Shown: in pieces, positions 1-64,000 of the stretch | Layout: every line of letters starts with the position of its first letter | How positions within the stretch are numbered: the stretch's first letter is position 1 | DNA from: Bacteroidia bacterium | GTDB taxonomy: Bacteria > Bacteroidota > Bacteroidia > SXHM01 | Length of the DNA: 64,000 nucleotides | Direction of reading: 5' to 3' | Assembly (NCBI GenBank): GCA_050186075.1 | Contig: JBFWYU010000019.1 | Coordinates: 18,096 to 82,095 of the forward strand | Made by a program: the position numbers and the translations under genes | The notes under the pieces: generated by a model | Database searches by the model: none | The model's input: only the letters and a program-made list of their open reading frames with translations | Told to the model about the DNA's origin: nothing

Positions 1-780
1 TTGCATCATACCAAATGGCAACAGAATAACAAACAACCAAACAAAATACAAGTTAAGCGTTGCAAACTGGCGTGGATAAGGGAAGTTTTTAATTCGCTCA
101 CATTTCCCCTGATGATCATATAAATCGGCCAGCACACCTTGCAATTCAATATGACGAAAATCTTCAATCAATCCCTTATTCAGCAATTCTTTTAAATCTT
201 CAGCCTGCTGAGTAATAAGATGAGTAGCACGATTTTTCTTACTTAAAATATATTCTTTATCAGTAGATGACAGATAAGGTGTTATATCATCATCCAGACT
301 TATTTCATGTTCAGGAACAGTAAAAAATTGTTTGTACTCAATATTGTTCTTATCGTTCATTGTCTCCCAAGCCCTCGGCTGGCGCAATTGATGACGCATA
401 GCTGTTAACCAGGCAATATGTCTATAGATAAGTCGCTGGTGAACAGCTTTTAATTCACTTGCCGTTAAAGGATGTTGCATATGTTTGTTGGTGATGTATG
501 TTTTCACCATCATTCCCCAGGTGCGACTTGAGTTTACAATGGCTCCGTAAATCATACGAGCCTCCCACAGACGGTCGTAGGTAGCATTGTTTTTAAAACC
601 TATAAGAAAAGCTACTGCTGTTCCAATAAGAGCAATTGGCACCCATGGCAATGCCAGCCACTGAAAATGAAATGCTTCGAAAATTACTGTTGGAACAGTA
701 GCAATGATGACATATTTGTAAATATCATGTCGTGTCCAGAGGATGGCTTCTCCCAGTCCGAAATTTTTACCTGAATGCAT
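1..780 (-). CDS. Bestrophin-family ion channel (3' end outside window)
   Basis: Not in the ORF track. Hand translation from ATG at 780: MHSGKNFGLGEAILWTRHDIYK...LPWVPIALIGTAVAFLIGFKNNATYDRLWEARMIYGAIVNSSR, matching the bacterial bestrophin F(K/R)NNxxYxRxWEAR motif. Confidence 0.85.
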   Translation of the reverse strand, partial: MHSGKNFGLGEAILWTRHDIYKYVIIATVPTVIFEAFHFQWLALPWVPIALIGTAVAFLIGFKNNATYDRLWEARMIYGAIVNSSRTWGMMVKTYITNKHMQHPLTASELKAVHQRLIYRHIAWLTAMRHQLRQPRAWETMNDKNNIEYKQFFTVPEHEISLDDDITPYLSSTDKEYILSKKNRATHLITQQAEDLKELLNKGLIEDFRHIELQGVLADLYDHQGKCERIKNFPYPRQFATLNLYFVWLFVILLPFGMMQ

Positions 781-812
781 AAATTAGTTTTTAAGGATGA
801 ACAAAAATAGGT

Positions 813-1871
813 TTATTCAATTACTGTAACAACCTTCTCTACTTTGGCTTTCATTCTTCCTACTGGCTTCATTGCACTCTCCTGTAAACCTGCTGCTTTG
901 GCAACAGCCAGATATTCATCAACAGCATCGGGTGCAACAGCAACCAATAAACCACCGCTGGTTTGCGGATCGCAAAGCAATTGGCGGGTGCGCTCTGTTA
1001 TTTCCGAAACTTTTACTCCGTAGCTTGCCCAGTTGCGGTTGGTTCCGCCCGGCACAGATTTCTTTTCTAAGTATTTATCCAACCCCGGAATAAGCGGAAC
1101 AGCATTTACATCTATCTCTGCAGTTAAACCACTGCCTTCAGCCATTTCAATGGCATGACCAAGCAAACCGAAACCGGTAACATCGGTCAGTGCATGAACA
1201 CTTTTTAACTTGCCTAATTCATAGCCGACTTTATTAAGCGTAGTCATGCTCTTAACCGAAACTTCTCTGTCGGCCTCTTCCAGAAAACCTTTTTTAGATG
1301 CTGTGCTTAGAATGCCAACACCTATTGGTTTAGTGAGAAAAAGAACATCGCCAACCTGTGCTGTGTTATTTTGTTTCAGATTTTCAATATCCACAATTCC
1401 GTTTACCGCCAGACCAAAAACCGGCTCGGGACAATCAATGCTGTGTCCTCCTGCCAAGGGAATTCCGGCTTCCTCACAAGCAGCTCTTCCGCCTGCAACA
1501 ACCTGTCCCGCAATTTCAGGAGCAAGTTTATCAATAGGCCAACCAAGAATAGCAATTGCCAAAACAGGTTTACCGCCCATGGCATATACATCGCTGATAG
1601 CATTGGTAGCAGCAATGCGGCCAAAGTCAAAAGCATTGTCAACAATAGGCATAAAAAAATCGGTGGTGCTGATAAGTGCAGTGCCGTTTCCTAAATCTAA
1701 AACAGCTGCATCATCGCGTGAAGAGTTACCTACCAGCAAACCGGGAAACTCTTTCTGAATTTCGTTAGTTTTTAAAATGATGCTGAGTGTTGCCGGAGAA
1801 ATTTTACAACCGCATCCTGCGCCATGACTGTACTGGGTGAGTTTAATGTGTTCGGGTGTTTGTGTGTCCAA
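813..1871 (-). CDS. selD: Selenide, water dikinase (selenophosphate synthetase), Cys form
   Basis: [48 protein letters not shown] motifs; TTG start. Confidence 0.96.
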
Positions 1872-1874
1872 GTG

Positions 1875-2948
1875 TTAATTTATTTTAGAATTACTTTTCA
1901 ACTGCTTTGCAAAACTGATAGCAGCAGCTGCAATTTCACTATTGTTTTCAATAGTAACCGGAATACTTAAAACAGTTCCGGGCACACGTTGTGATTTACT
2001 GAAGGTGTAGGCCTTATCATAATAATCGAGCAGGATTTTTATCCAGTTATAGAAATCATTTTCGTTCAAATAATTCAGCGCATCATTCATGCTCTTGTTA
2101 CCCAATTTCTTTTCAATCCGCTTGGTTGCTTCTGTAAGTTTATCTTTTGGAAATGAGGCATAACCATTGGTGATATTTGCAATTCTTCTATCTAAAGGTA
2201 CCTCAATTTCAACAACAGTAGTGGCACGCATTTTATTGTAAATACCATCCGGAATTTTAACGCCACCAATTTTGCTGCTCTCATTTTCAAGCCAGAGTGT
2301 TTTCTTTCTGTCAATCTGCACTAACTCGAGCGCAAGGTAATTTTCAAACTGCTCAGTGGTGGGCTGTGCAGACTGTCCCAGTGCACCAAAGGCAGAACCA
2401 CGGTGATGCGCCAAACCTTCCAGGTCTATAAATTGCTCACCTGCTTTTTTCATTTCGTGCAACACCTCTGTTTTTCCTGAGCCTGTTTTTCCGCCCAGCA
2501 CTAAGAGTTGCAAAGGCGCTGCAAATTCATTCAAAGCCCAGTTGCGGTAAGTTTTGTAACCTCCTTCTAAAACATATACTTTAATTCCTGTCTTTTCGAT
2601 AAGCCATGCCATGATGTTGCTGCGCATGCCGCCACGCCAGCAGTAAACAATAATTTGTGGTTGTTCTACATTCGACATTCCTTGTTCGATATTCGATATT
2701 GCTTTAGCCTTCCTTATATAATCTCCAAACTTTCCTCCCACCAGATCAAAGCCCAGCAAAACAGCTTCTTCCCTACCCTTCTGTTTATAACAGGTTCCGA
2801 CTTTTTCACGCTCGTCATTATTTAATAAAGGTAAGCTTATAGCACCCGGAACATGCGCATGGCCATACTCACCTTCACTGCGCACGTCAAGCACTGGAAG
2901 AGTTGTTCGCAATTCAAGAAATCGATGAATATCTATTGTTTCTGGCAT
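1875..2948 (-). CDS. mnmH: tRNA 2-selenouridine(34) synthase
   Basis: Rhodanese domain (DVRSEGEY, YCWRGGMRS), P-loop GKTGSGKT, DLEGLAHHRGSAFG; adjacent to selD. Confidence 0.95.
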   Translation of the reverse strand: MPETIDIHRFLELRTTLPVLDVRSEGEYGHAHVPGAISLPLLNNDEREKVGTCYKQKGREEAVLLGFDLVGGKFGDYIRKAKAISNIEQGMSNVEQPQIIVYCWRGGMRSNIMAWLIEKTGIKVYVLEGGYKTYRNWALNEFAAPLQLLVLGGKTGSGKTEVLHEMKKAGEQFIDLEGLAHHRGSAFGALGQSAQPTTEQFENYLALELVQIDRKKTLWLENESSKIGGVKIPDGIYNKMRATTVVEIEVPLDRRIANITNGYASFPKDKLTEATKRIEKKLGNKSMNDALNYLNENDFYNWIKILLDYYDKAYTFSKSQRVPGTVLSIPVTIENNSEIAAAAISFAKQLKSNSKIN

Positions 2949-3089
2949 AATGTATTAAGCGCAAAGTTCACAAAGAAAAAGAAACAACAAAGCGGATAAA
3001 TGTTTAAGATTATTTCTCAGTGTTCTGTGCACAAAAAACTTTGCGTTCTTTGCGGTTAATATTCTTGCAACGATTTCTATTTTTGTTCC

Positions 3090-4400
3090 ATGATAAAAGC
3101 AAATGATCCTAATCTGAAAAGCTGGGTAGAAGTAAAACCCCATTCAGATTTTCCGATACAAAATATTCCTTTCGGGATTTACAAAAACAAATACGGACAG
3201 CACCGTGCTGCCACTGCTATTGGTGACTACCTTGTTGATTTAACTGTATTGCATCACTACGGAATATTTGGTGAAGTAACAATTCCCTCACCACTTCATT
3301 CAACCGAAAAGCAAACCACTTTACCCGTTGGAATTTTTGAAAAAGATTTTCTGAATGATTTTATTGCGCTTGGCAAAGAAGCAACCAGCACAGTGCGTCA
3401 GCGCATTTCAGATGTATTGAATGCAGATAATCCTGAGTTTCGCGATGATGCCAACCTGAAAGAGAAAGCCCTGTTTCCGCTCGCAGAAGTGGAAATGTGT
3501 ATGCCTGTAAAAGTTGGCAACTACACCGATTTTTATTCCAGCATGGAACACGCCACCAATGTTGGCACCATGTTCCGTGATCCTGCAAATGCATTGTTAC
3601 CCAACTGGAAACATATACCTGTTGGTTATCACGGGCGTGCTTCTTCTATTGTTGTTTCGGGCGTAAATTTTCACCGTCCTAAAGGGCAGACAAAAGCAGA
3701 TGATGCGCCTGCGCCAACATTCGGACCAACCAAACAACTGGACTTTGAATTGGAGATGGCATTCATTACCAACAAAAACACAGCGCTGGGAAGCAGCATC
3801 AGCACTGCTGAAGCAGAAGATTATATTTTCGGAATGGTATTGTTCAACGACTGGAGCGCACGTGATATTCAGAAGTGGGAATACGTTCCGCTGGGACCAT
3901 TTCTTGCCAAGAATTTTGTTTCGTCTGCTTCGCCCTGGATTGTAACGTTAGATGCGCTGCAACCTTTTAAAGTAAAAGGTCCTGAACAAAATCCGGAAGT
4001 TTTACCTTACCTGAAATACAACGGAGAAAAAAATTACGATATCCATCTTGAAGTTTTTATTCAGCCCGAAAAAGCAGAAGCAAAGAAAGTATGCACTTCC
4101 AATTTCAAATACATGTATTGGAATATGGCGCAGCAACTGACGCATCACACATCCAACGGTTGCAATATTTGCGTAGGAGATTTATATGCCTCGGGAACTA
4201 TCAGTGGTGCCGAAACGGATTCATACGGCAGTATGCTGGAACTTTGCTGGAAAGGCACCAAGCCTATTACTATGCCTGACGGAACAGAACGCAAATTTAT
4301 TTTAGACGGGGACACTGTTATCATGAAAGGCTTTGCCGAAAAAAACGGAGTGCGTGTGGGCTTCGGAGAAGTTAAATCAAAGGTATTGCCAGCAACCTGA
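3090..4400 (+). CDS. fahA: Fumarylacetoacetase
   Basis: SDFPIQNIPFG, YTDFYSSMEHATNVG, YHGRASS, LDFELE, NDWSARDIQKWEYVPLGPF motifs. Confidence 0.95.
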   Translation: MIKANDPNLKSWVEVKPHSDFPIQNIPFGIYKNKYGQHRAATAIGDYLVDLTVLHHYGIFGEVTIPSPLHSTEKQTTLPVGIFEKDFLNDFIALGKEATSTVRQRISDVLNADNPEFRDDANLKEKALFPLAEVEMCMPVKVGNYTDFYSSMEHATNVGTMFRDPANALLPNWKHIPVGYHGRASSIVVSGVNFHRPKGQTKADDAPAPTFGPTKQLDFELEMAFITNKNTALGSSISTAEAEDYIFGMVLFNDWSARDIQKWEYVPLGPFLAKNFVSSASPWIVTLDALQPFKVKGPEQNPEVLPYLKYNGEKNYDIHLEVFIQPEKAEAKKVCTSNFKYMYWNMAQQLTHHTSNGCNICVGDLYASGTISGAETDSYGSMLELCWKGTKPITMPDGTERKFILDGDTVIMKGFAEKNGVRVGFGEVKSKVLPAT

Positions 4401-4978
4401 TGAGTGAACTGAAAATTCCTTTTACCAATATAAAACCTGAACCCGGAAAACTGCTGATTGCAGAACCTTTTCTGGACGACCCGTATTTCAAACGCAGCGT
4501 GGTATTGCTTACCGAACACAATGAGAACGGCACAATTGGTTTCATACTGAATAAACCTATTGAAATAAAACTGAAAGATGCGGTAGGCGAATTGCCGCCT
4601 ATTGATTCAAACATTCACCTTGGCGGTCCTGTGGCACGCGAAACGCTGCACTTCCTGCACACCGAAGGCGAATTGATTGACGGCAGTCTTGAAGTAATGC
4701 AGGGACTTTTCTGGGGCGGTAATTTTGAAACGCTGAAAAAACTGATTGAGCAGGATAAGATAAAACCGGAAGCTGTTAAATTTTTTGTTGGCTACTCAGG
4801 CTGGGAACCAAAACAATTAGACAAAGAACTTAAGCTAAACAGCTGGATTGTTTTAGAAGGGAAAGTTAACGATATTATGAAACGCAACACAACTAACCTG
4901 TGGAAAGATATTCTGAAAGAAAAAGGAAGGGAGTTTGGTATTATTGCTGATTTCCCGGAAGACCCCAATATGAATTAG
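4400..4978 (+). CDS. YqgE/AlgH family protein (DUF179)
   Basis: LLIAEP, FKRSVVLL, GFILNKP, GGPV, GYSGW motifs. Confidence 0.9.
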   Translation: MSELKIPFTNIKPEPGKLLIAEPFLDDPYFKRSVVLLTEHNENGTIGFILNKPIEIKLKDAVGELPPIDSNIHLGGPVARETLHFLHTEGELIDGSLEVMQGLFWGGNFETLKKLIEQDKIKPEAVKFFVGYSGWEPKQLDKELKLNSWIVLEGKVNDIMKRNTTNLWKDILKEKGREFGIIADFPEDPNMN

Positions 4979-5988
4979 GCTGCAATTGCTTTTTTCAGTG
5001 TAAATGAAAATACTGAACCGGCTCCTTCAGTACTCAGCACGCTTATTTTCTGATTATGCGCTTCAATAATGTGCTTTACAATGGCAAGTCCTAATCCGGT
5101 TCCGCCCAATTCGCGTGAACGGCTTTTATCAGCACGATAAAAACGCTCAAAAATGCGCGACTGATGCTCTGATGCAATACCAATTCCATTGTCGGTAACT
5201 TCAACTAAAACTCTATCGCCAATATCATTCACTCTTATTTGGGTAATTCCACCGTCTTTGCCATAACGCACTGAGTTCATTATAAGGTTTACCAACACCT
5301 GTCGTATCCTGAATTTATCGGCTGTAACAACAAGCGGTTGCGTAACATCATTAAAAATTTCAAAACTGATGTTCTTTTCCTTCGCCCGCATTTCCAATGA
5401 TTCCAGAACATCTTTTGCCAACGCAACTACATCAAAATCTTCTTCATTCAATTCCAGCACGCCACGCTCTAGTTGACTGATGGATTGCAAATCATCAACA
5501 ATTGTAATCATGCGTTCCACACTCTTTTCGGCTTTGGTTAAAAATGAACGATTAATTTTAGGATCATCAATACCCCCATCTAACAAGGTAGAAATATAAC
5601 CCTGAATATTAAAAATGGGTGTCTTCAGTTCGTGCGAAACATTGCCCAGAAATTCTTTTCGGTACGTCTCGTGCTTTTTCAGTTGTTCAATCTCTTCACC
5701 TCTTTCAGCTATCCAGCGCGAAGCACTTTTTTCAAGTTCAGCAATTTCGTCAGCACTCAACGGCTTTTTCCCATCAGAAAACATGGAATATATACCTTGA
5801 ATTTTACGAAATACCAGAAACTCCAGCACCAGAAATGAGGGAACAAAAGTCATCATAAAAACCAATGCTGTTAGACTATAGCTGGGCGAAACCACATTTA
5901 CATAATCACCCGAAAAATAAATAAACAGGCTAACTAAAGCCGAGGCTGAAAATGCAAGTACAAACGAAAGCTGGATTGATTTTTTCAA
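4975..5988 (-). CDS. phoR: PhoR-like sensor histidine kinase
   Basis: Two N-terminal TM segments, H-box NVSHELKTP, FERFYRADKSRSR, GTGLGLAIVKH; paired with an OmpR-type regulator inside a phosphate gene cluster. Confidence 0.85.
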   Translation of the reverse strand: MKKSIQLSFVLAFSASALVSLFIYFSGDYVNVVSPSYSLTALVFMMTFVPSFLVLEFLVFRKIQGIYSMFSDGKKPLSADEIAELEKSASRWIAERGEEIEQLKKHETYRKEFLGNVSHELKTPIFNIQGYISTLLDGGIDDPKINRSFLTKAEKSVERMITIVDDLQSISQLERGVLELNEEDFDVVALAKDVLESLEMRAKEKNISFEIFNDVTQPLVVTADKFRIRQVLVNLIMNSVRYGKDGGITQIRVNDIGDRVLVEVTDNGIGIASEHQSRIFERFYRADKSRSRELGGTGLGLAIVKHIIEAHNQKISVLSTEGAGSVFSFTLKKAIAA

Positions 5989-6059
5989 TCTGAATAAGTA
6001 TTGAATGCAAACTTAAATTATTTAATGAAATAATCTTTGCACAAAAAATCAGCAGTATA

Positions 6060-6749
6060 CTAAACTACGAATTTGTAGCCAACCCCTTTTATGGTTTGGA
6101 TATAATCATCGCCCAGTTTTTCGCGTAGTTTGCGGATGTGTACATCAATGGTGCGGTTGCCCACAACAATATCCTGTCCCCAGATATCACTGAGAATATG
6201 TTCACGGGTAAAAACATTGCCCGGCTTTGACATAAGCAACTTCAGCAATTGAAATTCCTTACGGGGCAGATTTAATTCTTCTCCCTTTTTAACAACAATA
6301 TGACGATCCGGATCAATCGTAATATCCTCCGTTTCAACTGAGGCTTGTTGTGTTTGCGCACTTTTTCTGCGCAACAAAGCTTTTATGCGGCTGATAAGCA
6401 CTTTGGGCTTAACAGGCTTACTGATATAATCATCTGCGCCTGCTTCAAAGCCTGCTATCTGTGAGTAATCCTCACTGCGTGCAGTTAAAAAAGCAATCAC
6501 CGTATCTCTAAGTTTTGGAGAGTCCCGCAATGCCTGACAGGTTTCAATCCCATCCATTCCCGGCATCATAACATCAAGTAAAATCAAGTGTGGTTGATGT
6601 TTTAGCGCCTCAGCTACACCATCTTTTCCATTAGATGCAGTGTAAACAGTAAAATCTTCCTTTTCAATGCTGTATTTCAGAAACTCCAGAATATCCGGCT
6701 CATCGTCAACAAGAAGAATTTTTGGGAGACTATTATTTTTTGCGTTCAT
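6060..6749 (-). CDS. phoB: PhoB/PhoP-like OmpR-family response regulator
   Basis: Receiver (LVDDE, LLDVMMP) plus winged helix (RTIDVHIRKLREKL, TIKGVGYKF). Start moved to ATG 6749 because a -7 promoter motif lies at 6773-6780. Confidence 0.85.
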   Translation of the reverse strand: MNAKNNSLPKILLVDDEPDILEFLKYSIEKEDFTVYTASNGKDGVAEALKHQPHLILLDVMMPGMDGIETCQALRDSPKLRDTVIAFLTARSEDYSQIAGFEAGADDYISKPVKPKVLISRIKALLRRKSAQTQQASVETEDITIDPDRHIVVKKGEELNLPRKEFQLLKLLMSKPGNVFTREHILSDIWGQDIVVGNRTIDVHIRKLREKLGDDYIQTIKGVGYKFVV

Positions 6750-6772
6750 CAAAGGGAGTAAAAACAACGCTG

Positions 6773-6828
6773 CAAAACTATCTGCACAAAGATTCTACAA
6801 CATTACGCCATTGTTAATTCTAGTTTAA
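6773..6828 (-). promoter_or_regulatory. Response-regulator promoter with putative Pho boxes
   Basis: Minus-strand TAGTTTTG (-7 motif) at 6773-6780; half-sites TTAAA, TTAAC, GTAAT at 6824, 6813, 6802 (11-bp phase). Confidence 0.7.
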
Positions 6829-6894
6829 ATCAACGAATGGTAGATTAACTTCAACTTTTATAGTCCCCCGGAACATGATACAGTGACTTTTTCC

Positions 6895-6921
6895 GAGATG
6901 CTGAAACAAGTTCAGCATGAC
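6895..6921. repeat. REP-like palindrome
   Basis: GAGATGCTGAAACAAGTTCAGCATGAC hairpin; shares the TCAGCATGAC end with the copy at 38084-38145. Confidence 0.6.
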
Positions 6922-6928
6922 TTTAGAC

Positions 6929-6985
6929 TTAACATTTACTTAACCTTAGCTTCATCATATAATTACACTGTTGGCTTTGTTTTGC
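6929..6985 (+). promoter_or_regulatory. TonB receptor promoter with putative Pho boxes
   Basis: TTAAC 6929, TTAAC 6940, TTCAT 6951, ATTAC 6962 (11-bp phase), then TTGTTTTGCAGC (-7-like). Confidence 0.75.
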
Positions 6986-7009
6986 AGCGTGAAAACAAAA
7001 CAACATTTA

Positions 7010-9832
7010 ATGAAAAACGCACTAACACTTATTACCGTTCTTTTCTTTGCTATTTCGGGCTTTGCCAACAATGAAAAACCAGGATACATCATTGGAAAAG
7101 TAACCGAAGTAATTGACGGAAAATCAACACCTGTTCCTTTTGCTAACGTTAGTATTAAAGGAACTGCCAATGGTGCAACCACCGATTTTGACGGTAATTA
7201 CAAGATAACCGTCAGCGAAGGTGTTTATGAAATTGTGGCAAGCTTTGTTGGCTATCAACCCGTTTCAAAAGCAGGCATAACCGTTAAAGCCGGAGAAACC
7301 ACTAATCTTGATTTCACAGTTCAGGTCTCTGCACAGCAGTTGAAAGAAACAAAAGTTTCAGCGCAGAAAGTAACGCACACCGAGAACGCTGTGCTTACAG
7401 AAATGAAACGCAGCACTGCCGTTGTAAGCGGAATATCATCACAGCAGATTGCAAAATCTCAGGACAGGGATGCATCGGAAGTAATCAAACGTGTTCCGGG
7501 TGTTACTATTATGAACGACCGCTTTGTGATGGTACGCGGTTTGAGCGAACGCTACAATTCTGTTTTCCTGAACAACGTAACAACGCCCAGCACCGAGTCG
7601 GATGTAAAAGCGTTTTCGTTCGACATGATACCCAGTGCGCTTATCGATCGCATTTTGATTTACAAAAGCCCTGCTCCCGAAATTTCAGGAGAGTTTGCAG
7701 GTGGTGTTATTAAAGTGTTTACCAAAAACACTCCTGACGAAAACCTTTTGTCAGTGGGCTACTCTGCATCCTACAGACAAGGCACAACCTTTAATGACTT
7801 CTACATGAATCCGGGCAGCAAAACCGACTGGATGGGATTTGATGACGGAAGCCGTTCACTGCCTTCTGACTTTCCGGCCAACGTACGCGATATTTCTAAT
7901 TCAAATGATCTGGAACAACTAACTACTGTTGGTCGCTCGCTGAGCGACAACTGGGGAACTGTGCATTCAAAGGCCGCACCCGATCAGCGTTTTAATATAA
8001 CCTTCGCACGCAAGTTTGATATTAAGAAAGTTCACGTAGGTCATATAACCGCTCTGAACTACAGCAACACTAATCAGTACTTTGTTTCGCGCAGAACAGA
8101 TTACAACACCTGGAATCCTGAAACACAAGGCAGCGATACCATCTATGATTATTTTGACAGCCGTTATGCCAACAACGTAAGAGTTGGCCTGCTTCACAAC
8201 TGGTCGTTCAATTTCCTGAACCACAAGATTGAATTCAAAAATATTTTCAATCAGGCAGGCATGAACCAAAGCACCCTGCGTGACGGAAAAAACTTTGAAG
8301 AAGGTGAGTTGCGCAAAGAGTATTCGTATTACTACATGAACCGCAGTATTTACACCGGCCAGTTAAGTGGTGAGCACAAATTGTTTGAAGACAAAACCAA
8401 AATTGACTGGACACTTGCTTATTCAAAAGCCAAGAAAGAAGAGCCGGATTGGAGACGCGTTCGCACAGCTAAAGACATTAATGCAACTGAAGAAGAACCT
8501 TACCAAACCTACGTACCTTTTGGAGCAACACCTTTCTTCCTGGGCCGCCTTTACTTTGATTTGTACGAAGAGTTAATGACCGGAACGGCCAACCTTGAAC
8601 AGAAATTAAGTATCGGAAAATTTGAACCGAAAGTTAGTGCCGGAGTTTACTTAGAGCGCAAGTGGAGACAATTCAGCGCACGCAACTTAGGCTATGCATC
8701 TGCCAACGTTTTCCAGTTCGATAACAGCCTGCGCGAAATTCCTATTGACCAACTTTTCAATGACACCAACATTAACTCAACCACCGGGTTGAAGATTGAT
8801 GAAGACACCCGCCTGAGCGATGCCTACACCGCACAAAATGATTTGATTGCATACTACCTTGCTTTGGATATTCCGTTTGCAAAATGGCTGAACCTGCACA
8901 CCGGTGCACGCGTTGAAAACAACCGTCAGCGTTTGGAAAGCTACACCGTAACAGGCAACCCTGTGAATGTGGACAACCACATTATCCGCCTGCTGCCTTC
9001 TGCAAACCTTACGGCCAACATCAGCGAAAAGATGCTGATACGCGGTGGCTTTGGTATAACGCTTAACCGTCCTGAATTCAGAGAGCTTGCGCCTTATGCG
9101 TTTTATGATTTCAACTTCAACAGCGTAAACTACGGTAACGATTCATTGCAGACACCCAGCATCTATAACTACGATGCCCGTTGGGAATATTATCCCGGTC
9201 ATGGTGAAATCATCAGCGTGGGTGCGTTCTACAAAAACTTTGTAAACCCTATTGAAACGTATTTTGTTCCCGGAACAGGTTCGGGAGGCACACGTAACTA
9301 TACCTACCGCAATGCCGAATCAGCAAGCAGCACAGGGATAGAACTGGAAGTGCGTAAAACCTTTAACAAGCTTACTACTCCTTTTGTACGCAACCTTGGA
9401 GTAGTATTGAATGCCAGCTATATCTGGAGCAAAATAAACCTGGGCGACCAGGCACAGGGCCAAAGCGAAAACCGCCCTATGATGGGACAATCGCCTTACA
9501 TCATTAACAGCGGTATTTATTACCAGAACGACACACTTGGCTTGCAGGTAAATTTGCTTTACAATGTTATAGGCGAGCGTATTGTTATTGTGGGCTCTTA
9601 CGGTATTCCTGATGTGTACGAAATGCCGCGCAACACGCTTGACCTTACCATCAGCAAACGTTTGTGGAAACGCCTTGATGTGAAGTTTGGTATTCAGGAT
9701 ATTTTAAATCAACCTTACCTGTTGGTGCAGGATGCCAACGAAGACGGAAAAGTTACCCGCAACAACGACCAGCAAATACAGTCTTACAAACGCGGAAGCT
9801 ATTATACACTGGGACTGAATTTCAGGTTCTGA
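7010..9832 (+). CDS. TonB-dependent outer membrane receptor, probably phosphate-regulated
   Basis: Signal peptide, carboxypeptidase-regulatory-like N-domain, plug (KRVPGV, VRGLSERYN), beta-barrel ending in F. Start ATG 7010 (MKNAL). Confidence 0.92.
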   Translation: MKNALTLITVLFFAISGFANNEKPGYIIGKVTEVIDGKSTPVPFANVSIKGTANGATTDFDGNYKITVSEGVYEIVASFVGYQPVSKAGITVKAGETTNLDFTVQVSAQQLKETKVSAQKVTHTENAVLTEMKRSTAVVSGISSQQIAKSQDRDASEVIKRVPGVTIMNDRFVMVRGLSERYNSVFLNNVTTPSTESDVKAFSFDMIPSALIDRILIYKSPAPEISGEFAGGVIKVFTKNTPDENLLSVGYSASYRQGTTFNDFYMNPGSKTDWMGFDDGSRSLPSDFPANVRDISNSNDLEQLTTVGRSLSDNWGTVHSKAAPDQRFNITFARKFDIKKVHVGHITALNYSNTNQYFVSRRTDYNTWNPETQGSDTIYDYFDSRYANNVRVGLLHNWSFNFLNHKIEFKNIFNQAGMNQSTLRDGKNFEEGELRKEYSYYYMNRSIYTGQLSGEHKLFEDKTKIDWTLAYSKAKKEEPDWRRVRTAKDINATEEEPYQTYVPFGATPFFLGRLYFDLYEELMTGTANLEQKLSIGKFEPKVSAGVYLERKWRQFSARNLGYASANVFQFDNSLREIPIDQLFNDTNINSTTGLKIDEDTRLSDAYTAQNDLIAYYLALDIPFAKWLNLHTGARVENNRQRLESYTVTGNPVNVDNHIIRLLPSANLTANISEKMLIRGGFGITLNRPEFRELAPYAFYDFNFNSVNYGNDSLQTPSIYNYDARWEYYPGHGEIISVGAFYKNFVNPIETYFVPGTGSGGTRNYTYRNAESASSTGIELEVRKTFNKLTTPFVRNLGVVLNASYIWSKINLGDQAQGQSENRPMMGQSPYIINSGIYYQNDTLGLQVNLLYNVIGERIVIVGSYGIPDVYEMPRNTLDLTISKRLWKRLDVKFGIQDILNQPYLLVQDANEDGKVTRNNDQQIQSYKRGSYYTLGLNFRF

Positions 9833-9850
9833 TAATCCATTAACAATATT

Positions 9851-9890
9851 TTAAAAAGAAATGCAATCAAACTGATTGCATTTCTTTTTT
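9851..9890 (+). terminator. Intrinsic terminator
   Basis: AAAAAGAAATGCAATCA-aac-TGATTGCATTTCTTTTTT. Confidence 0.85.
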
Positions 9891-9905
9891 GAGGCAGCTT
9901 CTTCA

Positions 9906-9983
9906 TTAATATTCTCTTAACAGAATCATAAGAATCATGTAACCTCAAATTTATTCTGCCGCAATGTTGTGGGTATAGTTTTG
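9906..9983 (+). promoter_or_regulatory. Promoter with four putative Pho-box half-sites
   Basis: TTAAT 9906, TTAAC 9917, ATAAG 9928, GTAAC 9939 (11-bp phase); TAGTTTTG -7 motif at 9976-9983. Confidence 0.8.
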
Positions 9984-10006
9984 CCGCATCTAAAAACAAT
10001 AAAAAC

Positions 10007-13000
10007 ATGAAGATGAAAAAACTATTACTTGCGGCAGCCCTTCTGGTTGCTAACATTGCGGGTAGTATTGCGCAAACCGTTATTACGGGCAATATTACCT
10101 CAGACATGACACTTACCAACGACAACGTTTATCTGTTAAGCGGTTGGGTGTATGTAAAAGAACCTGCTACCTTAACTATTGAAGCAGGAACAGTTATTAA
10201 AGGAGAAAAAATAACACAAGGCGCACTCATCATTGAGCGAGGAGCAAAACTAGTGGCTATCGGAACTCCGAACCAACCTATTGTATTTACTTCAGACCAA
10301 AACCCAACCGCACGTAACTATGGCGATTGGGGTGGTATTATCATCTGCGGTAAAGCAGCAGTAAACCTGCCTGGTGGCGAGGGTGTTGTAGAAGGCGGAA
10401 CAGGCGCAATCTTTGGTGGCGGCCTTACTCCCGATGATGCCGACAACTCAGGAACATTAAAATATGTTCGTATCGAGTTTCCCGGAATTCCTTTTCAACC
10501 TAATCAGGAGATCAATGGTCTTACACTGGGTGGCGTTGGGACTGGAACAACAATCGAAAACATACAGATTTCTTATTCAGGTGACGATTCTTATGAGTGG
10601 TTTGGCGGAGCAGTAAATGCAAAACGCTTAGTTGCTTTCCGCGGTTGGGACGATGATTTTGATACCGACCTTGGCTTTACCGGAAAAGTTCAATACGGTC
10701 TTGTACTGCGTGATGCGGCTATTGCTGACCAAAGCGGTTCAAACGGTTTTGAAAGCGATAACGATGGAAGCGGAACAACTGCTACACCACAAACACACCC
10801 TATCTTTTCTAACATCAGTGTTTTTGGTCCGCTTGAAACACCTTCAACTACTATTAACAGCAACTACAAACGTGCATTGCACCTGCGCAGAAACACTGCA
10901 ACTTCTGTTTACAACTCATCATTTGCAGGATATCCTGTAGGTCTGTTGATTGATGCTGCTTCTACAGAAGGAAATGCGGATAACGCCTTGCTGCAATTCC
11001 GTAACAACATTATTGCCGGTTGCACCGACCCTGCCGCTGTTGCAGGTTCAAGCATCTGGGATATTGACGGTTTTCTGAACAACGGTTCATTTGCTAACTC
11101 AGTTCTGTCTAATACTTCAGACCTGATGGCAACATACCCTTTAACTCTTAGCAATCCTTCATTATTACCGCAATCAGGTTCACCATTGTTAAGCGGTGCA
11201 GATTTTACCAATGCTAATTTGCAGGATGCTCACTTTGAAGCTACTACTTTCCGTGGAGCGTTTGGATCTGAAAACTGGGCTTCTTGCTGGACCGAATGGG
11301 ATCCACAAAACGAAATTTATAACGGAGCTATTGATTACACACCTGTAATTACCATCAATGCAAATGGTCCAACTACTTTCTGCAATGGAGGTTCTGTAAT
11401 TCTTACAGCAAGCGCAGGAACTTCATTCCTGTGGAGCAACGGAGCAACTACACAATCTATTAACGTAACTACAGGTGGCGATTATACCGTTCAGGTATGG
11501 AGCGAAAGAGGTTGCACAGCTACTTCTAACCCCTTAACCGTTACTGTTAACACACCCGATGCAACAGTTACAGCAAGCGGTGCTACTACATTTTGTACAC
11601 CAAACACTGTTACCTTAACTGCTGCTTCAAACACCTCATACCTGTGGAGCAACAATGCAACTACACAAGCTATCACAGTAAATGCTTCGGGTGTTTACAG
11701 TGTTACCGTTACCGATGGAAACGGTTGCACAGCAACATCAACACAAACTACGGTTACCGTTAATTCAGCTCCAATTGCCAATTTTGTTGCGCAGGCGTTT
11801 CAATTGTTGGTTAACTTCACTAACACTTCAACCGGAAACGGCAATACCTACACTTGGGATTTTGGTGACGGAAGCAATGCTACCACTACCAATGCAACCC
11901 ACAACTATGCAAACAGCGGTTCTTATGATGTAGTGTTAGCTGCTACCAACTCTTGTGGTACTAACAGCAACACACAATCTGTAAACATCAGTGACGAAGC
12001 AATAACAGTTACCGGAAATATCACCACCAACACTACCTGGTACAATACCAATGAGTATCTGTTGAGTGGATTTGTTTACGTGAAAGACGGAGTAACACTT
12101 ACTATTCAGCCCGGAACATTAATCAAAGGTGAGAAATCAACCAAAGGAACCCTGATTGTTGAGCGTGGAGGAAAACTGATTGCAAACGGAACACTGAATC
12201 AGCCAATCGTTTTCACTTCAAACGAACCTGCCGGAAGCCGTAACTATGGCGACTGGGGTGGTATCATTATCTGCGGAAGAGCAGCAGTGAACCTGCCCGG
12301 TGGTGAAGGAGTTATTGAAGGCGGAACAGGTGCATCATTTGGCGGAGGTCTTTCTCCTGATAATGCTGACAACTCAGGTTCTTTAAAATACGTTCGTATT
12401 GAATTTCCCGGAGTTCCTTTCCAGCCTAATCAGGAGATTAATGGTCTTACACTGGGTGGCGTAGGCAGCGGAACAACCATTGAAAACATTCAGGTTTCTT
12501 ATTGCGGTGATGACTCCTATGAAATGTTTGGCGGAAACGTTGACATGAAAAAGTTAATTGCACTGCGTGGCTGGGATGATGACTTTGATACCGACAACGG
12601 TTTCAGCGGAAAACTGCAATACGGTGTTTCTATCCGTGATGCAGCCGTAGCTGACCAAAGCGGCTCAAACGGTTTTGAAAGTGATAACGATGCAAGCGGA
12701 ACAACAGCTACTCCCCAAACACATCCTATCTTCTCTAACTTCAGCATCTATGGTCCGCTGCTGGATGCAAACACTACTATTAACAGCAACTACAAACGTG
12801 CTTTGCACCTGCGCAGAAACACGGCAACATCTGTTTACAACTCTGTATTTGCAGGTTACCCTGTAGGTCTGTTGATTGATGCTGCAACTACCGAAACCAA
12901 TGCAACCAATGGATTGTTGCAATTCCGCAACAACGTTATAGCAGGATGCACCGATCCGGGCGCAGTTGCCGGTTCAAGCTCATGGGATGTTGACGGTTTC

Positions 13001-13774
13001 ATAGCAACCAATGGCTGGAACAACACCGTTATTGCTGACAATGCTAACCTGCTGGTTGATTACCCTACCAACGATTTAACTGCACCGGTATTGTTGCCGC
13101 AATCAGGTTCACCACTATTAAGCGGTGCTGATTTCACGAACAGCAACCTGCAGGATGCTTTCTTTGAAGATGTAACCTTTAAAGGTGCATTCGGAGCAAC
13201 AGACTGGACAGCTTGCTGGGCTAACTTTGATCCGCAGAACACTGTTTATGCAGGAACTATTTTCTTAGCAGGCGCAACAGCTGATTTCAGCGCGAGTACT
13301 ACAAATTTCAACACTACGTTCACAAACGCATCAACGGATGCAGACTCATACCTGTGGAACTTTGGTGACGGAGCAACATCAACACAGGAAGATCCTGCAC
13401 ATACGTATGCTGCTTCAGGTGCTTATGTTGTAACTCTTATCGCATATAGCCCTTGCGGAAATGATACATTGACAGAAACCATCAATGTAACTGTTGGTAT
13501 CGAAGACATGATACCTGCAATTGCAAACGTAATGGCTTTCCCTAACCCGTTCAGCACCGAAACCAACATTCAGGTAACGCTAAATGAACGCACCAACATG
13601 AATGTTGCGGTGTTCAACATGGAAGGCAAACTGGTTGCTAACCTTTACAACGGTAAAGCAAATGACGGTGTTCACACGCTTAAATTCAATGCAGAAGGTC
13701 AGCCAACAGGTTTGTACTTTGCGCGCATTGTAACCGATAAATCTACACGCACTGTTAAATTGGTGGTGAGATAG
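10007..13774 (+). CDS. T9SS-secreted protein: two tandem beta-helix-like domains, Ig/PKD domains, type A CTD
   Basis: Signal peptide; duplicated ~420-aa domain (GDWGGIIICG, YVRIEFPG, EINGLTLGGVG, DDDFDTD); PKD WDFGDG/WNFGDG; C-terminal FPNPF...GLYF sorting domain. Confidence 0.85.
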   Translation: MKMKKLLLAAALLVANIAGSIAQTVITGNITSDMTLTNDNVYLLSGWVYVKEPATLTIEAGTVIKGEKITQGALIIERGAKLVAIGTPNQPIVFTSDQNPTARNYGDWGGIIICGKAAVNLPGGEGVVEGGTGAIFGGGLTPDDADNSGTLKYVRIEFPGIPFQPNQEINGLTLGGVGTGTTIENIQISYSGDDSYEWFGGAVNAKRLVAFRGWDDDFDTDLGFTGKVQYGLVLRDAAIADQSGSNGFESDNDGSGTTATPQTHPIFSNISVFGPLETPSTTINSNYKRALHLRRNTATSVYNSSFAGYPVGLLIDAASTEGNADNALLQFRNNIIAGCTDPAAVAGSSIWDIDGFLNNGSFANSVLSNTSDLMATYPLTLSNPSLLPQSGSPLLSGADFTNANLQDAHFEATTFRGAFGSENWASCWTEWDPQNEIYNGAIDYTPVITINANGPTTFCNGGSVILTASAGTSFLWSNGATTQSINVTTGGDYTVQVWSERGCTATSNPLTVTVNTPDATVTASGATTFCTPNTVTLTAASNTSYLWSNNATTQAITVNASGVYSVTVTDGNGCTATSTQTTVTVNSAPIANFVAQAFQLLVNFTNTSTGNGNTYTWDFGDGSNATTTNATHNYANSGSYDVVLAATNSCGTNSNTQSVNISDEAITVTGNITTNTTWYNTNEYLLSGFVYVKDGVTLTIQPGTLIKGEKSTKGTLIVERGGKLIANGTLNQPIVFTSNEPAGSRNYGDWGGIIICGRAAVNLPGGEGVIEGGTGASFGGGLSPDNADNSGSLKYVRIEFPGVPFQPNQEINGLTLGGVGSGTTIENIQVSYCGDDSYEMFGGNVDMKKLIALRGWDDDFDTDNGFSGKLQYGVSIRDAAVADQSGSNGFESDNDASGTTATPQTHPIFSNFSIYGPLLDANTTINSNYKRALHLRRNTATSVYNSVFAGYPVGLLIDAATTETNATNGLLQFRNNVIAGCTDPGAVAGSSSWDVDGFIATNGWNNTVIADNANLLVDYPTNDLTAPVLLPQSGSPLLSGADFTNSNLQDAFFEDVTFKGAFGATDWTACWANFDPQNTVYAGTIFLAGATADFSASTTNFNTTFTNASTDADSYLWNFGDGATSTQEDPAHTYAASGAYVVTLIAYSPCGNDTLTETINVTVGIEDMIPAIANVMAFPNPFSTETNIQVTLNERTNMNVAVFNMEGKLVANLYNGKANDGVHTLKFNAEGQPTGLYFARIVTDKSTRTVKLVVR

Positions 13775-13796
13775 TTTTTTATCAATTTTTTTAATG

Positions 13797-13830
13797 CAAA
13801 AAGCCCTGCGCCTAAGGCGCGGGGCTTTTG
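13797..13830 (+). terminator. Intrinsic terminator with CGCCTAAGGCG core
   Basis: CAAAAAGCCCTGCGCCTAAGGCGCGGGGCTTTTG. Confidence 0.8.
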
Positions 13831-13953
13831 TTGTTAATCGAAAAATAACATAGTAAGCAATATTTGTCTTAAAATGGGTTATATTTGTCGCCCTTAAACA
13901 GGGCTTTATCATTGAATCTGAATTATTAGCAAACAAAAAAACTGCTGAACAAT

Positions 13954-16035
13954 ATGAATAAATTTTTACAAACAACCTTACTTATTGCGTTAACCATCTG
14001 CACGTCTTATGCGCAGAGTTTTGCTCAACAACGCAAAGTAGCTTTGCTTGATCTTACAACCCGCAATGCGGAAGAAAATACATCACGTTACCGCTCTATG
14101 CAATGGTTGCTTAATACTGCCGGAGTAGAATATACCAGCACTACGAGTCTTAGCACAGCACTTACCCACCCCATTATTGTTTTTAGTCCGGTGGTAAAAA
14201 GCACAACCTTCAATTCTGCCGAGCGCACTTCGATTACCAATTATGTAAACAACGGTGGTGTTATTGTATGCTCTTCCATGCAGGCTTCAACGCTTTTCAG
14301 CCTGTGCGGGGTTTCGGCTGTATCATCTTCAACAACACGCAAATATTTTAACTCAACCACTACCAGCCTGCCTTGGTTGTATGAGCGTATTACAGACCCT
14401 GCTGAAACCAGCATCCGTTTCTTAGGCACTACCAGCGGAGCATCTTGCACCAGCCGCTCTTATACCTTGAACGGAGGTACATCACTTGCACAATATGAAG
14501 ACGGCAAACACGCCTTTGTTTACAAAGCAACCGGACAAGGACACGTTTACACTTTTGGTATTGATTTGCGCGATGTAGTTCTTCGTTTCCAGATTGATGA
14601 TGACGGCAATGCACAGGAATCGTATTCCAACAGTTTTGAGCCAGGCTCAGACGTGTTTATGCTGTTAATCCAAAACATAATCCGCCACCATATTCCTAAC
14701 ACCGTGCGCCTGCATACCAGCCCGTATTGCAGCAGCTCAAGCGTAATCATCACGCATGATTATGACTCAAAAACCTGTCAGGATACCAGCAAATTTTTTG
14801 TGGACATGGAATACGCAAGAGGTATAAAAACCACTTACAATGTTACTACCAGCTATTACTCAAACGGATGGATCAGCGGATTTTACAACACAGGGGTACC
14901 TGCTGTTCAGTACATTTTGTCAAAAGGCCATAATGTAGGTTCGCACTCGGTTGGGCATTTCCCCGATTTCGAAAACTCAACACGTTTTCCATTGGGTACT
15001 CAGGGAGTTCCTCCACTTAGTTATCACCCGCTTTATTCAACAAGTACACGAGTTACAACAGGAGGCACCGTATTTGGCGAAGTTGAAATTTCAAAAGATT
15101 TATTAGAAAACAATCATGGAATTAATGTAAAAACTTTCCGCGCAGGTGAGTTGTGTTACAATAAATACCTGGCCTATGCACTACAGCAAACAGGCTACAC
15201 ATTCAACTCTACTTTTTCGGCCAACGATGTATTGACCAATTTCCCTTTCTATACTGTTGACCAGAAAAAATACTCAGGCGCACAGCTTCGCGTACTGGAG
15301 ATACCAATGACTATTTCTGATGTGTGGACTCCTTCTATGAGCAGCACCAATTACCCTGAAAAAGTTGCAGTATGGGCTTCGGTTACCCGTAAAAACGATG
15401 CGAATAATGCTCCAACTGTATTGTTAATTCACCCTAACCGCACCTGGAAAGTTACTGCTGAAGAAATGTACCTCGATAGTCTTCCGGAATCAGCTACTGT
15501 GATTACTATGGAAGAGTTTGGAGAATTCTGGCAGGAGCGCGACACACTTGATTTTACCTCTACGCTTACCGACAACACCTTGAGAATACAGATTAACACC
15601 GATGCACCTGACGAGCGCCTGAGCTTTGTAGTTGACAATGCTAATCAGCTTGACGGGGTGCAATTCTTCCTGCAAAACGGTGATGAGTTTTTTCCAACAC
15701 CGGTAGAATGGGCTAACGGAGCAACCCTTTACTGCGGTGACGAAATGAGAACTACCGCACTGGCTGAAACCGAAACAGGATCAGGCATAAACGTATATCC
15801 TAACCCTTCTTCGGCTGATGTATATTTCAGCATTGAGGATGCGGCAAGAGGCAATTACACACTGATGGTTTATGACGTATTCGGCAAAACCATTCATGCT
15901 GAGAAAATGATGGTGCCTTCTAACAGCAACATCCAGTTTACATGGAACGCTGAAAACACTGTTACAGGCTGCTACTTCTACTCTATTGAAGGTGCAGGGA
16001 AAGTTTACAACGGAAAAGTAATGATAGCGCACTAA
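13954..16035 (+). CDS. T9SS-secreted polysaccharide deacetylase-like protein
   Basis: Signal peptide; NodB/CE4-like THDYD, GSHSVGH, FRAG, LEIP, LIHP; C-terminal VYPNPS CTD. Confidence 0.7.
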   Translation: MNKFLQTTLLIALTICTSYAQSFAQQRKVALLDLTTRNAEENTSRYRSMQWLLNTAGVEYTSTTSLSTALTHPIIVFSPVVKSTTFNSAERTSITNYVNNGGVIVCSSMQASTLFSLCGVSAVSSSTTRKYFNSTTTSLPWLYERITDPAETSIRFLGTTSGASCTSRSYTLNGGTSLAQYEDGKHAFVYKATGQGHVYTFGIDLRDVVLRFQIDDDGNAQESYSNSFEPGSDVFMLLIQNIIRHHIPNTVRLHTSPYCSSSSVIITHDYDSKTCQDTSKFFVDMEYARGIKTTYNVTTSYYSNGWISGFYNTGVPAVQYILSKGHNVGSHSVGHFPDFENSTRFPLGTQGVPPLSYHPLYSTSTRVTTGGTVFGEVEISKDLLENNHGINVKTFRAGELCYNKYLAYALQQTGYTFNSTFSANDVLTNFPFYTVDQKKYSGAQLRVLEIPMTISDVWTPSMSSTNYPEKVAVWASVTRKNDANNAPTVLLIHPNRTWKVTAEEMYLDSLPESATVITMEEFGEFWQERDTLDFTSTLTDNTLRIQINTDAPDERLSFVVDNANQLDGVQFFLQNGDEFFPTPVEWANGATLYCGDEMRTTALAETETGSGINVYPNPSSADVYFSIEDAARGNYTLMVYDVFGKTIHAEKMMVPSNSNIQFTWNAENTVTGCYFYSIEGAGKVYNGKVMIAH

Positions 16036-16058
16036 GCCTTATCTTCCATTCTCACGAT

Positions 16059-16093
16059 AAAAAAAGAGCAGTAGTGATACTGCTCTTTTTTTT
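16059..16093 (+). terminator. Intrinsic terminator
   Basis: AAAAAAAGAGCAGTA-gtga-TACTGCTCTTTTTTTT. Confidence 0.85.
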
Positions 16094-16107
16094 ACATGTA
16101 TTTTCAA

Positions 16108-16290
16108 TTAACCGAAATTTAACAAGGTGTTAGTGTTAAACTCTTAATAATAGTTGTTTTTTGCAGTGCAAAAATCACTGCATGATCAGCAGGTTTCTTC
16201 ACCTTGTTATTATTAACAATGTGCTATTAATAACTCTGTTACACTTAACAAAGCAGTAATAATAAGTTAGCATTGCTGCTGTTTCTTTGC
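16108..16290 (+). promoter_or_regulatory. Two putative Pho-box promoters upstream of the plcP-like gene
   Basis: TTAAC 16108 and TTAAC 16119 followed by TTTTTTGCAG near 16157-16166; TTAAC 16245 and GTAAT 16256 followed by TTTCTTTG at 16282. Confidence 0.6.
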
Positions 16291-16307
16291 ATCACAATAA
16301 ATTACAA

Positions 16308-17246
16308 ATGCAAAAAACAGCAGAAGCAAAACTTCCAAAACGCAAAGTAGAGGTAGCAATTATCTCCGATGTTCACCTCGGCACCTATGGCTGCCACGCA
16401 GCTGAATTGGTAAAATACCTTAAAAGTATAAAGCCCGAAACGCTTGTGCTGAATGGCGATATTATAGACATCTGGCAATTCAGCAAAAGCTATTTCCCGA
16501 AAGAACACATGCAGGTGATAAAACAAATCACAGGTATGATTGCCAAAGGCGTAAAAGTTTACTACGTTACCGGAAACCATGACGAGATGATGCGCAAGTT
16601 CGAGGGCTTTGAACTGGGTTCATTCAAAATCGTGAATAAAATTGTTCTGAATCTGGAAGCGGGAAGAGCATGGATATTTCACGGTGATGTGTTTGATGTA
16701 ACCATGAAACATACCAAGTGGATAGCCAAGCTGGGCGGGCAGGGTTATGATTTGCTTATTGTCTTCAATCGTTTTATCAATCGCATACTGGAAAAAACAG
16801 GAAGAGAAAAAATATCACTCTCCAAGAAAATAAAAGACAGTGTTAAAGGTGCGGTAAAACATGCCAACAATTTTGAAGTTACTGCTGCCGAAATCGGAAT
16901 ATCAAACGAGTACAACTATGTAGTATGCGGTCACATCCACAAGCCTGAAATCCGCGAAATAAAAACTGACAAAGGAACTATTATCTACCTCAATTCAGGC
17001 GACTGGGTTGAGAACCTGACCGCTCTGGAATACAACAATACGGAGTGGAGTATCTATCGCTACAATGATGATACACTTGCTCAGAATTCGAAACACGAAG
17101 ACGAGCATAAAGAAGAACTGACCACCACCGAACTGTATGCAAATCTGCTGCAGGAATTTCTTCCGCTCAACTACCACGCATCTAAAAAATCACCACCCGA
17201 ACCAATCGGCAAACCGGGTAAAAAACATTTCTTCGGACTATTCTAA
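16308..17246 (+). CDS. PlcP-like Mn-dependent phospholipase C (LpxH-like metallophosphoesterase)
   Basis: DVHLG, LNGDIID, GNHD (not the GNRD of LpxH), FHGD, CGHIH, NSGDWVE; Pho-island context. Confidence 0.75.
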   Translation: MQKTAEAKLPKRKVEVAIISDVHLGTYGCHAAELVKYLKSIKPETLVLNGDIIDIWQFSKSYFPKEHMQVIKQITGMIAKGVKVYYVTGNHDEMMRKFEGFELGSFKIVNKIVLNLEAGRAWIFHGDVFDVTMKHTKWIAKLGGQGYDLLIVFNRFINRILEKTGREKISLSKKIKDSVKGAVKHANNFEVTAAEIGISNEYNYVVCGHIHKPEIREIKTDKGTIIYLNSGDWVENLTALEYNNTEWSIYRYNDDTLAQNSKHEDEHKEELTTTELYANLLQEFLPLNYHASKKSPPEPIGKPGKKHFFGLF

Positions 17247-18272
17247 ATGACAAAAATCCTCTACGCAATACAGGGAACAGGAAACGGGCACATCAGCAGA
17301 GCCATTGAAATAATCCCCGAGTTGCAGAAAAGGGGAAAGGTGGATATTCTGATAAGCGGTTTCTCTTCAGACATTGAGTTGCCTTTTGAAATAAAATACA
17401 AGTTCAAAGGTTTGAGCTTTGTTTTCGGGCAAAAGGGCGGCATCAACTATTTTCAGACCTGGAGCAAAAACCGCATACGCAGATTTTACAAAGAAGTAAA
17501 AAAGCTGCCGGTAAATGATTATGACCTTGTTATCAGCGATTTTGAACCTGTTTCGTCATGGGCTTGCTTTCTTGCCGAAAAAACCTGCATCGGTTTGAGT
17601 AATCAGGCAGCTGTTCTTGCGCCCAATGCCCCGCGTGCTGAGGATGATGATAAGCTCGGTCGCCTGGTTTTAAATTATTATGCACCTGTAACGGCTGCTT
17701 ATGGTTTTCATTCTCAGCGTTACAATAACAGTATTTACACACCCATTATCCGCAAAGAAGTGCGCAGGCTTAAAACAAAAGATGACGGACACTATACGGT
17801 TTACCTTCCCGCCTATGCTGATGAGAAAATAATCAATCGGCTCAGTTATTTTTCTGATGCGCGCTGGGAAGTATTTTCAAAGCACACCAAAAAAGCATAC
17901 ATCAAAAACAATGTGCTTATCCGCCCTATTGAAAGCAAGCTTTTTATGGAAAGCCTTGCTAGCTGCAAAGGTATTTTGTGCGGTGCCGGGTTTGCTACTC
18001 CCTGCGAAGCACTGTTTCTGAAAAAGAAACTGATGGTAATACCCATGAAAATCCAGTACGAGCAGCAGTGTAACGCAGAGGCGTTAAAACAAATGGGTGT
18101 TGCGGTAATGAAATCGCTGAAGAAAAAGCACCGCCCTGTTTTACAGGAATGGTTGAACAGTGATACGGTTGTAAAAGTTGATTACCCCGATAATGTTTCG
18201 GAAATAGTTGATGTCATTTTCCGCAACCATGTTGCTTCAGCCAGAATGGAAAAACTCAGAAAAGTAGCTTAA
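17247..18272 (+). CDS. GT-B glycosyltransferase (MJ1255/VC2487-like)
   Basis: ILYAIQGTGNGHISRA, ISDFEP, GAGFATPCEAL, QYEQQCNA; starts immediately after the plcP-like stop codon. Confidence 0.85.
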   Translation: MTKILYAIQGTGNGHISRAIEIIPELQKRGKVDILISGFSSDIELPFEIKYKFKGLSFVFGQKGGINYFQTWSKNRIRRFYKEVKKLPVNDYDLVISDFEPVSSWACFLAEKTCIGLSNQAAVLAPNAPRAEDDDKLGRLVLNYYAPVTAAYGFHSQRYNNSIYTPIIRKEVRRLKTKDDGHYTVYLPAYADEKIINRLSYFSDARWEVFSKHTKKAYIKNNVLIRPIESKLFMESLASCKGILCGAGFATPCEALFLKKKLMVIPMKIQYEQQCNAEALKQMGVAVMKSLKKKHRPVLQEWLNSDTVVKVDYPDNVSEIVDVIFRNHVASARMEKLRKVA

Positions 18273-18293
18273 ACTACTAACGACTTCAACTAC

Positions 18294-19592
18294 TTACTCC
18301 AGAATAGGACTAAGAATATAATAAACCAACGCAGCAAGCACACCCGAAACCGGAATGGTTAAAATCCATGCCCACAACAGACTTACAGTAACACCCCAGC
18401 GCACAGCTGAAATACGTTTGGTAATACCAACACCTACAATTGCTCCCGTGATGGTGTGTGTTGTGCTTACCGGAATACCGAAATACTGACTGAGATAGAG
18501 TGTTACTGCTCCACCCGTTTCTGCAGCTACTCCTTCTAAAGGTGTTACTTTGGTAATACGGGTTCCCATGGTTTTAATAATTCTCCATCCGCCCGAAAGC
18601 GTTCCAAGAGCAATAGCCGCAAAGCAGGCATACTGTACCCAATATGGAATATCTGCAATGTCTTTTTTGGGTTTCAATGTACTAACGGATACAAATGCTT
18701 CTTTAGGGGCAACCATAAACTCTTTTCCTTCCTCTGAAATGGTTGAAAGGTCTGAACCTTTCACTGCAATGTATTTCTTGTCTTTTGCTTTTCCTTTTTT
18801 TGCAAAGTTGCTTTTCTCTGCCATCATCACTTCTTTACCGTCCACATTGCCAAGTACCAGTTTAGCAGAATCAAGCGCATAGTAAGCGGTGTCAATTTTA
18901 TACACGGTCTTTACGTGTGTCCATTCGTGACGGTCATATTCTTCTTTGGGAGCAGTATTGGCAAATACCAACATAGCAGCCGCAATAATACCCATTACTT
19001 TTTGTGCATCATTTGCACCATGCCCCAAACTGAATGCTGCGGACGAAACCAATTGCAAACGCTTGAACCACTTATCCGATTTTGCATGACTGCTTTTGCG
19101 GAATAAGTTCATGATAAGTGCTGTAATAAAATAGGCCAAAATCATTCCTATGATGGGAGCAAGAAAAATAAAAGCAAGCGTGGTGTAAATCTTTGCCATG
19201 TCTGCAAGTACACCAAAACCTGCTTTAGCAATAGCAGCTCCGGCAAATCCACCCATCAATGTGTGTGAAGAGCTGGAAGGTATGCCAAACCACCAGGTAA
19301 GCAGGTTCCAGGTAATAGCAGCAATCAATCCGGAAAGAATTACCGTCATGGTAATAGCATCAGTCTTTACGATTTTTGCAACCGTATCGGCTACTTTAAA
19401 CTCGAAACCCAGTAAACTATGCTGGCACAAAAACAATACAATAGCATTAAAAAATGCCGCCCATGCAACTGCCTGAAATGGCGACAGCACTTTGGTAGAT
19501 ACAACGGTGGCTATTGAATTTGCCGCATCGTGAAAACCATTGATATAGTCAAATGCAAGGGCAAGAAATATGACAATGAGAAGAATAGTCAT
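18294..19592 (-). CDS. Inorganic phosphate transporter (PiT family)
   Basis: NGFHDAANSIAT, GIPSSSSH, GHGANDAQK, GIPVSTTH signature motifs. Confidence 0.95.
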   Translation of the reverse strand: MTILLIVIFLALAFDYINGFHDAANSIATVVSTKVLSPFQAVAWAAFFNAIVLFLCQHSLLGFEFKVADTVAKIVKTDAITMTVILSGLIAAITWNLLTWWFGIPSSSSHTLMGGFAGAAIAKAGFGVLADMAKIYTTLAFIFLAPIIGMILAYFITALIMNLFRKSSHAKSDKWFKRLQLVSSAAFSLGHGANDAQKVMGIIAAAMLVFANTAPKEEYDRHEWTHVKTVYKIDTAYYALDSAKLVLGNVDGKEVMMAEKSNFAKKGKAKDKKYIAVKGSDLSTISEEGKEFMVAPKEAFVSVSTLKPKKDIADIPYWVQYACFAAIALGTLSGGWRIIKTMGTRITKVTPLEGVAAETGGAVTLYLSQYFGIPVSTTHTITGAIVGVGITKRISAVRWGVTVSLLWAWILTIPVSGVLAALVYYILSPILE

Positions 19593-19601
19593 GTGTAATT
19601 C

Positions 19602-20243
19602 TTAAGAGTATTTAATCAGAATGCTTTCAATGGCGTTGGCTGCATCTTCGCACTTATCGGTAGCTTCTTCCAAAGCATACAAAATTTCTTTGTGTTTGAT
19701 AATGGTGATGGCATTGGTTTCTTCTTCAAACAGGCGGGCAATGGTCATGTCAAAGATATCGTCAGCATGATTTTCAATGCTGTTGATTTTAACACAAGCT
19801 TCGCGGATTTTTCCTGATTTTTTGATGTCTTTTAATCCCGATACAGCAATCTGTAATTGCTCAGATCCTTGAAGGATAAGTTCTGATAATTTTATAAAAG
19901 CTGTTGGCATTTCGGTAACGCCATACAATTCAATACGCTTTGCCGAACCGTGGATAAAATCAACCACATCGTCAATAGAAGTTACCAGAGCATGAATATC
20001 CTCTCGATCAAAAGGGGTAATAAAATTGGCGCTGAGCTCGTGAAAGATTTCGTGCGTTACAGCATCGCCAACATGTTCCAGCTTTTCAATTTCACGTATA
20101 AGCTCTTTTCTCTTTTCAATATTGGATGTGCCAACCATATCAACCAGTACCTTTGAAATTACCAAAAGGTTGTCGGTTGCTTTTTCAAAAAGAGGGAAGA
20201 ATTTTTTGTCTTGAGGGATAAAGAATTGAAGAAGATTTGCCAT
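19602..20243 (-). CDS. DUF47 (PhoU-like) PiT accessory protein
   Basis: EHVGD, FITPFDREDI, ENHADD, LEEATDKCEDAAN. Confidence 0.92.
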   Translation of the reverse strand: MANLLQFFIPQDKKFFPLFEKATDNLLVISKVLVDMVGTSNIEKRKELIREIEKLEHVGDAVTHEIFHELSANFITPFDREDIHALVTSIDDVVDFIHGSAKRIELYGVTEMPTAFIKLSELILQGSEQLQIAVSGLKDIKKSGKIREACVKINSIENHADDIFDMTIARLFEEETNAITIIKHKEILYALEEATDKCEDAANAIESILIKYS

Positions 20244-20269
20244 TGTTTTAGTGATGTTTAATTTCGGTG

Positions 20270-20314
20270 CAAATGAAGATATAATAGTTATTGCCCATGT
20301 TACGGCAATGTTAA
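20270..20314 (-). promoter_or_regulatory. DUF47-PiT promoter with putative Pho boxes
   Basis: Minus-strand TTAAC (20310), GTAAC (20299), ATAAC (20287); TTCATTTG -7-like motif at 20270-20277. Confidence 0.7.
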
Positions 20315-20318
20315 TTCT

Positions 20319-21530
20319 TTAGAAATTTACCTGAGCCTGAAGCCTTAGCAAGTTACCGCTTTGTTTATTATTCTGTTTAGAAAAATCCTCAAATCTGCGG
20401 TCAGACATAGTGTACATAGCAACAAATTCAAAGTTCTTAAATGGCTGCCACTCTACGCCTACTTCATACTCATGAACAGTATAGCTGCGAGCATCTTTTT
20501 CATGTTTTTTTCCTCCGTCATAATACTGCGCTCTTACAAAAGGATAAATAAAGTGCTTCCCAATTTTTGCCATATAGTTCAATGTTATATATCCACCGGT
20601 GAGGCTTTTTGTATCAATAGAATCGGTGGCATTATTAAACTCCGGTCCCTGACCAATGTTATACTCTGCCTGAATACCGAAAGGACGAGGGTAAAGTACA
20701 AAACTTACTGCTGCACGTTGGTCAAGATAATTTAGACTGTTATTGGTTTTTACACCCGTTGACAATAAATCAGAAGGCATTACATATTTACCAAAATATC
20801 CCTGAATTGAAGGCTCAATAATCTGATTGCCGATTTGGAAAGGATAGGTTAAACGTGCCACTAAATGTGGTTCTTTGTTCAGTTCCAGCTTGTTTGCTGT
20901 TTGTCCGTTGTATATTCCAATTCCAAAAACGCCATAATCACCTGAGCCTTTATAGCCATCGCGCACCAGCATAGAAAAACGTTCACGTATTTTTTCGGGA
21001 GCCCAGTAAAAGAAAATACCTAAATCTCGCTCGTTAGAAAGAGCACTGTTCAATGCATCATTTCGGTCCAGGGGCAAGCGGTTTTGGCTCGACTGTAAAT
21101 TCTCAAAACCAAAAGGAACCTTACTCTGTCCTATACGAAAGCGAAACTGATTTTTTTTATCAATTCCTATATCAAAATAAGCATCTCTTACCTGCCCGAA
21201 GTGCAACCCGGTTGAACTGGCAGAACTGCCAAAGTCAGGTTGAAAATAAAAATACACCTGTTTATGAATTTGACCGAAGAAGATAATCCGTAAGCGTCTG
21301 AAGAAAAAACCTCCGCCATCGCCCCATGATTTATCGCACTGCTCACATTTCAAATCAGGATTGGTTTCCAAAAGCCTGTTGTAGCGCACCTGCATATACC
21401 CACGGATATTGATACTTTCATACCAATGCTTCTTGGGCTCCTCCTTTTTTGTGCTGTCTGCCGGTGAAAAGCCAAATGCATTCTGTGCAGCAAAGAACAT
21501 TACCAAAATGTAAAGCAATTGTTTATTCAT
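20319..21530 (-). CDS. OprO/OprP-family phosphate-selective porin
   Basis: Signal peptide; FFFRRLRIIFFG, RDAYFD, GQSKVPFGFENLQSS, ERDLG; C-terminal F. Confidence 0.85.
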   Translation of the reverse strand: MNKQLLYILVMFFAAQNAFGFSPADSTKKEEPKKHWYESINIRGYMQVRYNRLLETNPDLKCEQCDKSWGDGGGFFFRRLRIIFFGQIHKQVYFYFQPDFGSSASSTGLHFGQVRDAYFDIGIDKKNQFRFRIGQSKVPFGFENLQSSQNRLPLDRNDALNSALSNERDLGIFFYWAPEKIRERFSMLVRDGYKGSGDYGVFGIGIYNGQTANKLELNKEPHLVARLTYPFQIGNQIIEPSIQGYFGKYVMPSDLLSTGVKTNNSLNYLDQRAAVSFVLYPRPFGIQAEYNIGQGPEFNNATDSIDTKSLTGGYITLNYMAKIGKHFIYPFVRAQYYDGGKKHEKDARSYTVHEYEVGVEWQPFKNFEFVAMYTMSDRRFEDFSKQNNKQSGNLLRLQAQVNF

Positions 21531-21576
21531 TGTAAGTTTAATGTTATGTAATGGTTAAGTATTTTTAAAAACGCGG

Positions 21577-21643
21577 CAAAAATGGAGTATACAAACGGCT
21601 CAAAAATTACGAACAGTTTAACTCTATGTTAAGAAATTGTGAA
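21577..21643 (-). promoter_or_regulatory. Porin promoter with four putative Pho-box half-sites
   Basis: Minus-strand TTCAC 21639, TTAAC 21628, TTAAA 21617, GTAAT 21606 (11-bp phase); CATTTTTGCC -7-like motif near 21577-21584. Confidence 0.7.
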
Positions 21644-21709
21644 CAGATTAGTTTATTAGGCATACTTAGGCAGTAGCTGTACTTATCAAAAACATATAAA
21701 AACAGAGTA

Positions 21710-22024
21710 AGAAGTCACGTGTACTAAACAAGTAGTCATGACTACAAAACCTGTAGTCGTGACTACCAAACCAGTAGTCATGACTTTAAGGTTAGAAGTC
21801 ATGACTTTAAGGTTAGAAGTCATGACTTCTCGGTTTTAGCAGGGGTGCAGAAGCTATAAAGTCATGACCGGAGGTTTAGAAGTCGTGACTACTAAGTTAG
21901 TAGTCATGACCGGAAGGTTAGTAGTCATGACTACTGGTTTAGTTTTTATGACTTCCAGGTAAGAAGTCATGACTTTTAAGTTAGAAGTCGTGACTTCTAA
22001 CTTAAAAGTCGCGACTTTAAGAAT
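21710..22024. repeat. Tandem array of 15 x 21-bp units, each a 16-bp palindrome (AGWAGTCATGACTWCT) plus a 5-bp linker
   Basis: Units begin at 21710, 21731, 21752 ... 22004 in exact 21-bp phase; unit 7 (21836-21856) is unrelated sequence but keeps the phase. Confidence 0.92.
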
Positions 22025-22116
22025 ACGATGTGCTTATAAATGAGCAAAATCATATTTCAATAACAAATTGCAAGCTACCATTGCAGTATTATTATTGATA
22101 CACCTCTTGAGGTAAC

Positions 22117-23028
22117 ATGAAAACCCTGATTGTTTTACTTATTGCACAACTTACGGCTACCTTAACCATAGGCCAAACGGCAGAGGAGTATTTTAAAAGA
22201 GCGGTTACCAAAGATAGCCTGAAGGATTACAGAGGTGCCATAGCCAACTACAACAAGGTAATTGAATTTGACCCTTTGAATGCCGAGGCCTATAACAACC
22301 GCGGAATTGCCCGTCACATGCTGCACGATTACAAAGCAGCCATTGCCGATTACGATAAAAGCATTGAACTGAATTCAGGGCAGGCAAAAACCTATTACAA
22401 CCGCGGAGCTTCAAAAGCCGAACTGAATAACCCTGCAGGGGCCATTGCAGACTACAACACAGCAATTGAAATTGACCCTGAACAGGCAAAATTCTGGTCG
22501 GGCCGGGGCTCGGCAAAGCATGTGCTGCAGGATTATAGGGAAGCAATAGCAGATTTCAGCAAAGCCATTGCGCTGGACCCCGAAGATGAAGTGGCCTACA
22601 ATAACCGGGGAACCTCAAAAAAGAATATACTCGACTATAAGGGAGCTATGGAAGACTTTAACAAAGCAATTGAACTTGACCCCACCCACGCGGTGCGCTA
22701 TACCAACAGAGGACTTTTAAAAATCAGTCTTCAGGATTTAAAAGGAGCAATAGCAGATTTCAGCACAGCAATAGAAATAGACCCTAAGTACATTGATGCC
22801 TGGTTTAACCGGGGGCTTACAAAAGCTAATCTTCAAAACCACAGAGGCGCGGTGGCCGACCTTAGCAAAGTAATTGAACTTGACCCCGAAAATACAGTGG
22901 CCTGGTATAACAGAGGTCTTTCTAAAGTGCAGCTAAAGCAGAAAGAGAGCGGATGCATTGATTTGAACAAGGCAAAAAAAGCAGGCCACCGCGATGCTGT
23001 TGAAGCAGTAAGGCAATATTGCAGGTAA
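22117..23028 (+). CDS. Exported tetratricopeptide repeat protein
   Basis: Signal peptide; about 8 repeats of AYNNRG...AIADxxKAIELDP. Confidence 0.92.
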   Translation: MKTLIVLLIAQLTATLTIGQTAEEYFKRAVTKDSLKDYRGAIANYNKVIEFDPLNAEAYNNRGIARHMLHDYKAAIADYDKSIELNSGQAKTYYNRGASKAELNNPAGAIADYNTAIEIDPEQAKFWSGRGSAKHVLQDYREAIADFSKAIALDPEDEVAYNNRGTSKKNILDYKGAMEDFNKAIELDPTHAVRYTNRGLLKISLQDLKGAIADFSTAIEIDPKYIDAWFNRGLTKANLQNHRGAVADLSKVIELDPENTVAWYNRGLSKVQLKQKESGCIDLNKAKKAGHRDAVEAVRQYCR

Positions 23029-23103
23029 AACACCTTCCGCACTAATCAGGAATACACTTCCGTAATCAAACCCATTGACTTTCTTCGTAGGTTTGGGGCC
23101 TCT

Positions 23104-23940
23104 ATGGAATTTATTACCGACCATAAATCATTTTTCAGCGCAGCAATAGTCATTATTGTTGCCATTGTTGCCTCGCGTATTATCCGCAGGCTGCTGAAAC
23201 GTTTTTTTGACCAGAGCTCAGAGCACCTGAATGTTGACCCTACGCGCTACCGCTTTTTCCGCAACATGGTTGACCTTCTTATTTTTACCCTTGCGGGAAT
23301 ACTGGTAGCCTACAGCATACCCGCCCTGCGCACACTGGGGCTTACTTTATTTGCCGGTGCCGGTATTATTGCTGCCATTGTGGGTTTTGCATCGCAGCAG
23401 GCTTTCAGCAATATCATCAGCGGTATTTTCATTGTTATTTTTCGCCCCTTCCGTGTAAACGATATTATTAAAGTAGGCAGTTTCGACAGCGGCATTGTGG
23501 AAGACATTACCCTGCGCCACACCGTTATCCGCAGTTTTGAAAACCGCAGACTGGTTATACCCAATGCCGTAATCAGCGAGCAAACGGTGCTTAATTCAAG
23601 CCTTGTAGACGAACATGTGTGTATGTATATTGAAGTAGGCATTAGCTATGAAAGCGATGTGGACAAAGCGATTGCCATTATGCAGGACGAATGTGCAAAG
23701 CATCCTTTCTGTGTTGACCAGCGCACGGTTGAGCAGGAAAACACGGCCAGACCTAAAGTAGAGGTTAACGTTTTAAACTTAACCGAAACGGCTGTGGTGC
23801 TGCGTGCAGGAGCCTGGGCAGACGATGCCATTAAAGGTTTTCAGATGAAGTGCGACCTGCTGCTGACCATTAAAAAGCGCTTTGATGCAGAGGGCATTGA
23901 GTTTCCCTTTCACTACCGCACCACTGTTTTTAAAAACTAA
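23104..23940 (+). CDS. MscS-family mechanosensitive channel
   Basis: GFASQQAFSNIISG, RPFRVND, VEDITLRHT, VIPN. Confidence 0.92.
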   Translation: MEFITDHKSFFSAAIVIIVAIVASRIIRRLLKRFFDQSSEHLNVDPTRYRFFRNMVDLLIFTLAGILVAYSIPALRTLGLTLFAGAGIIAAIVGFASQQAFSNIISGIFIVIFRPFRVNDIIKVGSFDSGIVEDITLRHTVIRSFENRRLVIPNAVISEQTVLNSSLVDEHVCMYIEVGISYESDVDKAIAIMQDECAKHPFCVDQRTVEQENTARPKVEVNVLNLTETAVVLRAGAWADDAIKGFQMKCDLLLTIKKRFDAEGIEFPFHYRTTVFKN

Positions 23941-23942
23941 AA

Positions 23943-25004
23943 ATGGGCAAAAACAGCAGACGTAAAAAACGCGACAGCCTTCCCTTCGGAACGCTGGTTC
24001 CTGTTGGCGACAAGCCCGGAATAGAACAGGTGCTCATCAGCAACATCAGTTACACATCGGGCTATTACAACGAGAATCATGCGGTGGATGTAAACAACCT
24101 TGCCAAAGAAATAACCGAAGATAAATTCCATTGGATTAATATCAACAGCCTGTATGATTTGAATTTACTGGAAAAAGTGGGCAAGCACTTCGGGCTGCAC
24201 AACCTGCTGCTGGAAGATATTCTGCAAACCGAACACATTCCTAAATACGAAGAGTTTGATAAGCACCTGTTCATTACCCTTAAAATGATTTCAGTTACCG
24301 AAGAAGGCAAAATTGAATTTGAACAGGTGGCTGTGGTACTGGGTAAAAACTATGTTATTTCGTTTCAGGAACAGCCGGGCGATTTCTTTGACCCTGTGCG
24401 CAAACGCCTGCTCGACCCTACGGCACAGGTGCGCAACAAAAGTTCCGATTTTCTTTTTTTCAGATTGATTGATGTGGTGGTTGACAACTACTTTGTGGTG
24501 CTTGAAAACATTGCCGACCAGATGGAAGAAATGGAAGCCCGCACCATGGGCGAAAATGAAGAAGACAACCTGCGCGAAATTCTTAACGTGAAGAAAAACC
24601 TTATTCACCTTCGCAAATCAGTTTTTCCATTACGCGAAGCATTATCTAAACTGAGCAAAACCGAATCAGAGATTATTCTGGATAACAACCTGAAATACCT
24701 GAGCGATATTTACGACCATACTATTCACGTTATTCAGTCTATTGAAACCTACCGCGATCTGGTTTCAAGTCTTATGGATCTGCACTTGTCAAGCATCAGC
24801 TACCGCATGAATGTGGTGATGAAAGTGCTGACTATTATTTCTACCATTTTTATTCCGCTCACCTTTCTGGCCGGTGTTTACGGCATGAATTTTAAATATT
24901 TTCCCGAACTGCAATGGCAATACGCCTACCCTGCTTTCTGGGGAATTTGCATTGTGATTTTTGTTGCCATGATGTTTTATTTCAAAAAGAAAAAGTGGCT
25001 GTAA
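23943..25004 (+). CDS. corA: Magnesium/cobalt transporter
   Basis: VMKVLTIISTIFIPLTFLAGVYGMNF signature. Confidence 0.95.
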   Translation: MGKNSRRKKRDSLPFGTLVPVGDKPGIEQVLISNISYTSGYYNENHAVDVNNLAKEITEDKFHWININSLYDLNLLEKVGKHFGLHNLLLEDILQTEHIPKYEEFDKHLFITLKMISVTEEGKIEFEQVAVVLGKNYVISFQEQPGDFFDPVRKRLLDPTAQVRNKSSDFLFFRLIDVVVDNYFVVLENIADQMEEMEARTMGENEEDNLREILNVKKNLIHLRKSVFPLREALSKLSKTESEIILDNNLKYLSDIYDHTIHVIQSIETYRDLVSSLMDLHLSSISYRMNVVMKVLTIISTIFIPLTFLAGVYGMNFKYFPELQWQYAYPAFWGICIVIFVAMMFYFKKKKWL

Positions 25005-25433
25005 ATGGGTAGAATACTGGCAATAGATTTCGGAACAAAGCGCACGGGCATTGCCGTTACCGATACTTCAAAAATTATAGCCACCGGACTGGCAACTGTT
25101 GCAACGCACGAAGCCATTGAATTTCTGAAAAAATACATTGCCAGAGAAGAAGTGGAATGCATTGTTGTTGGCGAGCCCAAACGCATGAATAATGAGCCTG
25201 CACAGGCAGCGGCAGGCACCGAACTGTTTATTAAGCAACTGCAAAAACATTTCCCTAACCTTAAAATTGAACGCGAAGACGAACGCTTTACTTCTAAAAT
25301 GGCTTTTCAAACCATGATTGATGGCGGACTGGGAAAAAAGGCGCGCCAGAACAAAGAGCTGGTAGATACCATCAGCGCAACTATTATTCTGCAAAGTTAT
25401 ATGGAGCGATTAAGCTCATCATCGAATAGCTAA
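25005..25433 (+). CDS. ruvX: YqgF/RuvX pre-16S rRNA nuclease
   Basis: ILAIDFGTKRTGIAVTD, VVGEP, DERFTS, VDTISATIILQSY. Confidence 0.93.
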   Translation: MGRILAIDFGTKRTGIAVTDTSKIIATGLATVATHEAIEFLKKYIAREEVECIVVGEPKRMNNEPAQAAAGTELFIKQLQKHFPNLKIEREDERFTSKMAFQTMIDGGLGKKARQNKELVDTISATIILQSYMERLSSSSNS

Positions 25434-25477
25434 TCCTTTGCGAATATACGAATGAGGAATTTCGTTATTCGTTGATA
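25417..25477. repeat. Short palindromic element (CGAAT/ATTCG family), overlapping the ruvX stop
   Basis: Shortened copy of 26080-26164: CGAATAGCTRATCCTTTRCGAATATRCGAATGA...TTCGTTATTCGTTGATA. Confidence 0.75.
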
Positions 25478-25514
25478 AACACAATCTCTATCTTTGCACT
25501 CTTAAAATTAAAAA

Positions 25515-26072
25515 ATGATTCTTCCCATAGTAGCCTACGGTGACCCCGTTCTGAAAAAAGTAGCCGAAGAAATAGACCCCGATTATCCCGGACTTGAAAA
25601 ACTGATTGCCGATATGTATGAAACCATGTATTCCAGCAAAGGTGTAGGATTGGCAGCCCCGCAAATCGGCAAATCAATACGGCTGTTTGTAATTGATGCT
25701 TCGCCTTTTGCTGATGAGTATCCCGAACTGGAAGGCTGGAAACGAACATTTATTAATCCGCAGATACTGGAAGAAGAAGGCGAGGAATGGGATTTTAACG
25801 AAGGCTGCCTCAGTATTCCCGGCATACGCGAAGATGTGGAACGCAAGCCCGAATTAATTCTGGAGTATGAAGACGAGAACTTTGAACTGCACGAAGAAAA
25901 ATTTGATGGCGTTATTGCCCGCGTTATTCAACATGAATACGACCACCTGGAAGGCATACTCTTTACCGACCATTTAAGTCCATTGAAAAAACGTTTGCTC
26001 AAAGGCAAGCTGAATGATATTTCAAAAGGGATTGTGGATGTGAACTATAAGATGAAATTTCCGAAAAGATAG
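25515..26072 (+). CDS. def: Peptide deformylase
   Basis: GVGLAAPQIG, EGCLSIP, QHEYDHLEG. Confidence 0.97.
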   Translation: MILPIVAYGDPVLKKVAEEIDPDYPGLEKLIADMYETMYSSKGVGLAAPQIGKSIRLFVIDASPFADEYPELEGWKRTFINPQILEEEGEEWDFNEGCLSIPGIREDVERKPELILEYEDENFELHEEKFDGVIARVIQHEYDHLEGILFTDHLSPLKKRLLKGKLNDISKGIVDVNYKMKFPKR

Positions 26073-26079
26073 AAACCCC

Positions 26080-26164
26080 ATCAACGAATAGCTGATCCTT
26101 TACGAATATGCGAATGACAGCATTTCACATTCGTATATTCGCACCCAATTCGTTATTCGTTGAT
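26080..26164. repeat. Short palindromic element (CGAAT/ATTCG family)
   Basis: Terminal inverted repeat ATCAACGAATA/TATTCGTTGAT; inner CGAATATGCGAATG/CATTCGTATATTCG. Confidence 0.8.
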
Positions 26165-26177
26165 AAAATACTTAATT

Positions 26178-26717
26178 ATGAAACGCTACCTACTGCTCAC
26201 TGCCTACTGCCTGCTACTTACTTTAGCCTCCTGCACCAGCGAACAACAAAAACTGGAACAGGCCATTGCTGCAAAAGAAAAGGAATTGTATGGCGACAGC
26301 ACCATGAAAGTTGATTTTTCAAAAGCCAAAGACATGATTGCGCTCTATGCCGACTTTGTGAAACAATATCCTGAGGATGAAAAAGCAGAGGATTATCTCT
26401 TTAAAGCCGGAGAAGTAAGTATGGGCGCTATGCAAAGCAATGTGGCCATCAAATATTTTGAGCAGTATTATCAGAAATTTCCGAAAGCAGAGAAAGCGCC
26501 TTACAGCTTGTTTATGCAGGGTTTTATTTACGAGACACAATTACAAAACACCGAAAAAGCAAAATGGTGTTACGAGAAATTTATCCGCGATTTCCCTGAA
26601 CACAAACTGGCTGAAGACGCCAAATACTCTATTGCTAACCTTGGCAAAAGCGAGGAAGAATTAATTCGCGAATTTGAGGCAAAACTAAAAGGCGATAGTG
26701 CAACAGTAACTAACTAA
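26178..26717 (+). CDS. TPR lipoprotein (BamD/YbgF-like repeats)
   Basis: Lipobox LAS-C after MKRYLLL...; YPEDEKAEDYLF and FPKAEKAPYSLFMQGFIYE TPR pattern. Confidence 0.75.
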   Translation: MKRYLLLTAYCLLLTLASCTSEQQKLEQAIAAKEKELYGDSTMKVDFSKAKDMIALYADFVKQYPEDEKAEDYLFKAGEVSMGAMQSNVAIKYFEQYYQKFPKAEKAPYSLFMQGFIYETQLQNTEKAKWCYEKFIRDFPEHKLAEDAKYSIANLGKSEEELIREFEAKLKGDSATVTN

Positions 26718-26724
26718 TTTAATC

Positions 26725-27372
26725 ATGGAATTATTCGGGGCTAAACTGCTTAACGTTGAAGATTTCAGCGAACTTATTTTTCGCTTTGTGTTCAACTTTG
26801 TGTTCATGATTATTATTGTGCGGCTGATCTACTATCCGGTACAAAAACGCAAAGACTACCTGTTCACGTATATCATTCTTAACATTCTTATTTTCTTCAT
26901 CAGCTTTTTGCTGAGCAGTGTAAAACTGCAACTTGGTTTTGCATTCGGGCTGTTTGCGGTATTCAGCATTTTGCGTTACCGCACCGAAGCACTGCCTATT
27001 AAAGAAATGAGCTACCTGTTTATTGTTATAGGTCTGGCTGTTATCAATGCGCTGGCAAATAAAAAAATAAGTTGGGCCGAATTACTGTTTACCAATACAG
27101 CCATTCTGGGTATTACCTACGGACTTGAAAAACTATGGCTGCTGCGCCACGAAACCCAACGCTTAGTTATTTATGAAAATCTGGAATTAATAAAGCCCGA
27201 AAACAAAGACAAGCTGATTGCAGACCTGAATAACCTTACCGGACTAAACATTACCCGCACCCGCCTGAAGAAAATTGATTTCAAACGCAAGGTGGCTTCT
27301 ATCTACATCTTTTATTACGAAGACAAGCCGGAGGGTTATAGCAGCGTACCTGACGGGGGCGATGATGATTAG
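26725..27372 (+). CDS. DUF4956 membrane protein
   Basis: GFAFGLFAVFSILRYRT, KEMSYLF. Confidence 0.85.
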   Translation: MELFGAKLLNVEDFSELIFRFVFNFVFMIIIVRLIYYPVQKRKDYLFTYIILNILIFFISFLLSSVKLQLGFAFGLFAVFSILRYRTEALPIKEMSYLFIVIGLAVINALANKKISWAELLFTNTAILGITYGLEKLWLLRHETQRLVIYENLELIKPENKDKLIADLNNLTGLNITRTRLKKIDFKRKVASIYIFYYEDKPEGYSSVPDGGDDD

Positions 27373-27389
27373 TGGTTAACGTGTATTAT

Positions 27390-28487
27390 TTACACATTAA
27401 ACCTAAAGTGCATCACATCTCCATCCCCTACTACATACTCCTTACCTTCAATGGTAAGTTTTCCGTTTTCGCGGGCAGCGGCCTCTGAGCCAAAGGTTAC
27501 AAAATCGTTGTATTTAATAGTCTCGGCACGGATAAACCCTTTTTCAAAATCGCTGTGGATAACACCGGCAGCCTGAGGGGCAGTCATGCCTTTAGTAATA
27601 GTCCAGGCGCGCACTTCTTTTACCCCTGCTGTAAAGTAAGTGCTCAGGTTAAGCAAGCGGTAAGCCGCTTTAATCAGTTTATTTACTCCGGGTTCGCTCA
27701 AACCTAAGTCGGCAAGAAAGTCCTTTCGGTCATCAGGGCTATCCATGGAAGCAATTTCTGATTCAATAGCAGCAGAAATCAGGAGCACTTCGGCACCTTC
27801 GTTCTTCACTGCTTCTTTTACTAATTCAGAATATTTATTTCCGTTTACCACCGAAGCTTCGTCTACGTTACAAACATAAAGCACCGGCTTGTCGGTAAGC
27901 AAATGAATGTCGTCAATCACAGAGCGGTCTTTGCCCTCAACAGGTGCACTGCGTGCTGATTTACCTTGTTCTAAGTGGTTCTTGAAAATGGCCAGTAACT
28001 CGTATTCTTTCTTGGCATCTTTATCACCCGTTTTTGCAGAACGCTCCAGCTTCTGCATCTTCTTTTCCACCGATTCCAAGTCTTTCAGTTGCAACTCAAA
28101 GTCAATGGTTTCTTTGTCGCGGATAGGATTTACCGAGCCGTCAACGTGCACCACGTTAGGATCTTCAAAGCAACGCAATACGTGAATAATAGCGTTGGTA
28201 TCGCGTATGTTGGCAAGAAATTTATTTCCAAGCCCCTCGCCTTTGCTGGCACCTTTTACCAGACCAGCAATGTCCACAATCTCAATAACAGTGGGTACTA
28301 CACGCTCAGGCTTTACAAACTCACTCAGTTTATTAAGCCTTTCATCGGGCACGGTAATAACACCCACGTTAGGCTCAATGGTGCAGAACGGAAAATTAGC
28401 CGCCTGCGCCTTGGCATTTGATAAACAGTTAAACAAGGTTGATTTACCCACGTTTGGCAAACCCACTATTCCGCATTGTAATCCCAT
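27390..28487 (-). CDS. ychF: Redox-regulated ATPase YchF
   Basis: GIVGLPNVGKSTLFN, ANFPFCTIEPN, DIAGLVKGAS, TGS-domain FRFNV end. Confidence 0.97.
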   Translation of the reverse strand: MGLQCGIVGLPNVGKSTLFNCLSNAKAQAANFPFCTIEPNVGVITVPDERLNKLSEFVKPERVVPTVIEIVDIAGLVKGASKGEGLGNKFLANIRDTNAIIHVLRCFEDPNVVHVDGSVNPIRDKETIDFELQLKDLESVEKKMQKLERSAKTGDKDAKKEYELLAIFKNHLEQGKSARSAPVEGKDRSVIDDIHLLTDKPVLYVCNVDEASVVNGNKYSELVKEAVKNEGAEVLLISAAIESEIASMDSPDDRKDFLADLGLSEPGVNKLIKAAYRLLNLSTYFTAGVKEVRAWTITKGMTAPQAAGVIHSDFEKGFIRAETIKYNDFVTFGSEAAARENGKLTIEGKEYVVGDGDVMHFRFNV

Positions 28488-28743
28488 AGTTATAGAACGC
28501 TGATTATTATGATTTTTATGGTTTTCGCAGATTTTAAATAATTCTGCTTCCCATCAAAAAAGCGCGCAAAGATATATGAAAAAGGTAGCAAGCGATAGAA
28601 CGCTGATTTTATCTTAATAAATCTTAATAATCATAAAAATCAGCGTTCCATCATCCAAGTATCTTTTCAAAAATTATTAACACACCAATTCTCACCTGCC
28701 ATTTAAACTACTTTTGAAACCTCAATAAATCCTCTCCCATCTT

Positions 28744-29589
28744 ATGCCAAACATTGACGAACTAAAAAGCATTGCTTCCCAAACCAGACGCGACATTGTG
28801 CGCATGGTTCATGCCGTAAACTCAGGCCACCCCGGAGGCTCACTCGGCTGCACCGATTTCTTTGTTGCGCTTTACCATGAAGTAATGAAGCCCGATGCAA
28901 AAAACTTTACCATGGATGGTATTGGCGAAGACCTTTTCTTTCTTTCCAACGGACATATCTCTCCGGTTTGGTATAGCGTGTTGGCACGTTACGGATATTT
29001 TCCGGTAAGCGAACTAGCAACGTTCCGTAAATTAAATACCCGTTTGCAGGGGCATCCTACAACGCACGAAGGCTTACCCGGTGTGCGCGTAGCTTCGGGT
29101 TCATTGGGTCAGGGACTTTCGGTTGCAATAGGTGCAGCATTGACCAAAAAACTGAATAACGATAAATCATTGGTTTATACGCTGCATGGCGATGGCGAAA
29201 TGCAGGAAGGACAAATTTGGGAAGCAGCCATGTACGCTGCTGCCAACAAGGTCGACAATATTATCGCTACAATTGACGTTAACGGAAGACAGATAGATGG
29301 CGACACCGACCAGGTGCTGAACATGGGCAGCCTTGAAGCAAAATGGCAGGCTTTTGGTTGGGAAGTAATGCACATGAACGGAAACGACATGCAGGAAGTA
29401 GTAAACGGATTGAACAAAGCCAAAACACTAACCGGCAAAGGAAAACCCGTTATGATTTTAATGAAAACCGAAATGGGAGCCGGAGTTGACTTTATGATGG
29501 GCAGCCACGAATGGCATGGAGTAGCACCTAACGATGCTCAATTAGAAAAAGCACTGGCACAGTTGGCAGAAACACAAAGCGATTACTAA
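28744..29589 (+). CDS. Transketolase, N-terminal subunit
   Basis: SGHPGGSL, LQGHP, SGSLGQG, GDGEMQEGQIWEA TPP-binding motifs. Confidence 0.93.
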   Translation: MPNIDELKSIASQTRRDIVRMVHAVNSGHPGGSLGCTDFFVALYHEVMKPDAKNFTMDGIGEDLFFLSNGHISPVWYSVLARYGYFPVSELATFRKLNTRLQGHPTTHEGLPGVRVASGSLGQGLSVAIGAALTKKLNNDKSLVYTLHGDGEMQEGQIWEAAMYAAANKVDNIIATIDVNGRQIDGDTDQVLNMGSLEAKWQAFGWEVMHMNGNDMQEVVNGLNKAKTLTGKGKPVMILMKTEMGAGVDFMMGSHEWHGVAPNDAQLEKALAQLAETQSDY

Positions 29590-29595
29590 ACAAAA

Positions 29596-29640
29596 TGTCA
29601 CCCAGCCTGTCCTGAGCGTAGTCGAAGGATAGTCGAAGGG
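29596..29640. repeat. REP-like element with a nested second copy
   Basis: TGTCACCC[AGCCTGTCCTGAGCGTAGTCGAAGGA]TAGTCGAAGGG. Confidence 0.75.
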
Positions 29641-29649
29641 CAATTATAT

Positions 29650-31056
29650 ATGCAAAGTTTAATAAAGCACATTTTAAAAACATTCGCTTTCACAGCGATT
29701 GCTTTGCTTTGCTTCAACTCAACCTCTGCACAGGAAGCCCAGAAAAAACCCCAGCCTCTAACCCGCATACTCTTTGTATTTGACGGCTCGCAAAGCATGT
29801 TCGGACAATGGCAAAGCGGGATGAAGATTGATGTGGCGAAAAAGATGATGAATGAATTGTTGGACAGTTTACAAACCGTTCCGAACCTTGAACTTGCCTT
29901 GCGTTGCTACGGCCACCAGAGCCAGTATGTAAGCAGCACCCAACGCGATTGCAAAGACACCAAACTGGAAGTGCCATTCTACAAAAACAACATCACGGCA
30001 ATAAAGAATAAGATAAACACCATTCAACCAAAAGGCACAACCCCTATCGCCTACTCTCTGGAACAAACAGGTAATGATTTTCCGAAATGCGATGACTGCC
30101 GCAATATTATTATCCTCATCACCGATGGTATTGAAGAATGCGATGGCGACCCTTGCGCTGTTTCGGCTGCCTTACAGAAAAACGGAATTATTCTGAAGCC
30201 TTTTGTAATTGGCGTAGGATTAGATCAGGACATCATGAAACAGTTTGACTGTGTAGGAAACTACTACGATGCCAGCAACGAGAAAACATTTAAAACTGTG
30301 CTAAACGTTGTTATTTCTCAAGCACTGAACAATACCACCGCACAAGTGAACCTGCTTGATATTTACAGCAAGCCAACAGAAACCAACGTAAACATGACCT
30401 TCTACGATAGTTTTTCGGGAAAAATGAAATACAATTTCATCCACACCATCAACAACCGCGGCAACCCTGATACGCTGATTATTGACCCCTTGCCTACTTA
30501 CAAAATTGTGGTGCATACCATTCCCGAAGTAATGAAAGACAGCATTAAACTCACTCCGGGAAAACACACCATCATTGCCATTGATGCACCGCAAGGTGAT
30601 CTGGAATTAAAAACAGGAGGAGCCAGCGAGTATAAATCCCTGCAATGTATTGTTCGCAAACAAGGCGAAATGCAGACATTAAATATTCAGGAATTCAACC
30701 AGAAAGAGAAGTACATTATCGGGAAATATGACTTGGAAATCCTTTCACTGCCACGCACCTATGTCAACAATGTGGATATATCACAAAGTAAAACCACAAC
30801 CGTTTCAATTCCTCAACCGGGAAGAGCCAACATACTTAAGAACACTGCCGGTTACGGAGGAGTTTATCTCGAAGACAACAACAAACTAACCTTGGTTTAC
30901 AATCTTAAAATTGAGAACATACAGGAAAACCTGGTGTTGCAACCCGGCAAATACCGCGCTGTTTTCCGCCCGAAGAATTCAAAAGAATCAGAATACACAC
31001 TTGAAAAATCATTTACAATCACTTCCGGCAGTTCGGAAGTGGTAAAACTCTACTAA
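29650..31056 (+). CDS. Exported von Willebrand factor A domain protein
   Basis: Signal peptide; MIDAS DGSQSM, GTTPIAYSL, ILITDGIEECDGDPC. Confidence 0.88.
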   Translation: MQSLIKHILKTFAFTAIALLCFNSTSAQEAQKKPQPLTRILFVFDGSQSMFGQWQSGMKIDVAKKMMNELLDSLQTVPNLELALRCYGHQSQYVSSTQRDCKDTKLEVPFYKNNITAIKNKINTIQPKGTTPIAYSLEQTGNDFPKCDDCRNIIILITDGIEECDGDPCAVSAALQKNGIILKPFVIGVGLDQDIMKQFDCVGNYYDASNEKTFKTVLNVVISQALNNTTAQVNLLDIYSKPTETNVNMTFYDSFSGKMKYNFIHTINNRGNPDTLIIDPLPTYKIVVHTIPEVMKDSIKLTPGKHTIIAIDAPQGDLELKTGGASEYKSLQCIVRKQGEMQTLNIQEFNQKEKYIIGKYDLEILSLPRTYVNNVDISQSKTTTVSIPQPGRANILKNTAGYGGVYLEDNNKLTLVYNLKIENIQENLVLQPGKYRAVFRPKNSKESEYTLEKSFTITSGSSEVVKLY

Positions 31057-31057
31057 C

Positions 31058-32035
31058 ATGGAAAAAACGCTACCTATGAGCATTGAAAAAGTATCCGAGG
31101 ACAAAGACACACGCAGCGGATTTGGTGCGGGTTTGCATGAACTCGGAAAGAAAAACAAAAACGTTGTTGCGCTTTGTGCCGACCTTACCGGCTCCCTGAA
31201 AATGGATGCCTTCAAAAAAGAATTTCCCGACCGTTTTTTCCAGGTGGGAATTGCAGAAGCCAACATGATTGGCATTGCAGCGGGACTAACCATTGGCGGC
31301 AAAATTCCGTTTACCGGAACCTTCGCCAACTTTTCTACCGGAAGGGTTTATGACCAGATACGTCAGTCTGTTGCTTACTCAGATAAAAATGTAAAAATAT
31401 GTGCATCACACGCAGGTCTTACCTTGGGCGAAGACGGAGCAACCCACCAGATACTGGAAGACATCGGCATGATGAAAATGCTTCCGGGAATGAGTGTTAT
31501 CAACCCTTGTGATTATAATCAGACCAAAGAAGCAACGATTGCCATTGCCGATATTCACGGACCTGTTTACCTGCGTTTCGGCAGACCTAAAGTTCCCAAC
31601 TTCACAGGCGGACAATACCCGTTTGTGTTTGGCAAAGCTTTAAAATTCTTTGACGGAACAGATGTAACCATCTTCGCAACAGGCCACCTGGTTTGGAAAG
31701 CGCTGGAAGCAAAAAAGATCTTGGACGAAAAAGGTATCAGCGCAGAAATAATAAACATACACACAATTAAACCTTTAGATGTGGAGGCTGTCATAGCATC
31801 TGTCAGGAAAACAAAAAGTGTGGTAACAGCAGAAGAACATCAGATGAACGGAGGACTTGGCGATAGCATCGCTCAGGTTCTGGCGCAGCATTTTCCGGCT
31901 CCCATTGAAATGGTAGCGGTGAACGATAGTTTTGGCGAAAGCGGAACTCCGGAACAATTGCTTAAAAAATACGGACTCGATACTCCCAACATAGTGCAGG
32001 CGGCTGAAAAAGTAATCTCAAGAAAAGGGAATTAA
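31058..32035 (+). CDS. Transketolase, C-terminal subunit
   Basis: GIAEANM, GEDGATHQ, GPVYLRFGR, TIKPLD, AEEH. Confidence 0.93.
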   Translation: MEKTLPMSIEKVSEDKDTRSGFGAGLHELGKKNKNVVALCADLTGSLKMDAFKKEFPDRFFQVGIAEANMIGIAAGLTIGGKIPFTGTFANFSTGRVYDQIRQSVAYSDKNVKICASHAGLTLGEDGATHQILEDIGMMKMLPGMSVINPCDYNQTKEATIAIADIHGPVYLRFGRPKVPNFTGGQYPFVFGKALKFFDGTDVTIFATGHLVWKALEAKKILDEKGISAEIINIHTIKPLDVEAVIASVRKTKSVVTAEEHQMNGGLGDSIAQVLAQHFPAPIEMVAVNDSFGESGTPEQLLKKYGLDTPNIVQAAEKVISRKGN

Positions 32036-32101
32036 TCCGTATTCGTTTGTATGCAGTTCTGAGTTGACACTTTTGTTTCCTTCAACATAAATTGAAACCT
32101 C

Positions 32102-32647
32102 ATGGAAACAGAAGATAAAAATTTACTCGAACAGTTTCGCAACGAGACAACACGCAGCAGCGCATTTAATTCAATCCTCAGCAAATACCAGAAAAGGCTT
32201 TACTGGCACATCCGCAAAATGGTTATTGACCATGATGATACGGATGATATTCTTCAAAATACATTCATAAAAGTCTGGAAAAGCCTTGATAATTTTCGTG
32301 AAGACGCACAGCTTTACACCTGGCTCTATCGCATTGCTACCAATGAATGCCTGACTTTTCTTGCAAAGAAAAAGAACAGCAACACCATTTCCATCAACGA
32401 AGTGGAATACAGCCTGCACGAAAAAATTGACAGCGAAAAGAATTACACAGGCGAAGAAATTCAGCGTAAGCTGCAAAAAGCAATTTTAACGCTTCCCGAG
32501 AAACAGCGCCTTGTATTTAACATGAAATACTTTGACGCCATGAAATACGAAGAGATGAGTGTAGTTCTTGAAACTTCGGTGGGTGCGCTGAAAGCATCCT
32601 ACCACCATGCCGTAAAAAAAATTGAACATTTTATTACCAACGGTTAA
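32102..32647 (+). CDS. ECF sigma-70 factor
   Basis: DDILQNTFIKVW, TWLYRIATN, LPEKQRLVF, region-4 HTH. Confidence 0.93.
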   Translation: METEDKNLLEQFRNETTRSSAFNSILSKYQKRLYWHIRKMVIDHDDTDDILQNTFIKVWKSLDNFREDAQLYTWLYRIATNECLTFLAKKKNSNTISINEVEYSLHEKIDSEKNYTGEEIQRKLQKAILTLPEKQRLVFNMKYFDAMKYEEMSVVLETSVGALKASYHHAVKKIEHFITNG

Positions 32648-32679
32648 ACCTTTTTAAACCAAATGAATCATAGTTGCAA

Positions 32680-33168
32680 ATGAGCACAGAAAACAAGAAT
32701 ATAGAATTTGATGATGGCAAGCTGAAGTACGAAAGTCCCCTGCTTTCCAAACTCAAACAATCGCCCATAGATTTCAAAGAGCCTGATGGTTATTTTGAAG
32801 ATTTCAACCGCAGGCTAAACGAGAAGATTAAATACCAACAACCTAGCATTACACCGTTAAAAAAGCAAGGTGTAGTAAGAAGATTACTGCAACCGCGCTA
32901 TGCCATTGCTGCCGCTTTGATCACAGCAATCTGTGTTATTGGATTTAAATTTATAAAAGAAGGAAAACCTCTGACACAAAATGATATTGCAGAAGTAGTA
33001 TCAACCGAAAAGATTGAAAGCATAGACGAAGAAGTGTTGATAGATGCTATTGAAATTGAAACACTGGATGAAACCGAAATGCTGAATGAAGAAGAAATTT
33101 CAGACGAATTAATTATTGATTACTTAGTTGAAAACGATATTGATCTGGATTTAATAAACGAACTATAA
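32680..33168 (+). CDS. Putative single-TM anti-sigma factor
   Basis: FKEPDGYFEDF motif, one TM helix, acidic C-terminus; directly after the ECF sigma. Confidence 0.65.
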   Translation: MSTENKNIEFDDGKLKYESPLLSKLKQSPIDFKEPDGYFEDFNRRLNEKIKYQQPSITPLKKQGVVRRLLQPRYAIAAALITAICVIGFKFIKEGKPLTQNDIAEVVSTEKIESIDEEVLIDAIEIETLDETEMLNEEEISDELIIDYLVENDIDLDLINEL

Positions 33169-33176
33169 ATAAACAC

Positions 33177-33638
33177 ATGAATACTATGAAAACTGCTATG
33201 CTCACCTTCTTTGCTGCACTTGGTTTTATCGCTATTTCAATTGCACAACCAGGACCAAAACACGAACAGAAAAAAGAAAAGGTAGAGGCGATGAAAATCG
33301 GTTTCATTACGCAACAGATGGATTTAACTCCTGAAGAAGCGCAGAAGTTCTGGCCCGTTTATAACCAAATGAACAATGAGATTGAGACGTTGCGCAAAGA
33401 ACGAAAACTCTCACGTGAAAATGCAAAGGAGACTTTTGATGTTATGACTGATGCCGATATTGAAAAACTGATTAACGATGAAATGGCAAGCCGCCAGAAG
33501 GAATTAGACATCCACAAAAAATATGTGGCGCAGTTTAAATCGGTGTTGCCGATAAAAAAAGTGGCGCAATTCTACAAAGCAGAAGAACAGTTTAAGCGCA
33601 AACTGCTGGAGAAAATTCAGGAGAAAAAGCAGGAGTAA
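33177..33638 (+). CDS. Periplasmic Spy/CpxP-like helical protein of the ECF operon
   Basis: Signal peptide; KIGFITQQMDLTPEEAQKFWPVYN motif. Confidence 0.7.
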   Translation: MNTMKTAMLTFFAALGFIAISIAQPGPKHEQKKEKVEAMKIGFITQQMDLTPEEAQKFWPVYNQMNNEIETLRKERKLSRENAKETFDVMTDADIEKLINDEMASRQKELDIHKKYVAQFKSVLPIKKVAQFYKAEEQFKRKLLEKIQEKKQE

Positions 33639-33693
33639 ATTTCCGGTTTATTTATCCGTTAATTTTCCCAATCTTTGAGGGCTTTCGTATCAA

Positions 33694-35391
33694 ATGCGAA
33701 CAGCCATAACAACACAGCCCTCAATGATTGTTTTAAAAAAAGTCGCATTCTTTATTTTAATTTTTGCAGGCTTGTTGTGGCTAGTTACCGACCGCCACAA
33801 ATACAATCCTGAGTTTACATGGCGAAGTAACCTGTGGGCCGACCCTGCGGGTTACTATGTTTATCTACCTGCTTTATTCATTTATGATTTTGACGCAGAA
33901 AAAATGCCTGCAAAAATTGACAGTTTGTGCGGTGATGGATTTGATATTGACAAAACAAACAACAAGCTATTTACAAAATACACCTGCGGAGTAGCCATTC
34001 TGCAATCGCCATTTTTTCTGACAGCACATTTGATTGAACAAGGGCAACCATCCAATTACAAAGGCTTTTCAGGCTTGTATCAGAAAGTACCCGATATGGC
34101 TGCCGCCTTTTATGGCAGCATAGCATTGGTGTTTCTTTTCTTCTTCCTGCGCTTTTATTTTGATACCTGGCTCTCTGGTTTTATAACAGCGGCCATGTTC
34201 CTTGGAACCAATATTTACTTCTTTACACTTTACGGAAACGGAGGTTCACACGTCTACTCCTTCGCTCTCTTTGCTGTATTTCTGTATCTGACAAAGACAA
34301 TAACAGAAAACAACAATCCTAAACTCGCTTACATTATTGGCTGGGCTTTTACAATTGCTTTTATTCTGCTTATCCGCCCGCTTAATTTGCTGTTTCTTAT
34401 TCCTGTAGTTTTTATTGACTGTAGTTCGTTCACTGAAGCATGGGAACGTGTAAAGTTTTTTGCAAAGCCTAAATTCATTGCAATCACCATAGCCGCGGGG
34501 TTTCTCACCTTTCTTCCGCAGTTTATCTACTGGAATTATCTGAGCGGAAACTGGATTTACTATTCCTACCAGAATGAGACCTTCAGCTACTGGAAATCTC
34601 CGCAATTAGCACGTTTATTATTTTCACCAAACAACGGGTTATTGCCTTACAACCCGATTTATTTTTTCATTGTATTTGCATTAGCCGCTATGCTCTTTTC
34701 AAAAGCAAAGAACGGTTTCCTGATTATGTTTGCTTTCCTGATGCTGGTATATCTTTCAGCATCGTGGCATGCAGTTGCATTTGGTTGCGGCTATGGCAGC
34801 AGAAACTTTTCGGAGTATGCCGCATTGTTTGCGCTTCCGCTTGGCTGGTTTTTTCAGCAGGCAAAAAACAATAACATCTTTAAATACCTGACCGGTATTC
34901 TGGTGGTGTTTTGTGTATTGATAAATCAGAAAGCTGTTTACTCGCACGACCGCTGCTTTTGGGGAGGTGACTGGGATTACAAAGAATATACACACCAGTT
35001 AACACGCGGAGGCTACTCAAATACATTTATCTTGAAAGATGGCGGAGCATTTACACCTGAAAAAGAATATTCTGAATCATTTTATATCCGCCAGGAAAAG
35101 TACACGCTTTCAAGTTTCAGGAATATGAAAATAACGGCAAACATAAAGCTGATTAACACCAGCGCTGACGCAATGCTGGTTATTGACCTGAAAGCTAAAG
35201 ACGGCTCGCGCATAGAATGGAAAGCTGTAAACCTGAGAGATTATTCTACAACACTCAATGCTTTTGAAAAGGTAACACTTATAGCACCTTTGCCGCGCGA
35301 GTTTAATACAGAAGCCGATTATCAGCTCTATATCTGGAATTCAAAAAAGGATACGTTCGTAGTTAAAGACCTTGAAATTACGCTCCGCTGA
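33694..35391 (+). CDS. Polytopic GT-C fold glycosyltransferase-like membrane protein
   Basis: DPAGYYVYLP, KYTCGVAILQSPFF, many TM segments, LFSPNNGLL, GYGSR. Confidence 0.6.
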   Translation: MRTAITTQPSMIVLKKVAFFILIFAGLLWLVTDRHKYNPEFTWRSNLWADPAGYYVYLPALFIYDFDAEKMPAKIDSLCGDGFDIDKTNNKLFTKYTCGVAILQSPFFLTAHLIEQGQPSNYKGFSGLYQKVPDMAAAFYGSIALVFLFFFLRFYFDTWLSGFITAAMFLGTNIYFFTLYGNGGSHVYSFALFAVFLYLTKTITENNNPKLAYIIGWAFTIAFILLIRPLNLLFLIPVVFIDCSSFTEAWERVKFFAKPKFIAITIAAGFLTFLPQFIYWNYLSGNWIYYSYQNETFSYWKSPQLARLLFSPNNGLLPYNPIYFFIVFALAAMLFSKAKNGFLIMFAFLMLVYLSASWHAVAFGCGYGSRNFSEYAALFALPLGWFFQQAKNNNIFKYLTGILVVFCVLINQKAVYSHDRCFWGGDWDYKEYTHQLTRGGYSNTFILKDGGAFTPEKEYSESFYIRQEKYTLSSFRNMKITANIKLINTSADAMLVIDLKAKDGSRIEWKAVNLRDYSTTLNAFEKVTLIAPLPREFNTEADYQLYIWNSKKDTFVVKDLEITLR

Positions 35392-35393
35392 TT

Positions 35394-36989
35394 TTACTTT
35401 TTACCGAAGTTTCCCTCACTCGTAAAGTTAAATTCAATCTTAGGATATTGCTCCTTTGCCATCTGCAAGCCCCAGGCTGAATCAGCAAGGAAAACAGGAT
35501 TGCCGTCTTTGTCTTCGCTAATGTGATCGCCTTTACGCTCCATAAAAAGAGCCAACGCATTTTTATCTTCACTGCTTATCCAACAGGCTTTGTGCAGGTT
35601 GATGGGTTGATAGCGGCACGATGCACCATACTCGTGCAGCAAGCGGAATTGAATTACCTCAAACTGCAGCGCACCAACGGTACCTATAATTTTTCTGCCG
35701 TTCCATTTGCTGGTGAAAAGTTGCGCCACACCTTCGTCCATCAGTTGTTCCAAGCCTTTTGCAAGCTGTTTGCTTTTCATAGGGTCTGAGTTTTCTACAT
35801 AGCGGAAAAGCTCGGGCGAGAAACTGGGGATACCTTTAAAGTGTAATTGCTCTCCTTCTGTCAACGTATCACCAATTTTGAAGTTACCGCTATCGGGCAG
35901 GCCGACAATATCACCGGGAAATGCTTCGTCAATGATTTCTTTTTTATCGGCCATGAAAGAAGTGGGCGATGAAAAACGCAATTGCTTGCCCAATCTTACA
36001 TGCAGGTAATTTTTACTTCTTTGAAACTTACCCGAACACACGCGCACAAAAGCAATACGGTTGCGGTGGTTAGGATCCATGTTGGCATGTATCTTAAAAA
36101 TAAATCCGCTGAATTTTTCTTCGTCAGGGGCTACAGCACGTTCTTCGGTTGTTCTGCCAACGGGTGATGGCGCAATTTCTATAAAGCAATCCAACAGCTC
36201 GCGCACACCAAAGTTATTGATGGCGCTACCAAAGAAAACAGGTGAAATATCTCCCGCTAAATAATCGCTGACTTTAAACTCAGGATAAACACCTTCTACC
36301 AATTCCGAATCTTCGCGCAGCTTTGCGGCAGCTCGTTCGCCAATTTGACTTTCTAATTCAGGACTATTGATGTCGGTGATGCGGATGGTTTCTTCGTCTT
36401 TCTGTTTGCCGTGCGGATTGAAAAGGTTCAGCGTTTTTTCCCAGATGGTATAAACACCTTTAAAATCCTGTCCCATGCCGATGGGCAAACTGAGCGGGCG
36501 AACTTTGATGAACAGCTTCTTCTCAATATCGTCCATCAGGTCGAAAGGGTCTATTCCCTCGCGGTCTAATTTATTGATGAAAACAATGATGGGCGTTTTG
36601 CGCATGCGGCAAACTTCCACCAGTTTTATGGTTTGCGGCTCTACTCCTTTTGCAGCATCAATAACTACGATAACGCTGTCAACTGCAGTGAGTGTGCGGA
36701 ATGTATCTTCCGCGAAATCCTGGTGACCGGGTGTATCAAGGATGTTGATCTTTTTGCCTTTGTAGTCAAATGCCATTACCGAAGTGGCAACGGAAATTCC
36801 GCGCTGCTTCTCAATTTCCATCCAGTCGCTGGTGGCGGTTTTCTTTATCTTGTTTGATTTTACGGCACCGGCAATCTGTATAGCGCCACCGAATAAAAGC
36901 AGTTTCTCGGTAAGCGTGGTCTTTCCGGCATCGGGGTGACTGACGATGGCAAAGGTTCTTCTACGTAAAATTTCTTCTTTAAATGTCAT
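35394..36989 (-). CDS. prfC: Peptide chain release factor 3
   Basis: [26 protein letters not shown]; start ATG 36989 (MTFKEEI). Confidence 0.97.
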
Positions 36990-37011
36990 TTTTTTACCAC
37001 TATCTTTTTTC

Positions 37012-37069
37012 ACCACTAAGGACACAAGTTCACTAAGATTATTCTAAGTGTGCTTGTGTCCTTAGTGGT
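37012..37069. repeat. Palindromic hairpin element
   Basis: Perfect 17-bp inverted repeat ACCACTAAGGACACAAG / CTTGTGTCCTTAGTGGT. Confidence 0.8.
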
Positions 37070-37075
37070 AAAGTT

Positions 37076-38020
37076 TTATTCCATTAGTCCGCGACCTGAT
37101 TTCTGAATTTTATCTTCGCGTTTGAAGTCAATTAATATCTTGTCGAGAATACCATTGATGAAGAGTTTGCTCTGCGGGGTGCTGTAGTCTTTCGAGATTT
37201 CAATGTATTCGTTCATGCTTACTTTGGTGGGCACGGATGGAAAGTTGAGGAATTCGGAGATGGCCATTTTCATCAGCAACACATCCATAAAGGCTACGCG
37301 TTCCATTTCCCAGTTCTGTAATTTGGGTTTAATCAGGTCATCATATTCCTTTTCGTGGATAATGGTTTTATGGAAAAGGTCGAGCATAAATCTGCGGTCT
37401 TCATCGTCTTTAAGCAAAGGAAGCAGCGGTGCATCGTTGCCTGCATTTTCGCCAATAGTTCCCAGTGTTTTAACTACCATGCTGTTGATGAATTCCAGAT
37501 CATCAACCCAGTAAATGCTTTTGTCTTCAAAGAGTGAATGCAGGCGTTCTTCGGTGGCAACGTATTTCTTGAAAACACTTTGCACAAACTTTTGCTCTAC
37601 TGCATAACTCTTGTCTTCATTGCTCATGTAGGCAGCATATTCTTCGCTATCCACAATGCTGTTGTAAATCTTTTTAATCAGCTCGGGTTCATCGGCCCAG
37701 GAGAGTTTGCGCACTTCGGCTTCTCTGCGCAGGGCATTGTTGTTAGACAATTTAGCAAGCAAGGGATTGTCAACAAACCGGGTGTTGGGATTTAAATCTT
37801 CGGGGTTGGGGATGCGCTTTTGCTTGCGCTCGTCAATACGTGCTTTGCCGAAATCAACGAGCTCGGGCAGCAGCAGCAGGATGTAAATATAGAGGTCGTA
37901 AATCTTGTTGACGCCTTTTAATAATTCTTTTTCGCCTTTGGCGAGGTCGTTATTATCGCCTTGAAGGAATGCATAAATGGCTTGCATTACCTTAACTCTC
38001 AGGTGTCGTCTGCTCAACAT
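37076..38020 (-). CDS. nusB: Transcription antitermination factor NusB (long Bacteroidota form)
   Basis: MLSRRHLRVKVMQ, VPTKVSMNEYIEISKDYSTPQSKLFINGILD. Confidence 0.93.
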   Translation of the reverse strand: MLSRRHLRVKVMQAIYAFLQGDNNDLAKGEKELLKGVNKIYDLYIYILLLLPELVDFGKARIDERKQKRIPNPEDLNPNTRFVDNPLLAKLSNNNALRREAEVRKLSWADEPELIKKIYNSIVDSEEYAAYMSNEDKSYAVEQKFVQSVFKKYVATEERLHSLFEDKSIYWVDDLEFINSMVVKTLGTIGENAGNDAPLLPLLKDDEDRRFMLDLFHKTIIHEKEYDDLIKPKLQNWEMERVAFMDVLLMKMAISEFLNFPSVPTKVSMNEYIEISKDYSTPQSKLFINGILDKILIDFKREDKIQKSGRGLME

Positions 38021-38083
38021 GATTTAAAGAACGGGGTGTTTATTTAATTGATAATGTTTAATTGATAATTGATAATGTTTTGT

Positions 38084-38145
38084 TGTCACCCTGAGCGTAG
38101 TCGAAGGGCTTAATGCTTGGTGCTTCGACTACGCTCAGCATGACA
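38084..38145. repeat. Complete inverted pair of REP-like elements
   Basis: TGTCACCCTGAGCGTAGTCGAAG ... CTTCGACTACGCTCAGCATGACA. Confidence 0.85.
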
Positions 38146-39234
38146 TTAATTTTTTCTTGCTGCTGCTATTCGCGCCATTGCTGCATTCAACGCTGCCTGG
38201 GCAGTGGTGATGTTTTGCTCTTTTGCGGTGTTTAATATGTTTAAGGTGGTATCGTAAATTCTGGCGGTTTCTTCCATTGTTTTCTGCATGTTGTAGCCTG
38301 CTACTTCGGCATAAACAGTAATGATTCCACCGGCATTGATGAGAAAATCGGGGGCATATACTATGCCGCGGTCTTTGAGCATTTGTCCGTGTACTTTCTC
38401 ATCCAGCAACTGGTTGTTGGCTGCACCGCAAACAATGGCGCAGCGCAGTTGCGGAATGGTTTCGCTGTTGAGCGTTGCACCCAGAGCGCAGGGAGCATAA
38501 ATGTCCACTTCCTCGGCATAGATGTTTCCGCTGACGGCTATGGCATTGTAGTTGGCTACAATGGTTTTCACACGCTCCGGATTTATATCGTTTACAAAAA
38601 CAGTTGCTCCTTCTTTGGTAAGGTAATCAATCAGGGTTTCGCCTACATGGCCGGTGCCCTGCACCAACACCTTTTTTCCGGCAAGCGAATCGGTACCCCA
38701 AGTAAATTTTGCAGCGGCTTTCATGCCCCTGTACACGCCATAAGCGGTAACGGGTGATGGATTTCCGTTGCCCCCCATTTCAACAGGCAGGCCGGTAACA
38801 TGGTCGGTTTCTTTTTTGATGTACACCATGTCCTGCGTTTCCATGCCCACATCTTCGGCAGTGATGTATTTGCCGCCAAGGGTTTCAACAAACTTGCCGA
38901 ACCTGCGCATAAGGGCTTCGTTCTTCTGGGTTTTGGCATCGCCTATAATCACGGCTTTTCCGCCACCGAGTTTAAGTCCGGTGATGGCAGCTTTAAAGGT
39001 CATTCCGCGCGAAAGGCGCAACACATCGTTAAGGGCTTCTTCTTCCGTTGCATAGTTCCACATGCGGGTGCCGCCCAGGGCAGGACCAAGCACGGTATTA
39101 TGCACGGCTATAATGGCTTTCAATCCTGTTTCTTTATCCTGGCAAAACAGTACCTGCTCGTGTTCCATTTCGGCCATTTGCGCCAATACGCCTTTGGCAA
39201 TGGAAGCAGAAACGGGTGTTGTTTTAAACGACAT
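38146..39234 (-). CDS. Leucine dehydrogenase (Glu/Leu/Phe/Val family)
   Basis: GPALGGTR, GGGKAVI, YITAEDVG, PCALG, GAANNQL, NAGG. Confidence 0.93.
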   Translation of the reverse strand: MSFKTTPVSASIAKGVLAQMAEMEHEQVLFCQDKETGLKAIIAVHNTVLGPALGGTRMWNYATEEEALNDVLRLSRGMTFKAAITGLKLGGGKAVIIGDAKTQKNEALMRRFGKFVETLGGKYITAEDVGMETQDMVYIKKETDHVTGLPVEMGGNGNPSPVTAYGVYRGMKAAAKFTWGTDSLAGKKVLVQGTGHVGETLIDYLTKEGATVFVNDINPERVKTIVANYNAIAVSGNIYAEEVDIYAPCALGATLNSETIPQLRCAIVCGAANNQLLDEKVHGQMLKDRGIVYAPDFLINAGGIITVYAEVAGYNMQKTMEETARIYDTTLNILNTAKEQNITTAQAALNAAMARIAAARKN

Positions 39235-39332
39235 GATTTTTTTGATTTTTAAGCGGGGGCAAATGTAGTAATTAGCTGATGAGTAAATTAGCTGATTAGC
39301 TGATTATTTTTTTACCGCTAAGCCGCGGAGGT

Positions 39333-39398
39333 TTTGCCACAGATTCACAGATTAAAAACATAGAACAGCAGACATTAAATCTGTGAATCTGTGGCAAA
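39333..39398. repeat. Palindromic hairpin element
   Basis: Perfect 21-bp inverted repeat TTTGCCACAGATTCACAGATT / AATCTGTGAATCTGTGGCAAA. Confidence 0.85.
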
Positions 39399-39430
39399 CT
39401 ATTTTTCCTATTAAAAAATTTGCCCAACTA

Positions 39431-39462
39431 TTGCTTTTGTCAGGTGAAGTTTATAGTTTAGC
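39431..39462 (+). promoter_or_regulatory. Putative Bacteroidota sigma-A promoter
   Basis: TTG at 39431 and TAGTTTAG (TAnnTTTG variant) at 39454-39461, 20 nt before ATG 39481. Confidence 0.55.
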
Positions 39463-39480
39463 CTGCGAAAACATACAAAA

Positions 39481-39585
<105 letters not shown>

Positions 39586-39603
39586 TTTCCGTTTTCTTAC
39601 GTT

Positions 39604-39919
39604 CATTTTCGCTTCGGGTAGAATGTCTTCCGCTTCGGGTAAAAGCATTTTACCTCAAGGCAGAATCATTTTCGCTTCGGGTAAAATCATTTCACCCTGC
39701 GGTGGAATCATTTTCGCTCATGAGCGAAAACCGTTTCACCTTAGCCAAAGTGGGTTTACCCTGTGGTAAAACCGTTTTCCCCCAAGGCACAGTCATTTTC
39801 CCTTGGGGGAGAATCATTCTCCCTCAAGGCGCAACCGTTGTCCCCCGGAGAAAAATGGGCCTGCCCCGTTCAGCAGCCTGTTTACCCTAAGGGAAAATGA
39901 TTCTACCCAACGCAAAAAC
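39604..39919. repeat. Tandem array of ~15 x 21-bp degenerate palindromes (C-ATTTTCCC-N4-GGGAAAAT consensus)
   Basis: Units at 39604, 39625, 39646, 39667, 39688, 39709 (23 nt), 39732 (20 nt), 39752 ... 39899. Confidence 0.9.
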
Positions 39920-39971
39920 CAATTCTTTATATACAAAACCGATTATTAACCCTTAAAAAAAACCAAAAAAC

Positions 39972-40667
39972 ATGGCAGACTTTGTAAAAGACAACGACCT
40001 GCAATTCGCTTTGCAGTATAAAAATTTCAGCGACAAGGTAACCAGTGCAACCTACGCTGCATTGTTCGGGCTAAGCGCAACCGAAATTGCCGCCATACAG
40101 GCAGATGCTGAATGGGCTACCTATGTAATTACGCGCCACAACACGGTGCCCAACTATTCGCAGGACTGGACAAAACTTAAAAACCAGCTTCGCTACGGAG
40201 GCGATGGACTTACCATGCCGCCATTTCCCGTAGCGCCCGATGTATCAACCCCGCCTGTGATGCCCGCTGTGCCAAACATTGAAGGTCGCCTGCGCTCGCG
40301 TGCCGCCACCCTTAAAGCACACCCCAACTACAGCAAAGCCATAGGCGAAGACCTGCAAATTGAAGCCCCCGAATCAAGCGTAGATTACAGCACCTACAAG
40401 CCCGAATTTACACTGGAAATAGCAGGCGGACAGGTTTTGATAAAATGGAAAAAACTGAAAGCCGATGGCATAAACATTTACCGCAAAAAAGGCAGCGGGG
40501 CATGGGAAAAAATTGATTTTGACCTCAAGCCCAACTACCTTGATAAAAGCCCATCGCCCCCCGAAGGCACTACCGAACAATGGAGCTACCGTCTGCGCTA
40601 CTTTAAAAATGAAGTGGAAGTTGGCGAAATGAGTATTGAGCAAACCATTAAAGTGGTGGGCATTTAA
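39972..40667 (+). CDS. Uncharacterised cytoplasmic protein: helical N-domain, Pro-rich linker, Fn3/Ig-like C-domain
   Basis: No signal peptide; LKAHPNYSKAIGEDLQI segment; C-terminal beta pattern IKW, INIYRK, WSYRLRY, VGEMS. Confidence 0.75.
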   Translation: MADFVKDNDLQFALQYKNFSDKVTSATYAALFGLSATEIAAIQADAEWATYVITRHNTVPNYSQDWTKLKNQLRYGGDGLTMPPFPVAPDVSTPPVMPAVPNIEGRLRSRAATLKAHPNYSKAIGEDLQIEAPESSVDYSTYKPEFTLEIAGGQVLIKWKKLKADGINIYRKKGSGAWEKIDFDLKPNYLDKSPSPPEGTTEQWSYRLRYFKNEVEVGEMSIEQTIKVVGI

Positions 40668-40672
40668 AAAAA

Positions 40673-40804
40673 ATGGATGAATTAGCGCAAATGGAAACAG
40701 GAGTGCAAGTGCTCTACTGGTGCTTTGCAGTTTACTTTGCGCTACTTCATCTTATTATTATAGGCGGCTGGATATGGCGTTATAATAATGAAAGAAAAAG
40801 ATAA
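40673..40804 (+). CDS. Small single-TM peptide (43 aa, or 37 aa from ATG 40691)
   Basis: Hand translation MDELAQMETGVQVLYWCFAVYFALLHLIIIGGWIWRYNNERKR; lies between the 40667 stop and a terminator. Confidence 0.55.
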   Translation: MDELAQMETGVQVLYWCFAVYFALLHLIIIGGWIWRYNNERKR

Positions 40805-40840
40805 AAATCCCCTCTTCTTTTTGAAGAAGAGGGGATTTTT
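40803..40840 (+). terminator. Intrinsic terminator
   Basis: AAAAATCCCCTCTTCTT-tttg-AAGAAGAGGGGATTTTT. Confidence 0.85.
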
Positions 40841-40871
40841 ATTATAATTGCTAAACATTAAAACCAAAACT

Positions 40872-41534
40872 ATGAAAAGACAATTATCAGCCATAGGAAC
40901 ACTGTTAGCTTTTGCATTTGCAATAAGTTCATGCAACTCAGCTGCCGATAAAACCAACAAAACGGACTTAGAAGAAAAGCCCGTTACTCATCAAGGCGGT
41001 TGGTTTAAAGCAGGCAGCGACCCTCAGTATTATACTATGGGAATTGTTACGGGTGCCGGCAGAGATGGTAAAAATACAGGGGGAATTAAATCCAATGAAA
41101 ATAAAATTAATGGCTTCGGCACCTATATGCAAACGTGCTTAGCAGATAACTACAAAGGAAAGCGTATTAAAATGACAGGCTATGTGAAAACAGAAAATGT
41201 TTCTGATTGGGCAGGTCTTTGGCTGCGTGTTGATGTGGATACTGCTTTTGTTGCGTTTGACAACATGCATGATGGCAAAAAGAAGAGGTCAATCACCGGT
41301 ACAACAGAATGGACGATGTATGAAATTGTATTGGATGTACCTGCAAATTCAACAACTATTAATTTCGGTGCATTGCTTGTAGGAACAGGTGAAATTTGGT
41401 TTGATGATATAAGCTTTACAGAAGTTGATAATTCTGTTGAAACAACAGGAATCACAACACCCTATGACTTACAAAATCCGCCTAAACCTTTTACACAAGT
41501 AACCGAACCATATAATCTGGACTTTGAAAGTTAG
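40872..41534 (+). CDS. Lipoprotein with a galactose-binding/CBM-like jelly-roll domain
   Basis: Lipobox ISS-C; YKGKRIKMTGYVKT, WAGLWLRVD, FDNM, GTTEW, GEIWFDD. Confidence 0.7.
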   Translation: MKRQLSAIGTLLAFAFAISSCNSAADKTNKTDLEEKPVTHQGGWFKAGSDPQYYTMGIVTGAGRDGKNTGGIKSNENKINGFGTYMQTCLADNYKGKRIKMTGYVKTENVSDWAGLWLRVDVDTAFVAFDNMHDGKKKRSITGTTEWTMYEIVLDVPANSTTINFGALLVGTGEIWFDDISFTEVDNSVETTGITTPYDLQNPPKPFTQVTEPYNLDFES

Positions 41535-41617
41535 TGAATAATCCCTGGCTAAGCGCAATTTGCAATTGCGCTTGGAACATAAAGGAATTTATAATTCCGC
41601 TTAACCACATAAAAAAG

Positions 41618-41650
41618 AGAAGCCCCGCGCCTAAGGCGAGGGGCTTTTGC
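41618..41650. terminator. Hairpin/terminator with CGCCTAAGGCG core
   Basis: AGAAGCCCCGCGCCTAAGGCGAGGGGCTTTTG. Confidence 0.65.
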
Positions 41651-41685
41651 TTTTTATAAACCCGTATATTTGCCGCCTTTCCCTG

Positions 41686-43494
41686 ATGAAACACCTCTTC
41701 TACCTCAATAAATATTTTCTTCGTTATAAATGGTTGCTCGGCATGGGCATTCTGTTTGTAACCATTTCTAACCTGTTTGCCATTTTTCCGGCACAGATTA
41801 TACGCCATGCCTTTGATGTGGTGGCCGAAACCATTAGTATTTACCAACTCTTCAAAGGCTTTGAAATGCAAAGCCCTCTGTATGATTTGCTGGCAAAAAC
41901 GCTGCTCATCTTCGGGATGGTTGTGTTGGCGCTTGCCCTGCTCAAAGGCGTGTTTATGTTCTTTATGCGGCAAACCATTATTGTTATGTCGCGCCACATT
42001 GAGTATGACATGAAGAATGATATTTATGAGCAGTACCAGAAACTGAGCCTTGCCTTTTTCAAGCGCAACAATACAGGCGACCTGATGGCCCGCATCAGCG
42101 AAGATGTAAGCCGTGCGCGGATGTATGTTGGTCCTGCCATTATGTATTCCATCAACCTGGTGGTGCTGGCGGTGCTGTGCATCTGGGCCATGCTCAGCGT
42201 AAATGTGGAACTAACTTTATTTGTGCTGCTGCCCCTCCCCTTTCTTTCCATTGCCATCTATTATGTAAGCACCATGATAGACCAAAAAAGCGAACAGGTG
42301 CAGGCTCAGCTTTCGCGGCTTTCCACCTTTGTGCAGGAAACCTTTTCGGGTATCCGTGTAATTAAAGCCTACACCCGCGAAAAAGAAATGGAGCAGGAAT
42401 TTGTTAAGGAAACCAATGAGTATAAAGACAAGAGCATGGAGCTGGTGCGCATCAACTCGCTCTTTTTCCCCATTATGCTTTTGCTGATTGGATTAAGTAC
42501 CCTGCTTACTATTTACATTGGCGGCAAGCAGGTTATTGCCGGAAAAATAACTTCGGGAAACATTGCCGAGTTTATCATCTACATCAACATGCTTACCTGG
42601 CCGTTTACCGCAGTGGGCTGGGTTACTTCCATTATCCAACGTGCGGCAGCCTCACAACGCAGGATCAATGAATTTATGCTGATGAAGCCCGAAATAGAAA
42701 ATCCATCCACGCAAGCCACGGAGGTGAAAGGCGAGATTGTTTTTGATAACGTAAGCTTTGTTTATCCCGATTCGGGAATACAGGCGTTGAAGAATGTATC
42801 GTTTAAGGTAGAGCCCGGAAAGTCATTAGCCGTAATCGGTCGCACCGGCTCAGGTAAGTCAACCATTGCCGCCCTTATTACCCGCCTTTACGATACCACA
42901 CAAGGCAGCATTTTTATTGACGGCAAAAACATACGCGAAAGCAATCTGTATCAATTGCGCAAACAAACAGGCTATGTTCCGCAGGAAGTTTTTCTGTTCT
43001 CCGACAATGTGTTTAACAACATTGCCTTTGGCATTAAGCCCGAAAGTTTTTCGGGCAGCCTGAAAGAAGCCGTTGAGCAGGCAGCAAAAGATGCCGCAGT
43101 ATATGACAACATCATCGATTTCCCTGCAAAATTTGATACCATGCTGGGCGAAAGAGGTATTACCCTCTCAGGCGGACAGAAGCAGCGGGTTTCCATTGCC
43201 CGCGCCATTATCCAAAACCCGCGCATCCTTATTTTTGATGATTGCCTGAGTGCGGTGGATACCGAAACCGAAGAAGTAATATTGGGCAACCTGCGCAGGA
43301 TTATGAAAGGAAAAACATCGGTTATTATCAGCCACCGCGTTTCGTCCGTTAAAGATGCTGATACTATTATAGTATTGGATGGCGGAGAAATTATTGAGCG
43401 CGGAACGCATCAGGACCTGATGCAATCAAAAGGCGCTTACTACGAACTTTATCAGAAACAACTGCTGGAAGAAGAGAAAACGGAAGCGGCTTAG
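41686..43494 (+). CDS. ABC exporter, fused permease/ATPase (MdlA-like)
   Basis: TM domain, Walker A GRTGSGKST, LSGGQKQR, DDCLSAVD; start ATG 41686 after TATATTTG promoter motif. Confidence 0.93.
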   Translation: MKHLFYLNKYFLRYKWLLGMGILFVTISNLFAIFPAQIIRHAFDVVAETISIYQLFKGFEMQSPLYDLLAKTLLIFGMVVLALALLKGVFMFFMRQTIIVMSRHIEYDMKNDIYEQYQKLSLAFFKRNNTGDLMARISEDVSRARMYVGPAIMYSINLVVLAVLCIWAMLSVNVELTLFVLLPLPFLSIAIYYVSTMIDQKSEQVQAQLSRLSTFVQETFSGIRVIKAYTREKEMEQEFVKETNEYKDKSMELVRINSLFFPIMLLLIGLSTLLTIYIGGKQVIAGKITSGNIAEFIIYINMLTWPFTAVGWVTSIIQRAAASQRRINEFMLMKPEIENPSTQATEVKGEIVFDNVSFVYPDSGIQALKNVSFKVEPGKSLAVIGRTGSGKSTIAALITRLYDTTQGSIFIDGKNIRESNLYQLRKQTGYVPQEVFLFSDNVFNNIAFGIKPESFSGSLKEAVEQAAKDAAVYDNIIDFPAKFDTMLGERGITLSGGQKQRVSIARAIIQNPRILIFDDCLSAVDTETEEVILGNLRRIMKGKTSVIISHRVSSVKDADTIIVLDGGEIIERGTHQDLMQSKGAYYELYQKQLLEEEKTEAA

Positions 43495-43495
43495 C

Positions 43496-43535
43496 TGTCA
43501 CCTTGAGCGTTCCCGATAGCTATCGGGACGAAGGG
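43496..43535. repeat. REP-like element carrying an inserted 18-bp palindrome
   Basis: TGTCACCTTGAGCGT[TCCCGATAGCTATCGGGA]CGAAGGG. Confidence 0.75.
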
Positions 43536-43544
43536 CTGGAACAT

Positions 43545-43580
43545 AAAAAAAGCGTCCCGCCTGAGGCGGGACGCTTTTTT
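43545..43580. terminator. Bidirectional terminator with CGCCTGAGGCG core
   Basis: AAAAAAAGCGTCCCGCCTGAGGCGGGACGCTTTTTT between convergent genes. Confidence 0.88.
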
Positions 43581-43597
43581 ATTTTATTGAAGTTAAT

Positions 43598-43882
43598 CTA
43601 TCCTTCAGTAGTTGTTTCAGGTCTTGCAGACTCAGTACGACCTTTGTAACGGTTACGGAATTTATCAACGCGACCGGCAGTGTCAACCAGTTTCATTTTA
43701 CCTGTATAGAACGGGTGAGATTTGTCTGAAATCTCTAATTTCACTAATGGATACTCATTACCGTCTTCGTGAACTATTGTTTCTTTTGTTTCAACAGTAG
43801 AGCGGCAAACGAATGAATAATCAACCGACATGTCTTTAAATACAACAAGTCTGTAGTTAGCTGGGTGTAATTCTTTTTTCAT
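43598..43882 (-). CDS. rpmE2: 50S ribosomal protein L31 type B
   Basis: [42 protein letters not shown]; start ATG 43882. Confidence 0.93.
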
Positions 43883-44014
43883 CTTCTTATTTTTTAGAGG
43901 GCGCAAATATAGATATTTCATTTTACTTGCCAAATATATTTACTTGCCAAGACATAAATATTCGGTGTCTTATTCAGGAAAAAATATATTTTTGCGCCCT
44001 CAATTATCAAAAAC

Positions 44015-44695
44015 ATGGCAAAAGTAAAGGAAAACGAAGAAGTAATTATCAATGTAGAAAGCGCTTACGACAAAACTGAGCAGTTTTTTGAGGACAATCA
44101 GAAAATTATTCTGGGTGTTGTGGCTGCCATCATTGTAATTATTGGCGGTTATGTGGGCTATAAAAAATTCATTATTGCCCCTAAACAAGCCGAAGCGGCT
44201 TCTCAGATGTTCCGTGCCGAGCAGTATTTTCAACAGGATTCTTTCCGCATTGCTTTGGATGGAAAAGGACAATACCCCGGTTTTCTTCAAATTATTGATG
44301 ACTACAGCATGACCGATGCTGCCAACCTTTCTTATTATTATGCAGGTGTTAGCTACTTACACCTTGGCGAATACGAAAATGCTATTGAATACTTAGGCAA
44401 ATTTGATTCAGATGATGAAGTGCTGAGTGTTATTGCTGAAGGTGCAACAGGTGATGCTTACATGGAATTGGGCGAAACCGATAAAGCCATCAGTGCATAC
44501 ATAGCAGCTGCTGACGAGAACAACAACAAATTCACTTCACCTGTTTACCTGATGAAAGCCGCACAGGCACTTGAAGGTAAAGGCGAAACTGAAAAAGCAG
44601 TGAAACTTTATGAGCGTCTGGAAAAAGAATTTCCAACTTCAAACGAAGGTCGCTCTGCTGAAAAGTATAAAGCAAGAGCGAAAGCATCTTTATAA
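44015..44695 (+). CDS. Membrane-anchored TPR protein (YfgM-like)
   Basis: One N-terminal TM helix then TPR helices; upstream of ribH. Confidence 0.8.
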   Translation: MAKVKENEEVIINVESAYDKTEQFFEDNQKIILGVVAAIIVIIGGYVGYKKFIIAPKQAEAASQMFRAEQYFQQDSFRIALDGKGQYPGFLQIIDDYSMTDAANLSYYYAGVSYLHLGEYENAIEYLGKFDSDDEVLSVIAEGATGDAYMELGETDKAISAYIAAADENNNKFTSPVYLMKAAQALEGKGETEKAVKLYERLEKEFPTSNEGRSAEKYKARAKASL

Positions 44696-44704
44696 GCCCT
44701 TCAC

Positions 44705-45202
44705 TTGGCTTCTGCGCTAAAAAACTTATCACAACACGACAGCAGCAAAATTCCTTCTGCAAAAGGAATGCGTTTTGTCCTTGTTGTTTCGGAATGGAAC
44801 GATGAGATTACCTATGCTTTGCGTGATGGAGCAATTGACACACTTGTTAAATACGGAGCAAAAGAGAGAAACATTTCAGTGCATTATGTTCCCGGAAGCT
44901 TTGAACTGACTGCAGGAGCAAAATGGCTTGCAGACACTAAGAAATATGATGCTGTTATCTGCCTCGGTTGTGTGATACAGGGAGAAACCCGCCACTTTGA
45001 TTTTATCTGCAATGCAGTTGCAATAGGACTTACCGACCTGAATACCACTTACAACATCCCGTTTATTTTTGGTGTGCTTACCCCAGAAAACATGCAACAG
45101 GCAAAAGCTCGTGCCGGAGGAAAACATGGTAATAAAGGTGTAGAAGCAGCTGTGACTGCTATTAAAATGGCAGCGTTGCGCTCGTCATTTCCTAAATCCT
45201 AA
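44705..45202 (+). CDS. ribH: 6,7-dimethyl-8-ribityllumazine synthase
   Basis: VPGSFEL, LGCVIQGETRHFDFI, FGVLT, GNKGVEAA. Confidence 0.96.
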   Translation: MASALKNLSQHDSSKIPSAKGMRFVLVVSEWNDEITYALRDGAIDTLVKYGAKERNISVHYVPGSFELTAGAKWLADTKKYDAVICLGCVIQGETRHFDFICNAVAIGLTDLNTTYNIPFIFGVLTPENMQQAKARAGGKHGNKGVEAAVTAIKMAALRSSFPKS

Positions 45203-47100
45203 TACAGAACTCTGAACCTTATCGTGTGGTCAATTTTCTTGAACTCACTGATAACATCTTCATTATACTCTTTATCAATATCTGTAATCAGGTAACCGAT
45301 ATTTCCTGATGTTTTCAGGTACTGACCAAGAATATTAATTCCGTAACGCGCAAAAATGCTGTTGATTTTTGCCATGATACCCGGCACATTTTTGTGCAGG
45401 TGCAACAAACGATGAGCCTTATTTAACTCAGGCAAGGTAAGATTTGGCAGATTTACACTGGTGAAAGAATTTCCTGTGTTAATGTATTTAATGATGTTCT
45501 CGGGAACATAGGCTGCAATATTGCGCTGTGCTTCTTCGGTGCTTCCTCCAACGTGTGGAGTAAGAATGGTATTGGGTAAGCCGCGCAGTTCCGTTTTAAA
45601 TTCTTCATCATTCGTTTTGGGCTCATAGGGGTAAACATCCACTCCTGCTCCTCTTATTTTTCCGTTCTTAATGTATTTCTCCAAAGCTTTAATATCTACC
45701 ACATGCCCGCGACTGAGGTTGAGGAAAATCACACCTTCTTTCATCATTTTAAATTCCTCTTCAGCAATAAGGTTGGTGTTTGTTTCGCTGCCATCAACGT
45801 GCAGGGTAATGATATCAGCTTTTTTGAGTAGCTCACGCAATGAACCGCATTTATATGCATTGCCAAGCGAAAGTTTTTCCACCACATCGTAATACATTAC
45901 CTGCATTCCCAGTGATTCAGCAAGTACAGAAAGTTGTGAACCAATGTTTCCGTAGCCGATTATTCCCAGTTTTTTACCACGAATTTCAAAACTGCCTTTG
46001 GCTGATTTATCCCATTTGCCTTCATGAAGCAATCTGCTTTTATCAGTAATACCGCGTTGCAGCATGATAATTTCACCAAGGGCTAACTCCACCACGCTGC
46101 GGGTATTGCTGTAAGGTGCGTTAAAAACAGCAACACCTTTTTTCAGTGCTTCATCCAAATCAATCTGGTTGGTGCCAATGCAGAATGCGCCAATAGCCAA
46201 TAGCCTGTCGGCATTTTTCAAAACTTCTTTAGTAACCTGCGTTTTGCTGCGAATACCAAGAATAGAAACACCCTTGATAGCTTCTGCAAGTTCAGCTTCA
46301 GTCATTGCTCCATTGCGGGTTTCTACCTGATAGCCTTCTTCTTTGAAAATTTCCAGAGCATCGGCATGTACATTTTCAAGAAGCAAAACTTTGATACGAT
46401 TTTTTGGATACGAAATATTCATGGGCAATTTATTTACGTAAAGAAATTCGTCAAAACTCGGAGTGATATGATCGGCACGATGAAGAATGTTGCTTCGCTC
46501 TATATTTTCGGTATAGGCGAAAAACTTGTGTGCCAGACCGGCTTCGCGCATCTGGTAATCACTGTAGCCATCACCGATTACATATATCTCACCGTCAAGG
46601 TTAAGTTCCTTCAACTGACCAATTTTCCCGTTGGGTTGTGCAAGGTGATTGTTACGATCGAAACCGATGATGTTACCCTCATTATCAAAGGTAAATGTGT
46701 TGGCATACACCCGTTCAGAAGGAATTTTGTATGCTGCAACTATCGGGTCAACGAACTCTTTGAAGCCACCGGAAATAACATAAATATTCTCTGAATTTTT
46801 CAGAAAAAAATCCTTGTTGCTTTTAATGGATTTAGAAATTTTATTCTTCAGTTTCTTAACCAAAACATCCAAATGTTCACGTTTTGCATGGAGCAAAAGA
46901 ATTCTTCGCTCAAGAGATTCAGTAAATGTGATGGTGCCGTCAACACCAAGATCGGTTATGTGACCTATTTCTTTTACAATCTTGTCTTTGTCTTTATTGC
47001 CTTTGAGCGCAATTGCTGCCAGCTCTTCAAAGGCTTCGACTGCAGTGAGCGTGCTATCGAAATCAAAGACGTAGTATTTGGGTTTGGGAACTATCTGCAT
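45199..47100 (-). CDS. serA: D-3-phosphoglycerate dehydrogenase fused to an N-terminal HAD phosphoserine phosphatase
   Basis: N-terminal FDFDSTL, SGGF, IGDGYSD; then FCIGTNQ, GYGNIG, TPHVGGSTEEAQ and an ACT domain. Confidence 0.9.
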   Translation of the reverse strand: MQIVPKPKYYVFDFDSTLTAVEAFEELAAIALKGNKDKDKIVKEIGHITDLGVDGTITFTESLERRILLLHAKREHLDVLVKKLKNKISKSIKSNKDFFLKNSENIYVISGGFKEFVDPIVAAYKIPSERVYANTFTFDNEGNIIGFDRNNHLAQPNGKIGQLKELNLDGEIYVIGDGYSDYQMREAGLAHKFFAYTENIERSNILHRADHITPSFDEFLYVNKLPMNISYPKNRIKVLLLENVHADALEIFKEEGYQVETRNGAMTEAELAEAIKGVSILGIRSKTQVTKEVLKNADRLLAIGAFCIGTNQIDLDEALKKGVAVFNAPYSNTRSVVELALGEIIMLQRGITDKSRLLHEGKWDKSAKGSFEIRGKKLGIIGYGNIGSQLSVLAESLGMQVMYYDVVEKLSLGNAYKCGSLRELLKKADIITLHVDGSETNTNLIAEEEFKMMKEGVIFLNLSRGHVVDIKALEKYIKNGKIRGAGVDVYPYEPKTNDEEFKTELRGLPNTILTPHVGGSTEEAQRNIAAYVPENIIKYINTGNSFTSVNLPNLTLPELNKAHRLLHLHKNVPGIMAKINSIFARYGINILGQYLKTSGNIGYLITDIDKEYNEDVISEFKKIDHTIRFRVLY

Positions 47101-47180
47101 ATGGAGCGCGAAATTACAATTGCAGAAAATCTTTCAAGACAGAACTTTTCCAAAGTTTTAAACTTTGTGAAAATGTGATT

Positions 47181-48404
47181 TTAACTTAGCGCTTCTTCAA
47201 CCACTTTCTCCAACTGTTTCACATCCTTAAAATACGAAAGCAGTTTTTTCAAAACAGCATCTACAATTGCATCAGGACAGGAAGCTCCGCTTGTTAAGAC
47301 AATATTTACTTTATCTTTTTCGGGTAGAAAGTTTTGCGAAATTTTTATTTCGTGTGTATGAAAATTGCAGTGACGTATCTCAGCTTGTGAAAGAATTTCT
47401 TTTTCAGAACTGATAAAATAAGTGGGGAATTTACGTTCGCACAACTCAACCAAATGTGATGTATTGGAGCTATTATAACCACCTACTACTATTGCTAAAT
47501 CTGCATCCTGCTCCAATAAACCGTAAGTGGCCTGCTGATTATCGTTAGTGGCATAGCAAAGCGTGTCACGGGTGTCGGCAAAATGATTTTTCAAATCTGT
47601 TTCACCAAATTTCTGAAGCATTATATTTTTGAGGTAATCAGCAATCTCTTGTGTTTCGGTGGCAAGCATGGTGGTTTGGTTTACTACACCAATTCTTGAC
47701 AAATCTTTTTCAGGATTAAAATTCAAGGACGAACGGCTGCGGAAATGTTTATCAAATTCTGAAAGAGGGAGCTTTCCGAGAATAATGTCACCCAGAATTT
47801 TCGTTTCTTCAATATTCTTTACAACCAATGTTGGTGCGGTCTGATTACTATGCGAAAACGTAGCCCGAGTTTCTTCGTGATTCGATTTCCCGTGAATAAT
47901 AATGGTATGATTTTCCTGACCGAGTTTTTCGGATTTTTTCCAAACGCGCTCGACAAAAGGACAAGTGGTGTTGTAGGTTTGGGGATTTACTCCTATTTCG
48001 TTCAGCTTTTTCTCAATTTCGAGAGTTGTACCAAAAGCAGGTATGATGACAATATCATCACTTTTCAATTCGCTCCACGGAATGAATTGTTTGCCTTCGG
48101 TATCCATGATGAACTTTATCCCGCGTTGTTGTAAATCATTGTTCACATCAGGATTATGTATCATTTGACTTAAAAGGAAAATGCGCTTATCCGGATTTTC
48201 TTCCAAAGCACGGTAAGAGATTTCAATCGCATTTTCCACTCCGTAACAAAAGCCAAAATGGCGAGCAATATAAAAACGCACAGGGCCAAAATCAAGAACA
48301 GTTGGTGTAAAATCTTTTTTGCGCGGATCGCTGTCTTTGCGATTTTCCTTTATAGCACCAATTACGGAAGAGCGGTAAAAGGCAGGTATATTAAACTCTT
48401 TCAT
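47181..48404 (-). CDS. ispH: 4-hydroxy-3-methylbut-2-enyl diphosphate reductase
   Basis: GFCYGV, TTCPFV, TLCYAT, GGYNSSNT, TSGASCP. Confidence 0.95.
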   Translation of the reverse strand: MKEFNIPAFYRSSVIGAIKENRKDSDPRKKDFTPTVLDFGPVRFYIARHFGFCYGVENAIEISYRALEENPDKRIFLLSQMIHNPDVNNDLQQRGIKFIMDTEGKQFIPWSELKSDDIVIIPAFGTTLEIEKKLNEIGVNPQTYNTTCPFVERVWKKSEKLGQENHTIIIHGKSNHEETRATFSHSNQTAPTLVVKNIEETKILGDIILGKLPLSEFDKHFRSRSSLNFNPEKDLSRIGVVNQTTMLATETQEIADYLKNIMLQKFGETDLKNHFADTRDTLCYATNDNQQATYGLLEQDADLAIVVGGYNSSNTSHLVELCERKFPTYFISSEKEILSQAEIRHCNFHTHEIKISQNFLPEKDKVNIVLTSGASCPDAIVDAVLKKLLSYFKDVKQLEKVVEEALS

Positions 48405-48532
48405 TTAGGGACAAAATTACAGGAAGAAAATAAATGCAAGAATAAATATCACAACCATTGCTACTAAAGTCCACAACATATCATTCTGGATATAAACCTT
48501 GTATTCTTCCCAGAACTTCTTCAGGTCATTCT

Positions 48533-48859
48533 TCATTTTAACTTCGGATTGTTTTTGTGACGTTCACTGTCGCGCTTGGTTTTCTTTTCAAGATTTTTAT
48601 TGAGTTCTGTTGTTAAGTCAACTCCTGTCTGATTGGCAATACACAATACAACAAATAAAACATCTGCCAATTCTTCACCCAGTTCGTGCTTTTTGTCGCT
48701 TTCCTTGAAACTTTGTTCACCGTATTTGCGTGCCATTATGCGGGCAACTTCACCCACTTCTTCGGTAAGAATAGCCATATTGGTAAGCTCGTTGTAATAA
48801 CGCACTCCTGTGGTTTTTATCCATTCATCAACGGTTTGCTGGGCTTGAGAAATAGTCAT
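48533..48859 (-). CDS. MazG-like nucleotide pyrophosphohydrolase
   Basis: LTEEVGEVAR, EELADVLFV. Confidence 0.9.
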   Translation of the reverse strand: MTISQAQQTVDEWIKTTGVRYYNELTNMAILTEEVGEVARIMARKYGEQSFKESDKKHELGEELADVLFVVLCIANQTGVDLTTELNKNLEKKTKRDSERHKNNPKLK

Positions 48860-48950
48860 TATCAGTTTTTTGTGCAAAGGTAAAAAAGCTAACTTTGGTC
48901 AGTTAAATATTATTTACAGCAAAAGCGCATAATGCGCAACAATTTACATA

Positions 48951-50606
48951 ATGAAAAAAGATTACACTTTATTATTGATTGCTTCTTATCTATTGACTTT
49001 AAGCAGTTATGCACAACAAATTATTTCGATTGACTTTTTGCGTTCGTTTACAACAGAGCAAATTGATTCAACCTTTACGGCAAACGGAATACCGCTATTA
49101 GTTGTCCCTACAACGTATGCTGTAAATGCTTATAAAATAACTTACAATACGGTAAGCTATGACGGAATAACACCAACTTTTGCAACTGGCGCGTTGTTAG
49201 TACCACAGGGAACTCCCTGCAAAACACCTTTAATCAGCTACCAGCATGGAACAACAACATTGCGTTACGGTGTTCCCTCCTATTTATCAGGCGAAATTGT
49301 AATCGGACTGGCCGAAGCAACAGATGGCTATACCATTGCTATGCCTGATTATCTGGGACTTGGTGATGGTCCCGGTATCCATCCTTATATACATGCTGCT
49401 TCAGAAGCTACTGCATCATTAGATATGTTGAGGGCAACACGCGAAGCGCAGGATAGTCTTGATTTTGCATTAAACGGACAATTATTTTTAGTAGGCTATT
49501 CGCAGGGCGGACATGCTACCATGGCTTTACATCGTTTGATTGAAACTGATTTTTCGGATGAATTTACCGTTACTGCTTCTGCTCCTATGTCTGGCCCCTA
49601 CGATGTTTCGGGTGTGCAGGCTGATGTAATTGTTAATGATAGTGTTTATTCACAGCCAGGGTACTTACCATATATTTTACAATCATACAATACGGTTTAC
49701 AATTTATTTGTTGACTATGCAGATGTTTTTCAGTCGCCTTATGATGTTACACTGCCACCGCTGTTGGATGGTACTCACGATATGGGCGAATTGAATGCTG
49801 CCATGCCCAGCATTCCAAATCAAATTATGATTCCTGAAGTATTGGATTCATTCATCAACAATCAGGATCATTATTTCAGAGCGGCCTTGCGCGATAATGA
49901 TGTATATGACTGGACACCTGTTTCGCCCGTAAAAATGTTTTACTGCGAAGCAGATGATGAAGTATACTACATGAATGCACTTGTGGCTTATGATAAATTT
50001 ATTGAAAACGGTGCTACATCTGCAGAACTGATGAGTGCAGGTGCAAACTTCGGACATTTTGAATGTGCGTTTTATGCTTTGTCGGGTGGAAAGACATGGT
50101 TTGATACGTTTAGGAGTGATGAAATAAGTCTTGACTATATAATACAACCTCATGTTTCTCCTAGTTTTGGTGGAGTTGGAAGCATAGAACTCACTATCCA
50201 AGGCGGAACAGAACCATTTACATTTCAATGGTCCAATGGAGATACAACACAAAATATTGATAGTCTTGAACAAGGGATTTATTCTGTATCAGTAACAGAT
50301 GCTAATGGCTGCAGTGTAAATGGTCAGGCTGAAGTATACACAATAGGTATAAATGAGATTTCATCAACCAATTTCCAACTTTTCCCTAACCCTTTCAACG
50401 AATCAACAACTATTAAATTTGATGAAACACCTGCCAACGCAACGCTTGATATTATTGACCTGAGCGGAAAATTATTACGCAGTGAAAACATTTCGGGTAA
50501 GAATCAGGTTATGATAGAACGCAAACAAATGAGCAGCGGAACTTATTTTTTGAGGGTTACGGAAAAAGACAAGTCTCCATCTTTTGCTAAGTTGATAATT
50601 AATTAG
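48951..50606 (+). CDS. T9SS-secreted lipase (secretory lipase-type alpha/beta hydrolase)
   Basis: SYQHGT, PDYLGLG, GYSQGG nucleophile motif, SprB-like repeat, FPNPF CTD. Confidence 0.85.
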   Translation: MKKDYTLLLIASYLLTLSSYAQQIISIDFLRSFTTEQIDSTFTANGIPLLVVPTTYAVNAYKITYNTVSYDGITPTFATGALLVPQGTPCKTPLISYQHGTTTLRYGVPSYLSGEIVIGLAEATDGYTIAMPDYLGLGDGPGIHPYIHAASEATASLDMLRATREAQDSLDFALNGQLFLVGYSQGGHATMALHRLIETDFSDEFTVTASAPMSGPYDVSGVQADVIVNDSVYSQPGYLPYILQSYNTVYNLFVDYADVFQSPYDVTLPPLLDGTHDMGELNAAMPSIPNQIMIPEVLDSFINNQDHYFRAALRDNDVYDWTPVSPVKMFYCEADDEVYYMNALVAYDKFIENGATSAELMSAGANFGHFECAFYALSGGKTWFDTFRSDEISLDYIIQPHVSPSFGGVGSIELTIQGGTEPFTFQWSNGDTTQNIDSLEQGIYSVSVTDANGCSVNGQAEVYTIGINEISSTNFQLFPNPFNESTTIKFDETPANATLDIIDLSGKLLRSENISGKNQVMIERKQMSSGTYFLRVTEKDKSPSFAKLIIN

Positions 50607-50631
50607 CCCTTCTACTACGCTCAGGGTGACA
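50606..50631. repeat. REP-like half element
   Basis: GCCCTTCTACTACGCTCAGGGTGACA, reverse complement of the 38084 left arm. Confidence 0.75.
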
Positions 50632-50633
50632 AT

Positions 50634-52448
50634 ATGGGATACAACAGTTTACGCGAATGCATCAACGACCTTGAAAAAAACAAGCAACTTGTTCGCATAA
50701 AAGAAGAGGTTGATCCCAGCCTTGAAATGGCGGCAATTCATTTGCGGGTGCATGAAGCAGGTGGCCCCGCTGTATATTTCGAGAACATAAAAGGCAGCAA
50801 ATTTCCGGCAGTTTCTAACCTGTTTGGCACAACAGAGCGCAGCCGTTTTATTTTTCGTGACAGCTTGAAAACAGTTAAGAAACTAGTCGCACTAAAAGCT
50901 GACCCAACTGCATTTATAAAAAATCCCTTTGAGTATGCGGAACTTCCTTTTCATGCTTTCAATGCGCTGCCAAGAAAGAAATATCGTATTCCTCATCTCA
51001 CTGCAAACATCTCCGATTTACCTCAAATAAAATGCTGGGAAAAAGATGGCGGAGCATTTATAACATTGCCACAGGTATTTACTGAAGACATTGACAAGCC
51101 AGGAGTGATGAATGGAAATCTGGGTATGTATCGCATTCAACTTAGCGGCAATGAGTATGTGCAGGAGAAAGAAATTGGCCTGCACTACCAATTGCATCGA
51201 GGTATTGGCGTGCATCAAACTAAAGCAAATGCAAAAGGGCAACCTTTGAAGGTGAGCATTTTTGTGGGCGGCCCTCCCTCCCACTCTTTTGCTGCGGTGA
51301 TGCCGCTTCCCGAAGGTTTGAGTGAACTTACTTTTGCAGGTGTTTTGGGCGCACGCAGATTTCGCTATGCTATTATAGATGGCTATGTTATTTCAACTGA
51401 TGCTGATTTTGTAATTACCGGAGAAGTTTATCCGAATGAGAATAAACCCGAAGGTCCGTTTGGTGACCATTTGGGTTATTACAGTTTGAAACACGATTTT
51501 CCTTTGATGCGCGTTCACAAAGTGTATCACCGCAAAGATGCTATCTGGCCTTTTACCGTTGTAGGGAGACCACCTCAGGAAGACACAGCATTCGGAAATA
51601 TGATTCACGAAATAGCTGGTGCAATGGTTCCCGCTTCCATTCCGGGATTGCACGATGTGCATGCAGTAGATGCAAGCGGAGTGCATCCTCTTTTATTGGC
51701 ATTGGGAAGCGAGCGTTATACACCTTATCTTAAAGAACGTAAGCCGCAGGAGATTCTCACGATTGCAAATCATATACTTGGTTTCAATCAGATGTCGCTG
51801 GCTAAGTATTTAATTATTGCCGCTAAAAATGACAATCCTGATTTAGATACGCACGATGTTCAACCTTTCTTTAGACATGTACTGGAACGTGTTGACTGGA
51901 CACGCGACCTACATTTTCATACACGCACTACAATAGATACATTGGATTACAGCGGAACAGATATTAACAGCGGAAGCAAAGTAGTGATAGCAGCAGCGGG
52001 CGAAAGGAAACGTGAACTCGGAACTTCACTCCCTGCAGATTTTACTTTACCTGAAGGTTTTTCGCATCCGAGAATTGCAATGCCAGGTGTACTTATTTTA
52101 GAGGTTAGAAACTCAAAGTTAGAAGTTGAAAAACTGGAAAAACATCTACTATCTAACACCCAACTTCTAACCTCCTTCCCATTAATTGTTCTTGTTGATG
52201 ATAGTGATTTTACTTCAAAAACATTAAACAATTTCCTTTGGGTAACCTTTACCCGCAGCAATCCATCGCACGATATTTACGGTGTTGATTCGTTTACCGA
52301 ACACAAGCACTGGGGATGTAAAGGTTCACTGATAATTGATTCGCGCATCAAACCACATCACGCTCCTGTGCTGGAGAAAAACCCGGAGATAGAAAAGCGA
52401 GTAGATGCTTTAGGTGTGAAAGGAAAATCCCTGCACGGGTTTATTTAA
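50634..52448 (+). CDS. UbiD-family (prFMN) decarboxylase
   Basis: NLFGT, NLGMYR, EGPFGDHLGYY, GRPPQED, DTLDYS. Confidence 0.9.
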   Translation: MGYNSLRECINDLEKNKQLVRIKEEVDPSLEMAAIHLRVHEAGGPAVYFENIKGSKFPAVSNLFGTTERSRFIFRDSLKTVKKLVALKADPTAFIKNPFEYAELPFHAFNALPRKKYRIPHLTANISDLPQIKCWEKDGGAFITLPQVFTEDIDKPGVMNGNLGMYRIQLSGNEYVQEKEIGLHYQLHRGIGVHQTKANAKGQPLKVSIFVGGPPSHSFAAVMPLPEGLSELTFAGVLGARRFRYAIIDGYVISTDADFVITGEVYPNENKPEGPFGDHLGYYSLKHDFPLMRVHKVYHRKDAIWPFTVVGRPPQEDTAFGNMIHEIAGAMVPASIPGLHDVHAVDASGVHPLLLALGSERYTPYLKERKPQEILTIANHILGFNQMSLAKYLIIAAKNDNPDLDTHDVQPFFRHVLERVDWTRDLHFHTRTTIDTLDYSGTDINSGSKVVIAAAGERKRELGTSLPADFTLPEGFSHPRIAMPGVLILEVRNSKLEVEKLEKHLLSNTQLLTSFPLIVLVDDSDFTSKTLNNFLWVTFTRSNPSHDIYGVDSFTEHKHWGCKGSLIIDSRIKPHHAPVLEKNPEIEKRVDALGVKGKSLHGFI

Positions 52449-53026
52449 CCCGCTTTCTTTACATATTTGGTAAGTATTACAATCGTCTGACCATTAACTC
52501 GGCCCTCTATCTGCTCGGCATTATCCCAAACCAGATTTATGTTGCGAACAGAAGTGCCGCGCTTGGCAGCAAACTGCGAACCTTTAATATCCAAATCTTT
52601 AATGATTACAACGGTATCACCATTTTGTAACACTGAACCATTGCTGTCAATGTGTTTTACTTTATCATCGTTATTAGCAGCTTCATCCTGTCCGGTCTGT
52701 GCCCATCTCAGAGTTTCTTCATCAAGGTACATTGTGTCTAATAAATCCTGTGTCCAGCCTTGCGAGCGAAGGCGAGTAAGCATGCGCCATGCCACAACCT
52801 GCACAGCAGGAACAGTGCTCCACATACTCTCATTCAGGCAGCGCCAGTGATTGGTGTCTTCTGTTCCGGGATTATTGATTTGAGCCGAACAGGTTTCGCA
52901 AATCAGGGTACTTTTATCTGCACTTCCGTCTGAAGGAGCAACAGCAAATACGGTTAAACCATCTGTACTTCCGCACAATTCGCAGCTTGTTGCGCTGCGT
53001 TCTTTCAATTCACTTTCTACACTCAT
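52445..53026 (-). CDS. PhnA/YjdM domain protein (zinc ribbon plus PhnA C-domain)
   Basis: CELC...CETC; DSNGSVLQNGDTVVIIKDL...KRGT. Confidence 0.88.
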   Translation of the reverse strand: MSVESELKERSATSCELCGSTDGLTVFAVAPSDGSADKSTLICETCSAQINNPGTEDTNHWRCLNESMWSTVPAVQVVAWRMLTRLRSQGWTQDLLDTMYLDEETLRWAQTGQDEAANNDDKVKHIDSNGSVLQNGDTVVIIKDLDIKGSQFAAKRGTSVRNINLVWDNAEQIEGRVNGQTIVILTKYVKKAG

Positions 53027-53034
53027 TCCTTATT

Positions 53035-54084
53035 TTATTTAAAACTGATTTCGCTTAACTCAATTGTTTTCTCAATTCTCTGCTCGTCTTTCACATCCCA
53101 TATTTCCATTTTTATTTTTGGAACGGTTGCGTTCCAGTCAATCGAGATTAACCCGAAATGATTTTCCATAATGGGGCCTTCTATCCTGTTTTTATTGGGA
53201 CATGCGAACTTCCATGTTGATGATAAGCCGCTGGAAGTAACATCGTAAATCGGATACAAATCAGGTTCAATAAGTTTTGAGATTTCGGCATAATGAACAT
53301 CACCTGTGATGAAAACAACACCATTTGCTTTGGTCTTTTTTATGAGATTCAGAAAACGTTTTTGCTCGTGCGGCATGTTGGCCCAGGCTTCGTAACCATT
53401 GAATTCAATACCGAATTGTGTGCCTGAACCAATGATACGCATATCAGCAGGTTTGCTTAGTTCACCTTCCAGCCATTTCCATTGTTCTTCGCCCAAAAAA
53501 GTTTTGGTGGTATCGGTATGTGGCGTATAATCGAGGTGATAGAAATAACGTTTGTCTCGACTGAACTGCCCTGTGTATGGTTTCAGATCATCGCGAAAGG
53601 TGCGGTTGTCAACCAGAATGATTTGTAGTTTTTTGCCTTTAGTTTCATACATGTAGGAAGTATAAATGCCCTCGTGCTTGCGTCTTTCAGAATCCTTTGG
53701 TTCATTGAAAAACTCCAGAAATATTTCCTTCGATTCAGCTTTAAAAGGATAATGGCGACCTGCATCATTTTTGCCATAATCGTGGTCATCCCAGGTGGCA
53801 ATAATGGGAACATTTTTTTTTAGATTTTGAAAGGTAGGTTTTGCGGCAAGCGTAGCATAATCCTCTTTCAGGTCACTCATGTTTCGGGTATCGCCATAAA
53901 GGTTATCGCCAAGAAAGATGAATAAATCGGGTTTGTGCTTTACCACCACATCAAAAATGGGCAAAGGGCTATCCTGACTGCCGCAGGATCCAAAGGCTAT
54001 TTTTGAAACGGAGGTTTGTGCAAACGAATGATGAACTGTAAAGCAAACCAGAAAAACGGAAAAGAAATTTTTAACAAACGACAT
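53035..54084 (-). CDS. phoD: Alkaline phosphatase D family protein
   Basis: AFGSC, LGDNLY, WDDHDYGKND, LGEEQWKW, TGDVHY. Confidence 0.88.
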   Translation of the reverse strand: MSFVKNFFSVFLVCFTVHHSFAQTSVSKIAFGSCGSQDSPLPIFDVVVKHKPDLFIFLGDNLYGDTRNMSDLKEDYATLAAKPTFQNLKKNVPIIATWDDHDYGKNDAGRHYPFKAESKEIFLEFFNEPKDSERRKHEGIYTSYMYETKGKKLQIILVDNRTFRDDLKPYTGQFSRDKRYFYHLDYTPHTDTTKTFLGEEQWKWLEGELSKPADMRIIGSGTQFGIEFNGYEAWANMPHEQKRFLNLIKKTKANGVVFITGDVHYAEISKLIEPDLYPIYDVTSSGLSSTWKFACPNKNRIEGPIMENHFGLISIDWNATVPKIKMEIWDVKDEQRIEKTIELSEISFK

Positions 54085-54095
54085 AAAACTGATTG

Positions 54096-54827
54096 TTAGT
54101 TATGCTTTAATATCCCTTCAGCTATCAAGTACTCAGCAATTACATAGGTACTGAAAATAGTGAACCCTGCATAGTAAGTTGGTTCTGACAGCGCCAGAAA
54201 ATTAATGGCAATAAGTGAATCTGAAATAAGAAAAATACAGGCGCCTATAAAGGTAAGCCTAAAGCTTTGTGCAGTTGTTTTTCCGTAGCGGCTTAATGCA
54301 GTTGCCGCCATGCTCACTAGCACACCCGAATAAATAATAACCGGGATAGTTGCCGCCTGCTTTTCTTCGTTTGACTGCAAAGGCGGCAAAATAACAGCTA
54401 ACATGATTATCCAGAAAATGAAGAAAGGCAGATAGTATAATTTTTTCAAGGGAGTTGGTGATGATGCAACAGTTACCGATTTGCTGTACGATGTTATAAA
54501 TAGAATTTGTGTTACCAGAAATGAAGTTAATCCACCCAAAAAGTAATTCTTGTTTTTAGAGATACCCATGATTGTTGTATCGGCAGCCGTTTCAGGAGTG
54601 AGCATCAGAAAAATATCGCCAAACCACGAGAACAGAAATGCAGCAAGCATAAGTTTATGAACTGCAGTTAAACTTCCCTTTACCGATGTAAAAAAATAAA
54701 GCGCAATGAGCGGGAGAACCAAGGGCTTGGTAAAAAACACCAACTGACTGTCGTGAATAAACTCTGCGTATAGTTCAATAAGTGAAACACTAAAAATAAG
54801 GTAACGAAGAATAAGCGGAGAGTTCAT
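54096..54827 (-). CDS. YhhN/TMEM86 lysoplasmalogenase-like membrane protein
   Basis: TKPL, FSWFGDIFL, FLISDSLIA. Confidence 0.85.
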   Translation of the reverse strand: MNSPLILRYLIFSVSLIELYAEFIHDSQLVFFTKPLVLPLIALYFFTSVKGSLTAVHKLMLAAFLFSWFGDIFLMLTPETAADTTIMGISKNKNYFLGGLTSFLVTQILFITSYSKSVTVASSPTPLKKLYYLPFFIFWIIMLAVILPPLQSNEEKQAATIPVIIYSGVLVSMAATALSRYGKTTAQSFRLTFIGACIFLISDSLIAINFLALSEPTYYAGFTIFSTYVIAEYLIAEGILKHN

Positions 54828-54851
54828 ACTTCAGTTATTCCGAACTGATTT

Positions 54852-55304
54852 TTATTTTGTTTTTTTAACCTTAACGGCATTCATTCCTTTTATGCCGCGC
54901 TCCAGTTCAAAACTGACGTGATCATCAGCGGCAATCTCTTCAGTTACTCCTGAGATGTGTACAAAATACTTCTCTCCTGTGCCTGTTTCATTGATAAAAC
55001 CGTAGCCTTTGCTTTGGTCAAAAAACGCTACTTTACCTTGACGTTCAGGAGATTCTTCTTCGCCTTCTTCTTTGCGCGGAACACCCAACTCAATGGTAGA
55101 TGCATCAACTTTTTGTTTTTTTGCAGGATCGGGAGGTGTGCTGGATATTCTTCCGTATTCGTCCACATAGGCAATCATACTTTCGAAGCCACCGCTGCCG
55201 GCATTTGCTCTGCGTTCTTCTTTTTTCAGTTCTTTTTCCTGACGCTTTTTAAGGCGTTTGTTTTCTTTTTCTTTTTTAGCGTAAGTAGCTTGTGATTTTG
55301 CCAT
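54852..55304 (-). CDS. Cold-shock domain protein with basic N-terminal extension
   Basis: GKVAFFDQSKGYGFI, FVHIS. Confidence 0.9.
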   Translation of the reverse strand: MAKSQATYAKKEKENKRLKKRQEKELKKEERRANAGSGGFESMIAYVDEYGRISSTPPDPAKKQKVDASTIELGVPRKEEGEEESPERQGKVAFFDQSKGYGFINETGTGEKYFVHISGVTEEIAADDHVSFELERGIKGMNAVKVKKTK

Positions 55305-55326
55305 TGATTGTTATTACTTGTTTGAT

Positions 55327-56472
55327 TTAATTATTCTTTACCATCTTGAGCACTTCATCTACCATCAAATGAAAGTCCTGTGTGTGTTGCTCGCCTTCTT
55401 TGGGTGGTATGCGTGTATGTCCTAATCTTACTATTACCGTATTATATTCGGGTATGCTGATGATGTATTGCCCTAAGATACCGCGCTGATAAAACACCTT
55501 GGTTCCGTGTGAGTCATCTAGCCAGAAGGAGTAGCCGTAGTAAGGCACGAGAGGTCCTTTTGTAGCCAATTGCACAAAAGCAGTATCCAGAATTTGAGTA
55601 CCGTTCCAGTTGCCCTGATGCAACATCATTTTCCCGAAGCGGGCAAAATCGCGGGCGTTGGAATTAAAGCAGCAGTAGGCAAGATCAGTGCCCACCTCAT
55701 CGGTGTGCCACCTGGCTTCATTTTTTGCCTGCATGGGTTTCCATAACCATTCAGAGGCAAGTTCGGCCAATGTTTTTCCAGTTGCCTGCGTTATGCAGAG
55801 GCCGAGCAGCTGGGTAGAGCCACTCTGATAGTTATATTCTTTTCCTGGTTCATTTACAATGGGCAGGGTAAGCATCAGTTCTTTTACATCATCGCCATAA
55901 TAGGCTTTTGCTGTAACGCTGAAGGGGTCTTTGTATTTCTCGTCCCATTCCAGGCCTGAGCTCATGGTGCTGAGATGCCATAGTTCCAACTCAGGTGCAT
56001 GCGGGCCTTTTAATTCTGGTAACAATGTATTTACTTTTTGATTCCAGCCCTGCAGCAAACCTTTTTGAATGGCTATTTGTGCCAACATGGTAGTGATGCT
56101 TTTTGCCATGGAAAAAGAATTGGTTTGCGAGTTGGCCGAATAATTATCCCAATAGTTTTCGCTGATGATGCTGTCGTTTTTAATAACCAGAAAAGCAACG
56201 GTTTGTATCTGCTCCAGCGTTGTTCTCAGTTCGGGACTTATTGGTGTTTTGTTATAGTTGCGGTGCAGGTCCCACTCTTTGGGTTGCGCGGCCGGTTCAA
56301 CAATATGGGTATCAAAAAATTTAGCATCGTCAATGGTGGCCGAATTGTTGCCGTGCAGGTAACTTGCCCATAAACCTTTTACCAGATAGCCGTTGCCGCT
56401 TAGTTTTGCTGCTGCAAAAAGCAAAACAAAAAACAGAGCAATGCCTGCCAGAATTTTTAAAAGCCGTTTCAT
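55327..56472 (-). CDS. Serine hydrolase, beta-lactamase class C-like family
   Basis: SMAK (SxxK), YNYQSG, HLSTMSSG, DFARFG. Confidence 0.88.
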   Translation of the reverse strand: MKRLLKILAGIALFFVLLFAAAKLSGNGYLVKGLWASYLHGNNSATIDDAKFFDTHIVEPAAQPKEWDLHRNYNKTPISPELRTTLEQIQTVAFLVIKNDSIISENYWDNYSANSQTNSFSMAKSITTMLAQIAIQKGLLQGWNQKVNTLLPELKGPHAPELELWHLSTMSSGLEWDEKYKDPFSVTAKAYYGDDVKELMLTLPIVNEPGKEYNYQSGSTQLLGLCITQATGKTLAELASEWLWKPMQAKNEARWHTDEVGTDLAYCCFNSNARDFARFGKMMLHQGNWNGTQILDTAFVQLATKGPLVPYYGYSFWLDDSHGTKVFYQRGILGQYIISIPEYNTVIVRLGHTRIPPKEGEQHTQDFHLMVDEVLKMVKNN

Positions 56473-56609
56473 TAGCGGAATTTTTTTGAGAGAGATTGCG
56501 AAGATACGAAATTATAGGCTGCATATTTACACATTGCTTATCTAAGCAAATTCAATCTTCCTCTGTGTAATAAATTTCTACTTTTGCCCGTGCAACTAAT
56601 CACAAAACA

Positions 56610-57860
56610 ATGAAAGATATTTTTGAAAAAATAGCCGCTAACCGCGGTCCTCTTGGCGAGCATGCCAAAGAAGCACATGGATATTTTACTTTCCCAAAAC
56701 TGGAAGGCGAAATAAGTAACCGTATGGTATTTCGAGGAAAAGAGCGTTTGGTATGGAGCCTTAATAACTACCTTGGCCTTGCCAACCATCCCGAAGTGCG
56801 TAAAGCCGATGCCGATGCTGCAGCAAAATACGGAATGGCATTGCCTATGGGCGCACGTATGATGAGTGGCAACAGCGATTTGCACGAACAGTTGGAGCGC
56901 GAGCTTGCACAATTTGAAAGCAAAGAAGATTCGGTTCTGGTAAATTTCGGTTATCAAGGCATGGTAAGTGCCATTGATGCGCTGGTTGACCGTCACGATG
57001 TTATTGTTTATGATTCAGAGTCACATGCCTGCATATTAGACGGAGTGAGATTGCACATGGGCAAACGCTTTGTGTATCCCCACAACAATATTGAAAATTT
57101 AGAAAAACAATTGGAGCGCGCCACCAAAATGGTAAGCGAAACAGGCGGAGGAATATTGGTAATAACCGAAGGGGTATTCGGCATGAGTGGCGACCAAGGT
57201 AAACTGCGTGAAATTGTTGCGCTGAAAAAGAAATTTCAGTTCCGTTTGTTTGTGGATGATGCGCACGGCTTTGGCACACAAGGCAAAACAGGAGCCGGCA
57301 CAGGCGAAGAACAAGGTGTACAGGACGGCATTGATATTTATTTCGGAACCTTCGCTAAAGCTATGGCAAGCATCGGAGGATTTATTGCCACCACTGCTGA
57401 CGTTGCTGAGTTTCTGCGCTACAACATGCGCTCACAGATATTTGCCAAAGCTATGCCCATGCCATTAGTGGTGGGTGCATTGAAGCGATTAGAACTTCTG
57501 CGCACCAAACCCGAACTGAAAGATAAACTCTGGAATATTGTAAACGCCCTGCAAAACGGATTAAAAGAAGCCGGCTTTGAAATAGGCAACACACAAAGCT
57601 GCGTAACACCTGTTTACCTCAACGGCACGATACCCGAGGCCACCAACTTAATACTTGACCTGCGCGAGAACTACGATATTTTCTGCTCAATGGTGGTTTA
57701 CCCGGTAGTTCCGAAAGGAATTATTCTGCTGCGCCTGATACCAACAGCAGTGCATACCATGGAAGATGTAAAATACACCATTGACACTTTTTCTAAAATA
57801 CGTGTTGCACTGAAAGAAGGCAAATACCAGGGAACAAAGGTTACTCAGGTTTTAGCATGA
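56610..57860 (+). CDS. PLP-dependent alpha-oxoamine synthase, probably cysteate acyl-transferase (SulA/CapB type)
   Basis: NNYLGL, DDAHG, GTFAKA; N-terminal GPLG...AHGYFTFPKLEGE and RSQIFAK, recalled as typical of the SulA/CapB clade. Confidence 0.7.
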   Translation: MKDIFEKIAANRGPLGEHAKEAHGYFTFPKLEGEISNRMVFRGKERLVWSLNNYLGLANHPEVRKADADAAAKYGMALPMGARMMSGNSDLHEQLERELAQFESKEDSVLVNFGYQGMVSAIDALVDRHDVIVYDSESHACILDGVRLHMGKRFVYPHNNIENLEKQLERATKMVSETGGGILVITEGVFGMSGDQGKLREIVALKKKFQFRLFVDDAHGFGTQGKTGAGTGEEQGVQDGIDIYFGTFAKAMASIGGFIATTADVAEFLRYNMRSQIFAKAMPMPLVVGALKRLELLRTKPELKDKLWNIVNALQNGLKEAGFEIGNTQSCVTPVYLNGTIPEATNLILDLRENYDIFCSMVVYPVVPKGIILLRLIPTAVHTMEDVKYTIDTFSKIRVALKEGKYQGTKVTQVLA

Positions 57861-57930
57861 AGAATTGGTGAATTAGAGATTTGGCGAATTGCCAGCAATC
57901 ACTAATTCACAAATCGCTAAATAAATGTGA

Positions 57931-58698
57931 ATGAGGATACTTCTACCCGTTGATTTTTCTTCCAATTCAAGAGTTGCGGTTTATTATGCGCTCGAATTGT
58001 TTCCACAAGAAGAGAATTTGCTTATCCTTTTCCATTGCGCGAAGCCCGAAACCGAAGAGGCCGAGAAAAAACAGTTTGACGAATTTATTGGCACGCTGTC
58101 AACCGATAAAACATTTGAAACACTGACCGCAACAGGAATAACCGCAGAAGAAATAAAAAGCTGCGCACTGGAAACCCATGCCGATATAGTTGTATTAGGT
58201 CGTCACGGCAAACTCAATAGTCCTGAAAATGTGTTTGGCAAAACCATTTCAGCACTGATGGGCAATATTGAAACACCGCTGATTGTAGTACCCGAAGCGC
58301 ATCGCAGCACAGTACCTAAGAAAATTATTTACGCATCGGACCTTACCAACATAAATGAAGAGTTAAAAGGCATTATCCGTTTTGCAAAACGCTTTGATGC
58401 GCTTATTCACATTCTGCACATAGTACCCGAAGAACTGGAAGGCGAAACTTTTGACGAAGAGCAACGCAACCTTCAGATGATAACCCGCAATCTTTATCCA
58501 AAAATAAAATTTACGCCCTTTACCGGCAACGGAATTATTGAAGGTATTGATGAATTTGTAAAATGCGAGTACCCTGATTTACTTGCCTTCTATAAACACC
58601 CCGGCAACCTGCTGCAAACTCTCTGGGACATGGCACTTGCCGAAAAGGTAAGTATGCATAATCATTTGCCGGTGCTGCTGTTCAGAAAAGAGGAATAG
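57931..58698 (+). CDS. Universal stress protein (tandem Usp)
   Basis: ILLPVDFS, DIVVLGRHG, FGK, PLIVVP, IIYASD. Confidence 0.88.
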   Translation: MRILLPVDFSSNSRVAVYYALELFPQEENLLILFHCAKPETEEAEKKQFDEFIGTLSTDKTFETLTATGITAEEIKSCALETHADIVVLGRHGKLNSPENVFGKTISALMGNIETPLIVVPEAHRSTVPKKIIYASDLTNINEELKGIIRFAKRFDALIHILHIVPEELEGETFDEEQRNLQMITRNLYPKIKFTPFTGNGIIEGIDEFVKCEYPDLLAFYKHPGNLLQTLWDMALAEKVSMHNHLPVLLFRKEE

Positions 58699-58726
58699 GA
58701 GTAATTTATAATAAATTATAAGCCCG

Positions 58727-59398
58727 TCACTGCGTTGATGTAAGAGTTGCAGGTGTATTTACTGTAACAGATGCTCCGCTATTTACAGTAATAGTATTCA
58801 CAAATGCAGGTGAGGTATTTACTACAGGCAACGTTCCAACAACAGGAACAATGGCATTGGTTATATTGCCTGGTACACAGTTAGTCCAATTACAGACATC
58901 AAACCAATTAGTACTCACGGCACCTGTCCAGGTTGAAGCTGTTTGGGTAGTGCAAGGCGATGTGTTTTTTCTGAATTTTAATATTGCAGAAACTCCCGTA
59001 AAATCATGCATCTGGCAATTATAACGATTGACAATAGCTATATGGTCACCAGTATATGTTGCAGTCCAGGTTACTGAGGCTGCAACACCTCCACAATCGG
59101 GGCCATTATCGTCATTACCTGCTCTGTAGGTCCATGCCGGATTTGCATCATAAATAGATATCTGTGTATCAAAACTGCTTCCACACGTACTGATAGTATA
59201 ACTTACACCAGCATAGGCTGTAAAATAGGTGTAAGTTCCACTACCTACAGCAATGTTACCCGAAAAAGAACCGCAGGGTATGGTTGGATAATTTGTGCCT
59301 GACCATCCTGCCCAGTTGCATGGTTGTGCAAAGGATTTTGTATTGACAAAAACTCCAATCAATAAAATGATGCTGATATTTAAATAAAGTCTGTTCAT
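58727..59398 (-). CDS. Exported Cys-rich beta protein (pre-peptidase C-like domain)
   Basis: Signal peptide; YTISTCGSSFDTQI, NDDNGPDC, WTGAVSTNW; follows the fibre gene by 25 bp. Confidence 0.6.
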   Translation of the reverse strand: MNRLYLNISIILLIGVFVNTKSFAQPCNWAGWSGTNYPTIPCGSFSGNIAVGSGTYTYFTAYAGVSYTISTCGSSFDTQISIYDANPAWTYRAGNDDNGPDCGGVAASVTWTATYTGDHIAIVNRYNCQMHDFTGVSAILKFRKNTSPCTTQTASTWTGAVSTNWFDVCNWTNCVPGNITNAIVPVVGTLPVVNTSPAFVNTITVNSGASVTVNTPATLTSTQ

Positions 59399-59423
59399 TA
59401 ATAGTACTTATTGAAACACATTT

Positions 59424-62400
59424 TTATTTATTACCTGTTACGTTGTTGTTTAAATCACCTGTAATCATATTGATTTTAGCTTCCATCTGTTTTGTGTATT
59501 GTTTAAGAAAAGTAATATCATCAACGCTGCCAGTAATTATTTGCTGTTGAGAATTAATGGTTTGCTGCTGTTTTTCAATAGTTGATTGCTGCTCTTTGAT
59601 GGCTTCAATCAATACAGGAACAAGGTGGCTGTATTCAACAGCTTTCCAACCTTCTTTATCGGTATCAACTAACTCGGGAATAATTTTTTCCAATTCCTGA
59701 GCAATTAAACCGTATTGTTTTCCATCATCAAGCCCTTGATTAACTGCCATGTCTGTTCTCCAGTTATAGGTAACTCCCTGCAAAGCCATTATTTTATCAA
59801 GTGCACCACCAATAGGTGTGATGTTCTTCTTCAATCGTTCATCAGATGGTTCAATAAAACCATTTGAGCGCATGGTGAGGCATTTAAATTTTTCATATGC
59901 CGTTCCCGGATTGTTACGGATTGCAATAGTACCGTCACTTTCAATTGCAATTTGTGAGGCAACAACTCCGCCCCAGTGAAAGCCCAGTCGCGGAGGCTGC
60001 TGTCCTGCGCCTGCAAAATTAGTTTCTCTTAATTCTAAGGTGGACTGGGAATAACTTGTTGCATTGCTATTTGATGCGATTTGCCAGTCACCACTTCCAT
60101 TGTTGGGTATCCAGCCCCCATAGTTGCCCAGATCATTTGTAAATGAAGACAGCGCAGTAGGACGACCTGTAACACCTGTCCAGGCCACATTATCAGCTAC
60201 TCTTGCTACATCCACTCTTACGCCATATGTGTTGGCTCCATTCCACCCCATTAAAGTAGGGTAACTAGCAGACCAGGCAACTTGTGCATTAGTATTATTA
60301 ACGGCACCTCCATCAGGCGAGGTACCGGCAGATGCATCAAATATGGTATGGCTGTTACCATAGTTTTTCCATGATAATTGTTCTGCTACAAATCCACGGT
60401 GAATTCCGCTCCACGCAGTTCTGGTAGGTATGCCTGCAAGGTTGGCATAGGTAGTTGCGCCTGCATCAATCCGCGACCATCCTCCAATGGTTCCGTTTTC
60501 AACTGTTCTCATCCATACACCTGCTGTGGAAGTGTTGAAGCGAGGGAAAGCAAGTTCCATGGAATATCCCCCTGCTCCTCTTGCCGGATAATCTGAACCA
60601 AGGCTTACTACCTCACGATACCATTGCGATGATGTTGCATTGGGTGTATTGGTGCTTCCCTGTACATAATTCCAGCCCCAGTAATTAGGAACTGTATTGG
60701 CATCCGCAGTAGTGCCGTGTGTCTGAAATTGCCCGAAATTACCTTGGGGACGTAGCCCATTACCCGCAACAGTTGTGTTACCATAATCCAGGCTGATTGT
60801 TCCGGTTGTTGTAATGGTTCCGCCTGTTATACCGTTACCTCCGGTGGCTACACTAGTAACCGTTCCGCTTGTTGCAGGTGCAGCCCAGGTTGCATTACCC
60901 GCAGCATCAGAAGTAAGCACCCTTCCTGCTGCCGGGCTTCCCCCTGCAATTTTCAGTGTGCCATCTATATAACCGTTTCCAATGGTATGGAAATTACCAT
61001 TGCTTGCATTGATTGCAAATTTTACTGTTGGTGCTACACCTGCTGTATTTGCACCTGATTCAAATAACCATCCGTAGGTACCTATATTTTCCATATTAAA
61101 TCTGCGCGCCCAAGAACTAACACCCACTGTTGCATCGCTTGGAGCTACAGTGCCACTGGGTGAGTTTGTGGCTCCGGGAGGCGCCATATAATCATACCAG
61201 GTAACAAAGGATGGATCGTACCAGCTGATACCATGTGCTCCGGAGCCTTGTCCGGCAGATGTTCGGTGATATAATATTCCCTGATTGTAGATATTTCGAT
61301 TGGCTGAAATGTCTCTGGCTATAAAATTCTCATACCCTGTTCCCGGATTATCGCGTATGGCAATTGTGCCCGAGTTTTCTATCGCTATTTGTGAAGCAAC
61401 TACGCCTGAATAGTGAAACGCCAAACGTGGGGCTATTGCAGAAGTTCGTATTTCAATAGGTGCTGTGGTATATGAGGTTCCCGTTCCTCCTGTAACATCA
61501 AACTGCCCTCCTGCTGTAATAGTTGTAGCATCATCTGTAATTAAAGAATTACCGAGTGTGCTTCCGTTTGGAGTCCATTTAGGGATGGTGTTTAATGTTC
61601 CGCTGCCAGTTACAACTCCTGATGAGGTACTGCTGGTTGCTGCAAGATTTCCGCTGGCATCGGCCACTACAAAGCGGGTGCCTGTGCCTGCTAATGAATT
61701 GGCTATTATGTTTCCTGAAGTGGTTGTAAGTGCTACTTTCCCTCCGCTTATTTCATTTGCTATAGTAAAGTCATTGACTAGTCCGCTGGGGTAGCCTGTA
61801 TAAGCTTTTCTGCCTGCAGCAAAACCATCGGGATACCATTGAATGTAGCTATGGTCCGTGCCTTCAAGGTTCATTGTTGCTGCATTTTGCACTACGTGTA
61901 ATCGGGTTCCGGGTGCATTGGTTCCTACTCCTACAAAAGCATCATCTCGTACAAACAGTGCTGATGTTCCATTATCCTGCACATCAAAATCGCCTGTGCT
62001 GGTAAGATTTACGGTAGTATTACCACTACCTGTATTTGAAATCGCAAAGGTTTCGCTGCCATCCTGAGTAATCGTTGTTGCGGCTTGAGTAAGATTTCCG
62101 CCTAAGTCAATATCATCGGCATTGGTGGTTAGTCCGTTATCGCCTACTGCGTTTACGGTTATGGTTCCACTTGTTCCTCCGCCTGTTAAACCTGTTCCGG
62201 CTGTTACTCCTGCAAGGTTACTTGTAGTGTTTGCAATTAACACCCATGCTAAAGTTGCTCCGTTGTAATAATAAAATCCGGCAGGAGCATCGGTTTGGTA
62301 AACCATCAGTCCGTCACGGGCTGCGTTTACCGGTATTGCTCCACGCTGTGCGGCTGTCATACGCGGAACTAACACACCCTGACTGGTGCTTTGTGCCTGA

Positions 62401-62528
62401 AATACTGCCGAAGCATCGCGTGTGGTTGCATTGTTTGGATCAATAAGAACTCCGTCTGTGCCTTGCGAAAATGAATTTACTGAGATGAATAAAAGACTTA
62501 CTAAAAAAACTACTCTTGATTGTTTCAT
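59424..62528 (-). CDS. Exported tail-fibre-like protein with C-terminal peptidase S74 intramolecular chaperone
   Basis: Signal peptide; GVLVPRMTAAQR...GLMVYQTD N-domain; VGVGT repeats; SDERLKKNI, GLIAQE, VEYSHLVPVLIEAIKEQQ coiled coil. Confidence 0.85.
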   Translation of the reverse strand: MKQSRVVFLVSLLFISVNSFSQGTDGVLIDPNNATTRDASAVFQAQSTSQGVLVPRMTAAQRGAIPVNAARDGLMVYQTDAPAGFYYYNGATLAWVLIANTTSNLAGVTAGTGLTGGGTSGTITVNAVGDNGLTTNADDIDLGGNLTQAATTITQDGSETFAISNTGSGNTTVNLTSTGDFDVQDNGTSALFVRDDAFVGVGTNAPGTRLHVVQNAATMNLEGTDHSYIQWYPDGFAAGRKAYTGYPSGLVNDFTIANEISGGKVALTTTSGNIIANSLAGTGTRFVVADASGNLAATSSTSSGVVTGSGTLNTIPKWTPNGSTLGNSLITDDATTITAGGQFDVTGGTGTSYTTAPIEIRTSAIAPRLAFHYSGVVASQIAIENSGTIAIRDNPGTGYENFIARDISANRNIYNQGILYHRTSAGQGSGAHGISWYDPSFVTWYDYMAPPGATNSPSGTVAPSDATVGVSSWARRFNMENIGTYGWLFESGANTAGVAPTVKFAINASNGNFHTIGNGYIDGTLKIAGGSPAAGRVLTSDAAGNATWAAPATSGTVTSVATGGNGITGGTITTTGTISLDYGNTTVAGNGLRPQGNFGQFQTHGTTADANTVPNYWGWNYVQGSTNTPNATSSQWYREVVSLGSDYPARGAGGYSMELAFPRFNTSTAGVWMRTVENGTIGGWSRIDAGATTYANLAGIPTRTAWSGIHRGFVAEQLSWKNYGNSHTIFDASAGTSPDGGAVNNTNAQVAWSASYPTLMGWNGANTYGVRVDVARVADNVAWTGVTGRPTALSSFTNDLGNYGGWIPNNGSGDWQIASNSNATSYSQSTLELRETNFAGAGQQPPRLGFHWGGVVASQIAIESDGTIAIRNNPGTAYEKFKCLTMRSNGFIEPSDERLKKNITPIGGALDKIMALQGVTYNWRTDMAVNQGLDDGKQYGLIAQELEKIIPELVDTDKEGWKAVEYSHLVPVLIEAIKEQQSTIEKQQQTINSQQQIITGSVDDITFLKQYTKQMEAKINMITGDLNNNVTGNK

Positions 62529-62842
62529 TGCCTGTATTTGTTTGTACTGACAACAAAGAACAGGTTTATAAGTTCTGTGTGTTTAACACATATTCTTCAA
62601 TAATTAGTGCTCCGAATAACAATGTGCAGTATATGGCAAAATCTTCAATACAGATAATAAGACAACTTATACAACTATTGATACTAACCATACACTCATT
62701 TATGCTGTATGGCAATTAAATCATATTGTTTTAACGGTAAGTTTCAGAGCCAACAGGATACTGATAAGAATCAGCAAAATTTAACTGGGTATTAATTATT
62801 GTTTAGTTTGTTTTTATCCGAAGGAAATATGATTAACTAATT

Positions 62843-64000
62843 TTAAGGATACCAAGCTTCAACAATAACTGTAACTCTTCTTCCGGTAAGATTATCGTGC
62901 AGGTGAGGCCACACTCTGTAGGTAGGCGCTCCAAAAGTAGCTTCTCTGTTAAGAATATATTCTATACCACCCGAATATGCTACTCCCCAATCCAAAGTAG
63001 CTCCCCCGACATCTGTAACACTGTACCAAGTTCCCACAGTTGCAAGATTTATATCATCACCACCTGCATCATATGCCATATCCCACCAACCGTTAAAACC
63101 TGTTTTAGGGCTCATACGTAATTCGTAAACATTTCCATTTCTTCTTATCCCTATTCTCATGGCATAGTCTTCATAAATAATGTATTCTGTTAAAGTGGTA
63201 GCAATCTGCACCTGAGTTCTTCTTTCCACTTTTTTTGCGGTACCTGCTCCCATTCCCGCAGCGTTGTCATAAATTAACATACCACTTGTTTCGGCATTGG
63301 TATTGGTAGTTCCTGTAATACGGGCTGCGCCTGAATAAACAGATAATTTTGAAGCAGGAGAAGTTGTATTAATACCTATATTAGCTGTTCCGTTGCTGTA
63401 AAGATAAGCACCTGCACCTGTGCCTAACTGCACACTGCCGTGTGTGGTGTTTTGTTGCCCGATAATACCCACGGTATTGGCAACGTTCACATCATTTAAC
63501 GTGGCATCATCGCCACCGTTTAAATACGCTGTTCCGTTTGCATCTGCATAAATGGTACCGGTGCTTCTGATATCACCGCTTACGTCTAATTTATAGCCAG
63601 GCGCTGCATTACCAATGCCTACGTTTGTGCCGTTATCATAGGTTGCTCCTATTCCAAGGTTGGTTGTTGAAGTCCAGCGGGCAAGGTAATTAGTGGTTCC
63701 GGCAAATGTAGTTCCTCCGGCATCAATACGCGACCATGCTCCTATTCCACCATTTTCAATTGTCCTCATCCAAAGGCCCGCAGAAGCAGAATTAAATCTC
63801 GGAACAGCCAGTTCAAGTGAATAACCACCGGCCCCCCTTGCAGGATATTCTGAACCGAGGCTGACAACCTGACGATACCATTGCGAAGAAGTGCCGTTAG
63901 GCGCGTTTGTTGTGCCCTGCACATAGTTCCATCCCCAATAGCCCGGGGCGGTATTAAAGTCAGTATAAGTGGAGTGTGACTGAAACTGCCCGAAATTACC
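62843..64000 (-). CDS. Second fibre-like protein (5' end outside window)
   Basis: Frame open to 64000 (GNFGQFQSHSTYTDFNTAPGYWGWNYVQG...); NVGIG/NIGIN fibre repeats; shares a 95-aa module with 59424-62528. Confidence 0.8.
   Translation of the reverse strand, partial: GNFGQFQSHSTYTDFNTAPGYWGWNYVQGTTNAPNGTSSQWYRQVVSLGSEYPARGAGGYSLELAVPRFNSASAGLWMRTIENGGIGAWSRIDAGGTTFAGTTNYLARWTSTTNLGIGATYDNGTNVGIGNAAPGYKLDVSGDIRSTGTIYADANGTAYLNGGDDATLNDVNVANTVGIIGQQNTTHGSVQLGTGAGAYLYSNGTANIGINTTSPASKLSVYSGAARITGTTNTNAETSGMLIYDNAAGMGAGTAKKVERRTQVQIATTLTEYIIYEDYAMRIGIRRNGNVYELRMSPKTGFNGWWDMAYDAGGDDINLATVGTWYSVTDVGGATLDWGVAYSGGIEYILNREATFGAPTYRVWPHLHDNLTGRRVTVIVEAWYP

Follow-up and report, generated by a model that had tools for sequence, protein, structure and literature searches.

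The nearest systems in print to the DNA described here are the BrickBuilt and PgRS repeats of Porphyromonas gingivalis and the type III toxin-antitoxin loci. BrickBuilt and PgRS/MITE464 come from the same phylum and, according to PMC4596501, are intergenic, noncoding, multicopy elements built of head-to-tail repeats, with units of 23 nt (about two helical turns) and 41 nt (about four). The arrays that we describe likewise span two or four turns per unit, and gene callers sometimes annotate both kinds as hypothetical ORFs. Unlike BrickBuilt, they have no common flanks or terminal repeats, have a strict period of 21 bp or its multiples, form 110 sequence clusters in a single genome, and are linked to genes of one protein group. 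The type III loci toxIN, cptIN, and tenpIN resemble them in consisting of a promoter, tandem repeats, and a protein gene, with repeats that vary between loci. According to PMC3401426, the type III units are 31 to 62 nt long and number 2 to 6, a terminator precedes the gene for a ToxN-type endoribonuclease, and a genome carries one or a few such loci. Here, in contrast, units of 21 or 42 nt are repeated 4 to 17 times, the proteins combine a helical and an fn3 domain, and a single genome carries about 50 modules.

Like the arrays, REP and BIME elements are short palindromic units present in many extragenic copies; REPs, however, lack a strict 21-bp tandem phase. Plasmid iterons and the centromeres parC and sopC are helix-phased tandem repeats that adjoin the gene for their binding protein (Rep, or ParR/ParB), with one system per replicon, whereas the arrays here are chromosomal and number in the hundreds, and a Pfam scan of 14 genes neighboring the array under study found no replication or partition gene. 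Intergenic tandem repeats are also said, in PMC9426551, to underlie structural variants in lake Planctomycetota. In the literature that we searched (supplements excluded), neither period-21 arrays nor a module in which an array precedes a gene turned out to be described, and the class is apparently both very large and undescribed. A cis element whose geometry rather than sequence is conserved, which accompanies one group of proteins in about 50 copies per genome, is unlike the described bacterial repeat systems that we found.

The array in the porin-TPR spacer

The array lies within a 64-kb stretch of DNA, here called the window (Table 1). TRF reported a period of 21 over 15 head-to-tail units in exact 21-bp phase, as a first-pass annotation of this DNA had described. 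The motif AGTCRTGAC occurs 17 times in the window, always within the array; chance would give 0.42 occurrences, and none of 100 shuffles had more than 3. Fourteen palindromic units had been claimed. Their phase held, but we found the GTCATGAC core (two or fewer mismatches) in 13 units, the remainder being a variant first unit and an odd unit, and the full 16-nt palindrome AGWAGTCATGACTWCT is present in part of the units only. Across 41 units from three genomic copies, the core AGTC(A/G)TGAC is 90 to 100% conserved, compared with 44 to 71% for the outer positions and linkers.

TABLE 1 Features of the two arrays and their surroundings, in window coordinates
Feature	Position	Strand	Remarks
Phosphate-selective porin O/P gene	20319..21530	-	Followed by PhoU_div (19602-20243) and PHO4 (18294-19592)
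Porin-operon upstream (promoter) region	21531..21649	-	Conserved in congeners without the array
Left nonrepeat end of insert	21650..21709	.	Congener homology ends at 21647-21649
Array	21710..22024	.	15 units of 21 bp; core AGTC(A/G)TGAC(T); noncoding
First, variant unit AGTCACGTGTACT	21710..21730	.	Also opens the copies on C4 and C34
Odd unit (central spacer)	21833..21856	.	Homologous to the odd units of C4, C34, G003, and G007; predicted fold-back apex
Right nonrepeat end of insert	22025..22039	.	Homology with G001 and G006 restarts at 22040
TPR-gene conserved upstream region	22040..22116	+	Includes minus-strand TGATTTTG at ~22045-22052
TPR protein gene	22117..23028	+	Orthologues in G001, G006, and G007 without an upstream array
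Second array	39603..39920	+	Different sequence family with 7 genomic members; makes up the 5' part of a complete module
231-aa gene of the module	39972..40667	+	No Pfam, NCBIfam, PADLOC, or PHROG match

Other sequence assemblies contain the same array. A Logan contig of run X1, possibly the source sample, spans positions 20300 to 22874 and has one fewer of two identical neighboring units at 21776. In another study, a 275-nt contig of run X3 covers 21733 to 22007 with two differences and two gaps; in a third, a 160-nt contig of run X4 covers 21794 to 21953 with neither. An assembly artefact, which the first-pass annotation had named as one way in which its reading might fail, is ruled out by the contigs from these two other studies. 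The array is real, and its unit number is 14 or 15, uncertain by one.

The second alternative raised there was a decayed heptad-repeat coding sequence, intact in relatives. A unit of 21 bp does equal seven codons. However, stop codons were found in all frames of the array, extending the earlier remark that they interrupt the heptad frames; ORFs over arrays of this type give nonsense translations; no frame through any array runs on into a downstream gene; and no intact coding homologue was found in congeners. A coding array is rejected on the strength of the stop codons and nonsense translations. We give hardly any credence either to heptad decay or to a further proposal, a REP/BIME cluster served by a RAYT transposase. 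Some units start with GTAG, as do many REPs according to PMC3733652, and the genome has four or five Y1_Tnp genes, but the palindromes that flank four Y1_Tnp loci are different ones, and neither AGTCATGACT units nor arrays flank these loci. These four RAYT-like genes lie at C65:8225-8569, C2:145444-145785, C16:75149-75493, and C4:37419-37763, each between inverted REP-type palindromes such as GCTCC-TACG-GAGC.

A CRISPR array, defined by unique spacers between its repeats, was also ruled out: the units abut, and the 5-nt linkers belong to the unit. Rfam covariance models gave no match on the array at E values up to 1 in a scan of positions 20000 to 41000, and elsewhere in that region gave chance-level microRNA-type matches only.

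The array sits in a 590-bp divergent spacer between the porin and TPR genes, 180 bp upstream of the porin start, and adjoins the edge of the Pho genes. Orthologues of the porin gene (61 to 86% identity) are present in five of seven same-genus genomes, and none has a tandem repeat upstream. In one of these genomes (G005), the porin gene lies 158 bp from an MscS gene, with neither the TPR gene nor the array; in G001, G006, and G007, the TPR gene precedes MscS and the array is absent. Given where homology to congeners ends and restarts (Table 1), positions 21650 to 22039 are specific to this lineage. The array is part of this insert of ~390 bp, which five congeners lack, between conserved porin-operon and TPR upstream regions. 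A weak minus-strand promoter-like motif had been reported to point into the array; TGATTTTG exists, but it belongs to the TPR upstream region conserved in congeners that lack the array. The divergent spacer between the porin and MscS genes (window positions 18294 to 21649 and the congeners) is a hot spot, ranging from 158 bp in G005 to ~9 to 10 kb in G001 and G003; here it holds the TPR gene and the array.

That the array might consist of regulator boxes controlling the porin operon as part of the Pho regulon is suggested by its place near the border of the Pho genes, upstream of the porin gene, and by its core, which contains GTCAT, a sequence that we take to resemble a Pho-box half-site. We regard this as extremely improbable. 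The array is absent upstream of the porin orthologues in all five same-genus genomes that have one, a conserved promoter region intervenes between the array and the porin gene, the motif lies upstream of no other gene in the genome and is missing from other Pho promoters, and the paralogous copies adjoin unrelated genes, encoding a TMEM175-like protein, BipA, and a T9SS-tail protein. For the Pho locus, then, the outcome is largely negative: the array is an insert and not part of phosphate control.

Related copies and their central unit

The first-pass annotation had called the array an orphan copy with no 231-aa-like gene beside it. Its neighbors are indeed the porin and TPR genes, and a family gene lies on neither side, which makes it a solo member of its class. 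The array family itself, however, is not unique to the locus, having three copies in the genome and relatives in two congeners. The two additional copies in the genome (C4:83375-83720 and C34:37530-37860) are collinear with the window copy, and the three have a common unit order: a variant first unit, a homologous odd unit, GACCGGAGG units, and a GTTTTTATGAC unit near the end. Beyond ~20 nt their flanks are unrelated. The copies thus resemble BrickBuilt in being three intergenic sets of short tandem units (21 nt, against ~23 nt), but their alignment showed no common nonrepetitive leader or tail and no common terminal inverted repeats.

The two congeners with related arrays are G003, whose array has 17 phased units, and G007, whose array is at the orthologue of the C34 locus. 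Both keep the same unit order and the odd unit, and in both the central four bases of the core have changed (GTTRYAAC). In G003, units ahead of the odd one have the core GTAACAAC and those past it GTTGTTAC, which keeps the two array halves mutually complementary. The odd 21-mer had been thought unrelated to anything around it. This proved wrong: homologous odd units occupy the same relative place on C4 and C34 and in G003 and G007, which, together with the complementarity of the whole array, makes the odd 21-mer the conserved center of a large imperfect dyad.

Long inverted arms are present in the array, and folding predicts for both strands a fold-back whose apex is the odd unit (z = -14.6 and -14.7). 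The consensus fold computed from all five arrays contains 97 pairs, with compensatory changes in 27, a number to be read with the caution that in a palindromic repeat conversion between arms can produce such changes without selection. Arm pairing inside the units of this family was not above that of shuffles (66.3% versus 67.2%).

Among relatives of the array, only the C34 copy and the orthologue in G007 are followed by a family gene, at a distance of 435 to 536 bp. At the G007 locus (L090:1215-1529), the interval from array to family gene contains a 104-aa HTH_3 (XRE-type) ORF that extends over the start of that gene; its counterpart at the C34 locus is an unrelated 94-aa ORF.

Together, the three arrays contain the 10-mer AGTCRTGACT 27 times; the rest of the 4.4-Mb genome has it once, compared with ~12 occurrences expected. 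With this near-absence outside the arrays, the core is not a dispersed operator. The scarcity of the 10-mer elsewhere may reflect avoidance of a restriction-type palindrome. Named genomes scanned with a pattern of three GTCATGAC cores spaced 21 bp apart gave 25 loci, including Mangrovibacterium lignilyticum and several Bacteroidetes MAGs; the pattern itself sets the 21-bp spacing, so these loci are uninformative on periods.

A genome-wide class of period-21 arrays

The first-pass annotation had proposed a class of elements defined by geometry and suggested scanning the genome for period 21 and tabulating the neighboring genes. The scan bore out the class and showed it to be far larger than supposed. 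Of 1,308 TRF rows, 234 have a period of 21, 119 of 42, 45 of 63, and 42 of 84, with other periods rare. Merging gave 192 loci totaling 41.4 kb, or ~1% of the genome (median length, 218 bp; 90th percentile, 316 bp). Inside long genes, 24 of these are true protein repeats; the 168 nongenic arrays form 110 sequence clusters, 85 of them singletons. Members of the class are noncoding and 60 to 500 bp long in all, with head-to-tail units whose length is exactly 21 bp or a multiple; all of this is true of the window array. The second array in the window, which had been said to differ in sequence from the first, indeed belongs to a separate family. A 21-bp ruler is thus all that unites the arrays making up about 1% of the genome, and the calling of array ORFs as spurious genes is a practical issue for annotation. 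In 100-kb samples of other genomes, each of four from the same genus had one to five such loci, and two from other families had no clear one.

Intergenic context could be assigned to 151 arrays, leaving out 17 of the 168 at contig edges: 76 lie between tandem, 47 between divergent, and 28 between convergent genes, against a background of 2,267, 486, and 492. No gene start faces 39 of the 121 arrays that lack a family gene.

In a folding set of 36 arrays, the sense strand was the more stable in 13 and the antisense strand in 23, so there was no sense-strand preference, and several arrays were unstructured, with z scores of 0 or above. Hairpins therefore cannot be the common principle. Nor is dyad symmetry of the whole array general, being found in 8 of 151 arrays by a strict test with exact 9-mers in which the second array of the window also scores low. 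The sole feature common to all of the arrays is a period of exactly 21 bp or a multiple.

Several further observations concern individual repeats. TRF detects only the first half of the second array. At its center (~39704-39723) there seems to be a perfect 20-bp palindrome beyond which the units are inverted, and the exact 9-mer test is too strict for such a palindrome. A perfect (AG)22 microsatellite (39528-39571) lies ~30 bp upstream of this array, and farther upstream (39320-39400) GCCACAGATTCACAGATT and its complement form a long, nearly perfect inverted repeat, on which Rfam gave chance-level microRNA-type matches only. A four-copy family of arrays with a 41-bp period (C5:57940-58349, C1:212702-213017, C33:45522-45833, and C72:19-402) has the same period as the PgRS repeat of P. 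gingivalis. A hairpin with a TCAA loop, on the sense strand of the gene, is common to at least three unrelated array families (L136, L141-L146, L150, L151, L153, and L155), with stems that differ (GGTC/GACC, CTTC/GAAG, and TACC/GGTA).

Array-gene modules

The proteins encoded next to arrays form paralogous clusters of 29, 6, 6, 4, and 4 members without Pfam assignment; they are 190 to 405 aa long, and the array lies 27 to 535 bp upstream. One cluster of six paralogs (~220 to 255 aa) is referred to here as the 6a family; the family of the window's 231-aa gene is another cluster. Among 70 proteins of the genome that match the HMMs of five such families, 49 have an array within 700 bp upstream and 21 have no detected array. 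With 168 arrays in ~3,245 intergenic spaces, the chance expectation is about 5%, and the count of 49 is biased, since the HMMs were built from array-adjacent members.

For an unbiased comparison, we collected loci by protein homology alone, disregarding arrays. In 201 genomes of the class, 23 of 30 loci of the 6a family had an array upstream (20 of 27 outside this genome). A search of metagenome contigs with a four-sequence alignment returned 50 loci of the family, 41 of which included the N terminus; an array was present upstream in 34 of the 41, and in 32 of the 36 with at least 300 bp of upstream sequence. With the same 300-bp requirement, arrays preceded 11 of 12 loci of a 319-aa family and 20 of 21 loci of the 231-aa family. 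The pairing of an array with a 231-aa-like gene, noted at first for the second array of the window, thus turned out to be general, with arrays upstream of several Pfam-less families in this genome, in other genomes, and in metagenomes.

Periods of 21, 42, 63, and 84 were counted upstream, and the homology-based sets contained no tandem repeat of another period. The repeat sequences differ throughout these loci, and the period tracks the protein family: it is 42 to 43 bp in all 11 loci of the 319-aa family and mostly 21 bp (14 of 20) in those of the 231-aa family (L192-L210 versus L214-L242), and the 6a family likewise has mostly period-21 arrays. CCGTACATAT units recur, so that array sequence is conserved inside some orthologous groups. 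Paralogous modules are homologous from the start of the array to the end of the gene and no further, and the unit of duplication is therefore array plus gene. Typically, a member of the class forms the 5' portion of a module that is duplicated as a whole and consists of an array, an interval of 14 to 450 bp, and a gene for a Pfam-less protein with a helical domain at its N terminus and an fn3 domain at its C terminus. The architecture of the module is conserved in other families of the class and in metagenomes, and the repeat sequence is not.

We consider it improbable that the arrays are purely selfish or neutral repeats of minisatellite or MITE type, like BrickBuilt, linked to genes through co-duplication alone. 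Copies are dispersed among unrelated flanks, arrays occur in every intergenic context, including 39 without a facing gene start, unit number differs by one between assemblies, and arrays turn over faster than their flanks; moreover, BrickBuilt, as set out in PMC4596501, shows that intergenic minisatellites of 23 and 41 nt exist in the phylum. Yet homologues only 25 to 35% identical, from many metagenomes, still have arrays of unrelated sequence upstream (32 of 36 metagenome loci of the 6a family, and likewise in the 319-aa and 231-aa families). Such persistence upstream of distant homologues makes co-duplication alone insufficient, and the three copies of the window array, with no common leader, tail, or terminal inverted repeats, also speak against a MITE-like origin.

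The -7 box of the host group, which we take to be TAnnTTTG, peaks 20 to 40 nt before the start codon of ordinary genes in this genome, 22% of which carry it between -100 and -15. In 23 modules of the 6a family, the strict box was upstream of the array in eight, inside the array in one, and in the gap between array and gene in none. Of 46 modules of this genome, 10 have the box upstream of the array and 6 have it in the gap, as far from the ATG as usual; the promoter thus does not precede the array in every module. In one pair of paralogs, the promoter flanks are 81% identical and the genes 88% identical, and the arrays between them are unalignable. Together, this pair and the box positions in the 6a modules point to arrays that are transcribed leaders with fast turnover, and the arrays are probably transcribed 5' leaders.

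The best explanation, which we hold to be fairly probable, is that the window array is a noncoding solo member of a period-21 class whose complete modules would consist of a leader array and a gene for a helical/fn3 protein. In such modules, the array would lie between promoter and gene and be transcribed as a long 5' leader, where it might act in cis on the transcript or serve as a nucleic-acid partner of the encoded protein. In the family of the window array, short palindromic units in halves complementary around the central odd unit would allow a single strand to fold back. We read the window copy as a solo member that was inserted into a permissive divergent spacer; it probably spread as a dispersed repeat and has no dedicated role at the Pho locus, where at most it would lengthen or insulate the divergent promoter region.

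A more tentative proposal is that each array serves as the nucleic-acid partner of the protein whose gene adjoins it, the conserved element being a 21-nt ruler (42 nt in the 319-aa family) on which one helical domain per unit would assemble into a periodic (ribo)nucleoprotein. The modules would then be a new, greatly expanded type of repeat-plus-protein system, with about 50 per genome, spread through a Bacteroidota-like class and common in metagenomes, and solo arrays such as the window copy would be decoys, relics, or seeds of new modules. It is possible, though somewhat doubtful, that the arrays act instead at the level of DNA, as protein sites two helical turns apart on one face, in the manner of iterons, centromeres, or operators, or through intrinsic curvature. 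Action on DNA would account for the exact 21-bp period, the one feature shared even by unstructured arrays, and for the contrast between a core 90 to 100% conserved and linkers 44 to 71% conserved. The HTH_3 gene between array and family gene in G007 also fits it, as does the period, which is 42 to 43 at each of the 11 array loci of the 319-aa family versus mostly 21 in families of ~230 aa; a period that tracks protein size suggests a protein-sized ruler. On the other side, 27 occurrences of AGTCRTGACT in arrays and 1 elsewhere, against ~12 expected, leave no room for a single-site regulon. The central four bases in G003 and G007 are now nonpalindromic, 110 sequence clusters would require very many specific proteins, the HTH gene is missing from the equivalent locus in this genome, and no rep or par gene is annotated in the neighborhood.

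We think it very unlikely that the modules resemble type III toxin-antitoxin systems, with the window copy as an orphan RNA array. The order of parts is that of the type III loci in PMC3401426, CCGTACATAT units show array sequence to be conserved inside some orthologous groups, and array period tracks the protein family. However, no gene for a ToxN-, CptN-, or TenpN-type toxin lies beside the window array, module proteins have no ToxN-type match in Pfam or PADLOC, and the modeled protein is a helical domain plus fn3. Units of 21 nt in 4 to 17 copies also differ from the 31 to 62 nt in 1.9 to 5.6 copies given there for type III loci. About 50 modules in a single genome, and paralogs that carry unrelated arrays next to genes 88% identical at the DNA level, are likewise out of keeping with type III loci, and a terminator between array and ATG was not seen in the one module gap scanned with an E. 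coli-type rule (39400-40000).

Searches with the module proteins against Pfam, NCBIfam, PADLOC, and PHROG assigned no family and gave weak C-terminal matches to fn3 or CarboxypepD_reg only. A structural model of one family protein (pLDDT, 86.5) has helices at residues 11 to 103, a disordered Pro/Gly linker, and an fn3 domain that aligns with 4yfe_B at Z = 11.7. The N-terminal helical domain found no fold match in Foldseek or VIA-align, the rows of which cover the fn3 part alone (residues 113 to 251). The Atlas clusters for the family contain "hypothetical protein" entries only, from Bacteroidota, Planctomycetota, and Spirochaetota, and the link between array and gene offers a direct handle on these large families in the three phyla. 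The Atlas taxa, together with T9SS sorting domains encoded in this genome, point to Bacteroidota as the phylum of the host. Many family genes in MAGs start 30 to 230 bp from the start of a contig, which fits contigs that end in arrays.

Follow-up and report, generated by a model that had tools for sequence, protein, structure and literature searches.

What is the row of short palindromes directly in front of a 231-aa gene in the window (the whole stretch of 64,000 nucleotides analysed, to which all positions refer)? The first-pass annotation had described a 21-bp-period array of degenerate palindromes, and had proposed that it is either a phased set of sites for a dimeric protein or a structured RNA. 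The periodicity was confirmed both by TRF and by position-weight segmentation. About 15 units of 21 nt stand head to tail at 39604..39919 in a non-coding array, with each unit forming an imperfect 8+4+8 palindrome of the form C + ATTTTnnn-NNNN-nnnAAAAT. TRF reports a period of 21 at 39603-39718 (5.5 copies, 63% matches, score 97) and also a period of 42 at 39631-39718. To the right of 39718 the array is too degenerate for detection by TRF, and the units there were placed by position-weight segmentation. Thirteen units of the array fit one unit profile, with spacings between the matched units, from 39604 to 39919, of 21 nt (five times), 43, 21 (four times), 42, and 21 nt. The shift of register by a pair of 23 and 20 nt, which had been noted earlier, is real, as two units span 43 nt at 39709-39751. 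The sixth unit contains a perfect 20-nt palindrome, TTTTCGCTCATGAGCGAAAA. The irregular stretch after it reads by eye as a 22-nt and a 19-nt unit, while the profile sets one unit only, starting at 39752. The same irregular layout is found in a second copy of the array elsewhere in the genome (C23, the window array being C19), with no indel between the two copies. The features of the locus are collected in Table 1.

Table 1. Features of the array and of the gene downstream of it, in window positions.
Feature	Position	Strand	Remarks
(AG)22 tract	39528..39571	+	Left edge of element; TRF 22 copies, 100%
Leader, 32 nt, (AG) tract to first unit	39572..39603	+	Aligns with C23 copy inside 339-nt, 87% identical match
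Units 1-6	39604..39731	+	Five of 21 nt, sixth of 23 nt; profile and TRF period 21/42
Irregular stretch, period broken and register shifted	39732..39772	+	43-nt gap between profile matches at 39709 and 39752
Units 9-12, four of 21 nt	39773..39856	+	Position-weight segmentation
Divergent slot (~39857-39877), then final units 39878-39898 and 39899-39919	39857..39919	+	Slot without profile match, unrelated sequence in place of one unit
Tail, array to start codon	39920..39971	+	Two blocks conserved across homologous loci
231-aa gene	39972..40667	+	ORF; helical N-domain, Pro-rich linker, C-terminal Fn3 domain
Terminator-like hairpin, two-way, strong	40801..40842	.	19-pair stem, T runs on both strands

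The (AG)22 tract is the sole dinucleotide run of at least seven copies in the 4.4-Mb genome. It has counterparts of other lengths, namely (GA)5 in the C23 copy, (AG)13 beside LeuDH in G006, and (AG)16.5 (G006:C121) and (AG)7.5 (G003:C1) in related loci of sister species. Public contigs end at the (AG) tract beside the array. In X10, a run labelled RNA-Seq but flagged as probably DNA, the covered pieces match the array at about 93-97% identity and are free of gaps. The two blocks of the tail, TTTATATACAAAAC (39926-39939) and ATTAACCCTTAAAA (39945-39958), were compared among eight homologous upstream regions, three more, and the 44 array-linked genes of the same genome. No canonical Bacteroidota TAnnTTTG box is present in the tail. 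This box is valid in the source genome, where it peaks at -40 to -21. It is absent from leader, array or tail for about 30 of the 44 array-linked genes, and so favours neither a place within transcripts nor one outside them.

The complementarity of the arms is well above chance. The array has 12 positions with at least 7 of 8 Watson-Crick pairs (8-nt arms, 2-7 nt loop), far above the mean of 0.59 and the maximum of 5-6 positions in 300 shuffles. Among 65 distinct units from five related arrays, units that share descent, 65.8% of the arm cells are paired, compared with 60.5 ± 1.3% after shuffling within columns; none of 1000 column shuffles reached the observed pairing, and slid registers gave at most 49%. 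It had also been claimed that the arms change together between units. This is true in part. In the 65 units, the pairs 8-15 (C-G 25, G-C 22, mismatched 18) and 7-16 (T-A 21, A-T 12, C-G 5, mismatched 27) covary, but many units mix arm types, with left and right arms of differing type in single units, e.g. CGC/GGT, TGC/GGT, and ACC/GCA. Between the window array and the C23 copy, 11 of 52 loop positions and 23 of 208 arm positions have changed, about twice as often in loops (Fisher p = 0.066). Six of the 10 changes at paired positions preserve the pair, and one is compensatory. Genome-wide, 62 of 164 arrays are under 10% palindromic. Since just 50 of the 164 are significantly palindromic, dimer sites are not a feature of the whole class. 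Of the arrays that belong to the 231-aa family, the majority are palindromic, on a reading of their consensus units.

The array is not the special element for which it had been taken, and is instead one of about 164 non-coding arrays with periods of 21, 42 or 63 in the source genome (G000), which has about 40 arrays per Mb. This class dominates the tandem-repeat content of the genome, is intergenic, and occurs in all gene orientations. More TRF clusters have period 21 than any other period (159 of 863, with 25.2 kb in total), and there are further clusters at periods 42 (n = 34), 41 (n = 11) and 63 (n = 8); period 12 follows with 94 clusters (4.3 kb), and then period 15 with 83. Of the 177 arrays of at least 80 bp, 164 lie outside called genes of at least 250 aa, and the orientations of the flanking genes are -+ for 44, ++ for 41, -- for 32, and +- for 27. 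The median array length is 236 bp. These 164 arrays stand against 475 intergenic gaps of at least 300 bp, about one third, by crude ORF-based gene calls that may overlook small genes. By sequence, the arrays sort into 24 small families and 91 singletons, most units being specific to their array; the family of the window array comprises seven related array segments at six loci of the genome. Homology is limited to the array, with flanks not shared, in 55 of 76 related array pairs, by which measure the arrays are independent modules. No circular permutation was found among the other array families except in trivial same-locus cases. In a DNA-curvature test, the 10.5-bp harmonic of A/T and AA/TT content was not raised across the arrays, and thus intrinsic curvature gains no extra support.

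The arrays are restricted to part of one uncultured Bacteroidia genus. Within the genus, where only 140-400 kb of each relative was sampled, G003 has 35 arrays of at least 80 bp per Mb (14 in 400 kb), G007 has 15 (6 in 400 kb), and none was found in 140 kb of G004. Nor was any array of this length found in the 200, 120, and 140 kb sampled from three genomes that belong to other families. No description of genome-wide 21-bp arrays in Bacteroidota was found in the literature searched, which was of limited coverage and without supplements.

How do such arrays arise and change? The C23 copy is 87% identical to the window array over 316 nt, with 42 substitutions and no indel, and the two share the (AG)n tract, the 32-nt leader, and about 25 nt of the tail. 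The spacer that holds the C23 copy separates a 475-aa gene from a convergent neighbour. At the orthologous position this spacer is almost absent in G004, contains a terminator only in G001 and G007, and holds an unrelated 12-copy period-21 array in G003. An array can appear, then, in a spacer that is without one in three sister species (G004, G001, and G007). At orthologous loci, the unit sequence has been replaced and the period retained. The C8 locus and G003:C2 share leader, tail, and gene, and their proteins are each about 65% identical to the 231-aa protein of the window, yet the units differ (TTTTGCCAACGCAAGAATCAT vs CCGTGCCGAGGCACCAAAGGT). Tracts of (GA)5 and (GA)3 border the C23 copy. 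In one weak alignment, the right flank of this copy resembles the part of the window to the left of the (AG) tract, with agreement in 69% of columns and one identical block of 14 nt. Such a layout would be expected from a circular form opened within the (AG) run. Clusters of the octamer ATTAGCTG were considered as an element end and dropped, with just three clusters in the genome. A BLAST search of 39500-39975 against phage and plasmid collections gave no match.

Chance does not account for the association of the array with the 231-aa gene. Six of the seven paralogues of this family in the source genome have an array upstream; in the genus, clear period-21/42 arrays lie just upstream of 19 of the 23 homologues that could be assessed, and an array is again just upstream in 3 of 3 further MAG loci. 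The 231-aa family is one of seven paralogous families with a helical N-domain and a beta-sandwich C-domain, which together have arrays upstream of 46 of 62 genes, compared with 126 of 3581 other genes (Fisher p = 3e-50). Profile comparison links families 1, 8, 17, 18, and 12, and does not link the 231-aa family and family 19 to the rest. The 231-aa protein has no match in Pfam, NCBIfam, or PHROGs. Its AlphaFold model (pLDDT 86.4) predicts a helical bundle and an Fn3 domain; the significant Foldseek matches are all Fn3 domains, and no DNA- or RNA-binding fold is among them. For the proteins neighbouring arrays, searches of Pfam, NCBIfam, PHROGs, and a protein atlas, together with homologue and fold searches, found only fn3 and CarboxypepD_reg C-domains. 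The 231-aa protein evolves fast, its positional orthologue in G007 being 43-50% identical vs 93% for the neighbouring LeuDH, and recognisable arrays are kept before homologues that have diverged to 30-50% identity. The gene looks monocistronic, because a strong terminator-like hairpin closes it. Contigs from RNA libraries cover it at 39957-40139 (X21, no differences) and 40273-40550 (X22), and a short contig piece lies at 39269-39309; none lies on the array, where missing cover proves nothing.

Could the array be a decayed or frameshifted gene for a heptad-repeat protein? A repeat of 21 nt equals 7 codons, one unit-relative frame gives I-I-F-x-x-G-K-like peptides on both sides of the register shift, and very long ORFs, of 1737 and 2201 aa, enclose a few period-21/42 arrays of the genome. 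However, no frame stays open through the array, and therefore the constraint is not at the protein level, as had been argued at the outset. The longest ORFs over it are 48, 62, and 45 aa, and all six frames contain stops in three of five related arrays (the window array, C23, and C35; in C3 and C8 there are frames free of stops over the scanned stretch). The window array has no single open frame with period-3 constraint, period 3 is the weakest harmonic across all arrays, the substitutions between the window array and the C23 copy fall 9/13/20 by codon phase, and both strands are alike in their strand-symmetric palindromic make-up. We regard a former gene as almost certainly the wrong explanation. 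As a structured RNA, the array would be transcribed either by itself or within a long leader at the 5' end of the 231-aa mRNA, and would form a row of small hairpins that could stabilise the message, attenuate it or dock proteins, and might be cut to unit-sized pieces. The sense strand indeed gives the better unit hairpins in the window array: with G-T pairs allowed, the + strand has 34 positions with at least 7/8 pairs, 9 of them perfect 8-bp stems, vs 27 and 4 on the - strand, and with wobble 74.6% vs 70.4% of cells are paired in the 65 units of the window family. Position 5-18 is T-G (U-G) in 31 of these units and C-A in 4, counts that are not independent because the units share descent. 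The faster change of loops than stems and the pairs preserved between the two copies are of the same tendency. One unit scores as terminator-like (a hairpin and then CAUUUU), four related arrays with a same-direction downstream gene share orientation by eye, some arrays of the class stop 28-50 nt short of the start codon, and a canonical promoter-like site lies upstream of the array in 8 of the 44 array-linked genes (downstream of it in 5). However, the tendency is not carried through the class, where imperfections on the sense strand are G-T in 515 cells vs A-C in 594 (27 vs 31 arrays) and orientation relative to genes is concordant in 7 pairs vs discordant in 10. The antisense strand folds better in 29 of the 44 gene-linked arrays, the sense strand in 15, and for the window array the fold energies are -140.7 (antisense) vs -119.5 kcal/mol (sense) with equal z-scores. 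Against Rfam 15 at a permissive threshold, the best in-array scores were 12.8-24.7 bits vs gathering cut-offs of 36-142. Many units hold uncompensated arm combinations, the X10 strain variant differs at arm positions with no visible compensation, as judged by reading its differences, and at C23 the copy follows a gene within a spacer between convergent genes. The earlier proposal of a conserved structured or processed RNA is not borne out by these results, and we consider a structured RNA improbable. The 231-aa protein had been named as the obvious partner candidate, and a dimer of it might bind its own upstream array, autoregulated or centromere-like, with protein and units co-evolving. The arrays before most members of the family, their mostly palindromic units, and the fast change of the protein are what such a private operator would show. 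But the predicted fold is a helical bundle with Fn3, with significant matches to Fn3 alone, and the orthologous loci C8 and G003:C2 carry different units. The window unit family also precedes the genes of a 1498-aa secreted protein (C3) and a 142-aa protein (C35), and at C23 it stands with no downstream gene, in the spacer between convergent genes. Six other protein families are equally array-associated, and about 120 arrays have no seven-family gene alongside. A specific partnership with the 231-aa protein is thus very improbable.

The best reading, which we hold tentatively and at somewhat less than an even chance, is that the array is a DNA minisatellite of a lineage-specific class with fixed period and free unit sequence, serving as a phased module at the DNA level where it fronts a gene. 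In-register amplification of a 21-bp unit, by slippage or unequal exchange, would produce the arrays and likewise the 42- and 63-bp higher orders, and arrays would occasionally be copied to new intergenic sites and later decay by point substitution. An array before a gene, as here, may act at the DNA level, which is the less certain part; it would neither encode a peptide nor form a conserved structured RNA, and it would not be a private operator of the adjacent 231-aa protein. Since 21 bp is two helical turns, all units face one side of the helix. The window array has inverted-repeat sites two helical turns apart, as in a phased operator, and could offer a phased platform just upstream of the 231-aa promoter, suited to cooperative same-face binding by a putative dimeric or architectural protein. 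The original idea of phased sites for a dimeric protein survives in this generic form only. A promoter role cannot be general, because 27 arrays, as well as the C23 copy, are flanked by convergent genes, and no promoter is expected in such a spacer. Alternatively, the arrays may be selfish or neutral, MITE-like minisatellites, by-products of lineage-specific amplification and copying with no host function, in which case those before gene families would have descended along with the genes and persisted through concerted evolution. This is less probable. In its favour, the C23 copy lies in a spacer that is arrayless in three sister species and holds a different array in a fourth, the array alone is shared in most related pairs, all four gene orientations are occupied, density varies widely within the genus, most arrays are degenerate (63% matches in the window array), and the right flank of C23 looks as if a circular form had opened at the (AG) tract. 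A published analogue is BrickBuilt, with 19 intergenic copies of a 23-nt minisatellite that has a leader and a tail (PMC4596501). Yet inspection by eye of the ends of the C19/C23 homology showed neither terminal inverted repeats nor target duplications, and a link to a transposase was not found. Arrays upstream of 46/62 vs 126/3581 genes are not predicted by random insertion, nor is it predicted, given the deletion bias usual in bacterial genomes, that recognisable arrays are kept before such diverged homologues. Furthermore, C exceeds G on the sense strand in 33 of the 44 gene-linked arrays (p = 0.0013), so that these arrays are not orientation-blind. There is also the unlikely case that the arrays are used as upstream modules that are read by period and shape, not by sequence. 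In part of the genus, a molecular ruler would then build two-turn arrays from arbitrary sequence, the modules would serve a fast-evolving helical and Ig-like superfamily, and the hypermutable (AG)n tract could switch the module.

How do these arrays compare with known systems? REP/BIME elements of Proteobacteria are short imperfect intergenic palindromes, sometimes clustered, with one consensus per genome and alternating orientation, whereas here the units are head-to-tail, with a fixed period and array-specific sequence; with 24 sequence families and 91 singletons, the arrays are not REP/BIME. Plasmid iterons and parC-type centromeres consist of direct repeats, each of about 20 bp, that immediately precede a gene. 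In contrast, the window array is chromosomal, its class is multi-copy, and the neighbouring protein has a predicted fold of helical bundle and Fn3; no neighbour of Rep, ParR, or ParG type was found with Pfam, NCBIfam, and PHROGs, and an iteron or parC centromere was rejected. The array is not a CRISPR array either, as the units abut, only the 4-nt centre varies, and there are no unique spacers of 25-50 nt.

BrickBuilt of Porphyromonas gingivalis comes from the same phylum. Its 19 copies form a single sequence family whose terminal inverted repeats are IS5-like, and P. gingivalis also has 41- and 22-nt tandem repeats (PMC4596501); the source genome of the window likewise has 11 period-41 arrays. 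The window array is, like BrickBuilt, a spacerless tandem repeat of about 20 nt (23 nt in BrickBuilt), intergenic, and present in several copies. BrickBuilt is described as always intergenic and in many copies, with non-repeated leader and tail, predicted stem-loops, no Rfam match, and a narrow host range (PMC4596501), features by which we liken the two on description only. The difference is that the approximately 164 arrays here share a period and not a sequence, and are tied to gene families. BvgA offers a parallel for the phasing: at the ptx promoter, six dimers at 22-bp spacing extend as far as the -35 element (PMC7250471). The ptx and fha sites are inverted repeats every two helical turns on one face of the DNA (22 vs 21 bp here), lie upstream and extend to the promoter, and are in many cases weak and degenerate (PMC7250471). 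However, the 3-6 BvgA sites described there are not recognisable tandem repeats and are served by one regulator for all (PMC7250471), whereas here an array has 10-15 near-identical units, there are dozens of unrelated unit sequences, and some arrays lie away from promoters. Borg elements resemble the present class in having lineage-specific, very frequent tandem direct repeats of recent independent origin that evolve fast, but their repeats are reported to be without one common period and often in ORFs, and they belong to archaeal extrachromosomal elements (PMC9879509).

The property shared by the arrays here is the period, 21 bp with its multiples 42 and 63, and the unit sequence is free. Bacterial intergenic repeats such as REP, MITE, and CRISPR are usually defined by a common sequence. 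Several gene families that diverge rapidly retain arrays in front of them, although the repeat sequences are exchanged for others from one species to the next. A selected period would mean helical-phasing regulation at a scale undescribed in bacteria; a mutationally imposed one would point to an unknown ruler. The gradient of density within the genus (about 40, 35, 15, and 0 per Mb) means that comparative genomics could seek the responsible gene. There are also practical consequences, in array-derived spurious ORFs and in contig breaks at the (AG) tract beside the window array. As to the former, stop-to-stop frames of at least 120 aa enclose 53 of 182 arrays.

The array lies in a 737-nt intergenic gap between a dehydrogenase gene and the gene for a 231-aa protein. 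A profile built from the units themselves finds 13 units through 39919, with spacings of 21 nt (five times), 43, 21 (four times), 42, and 21, and the matches and spacings together give about 15 unit slots. Each unit consists of a C, an 8-nt arm, a 4-nt centre, and a second 8-nt arm. The arm complementarity far exceeds chance: at least 7 of the 8 arm pairs are Watson-Crick at 12 positions, whereas 300 shuffles averaged 0.59 such positions and never had more than 5-6. The first-pass annotation was correct in describing an array of 21-nt imperfect palindromes with a register shift.

Coordinates of features in the window and, where a contig is named, elsewhere in the genome
Feature	Position	Strand	Source or detail
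Leu/Phe/Val-type dehydrogenase gene	38146-39234	minus	Pfam ELFV_dehydrog
Dehydrogenase-to-ABC transporter interval	39235-41646		
Canonical Bacteroidota -7 box, TACATTTG	39260-39267	minus	about 26 nt 5' of dehydrogenase start
Octamer repeat, ATTAGCTG	39271-39306		4.5 copies
Long near-perfect hairpin	39335-39396		arms TGCCACAGATTCACAGATT..., about 22 bp
(AG)22 tract	39528-39571		
Array	39604-39919		
Period 21	39603-39718		TRF
Period 42	39631-39718		TRF
43-nt double unit	39709-39751		contains +1 register shift
Unit slot	39857-39877		unrelated sequence
231-aa ORF	39972-40667	plus	ORF call
Two-way terminator-like hairpin	40801-40842		19 pairs
Array inside very long ORF	C1:58154-61140		
Array inside very long ORF	C62:15338-17691		
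Array inside very long ORF	C24:57925-58145		
Array inside very long ORF	C7:120612-120738		

Period 21 is the dominant tandem-repeat class found by TRF in the whole 4.4-Mb genome (159 of 863 clusters, 25.2 kb), followed by periods 12 (94 clusters, 4.3 kb) and 15 (83); periods 42, 41, and 63 account for 34, 11, and 8 clusters. By our own crude ORF calls, on which intergenic status and gap counts depend, 164 of the 177 period-21/42/63 arrays of at least 80 bp fall outside called genes of at least 250 aa, and the genome has 475 intergenic gaps of at least 300 bp. The arrays have a median length of 236 bp and occur in all four flank orientations (-+ 44, ++ 41, -- 32, +- 27). BLAST places 73 of them in 24 small families and leaves 91 singletons, the unit sequence being private to most arrays. 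On average, palindromes cover 22% of array bases, a share that column permutation lowers to 10.5%. No more than 50 of the 164 are significantly palindromic individually, and 62 are less than 10% palindromic; therefore, the trait of the class is the period and not the hairpin. Period-41 arrays accompany the period-42 ones, both here and in the sample of the sister genome G007 (2, at loci L013 and L021), and 41-nt tandem repeats are also reported from P. gingivalis (PMC4596501).

That the constraint is not at the protein level, as the annotation had supposed, is borne out. The longest ORFs across the window array are only 48, 62, and 45 aa, all six frames are stopped in three of the five related arrays of the genome (those in the window and on contigs C23 and C35), and period 3 is the weakest harmonic across all arrays of the class. 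The remaining two, on contigs C3 and C8, have stop-free frames across the scanned stretch. A minority of period-21/42/63 arrays lies inside very long ORFs of up to 2201 aa, and these resemble genuine coding repeats, of heptad or 14-residue type.

The closest relative of the window array, on C23, aligns over 316 nt without any indel and differs by 42 substitutions (87% identity); looser relatives occur on C35, C3, C8, and C52. In a set of 65 distinct units, pairing extends to 65.8% of arm cells, a level reached by none of 1000 column shuffles (60.5 +/- 1.3%), and slid registers give at most 49%. The annotation's proposal that the arms change together holds for pairs 8-15 (C-G 25, G-C 22) and 7-16 (T-A 21, A-T 12, C-G 5), unit counts that are non-independent events within and between arrays, the units having common descent. 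It fails for the many units that join unlike arms (CGC/GGT, TGC/GGT, ACC/GCA), and a constant right arm with a varying left arm is often seen inside a single array. Between the window and C23 copies, changes affect 11 of 52 loop and 23 of 208 arm positions (Fisher p = 0.066), and the pair is retained in 6 of 10 changes at paired positions. Taken together, the arm pairing, covarying pairs, mixed arms, and slower arm change suggest a mild palindrome-preserving tendency among related units, short of strict covariation and confounded by common descent.

The array could alternatively act as a structured RNA, and both strands do fold far better than shuffled controls (z about -6.7 on each, the minus strand being more stable), because the palindromic repeat itself lets units pair with one another. 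An Rfam search of the array gave no score near the gathering cut-off. This reading, offered by the annotation, is unsupported at the class level, where wobble bias, orientation, and strand folding give no sign of a sense-strand RNA. Imperfections in the near-palindromes are G-T in 515 cases and A-C in 594, with G-T in excess in 27 arrays and A-C in 31; of the pairs of related arrays, 7 agree in their orientation to the downstream gene and 10 disagree; and among 44 gene-linked arrays, the sense strand folds better than the antisense strand in only 15. However, in the window unit family, the plus strand pairs better once wobble pairs are allowed, so the RNA reading is weakened only. Strand symmetry is incomplete in the gene-linked arrays, with sense-strand C exceeding G in 33 of 44 (p = 0.0013).

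The annotation had also named the adjacent 231-aa protein as the obvious candidate partner; a role as specific partner is not supported, but the link between array and gene is. A clear period-21/42/63 array lies 50-250 nt ahead of the start codon in 19 of 23 assessable homologues of the genus, a count that leaves out two more located at contig starts; three of three further MAG loci likewise have an array upstream. The protein belongs to one of seven paralogous families in which 46 of 62 genes have an array upstream (17/22, 5/9, 6/7, 5/7, 4/6, 5/6, and 4/5 by family), compared with 126 of 3581 other genes (Fisher p = 3e-50). Five of the seven families are linked by profile comparison. Representatives of all seven families each appear to combine a helical N-part with a beta-sandwich C-part, the latter matching fn3 or CarboxypepD_reg in Pfam where it matches at all, and inspection by eye found no obvious N-terminal signal peptide in any of the seven. 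The predicted structure of the 231-aa protein (pLDDT 86.4) places helices at residues 9-127 and an Fn3 domain at 146-229, joined by a Pro-rich linker; its structural matches are to Fn3 only, and sequence searches returned solely hypothetical proteins. In the tail that separates the array from the start codon, the blocks TTTATATA(C)AAA and ATTAACC(C)TTAAAA are both conserved. Between the C8 locus and G003:C2 of a sister genome, the leader, tail, and gene are conserved, yet the unit sequences differ. The positional orthologue in G007 (G007:C11:54119-54640) is 43-50% identical and has unrelated units, 2 kb from a dehydrogenase with 93% identity; the 231-aa gene is a very fast-evolving one.

Relatives were sampled in stretches only, and counting arrays of at least 80 bp gave 14 in G003 and 6 in G007 (400 kb each) and none in G004 (140 kb), all of the same genus, and none in G020, G043, and G048 of other families (200, 120, and 140 kb). 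Records with related loci are titled as MAGs of uncultured Bacteroidia or of "Chitinophaga". The C23 copy is flanked by a 475-aa outer-membrane-like gene and a convergent gene; at the orthologous site in sister species, the spacer is almost absent in G004, contains only a terminator in G001 and G007, and holds an unrelated 12-copy period-21 array in G003. Beside the dehydrogenase, the contig of G006 shows the same leader and an (AG)13 tract and then stops; other period-21 arrays occur there in G001 and G003, and none in G007 and G004. Arrays thus appear to come and go at orthologous sites, and homology ends at the array edges in 55 of 76 related pairs. In a single case, a weak similarity links the C23 copy's right flank with the segment to the left of the window (AG) tract, a layout expected if a circular form had opened in the (AG) run, to which we give little weight.

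In our reading, the window array is a DNA-level minisatellite from a lineage-specific class of fixed period and free sequence. In-register amplification would give rise to these arrays, which would occasionally be copied and would then decay. That they persist ahead of diverging gene families while their sequences turn over argues, in our view, for a selected role of some kind at these sites, for which a phased, same-face platform 5' of the promoter would be the most economical mechanism. Six BvgA dimers at 22-bp spacing (PMC7250471) provide a precedent for phased arrays; the 10.5-bp harmonic of the class arrays adds no support for DNA curvature. Among published elements, the nearest is BrickBuilt of P. 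gingivalis, which differs in being one sequence family with IS-like ends (PMC4596501). The literature searched held no account of a genome-wide class of such 21-bp arrays.

The dehydrogenase-to-ABC transporter interval is variable across the genus (loci L069-L072): it contains an array and a toxin-antitoxin-like pair in G003, an array and a Kelch-like secreted protein in G001, and an extra minus-strand gene in G007; in G004, another gene comes directly. The genome has no dinucleotide run of at least 7 copies other than the (AG)22 tract, which is a candidate for a hypermutable tract next to the array; its counterparts at related loci are (AG)13, (AG)16.5, (AG)7.5, and (GA)5, and public contigs end at it. 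The hairpin to its left belongs to a dispersed repeat that matches about 38 places in the genome, and several contigs of one public sequencing run (X2) stack on this hairpin. The -7 motif peaks genome-wide at -40 to -21, and the GGGGGCAAA(A/T)GTAGTAA block around the dehydrogenase -7 box is kept in five of five sister genomes. Only three clusters like the octamer repeat occur in the genome; a similar ATTAGCTG...ATTAGCTG block adjoins an unrelated array in G003 (L121). The terminator-like hairpin separates the 231-aa gene from the gene that follows. Across the genome, 15 arrays occur directly 3' of genes from a 92-member family that encodes large, repeat-rich proteins; the family representative, by our own reading, ends in a T9SS-like C-terminal domain.
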